A stretch of 64,000 nt of DNA, from contig JAWQFM010000023.1 in assembly GCA_033442325.1 (NCBI GenBank), positions 1,018,533-1,082,532 of the forward strand, read 5' to 3'. How positions within the stretch are numbered: position 1 is the stretch's first letter; each line of letters starts with the position of its first letter. This DNA comes from Salpingoeca rosetta. Lineage: Eukaryota; Protista; Choanoflagellata. The notes under the pieces are model-generated. The model saw nothing but the letters and a program-made list of their open reading frames with translations. It had not been told where the DNA came from and did not search any database. The position numbers were made by a program, and so were the translations under genes. Below, piece after piece: positions 1 to 64,000 of this stretch.

Positions 1-48
<48 letters not shown>

Positions 49-79
49 TCAGCACGCGCAAACGCACGCGCAAACGCAC

Positions 80-948
80 CTCTCGACGTTCATCTTCTTG
101 AAGCGCCAGTGCTCGAGGTCGTTGAGGCGAATGCTGCCCTCCTTGCGCACTTTGTCGTAGTCCATCTCCGTATCGGCGTCTGGCAGCGCAACCATCACGT
201 GCTCAAAAAAGACGACCATCTTCTTGTAGTCGTTCTTCTGCCTGGCGTCGGTGCCTGCAACGCGCAGGATGGACCGCAGCGACGGCGCTTCTTGCTGCTG
301 CTCGTCCGCTGGGGCCCCACATGTCTTGCCGAGGAAGCGCTGCTCAAGTAGCTGCCGCTGGCAGCGAGCATGGTCGGCCAGGTCTGGCGTCTGCACCTCC
401 GTCACGGGGACGCTCGGGTGCTCGTCCACAACGGCCGCCGTCTTCATGTGCTCAACAGCCACACACACAATCACAAATGTCTGTGGCACCTCCCACTCCG
501 GGGTGGGTGGCGTGCTCGCGTCGACGGTGGCCGTGGGTGCGCTTGGCTCTTCCTGTTGCTGCGGCTGCGGCTGCGGCTGCGGCTCCAGCTCCTCTTCTTC
601 TTCTTCGTCTTCTTCGCCGTCGTCGTCTTGTTCTTGTTCTTGGTCTTGGGGTTGTGGCTCCGCCTCCTGCTGCGTGGTCGTTGTCGACGCAGCCTCCTCG
701 TCGTCAAAGGTGGGCGGGGGCGATGGCGGCGACGAGGTGGACTCAGGCGACATGCCTGCGTATCCGCTGTCTTGTCGCTGCTGCGCGTTGTCGCTGGCCT
801 GGCCTTGCTTCGTGCCTCCTTGTTCTTCTTCTTCTTGCTGCTGCTGCTCTTGCTGCTCTTGTTGGTGGGGCTGTAGCGGCTCCTCACGGCCGCGGTTCGA
901 TGCAAGAAGCGCTGCTGTTGCGCTTCTTGTTGTACTTGTCGTCATCAT
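80..948 (-). CDS. First exon of a low-complexity Q/E/P-rich protein with candidate PP1-docking motifs; continues beyond window start
   Basis: Open frame from ATG at 948 (the ORF-track start at 1068 is GTG) to a GT donor at 79-78 followed by (GT)n. The C-terminal part reads RSILR...KKMVVFFEHVMVA...DYDK. Confidence 0.6.
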
Positions 949-1813
949 GGTGCTGCTGCTGCTGCTTATGTTTCTGTGTCGATGTATACTCCAGCGTGGC
1001 GGTGACGGGGAGAATGGTGTCGGTCGTCGTTGTTTTGGTTGTTGTGGTTGCTGGTCGTGTTGTCGCACAACGACAAAAGGATGTGGAGCAATGTGCTTGT
1101 ATTCGTGGTGATGTATGTGCTATGTGCTTGTGCGGTGGTCTCGATGCAAAATGCGCCGTGTGGGTTTGGCTGTGTCTGCGTCGGGGATGATCAAAGAGAC
1201 TTTGCGGCGAAAACCGTTGGTTGTGGTGATAAGATACGGTCGATGAGTCAGGTGCGATGAATGCGCAGAAGAAGGGAATTGTTCACAGTCGTCGCCTTCC
1301 TGCTTGCTTCTTGTGATCAAACCTTCGCACTCTTCCCTTGCGTGCGTGTGCGTGTGGGTGTGTCAAAACTTGTTGGCTATTTGTGGCTTGCCGTGTGTGC
1401 TTGTTGCTGCTGGTGCGTGTTGTTGTGTCTTTCTTGATGATATCTGGTGGTGGTGTTGTGGCTCGTGAGGTCGCGCTGGTCGTCGACTCGTTGCTTCTCG
1501 CAGCTGTGGCTGATGAGATTGATTGATGAGTTGTCCCCAACGTCGCGTTGTGCGTTCGCCTCTCTTCGCTTCTTGCACACGCGCGCGTGTGTTTGTGTTT
1601 GTTTGGTTTTTTTGCCTGGTGGGTGTGGCAACGGCCACCAAAAATTATCTATTGTCGATTCCAGGTTGGGCGCGTAACTCCCATGGCGAATAATCAAGGA
1701 AATCAGCAACTAAAATTCTTACACAGTTTTCTGAGGCCTCTTGCATAACTGTTGGAAAACATGGTCAGACATGAAAAAAGAATGATCGCGACACGACAGT
1801 TAAAAATGCAGTG

Positions 1814-2142
1814 ATGGAGGACAACGCTGGTGATGGAGATGGTGGTGGAGTTGGTAGAGGGGACAGCAGGGATGAAGCAACGGACATGGTTGGGAGGGGG
1901 ACGGCGTACACAGCAAGAGCAGCAACAGCTACAGCTACAGGAAGCAGGGTGGGGAGAGGAGGCAGAGCGGGGAGAGGAGGCAGAGCTGGGAGAGGAGGCA
2001 GAGCGGGGAGAGGAGGCAGAGCGGGGAGAGGAGGCAGAGCGGGGAGAGGAGTCAGCGAGGTGGTGGCATCTCACGACGACGACGACGACAAAGACGACGA
2101 CGACGATGCTGATGATGACGACGACGACGACGACGACGATGC

Positions 2143-2217
<75 letters not shown>

Positions 2218-4521
2218 GTACGACGAGACAGCGCCGCTGTTATCAATTCAGGTTGATGCATTGGAATCGCCTGGACTGCGTGAGGGCATCGCACCAGCAC
2301 CAAACAACGATACCGCTATCAACACCGACAACAACAACAGCAGTGATAACGACAGCGAAACCAGTGCACGGCGACGACGGTACTACTTCTTCGCATCTAC
2401 CGGCAGTCACAATGACAACGGCGACTCTAGCGCAAGGCGGAAGCATCCGGGCTACTACGCATCCATTCCCGCATCCAGGGGATGGGATGACGGTACTGGT
2501 CCCAGCTCCAGTCGGCACTCTCGCAACACTGCCAATGAACAACACTCACAACAGCAGCACACACACCAACAACACTCACAACAACAGCACTCACAACAAC
2601 AGCACCCACAACAGCACGGCACGTACCCTCACACTCATCCTGACACAGTTACTCACACGCACCCCACCTACGACACCTCCCAGCAATACGCACATCAGCA
2701 CAACCTGTATGACTTCTTCAGCGCCTCCGACAACAGCGATCACAATGATGATGATGATGATGATGACGATGATGATGATGATGATGGCAACGCAAGCAGT
2801 GCGTGGCGACGACGTAGTCGTGGACGCTTCGGCCACAATGGCACCAGCCAACAGCCACTACAAGCAGCAACTGCACCACAACACCAGCGATACCAACAGC
2901 CACAGCCACAGCCACGTCAGCAGCGGTCACAACAAACACCGCGCAGGAAGAGGCGCTGGTGGTATCCCTCGAGCTCTGATGACGATGTGCTGATCAACAG
3001 CAGCTGGGCTGACGATGTTGCTGCCTTTCACAACGGTGATGATGGAGGTGACGCAGGTGATGCTGTTGTTGCTGGCATGGGCGATACTGCCACTACTGCT
3101 ACGACTGCTGCCACTGCTACGACTGGAACGACTGGTGTTGCTGATGCTGCTGATGATGACGATGATGATCGGCCTCACGGTTACGATGCTTGGGCCAACA
3201 GCGGGCGATTCGATCGTGAATATGACGAAGCGAGCAGCGTTGGGCCTGGCGGGCGGCTGGATGACGAGCAAGGCGGTGGGTGGGCAAGCATGTCCACGAG
3301 CATCAACATCGAGACGCCGCAGCAGGTGTTCTTTGAGGGCCACGACTTTCGCGTGTTGCGGCTGCGGTGGGAGGAGGCGTCCATCTTCCTCATGGAGGGC
3401 GAAAACAACATCAAGTTTGACCTGCACCCGGCAAACAAGCGCGAGCTCGTCGCCTTTCTCCGCGTGCACAGCACCATCCTCAAGCTGCTTGACCTCTTTG
3501 CCGCCCTCTTTATCATGGCGCTGGCCATATGCGAGTGGCCCGCTGTCCGGACGCCGTTTGGTGTGCTCCCACCGCGCCAGCAGTCGCTGGTTGAGCTTGG
3601 CTGCCTGCTTGTGCTGCTGGTCAAGCCGTTCTTCACCATGCAGTGGCTTGGCGTGCGCCGCATGCTGCTGCGCTCGCGCGGGTGGATTCGCGTGGGCATC
3701 ATCCTGGCCGCGGGCATCGAGTGTGTTGTCATGCTCATCCAGAACGACTTCCACTTTCGCATTACCCGCATGTTTCGCTCCTTCTTCCTCATCGACAGCC
3801 CGTACAACACTGGCATGCGGCGCGTGCTGCGCGAAATCCTGCAGGCGCTCCTGCCCATCTTGGATGTGCTCCTCCTCTACATGTTCTTCATCTTCATCTT
3901 TGCTGTTATCGCCTTTTATGCGTTTGCGGGCGTGAGTGATGACTGGTCCTTTGCCACGCTCAAGGACTCGTTTGTCAGCCTGTTTGTGCTGGTCACCACC
4001 GCCAACTACCCCGACATCATGATGCCGGCCTACAGCCAGTCCCCTTGGGCGTTTCTCTTCTTCTTCGCCTACCTCGTCATCTGCCTCTACTTCCTTCAGA
4101 ACCTCCTCCTCGCTGTGGTCTACGATCAGTTTCGCAACCAGGAGCTCATCAAGTTCAAGAAGCTCTTCTACCACAAGCGCCAGGGCATCAGACTCGTGCG
4201 TGCCCGCTGGTTGTGTGTGATTGCGCGCGCGTGTGTGTATGAATTGTGATTGTGTGATTGTGTATGGTTGTGATTTTGTGATTGTGTATGGTTGTGATTG
4301 TGTGATTGTGTGATTGTGTATGGTTGTGATTGTGTGATTGTGTGTGTGATTGTGTGTGTGTGTTTGGATGACAAGCATTGTCACCTGCTGGTTATCTGTG
4401 TGTTTTGATAATGACGACTTTCCAAGCCCACTCCCCTTCCCTCTCTTTATCCAGCTCCCACCAAGCTCATCTCCTTCTTACACACAACACAACACGCACA
4501 CATACATGCATGTACACACAC

Positions 4522-4594
<73 letters not shown>

Positions 4595-5174
4595 CACCCA
4601 CTGGCAGGCGTACCGGCTGCTGAAGGATGACCGGTGTGGAGGCATCCCATACAGCAGTTTCCGCGGCATGATGCGCTTTCGACGCCCGCGCGCACGCGAT
4701 ATCGACGTTCGCCTCCTCTTCCTCGCACTCAACAAGAGCAACTCCGACGCCCTGAATCTCGAGGTGAGCATGAGTGAGTGAGTGAGTGAGTGAGTAAGTG
4801 AGTGAGTGAGTGAGTGAGTGAGTGAGTGAGTGAGTGTGAGTGTGTGAGTGTGTGTGTGTGTGTGAGTGAGTGAGTGAGTGAGTGTCTGTGCATTCTGTGT
4901 ATAATTGTGCGTATTCTCACGCACATGTGCCTCCGTGACCGCCTGCCATGATTGCGTTTCTTCCCCTGCACTGCCAGGAATTTTACAGCTTCTATGATGC
5001 AGAGAATCTAACGTGGGAGAAGACGCCTTCCGAGGTGCACCCGGCAGAGAGGTGAGCACGTTCCGATGGGCGCTGTCGTGCTTTGCCAATCACTAGCTTA
5101 TGAGTGGCTTTTGCTCTGTGTTTGAGTGGGGGAGGGGAGGCTTCAACAACATTCACATTCACACGCACACACAT

Positions 5175-5266
<92 letters not shown>

Positions 5267-5569
5267 CAGCCACGTGGCGTATGAGCGGCGGCGGTGGAAG
5301 CGGTGGTTGAATGCGCTCGAGAGCGGAATCGGACGCGCCGTCCGCCATCCACATTTCGAAACGCTTGTTGACGTCGTCGTCGTCGTGAACACGTGCGCAT
5401 GGCCAAGATGCCGAGGGTGTCGGGAGGTTGTCGGGAGGGCGTGTGATTGAATGGGGAGGGGGAGGTGTGTTACGCGCATGGTGTTGTGGGCTCTTCTCAC
5501 GCTCGAACTCACGTGCTGCCACACACTTGCTTGCGTGATTGCACGTCCGCACACACACACACACACATA

Positions 5570-5633
<64 letters not shown>

Positions 5634-7492
5634 GTTGTGATTGTGTACAACGCGACAATCACGGATTCCCACCACGCCCACAAGGGCAGCTTTGCCCGCA
5701 TTGAGGAGGCGGATTTTGCGTTTCTCGCATTCTATTGGGTGGAGATTGCCCTCAAACTCTTCACGCTGGGGCCGCTTGCATACTTTCGCAGCGGCTGGAA
5801 CCAGTGAGTGCAGCCTGTGCCTACTCCCATGTCATGTTGATGGGTTTTGCTTGCATCGTCTGATGCCGCATTTGCTTGCGCGCACCTGCATGCTTGTGAG
5901 AGTGTCTGGTTTCACCATATGGCTTTGTGTGCATGTGCGCGCGCGTTTGCATGTTGGTGCAGGTTTGACTTTATCGTGACGCTGCTGGGAACAGTGGGCG
6001 TATTCGTGCGTGTGCAAATTAGCCTCTTTGTTTCGCTTCGACAGCTCCGTGTGCTGCGTCTCTTCAAAGTCAAGCGCCGCTTTCGCCAGGTGTCGTATGA
6101 GTGCGTGCGTGCGTGTGTGCTGCAGGCGCGCGTGTGTGTATCTCTGTTGTGTGGGCATGCGTGTGCATGCGTGTCCGCATTTCTGTTGTGTGTGTGCGTG
6201 TGTGTGCAGCTGAACTGCCCACGTCTCCCCACCATCGCCATCTTCATCATTACCAACACCTGCGATACGATGGCAGGTCCTGGGTACAATCTTGAGCCTC
6301 ATCCCGAGTCTGGCAAGCATGGTCATGGTTCTCTTCACTGTGTTCTACTCGTTCTCCGTCCTGGGCATCGACCTCTATGCCGGCAAAATATACAAGGTGC
6401 GCCACTGTGTGCATTGCCCTTGCTTCATGGGTGTGTGTGTGTGTGAATGTGTGTGCGTGTGTGTGTGTGCGTGTGTGCGTGTGTGTGTGTGTGTGCGTGT
6501 GTGTGTGTGTGTGTGCTCATGCACATGTATGTGTGTCCGTGGAGCTTTGATGTGCGGATTTTGTTGCCGTTTGCACACGTTCATTCCACGCCTTTCCAAC
6601 CTCTCATCCCTTCTCACCTTGCCCACCTCCACGTCTTGCTTCCCTCTCACCCCCTTCAACCCCATGCCCGTCCTCCCCGCGCGGTCAGGGCTGCTGCGGC
6701 CCCATGTTCAGCGGTGAAACGAGTTCGCAACGCTACTACCTCAACAACTTTGACAACATCTTCCGCAGCTTTGTGACGCTGTTTGAGCTGATGGTGGTCA
6801 ACAACTGGTTCATCATCATGGATGGTGTTGTGCACGTCACCAGCGAGTGGTCGCGCATCTACTTCATGCTCTTCTACATCATCGTCGTGGTGCGTGAAGA
6901 ACGGGGCCGTATGTGTGTGAGGGAGAGACAGAGAGAGAGAGTGAGTGAGTACACATGTGTGTGTGTGAGTGAGTGTGTGAGTGTGTGTTTGAGTGTGAGA
7001 GGGTGTGTGAGTGAGTGTGTGTGAGTGAGTGAGTAAGTGAGTGAGTGAGTGAGTGAGAGCGTGGGTGATGTGAGTGAGTGAGTGAGTGAGTGAGTGAGTG
7101 AGTGAGTGAGTGTGTGTGTGTGAGTGTGTGTGCGCGCGTGTGTGCGTGAATGGGCGAAGATGTTCCCTTTGTATCGGATGCATGCTCTCATTTCTCGCAC
7201 ACTTACTGACTGTGTGTCTCTCGCACAATTCCCACACAACAACACACCAGAACATTGTGCTGAATGTGGTGATTGCGTTTGTGTTGGAGACGTTCCGGTC
7301 CCGCATGAACTTTGAGCGAACATTTGACGAGGAACTTGGACGTATGTCACAGATATGCATTGCCATTGTCGTTCTTGGATGTGTTGGACTGCCTTGATCC
7401 CTGTTGTAATGGCGTGCTCCAGGGACTTTCACACACGTGCATGCACAAACGCGCTCATCATGCACAACGCGCATCTGCGCACATGCACACCA

Positions 7493-7572
<80 letters not shown>

Positions 7573-9132
7573 TGTAAACATGCACACCACTCCTTCACGC
7601 TCGATCAATGTGCTCACTCGTCCACAACCCACCACCATCGTCACATTCCCCCCCCTGCACCACCAGCGGAGAGCCTGGCGGAGGCGGAGGTGGTGATGAC
7701 GGCTGGCGAAGCGCTGCGGTTCACGCGTGACACACGCGTGGAGAACAGACTCAGGCGCATGGGCGAAACACACGTGCGTTGCCTGCTGGCCGTGCTGCTT
7801 AGTGCTGCTTAGTGCTGCTTACTGCTGGTGTCGTTGATCTGTGCTGCGTTGCGCGTATTGTCAACGTTGCTGTACTGTGGCATTGTCACAAGGCAAATCG
7901 TGAAGCGTGCCCTTTGGAGCAACCTTCCACATCCCACTTGCCTCCTGCACTCATGCACTCACGCACTCACGCACTCACGCACTCACTGAACCTTCACCAC
8001 GTGTGCACCGCTCATCTCTCCATCCTCCGCGCCACCCGTTTCACTTCTTGTCGTTCTGCAGTGGGTGCGGTTTGTTGGGCGGCGGCCAAAGACGATGGAA
8101 GACTGTCAAGTCAGACTCTTCCAAGCAGAAGTGAAATCCTGGGCAGATCGCGACCAAGTGCTGCGCACAAGGTGTGTGTGTATGTGTATGTGTGTGTATG
8201 TGTGTGTATGTGTGTGTATGTGTGTGTATGTGTGTGTATGTGTATGTGTGTGTGTGAATGTGTGAATGTGTGTGCGCGCGCAATTGCGTGTGAACGATAG
8301 GATCAACGACATGCTAGGTGAGCCCTGACCTTTCATCCCATCACCACCATCACGCATATCCACCACCACGTATCACGACCACAGCATGATCCCGACTGGC
8401 CGGCGCGCGGACGGCGATGTGCGGGTTGGGCGCCCGCGCCGCGTTATGGCACTGCACACCTCCCTCGATGCAGTTGGCAGCACACGCGAGCCCACGAACG
8501 TGCTCACTGCCATCATGGGCGATGCCGTGGAGAGGATACCGTGGGCGTTTCCATCGCAGCAGCGGCTGATTCTGGACGCGGTGGGGCGGAGGCACGTGCT
8601 GCCTGTGGCGGGTGGTATTGGCGGCGGTGTTGGTGATGATGACGATGATGATGGTGGTGGTGGTGATTTTGATGAGGACTTTGATGATGACGGCAACGCG
8701 TATGGTGAAGATGCATTTGGTGTCGGTGTGGGTGGTGGTGTGGGTGGCGTGAGCGTCAACAGCGTCTTTCGTGATGGTGGTGGTCGACTGCGGAGGAGGA
8801 GAAGAGCACGACGGCAGCGCGGGGTGCTGTCTCCGTTGTCTGAAGGCAGCGAGACTGCTTTCACCGAAACCACCGACGACGACGACGACGATGATGGCGA
8901 TGGTGTTGGTGGTGTTGGTGGTGGTGTGCAGCCACGAGGTGGGCGTTGTGCTGTGCCGGTCACAGACGCAACAGGCAACCAACGCCACGGTGCTGGTGCT
9001 GGTGATGACGATGACGATGAAGTGGTACAATCATTGCTGGCTCGTGCACAGCGGCTGTCAGGGGGCCAGCGCGCTGCATTCGTCCGCGCCCTCACACACG
9101 GGCACCAGGAGCAGCGACAACACACACAATGA
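1814..9132 (+). CDS. TPCN1: Two-pore channel, TPC1-like, about 12 exons: 1814-4195, 4608-4763, 4978-5051, 5270-5392, 5633-5803, 5963-6089, 6277-6396, 6689-6889, 7251-7341, 7667-7773, 8062-8171, 8385-9132
   Basis: Two 6-TM repeats. Pore [16 protein letters not shown], pore [25 protein letters not shown]-terminal [21 protein letters not shown], linker [13 protein letters not shown]1-like C-terminal [19 protein letters not shown] junctions keep the frame. Confidence 0.93.
1950..2050 (+). repeat. 18-bp coding tandem repeat (ggggagaggaggcagagc, about 5.5 copies) encoding (GRGGRA)n
   Basis: Directly visible in TPC exon 1. Confidence 0.95.
2074..2215 (+). repeat. (GAC/GAT)n coding repeat giving a poly-Asp tract of more than 40 residues
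   Basis: Directly visible, in the TPC frame. Confidence 0.95.
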
Positions 9133-9610
9133 CAACAACAACAACAGCAACAACAGCAGCAGCAGCAACAACACGAACAACATCAACAAGAACCAGCAGC
9201 AGTAGTGCTGGTTGTGGGTTTGCTTGTCACGTGTCGCGTCAGTTTGTAAGCAAACGTGCAATGGCACATGTCCGTGTGCATTGTACGTCCTAGGTCTCGT
9301 GGTTGTGTTGGTATAATTTGGCCTAGCTTTGTCAGGATGAAACGAATGAAAACATGTCCTTTATGTAACAGCAAAACGGTCCAGTCAGCGCTGGGCCAAG
9401 AAGAGCCAATGAGAGAAGAGAATGAGCAAATACAACACGCAATGAGAGAGAGAGAGAGATGCATAATGAAGCTAAAGCGGCACAACACACGCGTCAACGT
9501 TCACACACATGCACAACCAACACATGTTCAAGCATACTTCCACACACGCAAAGATCATCACATCACAGCACGCACGTCACAACACACACGCACACACACA
9601 TGTCCACACG

Positions 9611-11164
9611 TCATTGCTGCTTGCTGTGCTGCTGTGAGATGAGGAAAAGCTTGAAGAGCAAGCGAATGCCTGCAAGCACAAAGAAGACAATGAGTGCATA
9701 TGTAACGCGGTTGTCCAGGCCGGCAATCAGGCGCTCCTGCGCATCTGTTGTGCGAATGGTTGTCTTCAGTCGCTGCGACGCAACGCCACTCCGCGCGTCG
9801 TTACGATTCCTCATCGCCTCCACCTTCTCCGCTGTCGTTTGTGCCTTGGCCTGCGTGTCCGTTGCCTGTCCGCCCACGCGGCGGCGAAGTGAGCTTCCGC
9901 GGGCCGTTGCACTGCTCGCATCACCCGCACCGCTGTTGCTGTTGTCTGAGCGCCCAAGCTGGAACATGTCCTCGATGTCTGTTGGCTGGCACGCACCGCC
10001 GCCTGTGCCCGCGGTGGCGCCGTTGTTCCTCTGGGAGGAGATGACGAGCTGCCCGCACGCCGCGTTGACGTCCTGGCCAAGCTCCTGCCGCACAATCGTG
10101 CGCAGGTCATACTCGCGCAGCACCGCGTTGAACTTCTCCAGCGTCTCCGAGGACGGCGCCTTGTAGTCGTGCGGCACGTCTGTTGGGTTGTACGGGATGA
10201 CATTGAGGATGACCTCCCGCCCCTCCAGGAGACGCCCGAGCTGGTGCGCCACCTCCTCCGACGAGTTGACGTTGTCGATGAGGACGTACTCGATGAGCAC
10301 GTGCGACTTGCGCGAGGCCACCTGCGAGCGGTGCTCGATGAAGTTGTCCATGGCCGCCATGATACGGTCAATGTGCCACGCCTTGGCCGTGGGCACAATC
10401 TGCGCCCGCAGCTCCTGCGTTGGCGCGTGCAGGGAGAGCGCCAGGCCAACCTGCGGGATGTCCTCGGCCATCTTCAGCATCTTGGGCACGACGCCGACCG
10501 TGGACACGGCGATGCGCGAGGGCGAGAGGCTGAAGCGCTGCACGTCCGTCATGCCCCTGACGGCCATGACGACGGCGTCGTAGTTGTCCAGGGGCTCGCC
10601 CATGCCCATGAAGACGACGTTGCGGATCTTCTCCACGGTGTTTGCGTGGTAGAGCTGCTCCAGGATCTCGCCCGCGGTGAGGTTGCTGAGCAGGCCCATG
10701 GTGCCAGTGGCGCAGAAGGTGCAGCCCATCTTGCAGCCGACCTGCGAGGACACGCACACGGTGGCGCGCTCCTTGCTGGCAAACACGGTTTCGCCGTCCT
10801 CTGTGCGGCGCTGGCGGTCCGAGGGGAAGTTGCGCAGCTCCACGCGGCCGTAGCGCATGATCACCGTCTCCACCAGCGCGCCGTCCTGCAGGCGGATGAG
10901 TAGCTTGGTGGTGGACTCGTCCGCGGACGTCTTGAAGCTCTCCAGCTTGGACGTGGTGATGACAAACTTCTCCTTGACAAGCTTGTACAGCGCCTTGGGC
11001 AGCTCCGGGATCTCCTCCACGTCCGTGACGCCCCTGGCGATGATGTGTCGCCACATCTTGTAGGCGTGCTTGTGGTTGATGCCCAGCTTGGTGCATTCCT
11101 CCAGAACCAGGCCTTCATCAAGCAGCGGCATCGGGTGCAGCCTCCGCTTCATCGACGGCGCCAT
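9611..11164 (-). CDS. RlmN/Cfr-family radical SAM RNA methyltransferase, intronless, with C-terminal hydrophobic helix
   Basis: CVSSQVGCKMGCTFCATG (CxxxCxxC), NVVFMGMGEPLDNY, LSLHAP, IEYVLI, AACGQL. ATG at 11164, TGA at 9613-9611. Confidence 0.93.
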   Translation of the reverse strand: MAPSMKRRLHPMPLLDEGLVLEECTKLGINHKHAYKMWRHIIARGVTDVEEIPELPKALYKLVKEKFVITTSKLESFKTSADESTTKLLIRLQDGALVETVIMRYGRVELRNFPSDRQRRTEDGETVFASKERATVCVSSQVGCKMGCTFCATGTMGLLSNLTAGEILEQLYHANTVEKIRNVVFMGMGEPLDNYDAVVMAVRGMTDVQRFSLSPSRIAVSTVGVVPKMLKMAEDIPQVGLALSLHAPTQELRAQIVPTAKAWHIDRIMAAMDNFIEHRSQVASRKSHVLIEYVLIDNVNSSEEVAHQLGRLLEGREVILNVIPYNPTDVPHDYKAPSSETLEKFNAVLREYDLRTIVRQELGQDVNAACGQLVISSQRNNGATAGTGGGACQPTDIEDMFQLGRSDNSNSGAGDASSATARGSSLRRRVGGQATDTQAKAQTTAEKVEAMRNRNDARSGVASQRLKTTIRTTDAQERLIAGLDNRVTYALIVFFVLAGIRLLFKLFLISQQHSKQQ

Positions 11165-11773
11165 CGTGCGTTTTGGTGCGTTGTGTTGTGTTGTGTTGTG
11201 TTGTGTTGTGTTGGGAAGAGGTGTTGGGGGGGGTTTGGTGGAGGGGGGGGGGGTTTGGTGGAGGGGGGAGGTTAGGCATGGGAGCACGATGAGAGTGGAT
11301 GCTTGTGTGCGTGTGTTTGTGTGTGTGGTTTGCACGCTGCACGCCGCTGTTTGTCTCCCTGCTGCTGCTTGTTGCTTCTCAGCTTATGCATTCACCACGT
11401 GCACATTCCCAATTTTCTACACAGCGGCATTTCACGGAAGACGTTCGGTAAGTTTCCTCTGCCCACGAGAGCCCAACTGGCAACGACGACGAAAAAAGCA
11501 CCAACAGCCACACCAACCAACAAACCAACCCACCAACCACACGACCGCACAACACACCTTGCTTGTACTCCCCGCTTGTTGGTCGTTGTTGTTGTCGTTG
11601 TCATCGTCGCAGCCATCCATCTATCCCTCTGTCTTGTCTCACGACGAATCACCTTTGCGTTCCTTCCTTCCTTTTGGAATCCCTGATCAACAACCAAAGC
11701 AGACAAAACCCACCACCCTTCTGCACCTTCTTCGTAAGCAGCAACCAACCACAACAGCCACACAACAAGCATC

Positions 11774-34900: not shown

Positions 34901-35548
34901 TCCATCAAGTCAGCTGCACCTTCCTCCCCCTCATTATAATCATCATCATCATCGTTGGCAGTGCGCCTCTTGTGCTTGACCTTCTTCTTCCCGCTGGTCT
35001 TCGCTGGGCTGGAAGCGGTAGCAGTTGCTGCTGCTGCTGCTCGGGGTGTCTTTGGCGGCTGCTTCTTGCCCGCCTTCTTCTTGCTCTTCACCGCCGCCGC
35101 CGCTGCTGCTGCTGCTGCTGCTGCTGCGCGTGTGCTCTTCCTCCGTCCTGGCAGCTCATTTGCGTCGGTAACCTCAGGCACAACCATACCCGCCACATCC
35201 TCCTCCTCCTCCGTTTTAGCGTCATAATCAGCAGCAGCAAAGCTATCGCCCTCATCGACGCCTCGTCTCTCGCTGCTGCGACGTGCAGCTGCTCCCCTTG
35301 CTGTTCGCGTGCGTGTGCGTGTCGCTGGCCGTGCCTCGACCACGCCACTTTCTGCCGCTGCTGTACCTGCATCGCCGGCATGCCCTCGTGACGCGCGCCT
35401 GCTTCCTCGCTTTGCTGCTGCTGTTGCTGCTGCCTTGCCTTTTGTCTTTGCAGCAGCCTTGGGTTGTGCGGATGACTTTCCCTTTGCATTCCGTTGCGGC
35501 CGTGGCTCCTCCTCAGGCGGCGCCGCCGCGACCGGCGACTGCTGACGG
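30712..35548 (-). CDS. Large low-complexity protein with K/R-rich and acidic N-part and polyQ/Pro/His/Ala C-part. Proposed exons: about 35548-33635, 32887-32837, 32667-32502, 32344-32261, 32070-32001, 31778-30712. 5' end in or beyond gap 35710-36157
   Basis: Long open frames with basic clusters (KRKKRRKKKRNK). The small GT-AG exons join in phase (...FVHVWMAWQ|IHFDQYVHTQDRLKAKRQAEAAQ|LLQQQ...). The join of the big upstream exon is inferred, so this could be two genes. Confidence 0.5.
31648..31770 (-). repeat. (CAA/CAG)n coding repeat, about 40 Gln
   Basis: Directly visible. Confidence 0.9.
32933..33058 (+). repeat. Perfect (GAG)n tract, about 42 units, probably intronic (CTC)n on the sense strand
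   Basis: Directly visible; lies just upstream of a minus-strand acceptor near 32888. Confidence 0.9.
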
Positions 35549-35564
35549 GATGTGTAGGACAGGG

Positions 35565-35694
<130 letters not shown>

Positions 35695-36953
35695 TGGTGT
35701 GGTGTGTGTNNNNNNNNNNNNNNNNNNNNNNNNNNNNNNNNNNNNNNNNNNNNNNNNNNNNNNNNNNNNNNNNNNNNNNNNNNNNNNNNNNNNNNNNNNN
35801 NNNNNNNNNNNNNNNNNNNNNNNNNNNNNNNNNNNNNNNNNNNNNNNNNNNNNNNNNNNNNNNNNNNNNNNNNNNNNNNNNNNNNNNNNNNNNNNNNNNN
35901 NNNNNNNNNNNNNNNNNNNNNNNNNNNNNNNNNNNNNNNNNNNNNNNNNNNNNNNNNNNNNNNNNNNNNNNNNNNNNNNNNNNNNNNNNNNNNNNNNNNN
36001 NNNNNNNNNNNNNNNNNNNNNNNNNNNNNNNNNNNNNNNNNNNNNNNNNNNNNNNNNNNNNNNNNNNNNNNNNNNNNNNNNNNNNNNNNNNNNNNNNNNN
36101 NNNNNNNNNNNNNNNNNNNNNNNNNNNNNNNNNNNNNNNNNNNNNNNNNNNNNNNNNCAAAACCCCCTCTTTCTTGTTCGTTTGCACGATTTGAGGCGCA
36201 CTGCGCCTACGACTGCTGGCAACCCAACACAAAATACAAGCAGCAGGACGATCGGTCGCACACACACACACACACATACACACACACGACACACATACAC
36301 ACACACGTACACACACACACACACACGTACACACACACGCGCGAACAAACAACATACGTTCCAGTCGAGGGTGCTGCAAGGCAAGGTTCAGTTCAGCAGC
36401 ACGCTGTGCACGCAGCAATGGTTGGTGTGGTGTGTGGCGTGTGGCGTGTGTTGTGTGTTGTGTGTTGTTCCGCACTCTCTCGCTCGCTGCTCTCGTGGGT
36501 TGTGCTGTTTGTGGTGTCGGATGCTGCGATTCGACAATTTGTGGAAACCTTGTTAGAATTTTCCACAAGGCGGAATTGGTGGGTTGGCAGTTTGCAGACC
36601 AGCAACGAAGACAGCAACCGAAAAAGGCCTTCCTTCCTTTCTTTTGCTTGCTCTGGCACTGTGAGTGGGAGTGGGAGCGGGAGTGGGAGTGAGCGCTGTG
36701 GGTGTCTCTCTCTCTCTCTGTCGCTCTCTCTGTGTGTTTGGTTGAAGATAGCGTATGTTCTTGTGTGGACGTTCTCTCACGCTTTGCTTTTGCCTTTGCT
36801 GTGCAGGTTGTGAGTGAGCGGATTCCGTTCCAGTCTCTCCAACTTTCTCTTGTCTTTGTTGTTTGTGGTCTGTCGTCGTGTTTGATTGATTCCATTGGTT
36901 CCATCGGTTCCATTGGTTCCACTCCAAAGCACCCCACAACCCACCTGGAAACC

Positions 36954-43364
<6,411 letters not shown>

Positions 43365-43715
43365 CCGCCACCTCAGCAAGACACCCGCGTGTGCGCACGT
43401 ATGTTCACGTTCCGCAGTGCACATTGTGCAGTGCATGTTCATGTGTGTTCATGCATTCACCCTTTCCCTCCCTCTTCACATCCCTCCTCCCAACAATCCA
43501 CGCCAGACAAGCTGTTTTCGTGCATGTCTGTCTTCTCGTATCAAGTCTCGTGCCTACCCACCCGTCATTCCTCCTTTCTTTCTTGGATGTTTTTGCGTTC
43601 AATTTACAGCAGTAAAACCACTCAAGCAAACCCGCTCAAGCGAACACATGCACGCACGTATTGGGCACATAACATCGATCCAGAGCAGCGTGTAAGACCA
43701 GCACCAAGCAGACGC

Positions 43716-43803
<88 letters not shown>

Positions 43804-43973
43804 GAGGCAGTCCAACGACAGTAGGCAGGCAAGGAAATGCACACAAACAAGGAAATACGCACAAACAGAAAAGAGGGAGAGAAAGACATGTTTCGGCACG
43901 CGCACGCAAAGGTGGGGCGCAGCGCATTCCACTCGCACGGTGGCTGACCCATATCCACCCGTCCATCCATCCA

Positions 43974-44519
43974 TCACTGGTGGTCCTGTTCATCACTGGC
44001 CAGCTCCTTGCGTGCGCTCGCCTGCGCCTCATCGCCACGCGCCTGCTGCTGGTGCTGCTGCTGGTGCTGCGGTGGCGGTGCCGACTCTTCGTCGCCCTCC
44101 CCTGCCAGCAGCTGCCGCATGCCTGCTGTTGCGTGCGCCATGTCATCGCTTTCCTCGCCGTCCTGGGACGTGGACGCGGTGTGCACCCCCTGCGCGTACT
44201 CCCGCTCGATGCTCAGCACAGACACGCGCTGCTTCGGCGTCACAGTGCCGTCCTCGTGTACCCAGAACTTGTCTGTGGGAGGAGAAGGGAGGGGAGGGTG
44301 GAGGGTGTCGGTGTAGTGGTGGGTGGGGTGCGTACGCGGGATGGGGTGTGTGAGACGTGACAGAAAAATGCATGTGAAGGGGACAGCACACGAGCACACG
44401 CATGCACAGACACATGCGCACAACATGCAAGCACACACACACAGACAGACACGCACACACACACACGCACACATGCGAAACCACACAAGCGCACAACACG
44501 CAAGCACGCACACACACAC

Positions 44520-44582
<63 letters not shown>

Positions 44583-45070
44583 AACACAAGCGCACGCATG
44601 CAAGCATAAACAAACGCACAGAGGTCGCCTGTTGAGGTGAAGACGATGAGGACGAGGCGCCTGTCTTCGTACACGAGGGCGCTAGTGTTCTCGCACGCTT
44701 CGTCGAGCGTGGCCATGGCAAAGCTTCGCTCCTCCGTCCACATCTCGGGCAGACTCGGGGCAAAGTAGGACACGGCGGAGGACAGGCCCGATGTGAAGTA
44801 GGAGGACCACGAGTCGCTCTCCTCGGGCGCTTCGGGTGGGGCGACCGCCTCTTGGTCGTGGTGGTCCGTCTTGAACACGTGCACCGTCGCCTTCTCGCTC
44901 GACACGCACAGGTACTTGGACTCCGGCTGCATAAGATGCGTAGCGAGGCGTGACAGAGAGAGGGGGGGGGGGTAGAGAAATGCACTTGATTGGTGAACGT
45001 GTGGCAGATACGGAAAAGCAGCCAAAACCCGTGCGCACACACGCGCACACAGGCAGGCAGAAGAACGGCC

Positions 45071-45116
<46 letters not shown>

Positions 45117-46723
45117 CACACACAGGTGACTTACGCAAAAGTTCATGGAGAGGACGCGGGCGCGGGTGGCGTAGCCGCGACGAAGCTCATACAGCTTTGC
45201 ACGTGTTGCTGTGGCAAACACACGGAACTTGGTGCCCTGTTGGTGGTCGTGTTTGTTGGTGTTGAAGGATGAGTTGACTCCATCACGTGGTCACCCCATT
45301 GGCATCGTTGGCACCATGCGCTTGCGTGGGCATGACGCGCAGAAAAACAAAAAAAAACAAAAAAGAAAACAGGCAATCACAAACGCGTGCACCTTCTCGC
45401 TGGCGGTGGCGAGGAGGGATCCCCTGTTGTTGAAGGCGACACACGCCACGGGCGACGTGTGTGCCTCCAGATTGTACAGCAGACGCTGCGGAACCGAGAA
45501 AGGGAAGGAAGGTGTGAGGGAGGGTGAGAAAGTGCATGGAGGCGGAAAGTCGCAGCAGCAAAGAGGACATGGTACGGTGGCACACAATACAATTCTACGC
45601 GCACACACATACACACATACATGCACACACTCGAACACACACACACACACATACACACATACATATACATGCACACACGCACGTCTATGCACGCACGCAC
45701 ACACACACCTACCTGGTTCTCGACGTCGTAGACGAAAAGATCGCCCTTCTCATTGGATTTCGGGTAGCAGAGAAGGTGGCGGCAGCCCTTGTCTTCTTCC
45801 TTGAGCACGTGACACGTGGCCAAGGCAAGGACACCTGGTGTTGGACATGACGCATTGCATGCGTGCAAATGCGCGTGTTCAGGGTGGCAATGTAAGCGGC
45901 GCAGGTTCGCAATAACAACGCAGAAAAGGACAGCAAGGAAGGAGAGCAACCAGGAAGCGGGAGAGCAGTCACAAAGAAAGTGAAACAGTCACAAAGAAAG
46001 AGAAACAGCCACAAAGAAAGAGAGAGAGCAAAAAGTACCAAACGAACCAACACATCAACACACATACACACGCACACACACACATACACACATCAACACA
46101 CACACACACACACACACACACAAAACACACACACACACACAAAACACACACACACACACACACAGACACAGACACACACACACACACACATCACAAACCA
46201 TTTGGGTTGGCGGGCGGAGATGAGATGGTGTGCTTGAGCTTCATGGTGCCCATGTCGTAGATGCGGATGCTCTCGTCCGAGGCGAGAACGAGGAACCGCC
46301 GATTGATGCGCACGGCCAAGATCTTCTTGCTGTACGACATGCGGATAATCTCCTTGCGCGTCCGCACGTTTGTGATCTTCATGCACCGTTGCGACGAGAA
46401 GGCCTCAGAGCCTCCGCCAACGTGCGCAATCAGGCCCGTGTTGTAGTACAGGTGAATCAGGCTCGTGCTCTCCTCGTGCGAGGACGTGATCATCTTGATG
46501 TCCGGAGAGATCTTCATGATCATGTACCCGTCCATCGTGCCGACAGCCAACCGACTAGTTCATGATGCCAAGAAGGAGGAGGAGAAGGAGCACGGGCATG
46601 TGAGGAGGGTGACACCACGAACAGAGACCCAAATGAGAGATCCAAAAAACATACACCATCTGCGTGCAAGCAATTACACGTGGACATGATGCTGGTGCTG
46701 GTGGTGCTGGTGCCACACAGACA

Positions 46724-46768
<45 letters not shown>

Positions 46769-46832
46769 ACACGCACCTGGCGTCTTGGTTGAAGAAGCCG
46801 CAGTTGATGTCATGCGTCGATGAGCGGAACAT
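43974..46832 (-). CDS. ATG18: PROPPIN (ATG18/WIPI) WD40 phosphoinositide-binding protein, about 7 exons
   Basis: FNQD, ILAVRINRR.LV, IRIYDM..MK..HTI, AH.SPVACVAFN..G.LLATASEKGT..RVF, ELRRG, SSEKATVHVFK, ERSFA. Confidence 0.92.
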
Positions 46833-47466
46833 GGCGGCGGTGTGGAAGAGCGGGTCGCCTGGGGAGAAAGAAGGGTGGTGGTGGTCTCAGCAGCAGCAGC
46901 GGCGAGCGAGGTCAAAGAGCAAAGCGGGCGAGCGGCGCAGAAGAATGCGGTTTCGACGACAACCGAGCAAGCAAGCAAGCAAGAGCAGCAGAGATAGGAA
47001 GCGGCTGAGTCACACACAAACAACGTTGCTTGCTTGCTTGCTGTTCTGTTTGTTTGTTTGTTTGGGTTGATGGGCTAATGATAAATGTGCACCGAATCAT
47101 TAAAGGCAAAATTGGCTTTGAATGATTGTGATTGCTCACGTTCGCAGTCAAAGGAAAAGTTGACGTTGGCCGGCTTTGTTTGTTTTTCCTTCCTTTTTTT
47201 GCTTGCTGCTTGCAAGCAAGGAAGTGGGACACCAGAAAACACGCAAAGGTGTGGCTGTCCGCAAGAAGGGGCGCACTTTCCTCCCACAAGCACCACTGGC
47301 AGGCGGCTGCAAGCGCAAGCCCACACAAGCGCACCAACGCACGCCGCGTCGCATGCTCCTTTTCTCCTCTCCTCATTTTCTCATCCCGCTGCGTTCTCCA
47401 CAAGAGGTCAGCCACCCACCTTCCTTCCCTTCCGTCCTTCGCACTTTGCCGCTTCATGTTGGCACA

Positions 47467-47556
47467 ATGGAGCCATCAATGCCGGAAAAAGGCGGCGGGC
47501 ACGTCGCCAGCATTCAAAAGCATTTGCTGAAACAAGGCCTGACTCTCGGTACAGTC

Positions 47557-47598
<42 letters not shown>

Positions 47599-49509
47599 CC
47601 TGAAAGAAACCAACCCAAACAANNNNNNNNNNNNNNNNNNNNNNNNNNNNNNNNNNNNNNNNNNNNNNNNNNNNNNNNNNNNNNNNNNNNNNNNNNNNNN
47701 NNNNNNNNNNNNNNNNNNNNNNNNNNNNNNNNNNNNNNNNNNNNNNNNNNNNNNNNNNNNNNNNNNNNNNNNNNNNNNNNNNNNNNNNNNNNNNNNNNNN
47801 NNNNNNNNNNNNNNNNNNNNNNNNNNNNNNNNNNNNNNNNNNNNNNNNNNNNNNNNNNNNNNNNNNNNNNNNNNNNNNNNNNNNNNNNNNNNNNNNNNNN
47901 NNNNNNNNNNNNNNNNNNNNNNNNNNNNNNNNNNNNNNNNNNNNNNNNNNNNNNNNNNNNNNNNNNNNNNNNNNNNNNNNNNNNNNNNNNNNNNNNNNNN
48001 NNNNNNNNNNNNNNNNNNNNNNNNNNNNNNNNNNNNNNNNNNNNNNNNNNNNNNNNNNNNNNNNNNNNNNNNNNNNNCACCAGACTCATCGAGCAGCGCT
48101 TCCCCTGCAAAGCACGACACAGCGCAACAGCAAGGGTCAGACAAGACACACAGTTTCAATCACACATCAACGTTCGCCCCTCAACCGTTCAAGAGTTCAG
48201 GACAGCAAGCAGCATCCACACACACGCACGAGCCACCTCAGCCATGCACGCCGACATCAGCCAGTAGCTCCAAAGTCAGCTCCCTCATCGGCAGCTTCCA
48301 CGGCAAGAGCAATGGCAACACACTGCCACAGACACATCCCAAACAAGCACCGCCACCACCCCTCCCCAAGAGCTCAGGACAGCCAGCAGCATCCACACAC
48401 ACGCACGAGCCACCTCAGCCATGCACGCCGACATCAGCCAGTAGCTCCAAAGTCAGCTCCCTCATCGGCAGCTTCCACGGCAAGAGCAATGGCAACACAC
48501 TGCCACAGACGCTTCCCAAACAAGCACCGCCACCACCCCTCCCCAAGAGCTCAGGGCAGCAAGCAGCATCCACACACACGCACGAGCCACCTCAGCCAAG
48601 CACGCCGACATCAGCCAGTAGCTCCAAAGTCAGCTCCCTCATCGGCAGCTTCCACGGCAAGAGCAATGGCAACACACTGCCACAGACGCTTCCCAAACAA
48701 GCACCGCCACCACCCCTCCCCAAGAGCTCAGGGCAGCAAGCAGCATCCACACACACGCACGAGCCACCTCAGCCAAGCACGCCGACATCAGCCAGTAGCT
48801 CCAAAGTCAGCTCCCTCATTCATCGTCAGCATCGGTAATCACCGTGCAACACACTGCCACAGACACATACCTTCGCCCACGCGGAAGACCAAAGCACCTC
48901 CGCCAACCACTGCGTGGCACAACAATCCTTTCTTCTCCAGCAACGCCAGCACCAACAGTGCCAGCTCAAGTTGTGGCTCCCACAAACAGCACGCTGCAGT
49001 TGCACTCGAAAACAAGTCTTTGAAGGAGCAGCTGGCCGCCTCCAGAGCGTCTTATGGTAAGCCCCGCGTGCGTGCTGCTTCTGTGCTTTTCGCCTACTCC
49101 TTTCTTCATCCTGCGTCCAATCACGAGGCGTCCTCCACTCACTCTGTTGGCGTTGGAACGCAACCACTCTTTTCCAGATGCTCGCATCTCCGATCTCGAA
49201 CAGCAGTTGCAAGCAGCGAAGAAAGCTTTGAGCGATATGGAGGCCGCCAACGCCGTCACTGGTGAGTTGACAAACTGTGATATGAATAGCGTTCATTTCT
49301 TCGTAAAACATGACGCATCTGTTCTTTCAGTCCGGTTTCGTTCCTTCATTCCACGCACACATCCATGTTCATTCTTGGTCACCCGCATGTGGACATTACA
49401 GAGGCCGCCAAGGAACAGTACAAGACCGAACTTGCGACGTTGACAAAGCAGAGACAAGACTGGGAACACAAACTCGGTTCGTTTACACACACACACACAC
49501 ACACACACG

Positions 49510-49599
<90 letters not shown>

Positions 49600-51794
49600 C
49601 GCGCACACACACGCTCACACACACGAATGCCTGCTGCCTGCTTTCCCTTCGCAAACGGTTGTGCTCCACCTCTGATCTCTCCTCGTCGCTCACGCCACAA
49701 CTCTTCTTCTATTTCATGTTGAAACCCTTGGCTTGTTGCCCACAGAAAGCGTGCTGAACCTGAACATCTCGCCGTCTCGCTTTGCCAACAAGATCCCCAT
49801 TTTCGACATCAACAACAAGCCCGTTGGCGGTTCGTTTGGTTCCCTGTTCAAGGCGGAGCTGGCATGCCAGCCGGTTGCTCTCAAACAGATGCTTGTGGCC
49901 GAACGCCCTCGCCTCTCCGAGATCATTGCCTGCGTTGATGGTTCTGAGGATATTCCTGATCACTTGAAGCAGCTGCGACGTGAGGCGCTCATCCTGCTCT
50001 CGCTTCGCCATCCCAACATCGTTCATTTCGTTGGCCTCACCCACGATGAGCAAAGCCGGACGTTGGCCTTTGTGCTGAGCTGGGCCGAAAACGGATCGCT
50101 CTATGATGTGTTGCACGTGAAGAAGCATCCGCTTGACAAACCAACCCGGCTGCAGATTGCGTACGAGGTGACCTGCGCCATGGCGTTCCTGCACGCCCAG
50201 AACGTCGTGCACCGCGACCTCAAATCGCCTAACGTGCTGCTGGACGCATTGCTCTCCGCGAAGGTGACGGACTTTGGGCTGAGTGCATTCAAGTCGGCAG
50301 ACAGGTCTGTTGTGTCGAAAGTATTTGGCACTGAGCTGTGGGCATCGCCAGAACAGCTACTGAACAGACACGTGCTGCGGGCAGACACGGACGTGTTTTC
50401 CTTCGCCTGCATGGCGTGGGAGCTGTTCCTTAACATCAAGCCATGGTACCACATTGATTTCCCTAACACAGCAGCGCGCATAGATCACATCAGGGCACTG
50501 TACCAGAAGCAACAGTACCTCCCACTCGATGCCGACGTCAAGGGGCGACGTCTAAACCAGCCAGAGAAGCAGGTGCTTCGCCAGTGCTTTGACGTGAGTG
50601 GAAATCGCCCGTCTTTTGCCCAACTTAAGCCAGCCCTACAAGCGATTGTGAGGGATGCCAAGAAGCTGGAGAAGCTGAACAAGGAAAAGCAGCTTAAGCT
50701 GCTGCATGGTCCTGCCGACGCCGCGTGGAAGTGGCACCCAGACATCCTTGAAACACTGCAACCCCGAATGGTGGCTCATCCAACACGCGCGTCAGTGCGC
50801 ATTGCTACTGTAGAAACTGGCCAGAAACAAGCGGCCATTGCAGCGCAGGTGAAGGCAGAAATTCATGGGCTTGCTCACATGACTGCGTGCGTCTCGATGG
50901 CGTGAACAACATGCATCTTTGTGCTGAGAACATGCGTGACTTTCCTTCACCTTTCACACATGCTTTTTCTCTCTTCGCAACCACATTTCACGGCAGATGA
51001 TCACGGAAGCTGGTGGCCGCTCCAGCCATGAGGCCACTGCGAACCCACTCCACCTCTTTGGGACGACCCTCGTTGGCGTCGCTGTTGTGCAGTGCAGCCA
51101 GAAGAACGCCGCCTTCAACGGCGCCGTGCACCGCAACCTCGACCGTTATCGTGGTCACATGAGCAGCGCCAACCACCCGTTCCATCCCAAGTACCAGATG
51201 GATCAGACAACGAGTGCACCTGCTCACCCAGAGGAGGCAGCCGTCCTTGCTCGCGTCACCCTCCACCCTGCTGGCGCTTCACCGTACAAGGTGCTGGATC
51301 AGACCATGATGCAGCCGGATGTGCGTCTTCGCCTGCAGCGCGTGTTCCACGGCGTGCCGTCCTTTGCTGTGGCCATGAGCATCTTGGGCGGCGATTTCGC
51401 ACAGCTGCAGAACCTTGATGCTGGGTGGTACGGTGCTGGCTTCTACTTCACGCCAGACCTGGACTACGCTTTGAGGTACACGAGGAGGTGCAAGGACGTG
51501 CCGCCTGAATTGAGGAAGATGAAGTTGCCTGCAGGCAAGCAGTTCCGCGTCGTGCTTGTGTGTGACGTACAGTACGGCAACCCGTACCCAGTGCTGGGTA
51601 CGTCCTTCAATGGCAAGGCACTCGTTGGCGGGCACGATGCCCACGTTGCCGTGGTTAATTTCAACTCCGGTAACATCGGGGATGCCAAGCCCATCAAGTC
51701 GTCCAAGTGGGCCAGCAAGCGCACCGCCGCCGAGATTGTGATCAACGACCCGTCCTGCGTCCTCGTGCGCGGCATCCTTGTGTTCAAGGGCTAG
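47467..51794 (+). CDS. Multidomain protein: Pro/Ser-rich 59-aa repeats, coiled coil, TKL-type kinase, PARP-like ADP-ribosyltransferase. Exons 47467-47548 (tentative), [gap], about 48079-48834, 48941-49056, 49178-49261, 49402-49476, 49746-50848, 50997-51794
   Basis: Kinase motifs VALK, HRDLKSPNVLL, DFG, GT..W.SPE, DVFSF. ART motifs VFHG, GWYGAGFYFT...YA, LVCDV.YG, EIVI. Junctions from 48941 onward are GT-AG and in phase. Confidence 0.85.
48191..48819 (+). repeat. 177-bp coding tandem repeat; copies start at 48191, 48368, 48545, 48722 (last partial), with a degenerate tail to about 48905
   Basis: Near-identical units with six variable sites seen. Confidence 0.97.
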
Positions 51795-52241
51795 CAGCCG
51801 AGTTCATCGTGTGTGGTTGTTGCCACTGTCATGTTGTGATGTGACCGCGAATTCTGTCATCACCTACATCATCCTTTGGACTGTTGTGGATGTTGCAGTT
51901 CGTTGCAGTTCGTTTACATATGTTTGCACTTGCGTTGCGTTCCATTTCATTGTTCCCGCCACCCCGCATCGTTTGTGGTTGGTCTTTCTCTTGGCTTTCC
52001 GTCTCCACTCTAGTTACAACCATGTTTCATTCTTCCGTTGTCTCTTTCTTTCTTTCGTCCTCAGTATGGTGGATCTCACATCCCATCACTGCACAGCAAC
52101 AACACAGTTACATCAGCGTTCATTCCGTCTCCGCCACAATACAAGAATACAAGGACACATGCCACACAATTCAAACCTTGTGCTCAAGCCAAGTTGCTGC
52201 AAACCAAAAAGCTTTCTTTGTCCACAATGCCCTGCAAGTCT

Positions 52242-53502
52242 CTACTTCACGGTGTATACGAGGATGGAGCCACCGTCGTAGTTTGGCACAAACGCAGTCT
52301 GCAACACTCCAGCCTGCAATGGTGTATATGTTTGGCGCGGGGGGATGTCAGAGTGAGCATACTTGGTGTGTTAACACACACACATACACAACAAGTACGC
52401 TCCCACCGCCTTCCCCTCAAGCCATACCTTGTCAGTGTGTGCTGCGACAACGCCGACAACGCCGTTCACGTCCACGATTGTCGTTCTGCTCGCGTTCAAA
52501 AAGCGGTGTGACACGACGGGGCATAAGGGGACGTGATGCACGGGGCGGCGCCATTGCGGTACAAGACGCGCAAACACGTGCACAGACACGCAGACATAGA
52601 TTCACTGGCATAAACGCAATCGCAGACACACACATACAGATGGCAGGACAGCAAGGCACACATTTGGACATTAATCTGCCCACCAATCCACACTGATAGC
52701 AGCCCTTGACCGCCCCCCAACTCCCACGACACGCGCTAGAGCCAGACCTGTTGTAAGCGTCGCCGTTTGGAAAGAGGTTGTAGGCGGCACGGGAGCCATC
52801 GCCAGCCACGAGGATGGAGGGCCGTGGCGCGGCCGACGACAGCAGATAGGGGGTGAGGAAGCCAGGGGAGGCCTGGTTTGGGCCGGGCTCTGTGACGGGG
52901 AAGTTGGTGGCGAGGGTGCGGCGGCGATAGGTACCGGCAGGGGACGAGGGCAGGTCGTACGCAAACACAGACCCGCCTGGGATGCGTATGTGACGCGTAC
53001 GTGGATGTAACGGTATGTGAGGTGAGGTGAGGTGAGGTGAGGTGATGTGATGTGAGGTGAATGAATGAATGAGTGAGTGAGTGAGTGAGTGAGTGAGTGA
53101 GTGAGTGTGTGTGTGTGTGAGTGTGTGAGTGAGTGAGTGAGTGAGTGAGTGAGTGAGTGAGTCATGTGAGTGAGTGAGTGAGTGAGTGAGTGAGTGAGTG
53201 AGTGAGTCATGTGAGTGAGTGAGTGAGTGAGTGAGTGAGTGAGTGAGTGAGTGAGTGAGTGAGTGAGTCATGTGAGTGAGTGAGTGAGTGAGTGTGTGTG
53301 TGAGAGAGAGAGAGAGAGTGTGTGTGTGTGAGTGAGTGAGTGAGTGAGAGTGTAAGTGAGAGAGAGTGTGTGCGAGTGGGTGAGTGAGTCATGTGATGCA
53401 TGCGTTTGTATACATGCATATACGCGTGTGCGTATTTGTGTGTGCACTCTTCTGTCACGTTGCAGTGTTGACACTCAGTCTGTACCACAAGCCAAGGCCT
53501 CC

Positions 53503-53538
<36 letters not shown>

Positions 53539-53784
53539 GCACCTTTGCCACCGAGGTGGGTGTTGACGAGCAGTTCCCTGCGGCCGTCGCCGTCCAGATC
53601 AATCACCTGAGAGAGGACCAAGAGAAGTTGGTGGGGTAAGACAGAGCAATGTGACACTGAGGCGGGTGCAACACATCCTGAAATGAGACGGAAGCACGAA
53701 CGCAACGAGAGAAGCAGCCACAGCAACACAGGCAGAGAGTGCAAGAGACAGGTACAACAACAACAACCAACCAACCAACCAACC

Positions 53785-53822
<38 letters not shown>

Positions 53823-55233
53823 CCGACCAACAACTGACCAACAACTGACCAACAACTGACCAACAACAACAACAACAACAACTTAAACAACAACAACAAC
53901 CAACCAACCAACCACCAACAACAACACACAATACCCTCCACACACATACGTTACTCGCAACCCCTCCCCGCCCAACTTACATGCACGTCCTCTGTTGAGC
54001 CGCACGTGCCGTCGACGACAAAGGACTGGAGGAATGTTCCGTTCTCGTTCAGTTGGTACATGGCAACCTTAGGGTTGAAGTATTGCGCGGCCACCACATA
54101 CAACACGCTCGCATCCGGAGCTGTTCAGTGGCAAGGGGGTCGGCGCGTGTCCACGTCATCAAGTGATGGTGATGTGAGCGAGGGTGCGCAGTGTGAAAGG
54201 CAGCCGAGTAGCTTGCTTACTCTGCGAAGGGGGAGTGGAGCTTGAACAAGCATGTACAAGTACAAAACCATGCAGCACGCATACCTTGCGGTGTGAAATC
54301 GGCCTGGCTGAGGAGTTTGAAGATGACTTCTGGCCCCTGTGTGATAACGTGCTCTTTCCACGGCACATTGCTGCAGTGTTGGAGATGAGAGGAAAGGAGC
54401 ATAGAGGAAGGGGTGGGATGGTGATTACAGCGTGTGAGAATGACATTTGTCGCGCGTTCCACGGGCGTGAACGCAGAAAGAGTACATGCACCATATAATC
54501 AGGCACACACGTGAACATAAACGCACACACACAGATACACACAGACACACAGACACATACACACACACACAGACACACACACACACAGACACACACAGAC
54601 ACACACAGACACACAGACACACAGACACACACACGCACGAGAGTGGGTTGGCTGGCGGCTGCTCGAGCCAGAGGAGCTCGCCGGTGCTGCGCCCGATGAT
54701 GGGTTTGTTGACACGCGCGGTGAGGAGGTCAAGGCGGCCGTCGTGGTTCATGTCCCGCCAGATACCCATGTGGTAGAAGTAGCCGTTCTTGTCCGTGGTG
54801 AGCTTCACGCATGAGGGGCTGCCTGAAAAGGGGTTGTAGATGATCGAGACACTGCCAGTCGACTTGCCTGCGCGGAGAGAGTGTTTATGTGTTGTTGTTG
54901 TTGTGTGTGTGTTAGAGTGGAAAGACAAGAAGAATGCATGCACGGTGCATGCTTTGGTGAGTGGCTCACACGGGCGTGTGTGGGTCTATCGTGGCAGCTG
55001 CTTGTTTGTCGTCATGCATGCATTGCTGGTGCCGTTTTCCTTCCTCACCTGGCACAAGAAAGCCGTCTGGCACAAGGATTGCGTCGTCGCGTCCAATGGT
55101 TCCAGGGGGCACATACGACACCTGTACACATGCGTTTGTCGTGTTGTTGCGTGTGTTTGTCTTTTCGCAGGAGCCTCACAAACACGATTGACGTATGAAC
55201 ATAGCCAAAGGATACACACATACACGCACACAC

Positions 55234-55282
<49 letters not shown>

Positions 55283-55598
55283 CAGACACACATAAACACA
55301 CGCACACACACACACGCTCAGACACACAGACACACACACACACACATTCGCGCACCTTGTTGGGCCATTTGAAGTCGCAGGAAAACTCCTTGAGCGTTGG
55401 GCTGGGCCAGTTTGCCGTCGTCAGGTTGAGCATGGCCACCTGGGGGCGGAGGCGGGCAAGGGAACAGCGGCCAGAGGTGGGAACAAGCGGGTGGGGAAAA
55501 GGAGGGGAGAGGAGGTGCAAGGGTAGACACAGACACACAGACACACGCACGCGCACACACCCACACCAAAAAAAAAAACCGTGCACACACACACACAC

Positions 55599-55686
<88 letters not shown>

Positions 55687-55713
55687 CTTGCCGCTGCCAA
55701 AGGGTTGGAAGGA
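52242..55713 (-). CDS. FG-GAP/VCBS-like repeat beta-propeller protein, N-terminus missing. Exons about 55713-55687, 55439-55356, 55121-55049, 54867-54640, 54366-54285, 54120-53981, 53606-53542, 52976-52748, 52486-52428, 52313-52242
   Basis: Ca-binding loops [11 protein letters not shown] and [12 protein letters not shown]; also [31 protein letters not shown]. Exons join in phase to TAG at 52244-52242. Confidence 0.75.
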
Positions 55714-55747
55714 TGGCATCCTTCCCTCTCCCCTGCATCCCGCTTGC

Positions 55748-56551
55748 CTTAAAGTGGATGGTCATTGGCTCTGGGTCCTTGTTCTCGCGTGCGCACATGG
55801 CGGTGTACAGGTCGTGAAACGCCGCCTTGTTTGTATCTGTGAGCGGGTGGAGGAACGTGGGCTGTGCGTGGGTGGTGAGGTTGCCGCCAAGGCGGTAGTC
55901 GACCTCGCTGCTCATGGCAATGACGCGCGTCTGCCGCTCTAGCAGAGCGATAAACGGCACAAACTGGCTGCGCTGGAGGCCGCCCTTGTACAGCTCTGGT
56001 GGCGGGCGGTTGGATGTGGCGACCAAGATTACGCCCCGCTCAAACAGCAGCGTGAACAGCCGCCGCAGGATCATTGCATCAGCAACATCCGTCACCTGGT
56101 GTGCGTGCGTGTGCGTGTGTGTGTGGGGGGGGGGAATGGATGGTGTGAGGAACGTCGTCGAAAAGTGTGCGTGTGTGTGTGCGCGCGCGTGTGTATGTAT
56201 GCGTGTGTTTTTGAGTGTGAAGGGAGCAACTCTGCAGCGATCGCGCTGTGCCGCCGCTGACCTGGAACTCGTCGAAGCAGAGCACCTGCGCCTCATCAAT
56301 GAGATCATCCGCAACTGGCGGCATGGGATCCGCAATGCCCTGCGATGACGGGGGATGGGAAAGGGAGAAGGGATCGTGGCATATGTGTGTGTGATGTGTG
56401 TGTGTGTGTGTGATGTGTGTGTGTGTGATGTGTGTGCATGTGTGTGTGTGTGTGATGCGTGCGTGTGTGCGTGATGAGCGGAGGTGCGAGACAGTACACA
56501 ATCACAGAACACGATGCGGCGTAGATGTGTTACTTACTTACACACACACAG

Positions 56552-56582
<31 letters not shown>

Positions 56583-56612
56583 GACAGATACAGACAGATA
56601 CAGACAGATACA

Positions 56613-56648
<36 letters not shown>

Positions 56649-57340
56649 TGAAACCACAGCGCGTCTGTTTCATCACTTTCAGACCAGCACACATGCAAAC
56701 CTACAGCAAGCTTCTTCTCGTGGATGCGCGCGTGCACGTCCAGCATAAAGGGGTGGAAGTGGGAGCGCAGCTTGCGCGGGGTCTTGACATGGTCATAGAA
56801 CACGTCCATCAGCATGGTCTTGCCGGACCCCACGCTGCCGTAGATGTACAGCCCCTGGGAATGCTCCGGCAGGTCGTTGATGCTTGTTGTCTGCCGGCCC
56901 TTGGACAGCCCAAATGCGCCCAGGAGCCGGGACGACCAGTGGGACGCCGGCTTCGAGGACCGCGCGTGGTGCGGTGGCGCCTCGTCCGGGACTGTGGCGT
57001 TGACGTGGGTGAGCAGCGCGTCCAAGGCGTCGCACAGCGTCACCTGCGCTGCGTTCTCCTGTAAGCGGTCAAGGCGGACCTGCTCATCGTAGTGAGCCCG
57101 CACGGGCCCAATCACCATCGGCACACCACTGTTGTCGTCGTTTGTGTCGTTGCTGCTGTTGCTGGTCGCCCTGCATGAACACGACGATGATGACAGCCAG
57201 CTCCGTGCTGTGCTGTGCACTGTCGCTACTGCTGCTGCCGCTGCGCCCTCTATTCTTCTCCCAGCGCTCACGCCCGTCACCACGCGCACCAGCCCTCTGC
57301 TGGCTGCCACTCGCATCATCATCATCATCATCATCATCAT
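55748..57340 (-). CDS. AFG1: AFG1/ZapE-like (LACE1) ATPase, N-terminal part only. Exons 57340-56705, 56339-56262, 56095-55748
   Basis: [19 protein letters not shown] (Walker A), [27 protein letters not shown] (Walker B), [23 protein letters not shown]. The expected C-terminal domain is absent. Confidence 0.88.
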
Positions 57341-57438
57341 CCTTTGCGCGTGGTTGGTGCGTGTGTGAGAAAAGCGCACACAACAAGCACAAGGCAAAGA
57401 AGGAAAAAAAAAAAAAAGGGGACACACACACGAGCACC
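57341..57438. promoter_or_regulatory. 98-bp putative bidirectional promoter between AFG1 and ANKRD40, containing an A-tract
   Basis: Divergent ATGs at 57340 and 57439; poly-A run at about 57404-57417. Confidence 0.55.
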
Positions 57439-58382
57439 ATGTCAAGTCTGCCAGTGCGTGTGCGACGCCAGGATGCGTTGATGGAAGCGGCGTGTGCAGG
57501 GGATCTCGACACTGTCACGACCTTGCTTCTCGCAGGCACGGACCCAAACACGGCCAACAAAGTTAACGGATGGTGAGTGTGTGTGTGTGTATGACTCATG
57601 AGAGTCCTGCTGCTGCTGTCTTGCTCGTCAGTCATCCCTTCTCCGCGCAGGGGTGGGTTGCTTCTGGCCTTGTCCTTCCCTCAGCCCTCATCGCTCTACC
57701 CCGGCCCCAACTACCCTGAACTCACTTCCACGTCGCTGCCACAAACAACACCGCACTCTTCCTGTGTCTTCTTCCACCTTCATCATCAACGCAGGACACC
57801 ACTGCACTGGGCTGCAAAGCGCGGACACAAGGCCGTCGTCGAGTGCTTGCTGCAAAACGGCGCAGACCCACAGCGCACAAACAAGGACGGCAAGACACCG
57901 GCAGACATCGTGCACCAGTCGTGCGCAGCGCTCTTTGGCGTGGACCCAGACGAGCAGCAGGAGAAGCAGACTGGCCCTGACGCCGACAAGCCCGGGTTTG
58001 TGCCATCCTACCTCAAGTACCCCGAGTTCTTCTACGCACGCGCACCCAAGCTGCCGACAGCACAGACGGACACGCAACAACGGGGCCAGGACGACAAAGG
58101 CGGCACGGAGCAGGAGAAGGGGGACGGCATGAACACGGCAGCACCTCAGGGCATGCCCCACACCGAACAGCCCAACGTGAGCACACCACCACCAGAAATG
58201 ACGGCCGACAACACCTTCTTTGACGTGGCCCTTGTACATGAGCGCCTTACCATCTCCGCCGTCGCTGTTCCGGGCACCACCCTCATCAAGGACATCATGA
58301 CCCAGCTCTACCCAAAGGCAACAGGGTGTGTTGTGGTGTGTGTGTGTGTGTGTGTGTGTTGTGTTGTGGTGTGTGTGTGTGT

Positions 58383-58460
<78 letters not shown>

Positions 58461-58895
58461 ACGCGCATTATTCCTGTACTCACACCACGCCCACCACCAC
58501 CTCACCATTTTACCATCCCACCATCCCACCATCACACCATCACCACCCCACCTTTCTTTTCTCCCGTCTGCAGCGCACCGGAACACATCTATGCGGACAA
58601 GGCGGCCGGCATCCGCCTGCTGCCGTCCCAGACGGTGTTTGAGGCGTTCAGGGGCCTCGCGCTGCGACAACAGCTCATGGCCGCGCACAGGAAGCAGCTG
58701 GAGAAGGAGCAGGCTTTGCAGCTGCAGCAGCAGGAGCAAAGTGGGGGCGACCACATCGCACAGTATCAACAGCAGCTGTCACAGCACCAGCAACTCACTG
58801 AGCAGCAGTCGGTGTTCACGCAGGACCTTGGTCAGTTGAGGGAGCCTTTACACACGCGCACCGGACACTACGCCCAGCTAGCCATCTTCGTCTAG
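57439..58895 (+). CDS. ANKRD40: ANKRD40-like ankyrin repeat protein. Exons about 57439-57572, 57795-58324, 58574-58895
   Basis: L.EAA..GD...V..L...G.D.N..NKVNGWTPLHWAAKRGH and the FVPSYLKYP motif typical of ANKRD40. Confidence 0.75.
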
Positions 58896-58899
58896 CACT

Positions 58900-58997
<98 letters not shown>

Positions 58998-59317
58998 TGA
59001 AAGAAGATACACTCGAGAGGATTGGGCACGCACGAGAAAAGAGCCAAGAAACGCGCCCGAGCACAACCCACACACATGCACAACTAAAAGTGGCATTGAA
59101 CGAATCAGAGTGGATTGGATGCACCAAACAACGGAACAAGTGATATCACACCACCACACGACCGTGACATTGCTACAAACTACATGAGAGGCCGGGAAGT
59201 GAAGCGAGGCGCGAGAGACATGGTCATTCACACATGCGCGACAGAGGGTTGTCTATGTGTCATCATGCACTCACAGAGTGAACCCTCGCCCGTTCATGTA
59301 TCAGCGGCTGAGTGTCC

Positions 59318-59358
<41 letters not shown>

Positions 59359-59891
59359 NNNNNNNNNNNNNNNNNNNNNNNNNNNNNNNNNNNNNNNNNN
59401 NNNNNNNNNNNNNNNNNNNNNNNNNNNNNNNNNNNNNNNNNNNNNNNNNNNNNNNNNNNNNNNNNNNNNNNNNNNNNNNNNNNNNNNNNNNNNNNNNNNN
59501 NNNNNNNNNNNNNNNNNNNNNNNNNNNNNNNNNNNNNNNNNNNNNNNNNNNNNNNNNNNNNNNNNNNNNNNNNNNNNNNNNNNNNNNNNNNNNNNNNNNN
59601 NNNNNNNNNNNNNNNNNNNNNNNNNNNNNNNNNNNNNNNNNNNNNNNNNNNNNNNNNNNNNNNNNNNNNNNNNNNNNNNNNNNNNNNNNNNNNNNNNNNN
59701 NNNNNNNNNNNNNNNNNNNNNNNNNNNNNNNNNNNNNNNNNNNNNNNNNNNNNNNNNNNNNNNNNNNNNNNNNNNNNNNNNNNNNNNNNNNNNNNNNNNN
59801 NNNNNNNNNNNNNNNNNNNNNNNNNNNNNNNNNNNNNNNNNNNNNNNNNNNNNNNNNNNNNNNNNNNNNNNNNNNNNNNNNNNNNNNNNNN

Positions 59892-60172
59892 GGGGTGTTG
59901 TGGGGGGAGATTTTCACGAGTGCACGCTCGGCTGAACACACCCTCTCTGGGGGGGGGGGTTTTTTTTTTAGGAAGGGGAGGAACAACAGCGCCGCTTTGT
60001 TGTTTGTCGTAGGGTGTTTTATCACCACCAAATCACGCCACCGGGGGGGGGGGGGTGTGAGTAGGAGTGAGAACGCCAGAGTGAGCCAGTGTCTCGCAGG
60101 CAGACCGACAGACAGACAGACAGTCGCACACACGCACACAGAGAGACACAAACACAGGCAGACACAAACAAA

Positions 60173-60245
<73 letters not shown>
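59892..60245. other. Degraded duplicate of 60660-61010 next to an assembly gap; probable misassembled read end
   Basis: Colinear similarity that decays toward the gap. Confidence 0.75.
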
Positions 60246-60249
<4 letters not shown>

Positions 60250-60268
60250 ACACATGCGAATCACTCAC

Positions 60269-63832
<3,564 letters not shown>

Positions 63833-64000
63833 CTGGAGGAGAAGGGGGAGGGGAGGGGAGGGGGTTGCATTTGCGGATGTTCATTCGTGTGGAGTTGTGT
63901 TTGCGTGGGGGGAAGAATTGCTGCATGTTGAGACTTGGAATGACAGACAGACAGACAGACAGACAGACACTGACACAGACAGACAGATAGACAGACAGAC

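Follow-up and report, generated by a model that had tools for sequence, protein, structure and literature searches.

PARP-family enzymes and protein kinases both count among the main writers of reversible protein modification, and to our knowledge no animal PARP carries a kinase. In the mono-ADP-ribosyltransferase (mono-ART) PARPs the third residue of the catalytic triad is Ile, Leu or a similar residue, and the catalytic domain is accompanied by macro, WWE, CCCH or RRM domains. Tankyrase (ankyrin-SAM-PARP) has a C-terminal PARP domain with the H-Y-E triad behind a repeat scaffold, and the Roco/LRRK proteins (LRR-Roc-COR-kinase) combine a TKL-group kinase with LRR or ankyrin N-termini in large multidomain proteins; we know of no described Roco protein with a C-terminal ART. 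'Kinase TLRs' and 'Kinase TIRs', which are specific to choanoflagellates, have been described (Richter et al. 2018, PMC6040629); in these a single chain contains a kinase wired directly to a sensor of LRR type, to an effector-type domain linked to NAD+, or to both, and neither PARP nor ADP-ribosylation is mentioned in that work. Two surveys of the PARP family (PMC4245714, PMC2964712), one of which examines choanoflagellates fairly closely and finds eight types of PARP among them, mention no kinase-linked PARP, and nothing relevant was found in the searchable literature for kinase-PARP fusions, for S. rosetta PARP or TKL proteins or for the protein accessions of the gene considered here.

This gene is located in a stretch of 64,000 nucleotides of the choanoflagellate Salpingoeca rosetta, closely related to animals (the window), which has a G+C content of 56%, scaffold gaps and GT..AG introns. 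It joins a TKL kinase to a PARP-type ART, and no second copy of either domain was detected elsewhere in the 64-kb window by tblastn. The locus corresponds to XP_004987994.1 (EGD80430.1, UniProt F2US25, hereafter P0162), a protein of 666 amino acids named "TKL protein kinase", whose public gene model starts at the ATG at 49238. All the coordinates and motifs on which the initial annotation had based a kinase-ART fusion were found again at the same positions, and the fusion itself has been confirmed.

The best structural matches of the ART were the human mono-ART PARPs 10, 12, 14 and 15 (Z 15.8-16.5, 172-187 aligned residues, almost all of the catalytic fragment), from which it differs in an insert of about 60 residues before the His strand, in its own invariant residues, in an identity of 11-19% and in having a kinase as partner domain. 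In the profile alignment the spacing of its two active-site tyrosines equals that of PARP13, and at the third triad position it has Glu, like PARP1-5, where PARP13 has Val. Tankyrase is resembled both in the C-terminal H-Y-E PARP domain (Z 15.3-15.6) and in the family member P0008, which consists of ankyrin repeats and ART; however, the window gene has neither SAM nor ankyrin domains, its kinase lies between the N-terminus and the ART, and no orthology is implied. The family also includes LRR-kinase-ART members and one LRR-Roc-COR-TIR-ART protein, which recall the Kinase TLRs and Kinase TIRs, although the C-terminal domain in the window is a PARP-type ART and not a TIR. Likewise, the same ART follows LRR-Roc-COR in P0016 and COR in the Didymoeca protein P0064, whereas the window gene lacks the Roc-COR GTPase of the Roco proteins and has the ART as its output domain. 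The kinase-ART protein is regarded here as a new domain arrangement within an enzyme family that is already known.

Gene structure and the kinase-ART junction

A forward-strand open reading frame (49733-50905) contains a protein kinase (Pfam Pkinase, E 5e-38; PK_Tyr_Ser-Thr, E 1.7e-35). The corresponding exon (49746-50848, + strand) encodes a TKL kinase domain at approximately 49829-50626, followed by a helical linker and, from about 50783, by the start of the PARP fold. The Gly loop, the Lys of VALK (49883-49885), the alpha-C Glu, HRDLKSPN with its Asn (HRD at 50210-50218) and DFG (50270-50278) are all present, so that the intact TKL kinase initially proposed was borne out by both the Pfam match and the residues in place. 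The closest solved kinases were CTR1, RAF and TNNI3K, and the domain was therefore placed in the TKL group.

The kinase exon is followed by an intron of 148 nucleotides (50849-50996, + strand) with GT at 50849, AG at 50995-50996 and phase 0 on both sides, and the in-frame TGA at 50903-50905, where the reading frame ends when read through, falls within it. The in-phase splice from 50848 to 50997 predicted from the letters is identical to the junction of the public gene model, and the position of the intron is common to the window copy and to the paralogs P0001 (locus L001) and P0003 (locus L002).

Two separate products could be produced instead, a kinase stopping at the TGA at 50903 and an ART translated from the ATG at 50997, or never translated. 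That ATG does open the ART exon, and in X18, a sequencing run with no recorded kind, a contig covers 50775-51106 without a splice; this run matches the window exactly, including the intron. However, X18 was rejected as evidence of intron retention, since it contains 0.96 of the words of a stretch absent from every RNA run, like the DNA runs, and shows an uneven depth resembling that of an enrichment. Moreover, the Met at the start of the ART exon is not conserved in other paralogs such as P0003, and spliced reads of P0001 join at the same point. In an alignment of 26 members the conserved module reaches about 60 residues upstream of the intron (LLHGPxDAxWKF ... SVxIAxL) in all of them, even in those without a kinase. 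In a model of residues 325-666 of P0162 (pLDDT 90.4), residues 60-64 form a strand and residues 69-80 a helix (model numbering), the helix crossing the exon junction at residues 77|78. The alignment of this model with PARP14 begins at its residue 56, so that 22 residues of the aligned region precede the intron. The 3' end of the kinase exon (approximately 50783-50848) encodes the opening strand of the PARP fold together with half of its first helix, and according to the model the ART exon alone would miss them; therefore, only the spliced product has the whole domain. Taken with these data, two separate products are considered highly improbable. Transcriptome assemblies for both Microstomoeca roanoka and Paulinella also contain complete kinase-ART open reading frames, and one was found in Apiculatamorpha, with the kinase identified by Pfam and the ART by sequence match. 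The joining of a TKL kinase and a PARP-fold ART with the H-Y-E triad in one polypeptide is supported.

Upstream of the kinase, three heptad-rich exons (48941-49056, 49178-49261 and 49402-49476, + strand) with GT..AG boundaries and an open frame are connected to the kinase exon by canonical introns, and the last 33 residues that they encode match the N-terminus of P0162. In the best register 67% of their a/d positions are hydrophobic according to a crude count made without a coiled-coil predictor, and paralogs show weak coiled-coil Pfam matches at the same place; the coiled coil announced ahead of the kinase has its counterpart in this heptad-rich stretch, as recognized by eye and by the heptad count. 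Further upstream, a tandem repeat with a 177-nucleotide period (48190-48819, + strand; 3.6 copies, 98% alike according to TRF) would encode a Pro/His/Ser-rich unit of 59 amino acids. It lies outside the XP_004987994.1 model, but a GT..AG intron at 48835-48940 would place the 59-residue repeats in frame with the downstream exons, and they may form a 5' coding exon of the kinase-ART gene. The model extended in this way is open from 48080 over 976 codons and runs into an assembly gap (47623-48077) that cuts the gene off upstream.

The PARP-type ART domain

The remainder of the catalytic domain is encoded by the ART exon (50997-51794, + strand; 265 codons plus TAG), with the codons of His118 at 51348, Tyr150 at 51444, Tyr157 at 51465 and Glu246 at 51732, Gly119 being also present; the His and Glu codons are exactly where they had been reported. 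The sequence of this exon missed the gathering score of PF00644 (18.4 bits, with the cut-off at 26.7; E 0.0016). An exhaustive HMMER search among 1.84 billion representatives yielded 170 relatives, 22 of them below 1e-30, and a family profile was built from 69. When this profile was compared with PDB sequences (E up to 1), all 41 matches were PARP catalytic domains, headed by PARP13/ZAP (5.6e-07) and PARP4 (3e-06) and followed by PARP12, 10, 15, tankyrase, 16, 14 and 2. In addition, 45 of the 69 family segments match PF00644 individually at E<=0.01 (best 1.6e-13). In the proposed comparison with PF00644 the single sequence stays under the gathering score; the family profile, compared with the PDB, matches PARP catalytic domains exclusively.

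The fold was predicted with AlphaFold2 from the ART exon and the family alignment (pLDDT 95.5, pTM 0.92), and a Foldseek search with this model placed PARP3, PARP1 and tankyrase at the top with a probability of 1.0. Superposition of the ART exon model on PARP14 and PARP12 with VIA-align gave Z 15.0 over 158 residues (rmsd 2.6), and the upstream-extended model covered 175 of the 180 residues of PARP14 with Z 16.5 and rmsd 2.5; the extended model also superposes on PARP12 and PARP15, with Z values from 15 to 16.5 over both models. PARPs were the sole matches in feature and shape searches of the ESM Atlas and in a viral library. The ART fold proposed in the initial annotation is consequently that of the predicted structures. 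The resemblance to PARPs is far beyond chance, with profile E values down to 5.6e-07 and fold Z values of 15.0-16.5. A single-sequence search of the PDB with the ART had given a non-significant exotoxin match (E 0.83), which was superseded by the profile, and an ART of the diphtheria-toxin or exotoxin-A type was rejected because no such match appeared in the profile or fold searches. The ART domain had no match in NCBIfam, and a Pfam scan of the kinase and ART exons revealed no NTPase switch (NB-ARC, NACHT or Roc-COR), no repeat sensor and no TIR domain.

In the profile alignment His118, Tyr150 and Glu246 are aligned with the triad positions of PARP13, and among the 69 family sequences the conservation is complete for Tyr150 (69/69) and high for Tyr157 (65/69), Glu246 (65/69) and His118 (61/69). 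The H-Y-E triad, described as intact from the start, has its three residues in place and conserved in the family. Because of the PARP-only profile and fold matches and the aligned, conserved triad, the C-terminal domain is assigned to the PARP clade of ARTs, as a divergent member in which the H-Y-E triad is intact.

A non-catalytic domain in the manner of PARP13/ZAP or PARP9, which would serve to bind NAD+, ADP-ribose or some partner and to regulate the kinase, has also been considered. The best profile match is indeed the inactive domain of PARP13, the sequence is a divergent one that misses the Pfam cut-off and shares only 11-19% identity with solved PARPs in structural alignments, and the family has invariants of its own, Pro198, Asp214, His216 and Pro232. 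Nevertheless, inactive PARPs have lost triad residues, PARP13 having Tyr and Val where the window protein has His and Glu, whereas the His-Gly pair, Tyr150, Tyr157 and Glu246 are present and conserved in distant members. The loss of catalysis in the ART is on this evidence improbable, and a complete PARP-type ART is the preferred reading.

The precomputed Pfam domains of XP_004987994.1 include the kinase only, and the ART is unannotated; the naming of the protein as a plain kinase is due to the ART falling below the Pfam threshold. The gene is already deposited publicly, yet mis-annotated, and the missing piece is the annotation of the ART. The question of whether the protein was undescribed has in this way a double answer: its sequence is public as 'TKL protein kinase', but the ART is absent from the record.

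The kinase-ART family

The gene is not a singleton: this ART occurs in at least 17 genes of S. rosetta, under the names TKL kinase, Ser/Thr kinase or hypothetical protein. Most of them have a kinase, behind LRR, ankyrin or coiled-coil N-termini (coiled coil-kinase-ART, LRR-kinase-ART and ANK-kinase-ART); the architectures without a kinase include ANK-ART in P0008 and LRR-Roc-COR-TIR-ART in P0016, the sole TIR carrier. More distant members display WD40-kinase-ART, thioredoxin-like-kinase-ART and SidE_PDE-kinase-PARP architectures. The kinase-then-ART order was also found in other protists, and the architecture looked for is real and recurs across the family. What stands of the earlier interpretation is the fused kinase/PARP-fold architecture and its recurrence.

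The kinases closest to that of the window belong, with few exceptions, to kinase-ART proteins and share at least 45% identity with it, after which identity drops to about 32%. The exceptions are P0169 and P0170, two shorter S. rosetta proteins whose models lack the ART, and two fragments of unknown origin. From these near-exclusive kinase-ART neighbours and the drop in identity it follows that kinase and ART were duplicated together. Among the 150 best ART representatives, 30 have a kinase N-terminal to the ART, a proportion that becomes 29/55 among those of at least 450 amino acids. Kinase linkage is clustered on the ART tree, with 10 changes compared with 16 when labels were shuffled, at least 3 of them forced by well-supported branches; therefore, the linkage is old and has been lost in some lineages, or it arose a few times. 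The best explanation of these data is that a kinase-linker-ART unit has undergone, as a cassette, at least 15 duplications in S. rosetta and the related Microstomoeca, with variable N-terminal modules placed before it (RNI-type LRR, ankyrin or coiled coil) and, in a few genes, with Roc-COR-TIR or ankyrin repeats alone in the place of the kinase.

The window copy was compared with P0001 (L001) by the Nei-Gojobori method, and dN/dS ratios of 0.125 for the N-terminal half of the kinase (dS 0.44), 0.285 for its C-terminal half (dS 1.17) and 0.286 for the ART (dS 0.37) were obtained. According to these ratios purifying selection acts on the kinase as well as on the ART, and the uneven dS between segments suggests a mosaic history. 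A recent segmental duplication with P0001 was rejected because L001 resembles the window copy in the coding exons only.

Expression and proposed role of the window copy

Stranded RNA-seq reads from three S. rosetta runs (about 4.6 billion letters) were mapped on positions 49650-52300. The mapped reads were on the expected strand and patchy, with fixed differences and loose ends, as reads from paralogs look. A total of 16 reads from the 3 runs connect 50811 with 50994 through 37 other letters, and their translation is exactly that of P0001 across its kinase-to-ART junction; therefore, the splice has been demonstrated for this paralog and not for the window copy. Copy-specific RNA over 50451-50717 had a depth of zero in all three runs, which is weak evidence as some reads were filtered and dips occur. 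Of the words of 50440-50996, eight contig runs that are probably RNA, drawn from three studies, contained 0.00, compared with 0.86-1.00 in DNA runs. The conclusion is limited to this, that under the conditions sampled the window copy is either silent or expressed very weakly. The junction reads obtained show the equivalent splice in P0001, and none specific to the window copy was found across 50848-50997. P0001, though expressed, has a deletion of 1 nucleotide in its DFG codons, so that no intact kinase-ART can be translated from its mRNA; what the junction reads prove is therefore a splice and not a working fusion protein.

These data are consistent with a window copy that is a silent, possibly decaying paralog of a functional kinase-ART family and gives little or no protein. 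Besides the lack of copy-specific RNA in the raw reads and in the probable RNA contig runs of the three studies, the family bears signs of birth and death: most members keep the kinase residues as well as the ART triad, but not the frameshifted P0001, nor P0005 and P0158, whose annotated models have no DFG, nor P0022 and P0023, with degenerate triads. However, the exons in the window are all open, with intact catalytic residues and canonical splice sites, and the dN/dS against P0001 is only 0.13-0.29. Furthermore, the RNA may come from a non-inducing culture, and zero depth is a weak argument when part of the reads has been filtered. A silent, decaying copy is for these reasons thought rather unlikely.

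The spliced product of XP_004987994.1 is probably a cytoplasmic two-enzyme signalling protein, composed of a heptad-rich N-terminus, perhaps with Pro-rich repeats before it, a TKL Ser/Thr kinase predicted to be competent, a short helical linker and a complete, divergent PARP-type ART. In the mechanism proposed for it, the N-terminal module would bind a partner or drive oligomerisation, and this would lead to activation of the kinase by trans-autophosphorylation. Phosphorylation would then gate the C-terminal ART, or the ART would gate the kinase, and the ART would use NAD+ to ADP-ribosylate itself or its substrates. That the output belongs to defence or stress signalling, as had been suggested from the domain layout, is a guess from features of the family, namely its lineage-specific expansion, the LRR, ankyrin, Roc-COR and TIR partners, the frameshifted yet transcribed paralog, the mosaic divergence and the copy silent in culture. 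A broader proposal, judged doubtful at present, is that choanoflagellates and several other protist lineages possess unrecognised dual-enzyme receptors, in which a repeat or coiled-coil sensor acts through a TKL kinase or Roc-COR on a PARP-type ART effector that would modify targets or consume NAD+, as a pre-animal innate-immunity or stress module.

S. rosetta is transfectable and gene-editable, and the idea is therefore directly testable. Should the ART prove active and under the control of the kinase, the family would provide a simple natural system in which to study how phosphorylation and ADP-ribosylation influence each other, and a candidate pre-metazoan defence or stress effector. If the dual-enzyme receptors are real, the module would be comparable to the NAD+ effectors of the TIR/SARM1 type.

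The kinase-ART gene and its flanks

Upstream of the kinase exon of the TKL kinase-PARP-type ART gene (XP_004987994.1, plus strand), a tandem repeat with a 177-nt unit (3.6 copies, 98% identical) was located at window positions 48190-48819, immediately downstream of an assembly gap (47623-48077). This repeat would code for a 59-aa unit rich in proline, histidine and serine. The public gene model does not include it, but a predicted intron would connect it to the kinase gene in the same reading frame. A long (CA)n microsatellite (49486-49625) is present within the 269-nt intron that lies 5' of the kinase exon.

On the 3' side lies a convergent gene (52037-52300, minus strand) that is highly expressed, with an RNA depth of 120-350. 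Its 3' ends map to about 52037 and about 52057, leaving roughly 240-260 nt between them and the stop codon of the ART exon. Across 50065-52171, the sequencing run X18, whose type is not recorded, is identical to the window. An Illumina adapter lies at 52171, and the depth of the X18 contig climbs from 22.8 to about 880 over at most 1.5 kb. X18 resembles a DNA library of the enrichment type that peaks over the ART exon and the intergenic sequence 3' of it.

The paralog XP_004989349.1

The DFG codons of the kinase catalytic motif, equivalent to window positions 50270-50278, carry a 1-nt deletion in the S. rosetta paralog XP_004989349.1 (L001:3925-3965), which is masked in the public model by a 29-nt pseudo-intron that excises the DFG segment. 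This paralog is expressed, and eight RNA reads from 2026 show the same letters at its DFG deletion, with a loose end at window position 50274. The paralog may be a transcribed pseudogene.

When window positions 49745-51791 were compared with L001:3406-5547, dS was 0.44 in the N-terminal half of the kinase, 1.17 in its C-terminal half and 0.37 in the ART domain, with protein identities of 89%, 57% and 82%, respectively. This divergence is mosaic, which suggests that paralogs have undergone gene conversion or recombination.

Relatives with other domain partners

The ART module of the window gene is also found, without a kinase, in S. rosetta PTSG_11903 (1728 aa), following LRR-Roc-COR-TIR domains. 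A protein from the Paulinella chromatophora transcriptome (1267 aa) shows the order SidE-type phosphodiesterase (PF12252, E 1e-29), kinase and PARP (PF00644, above cut-off). The combination of a SidE phosphodiesterase and an ART in this eukaryotic protein recalls the phosphoribosyl-ubiquitination enzymes of Legionella.
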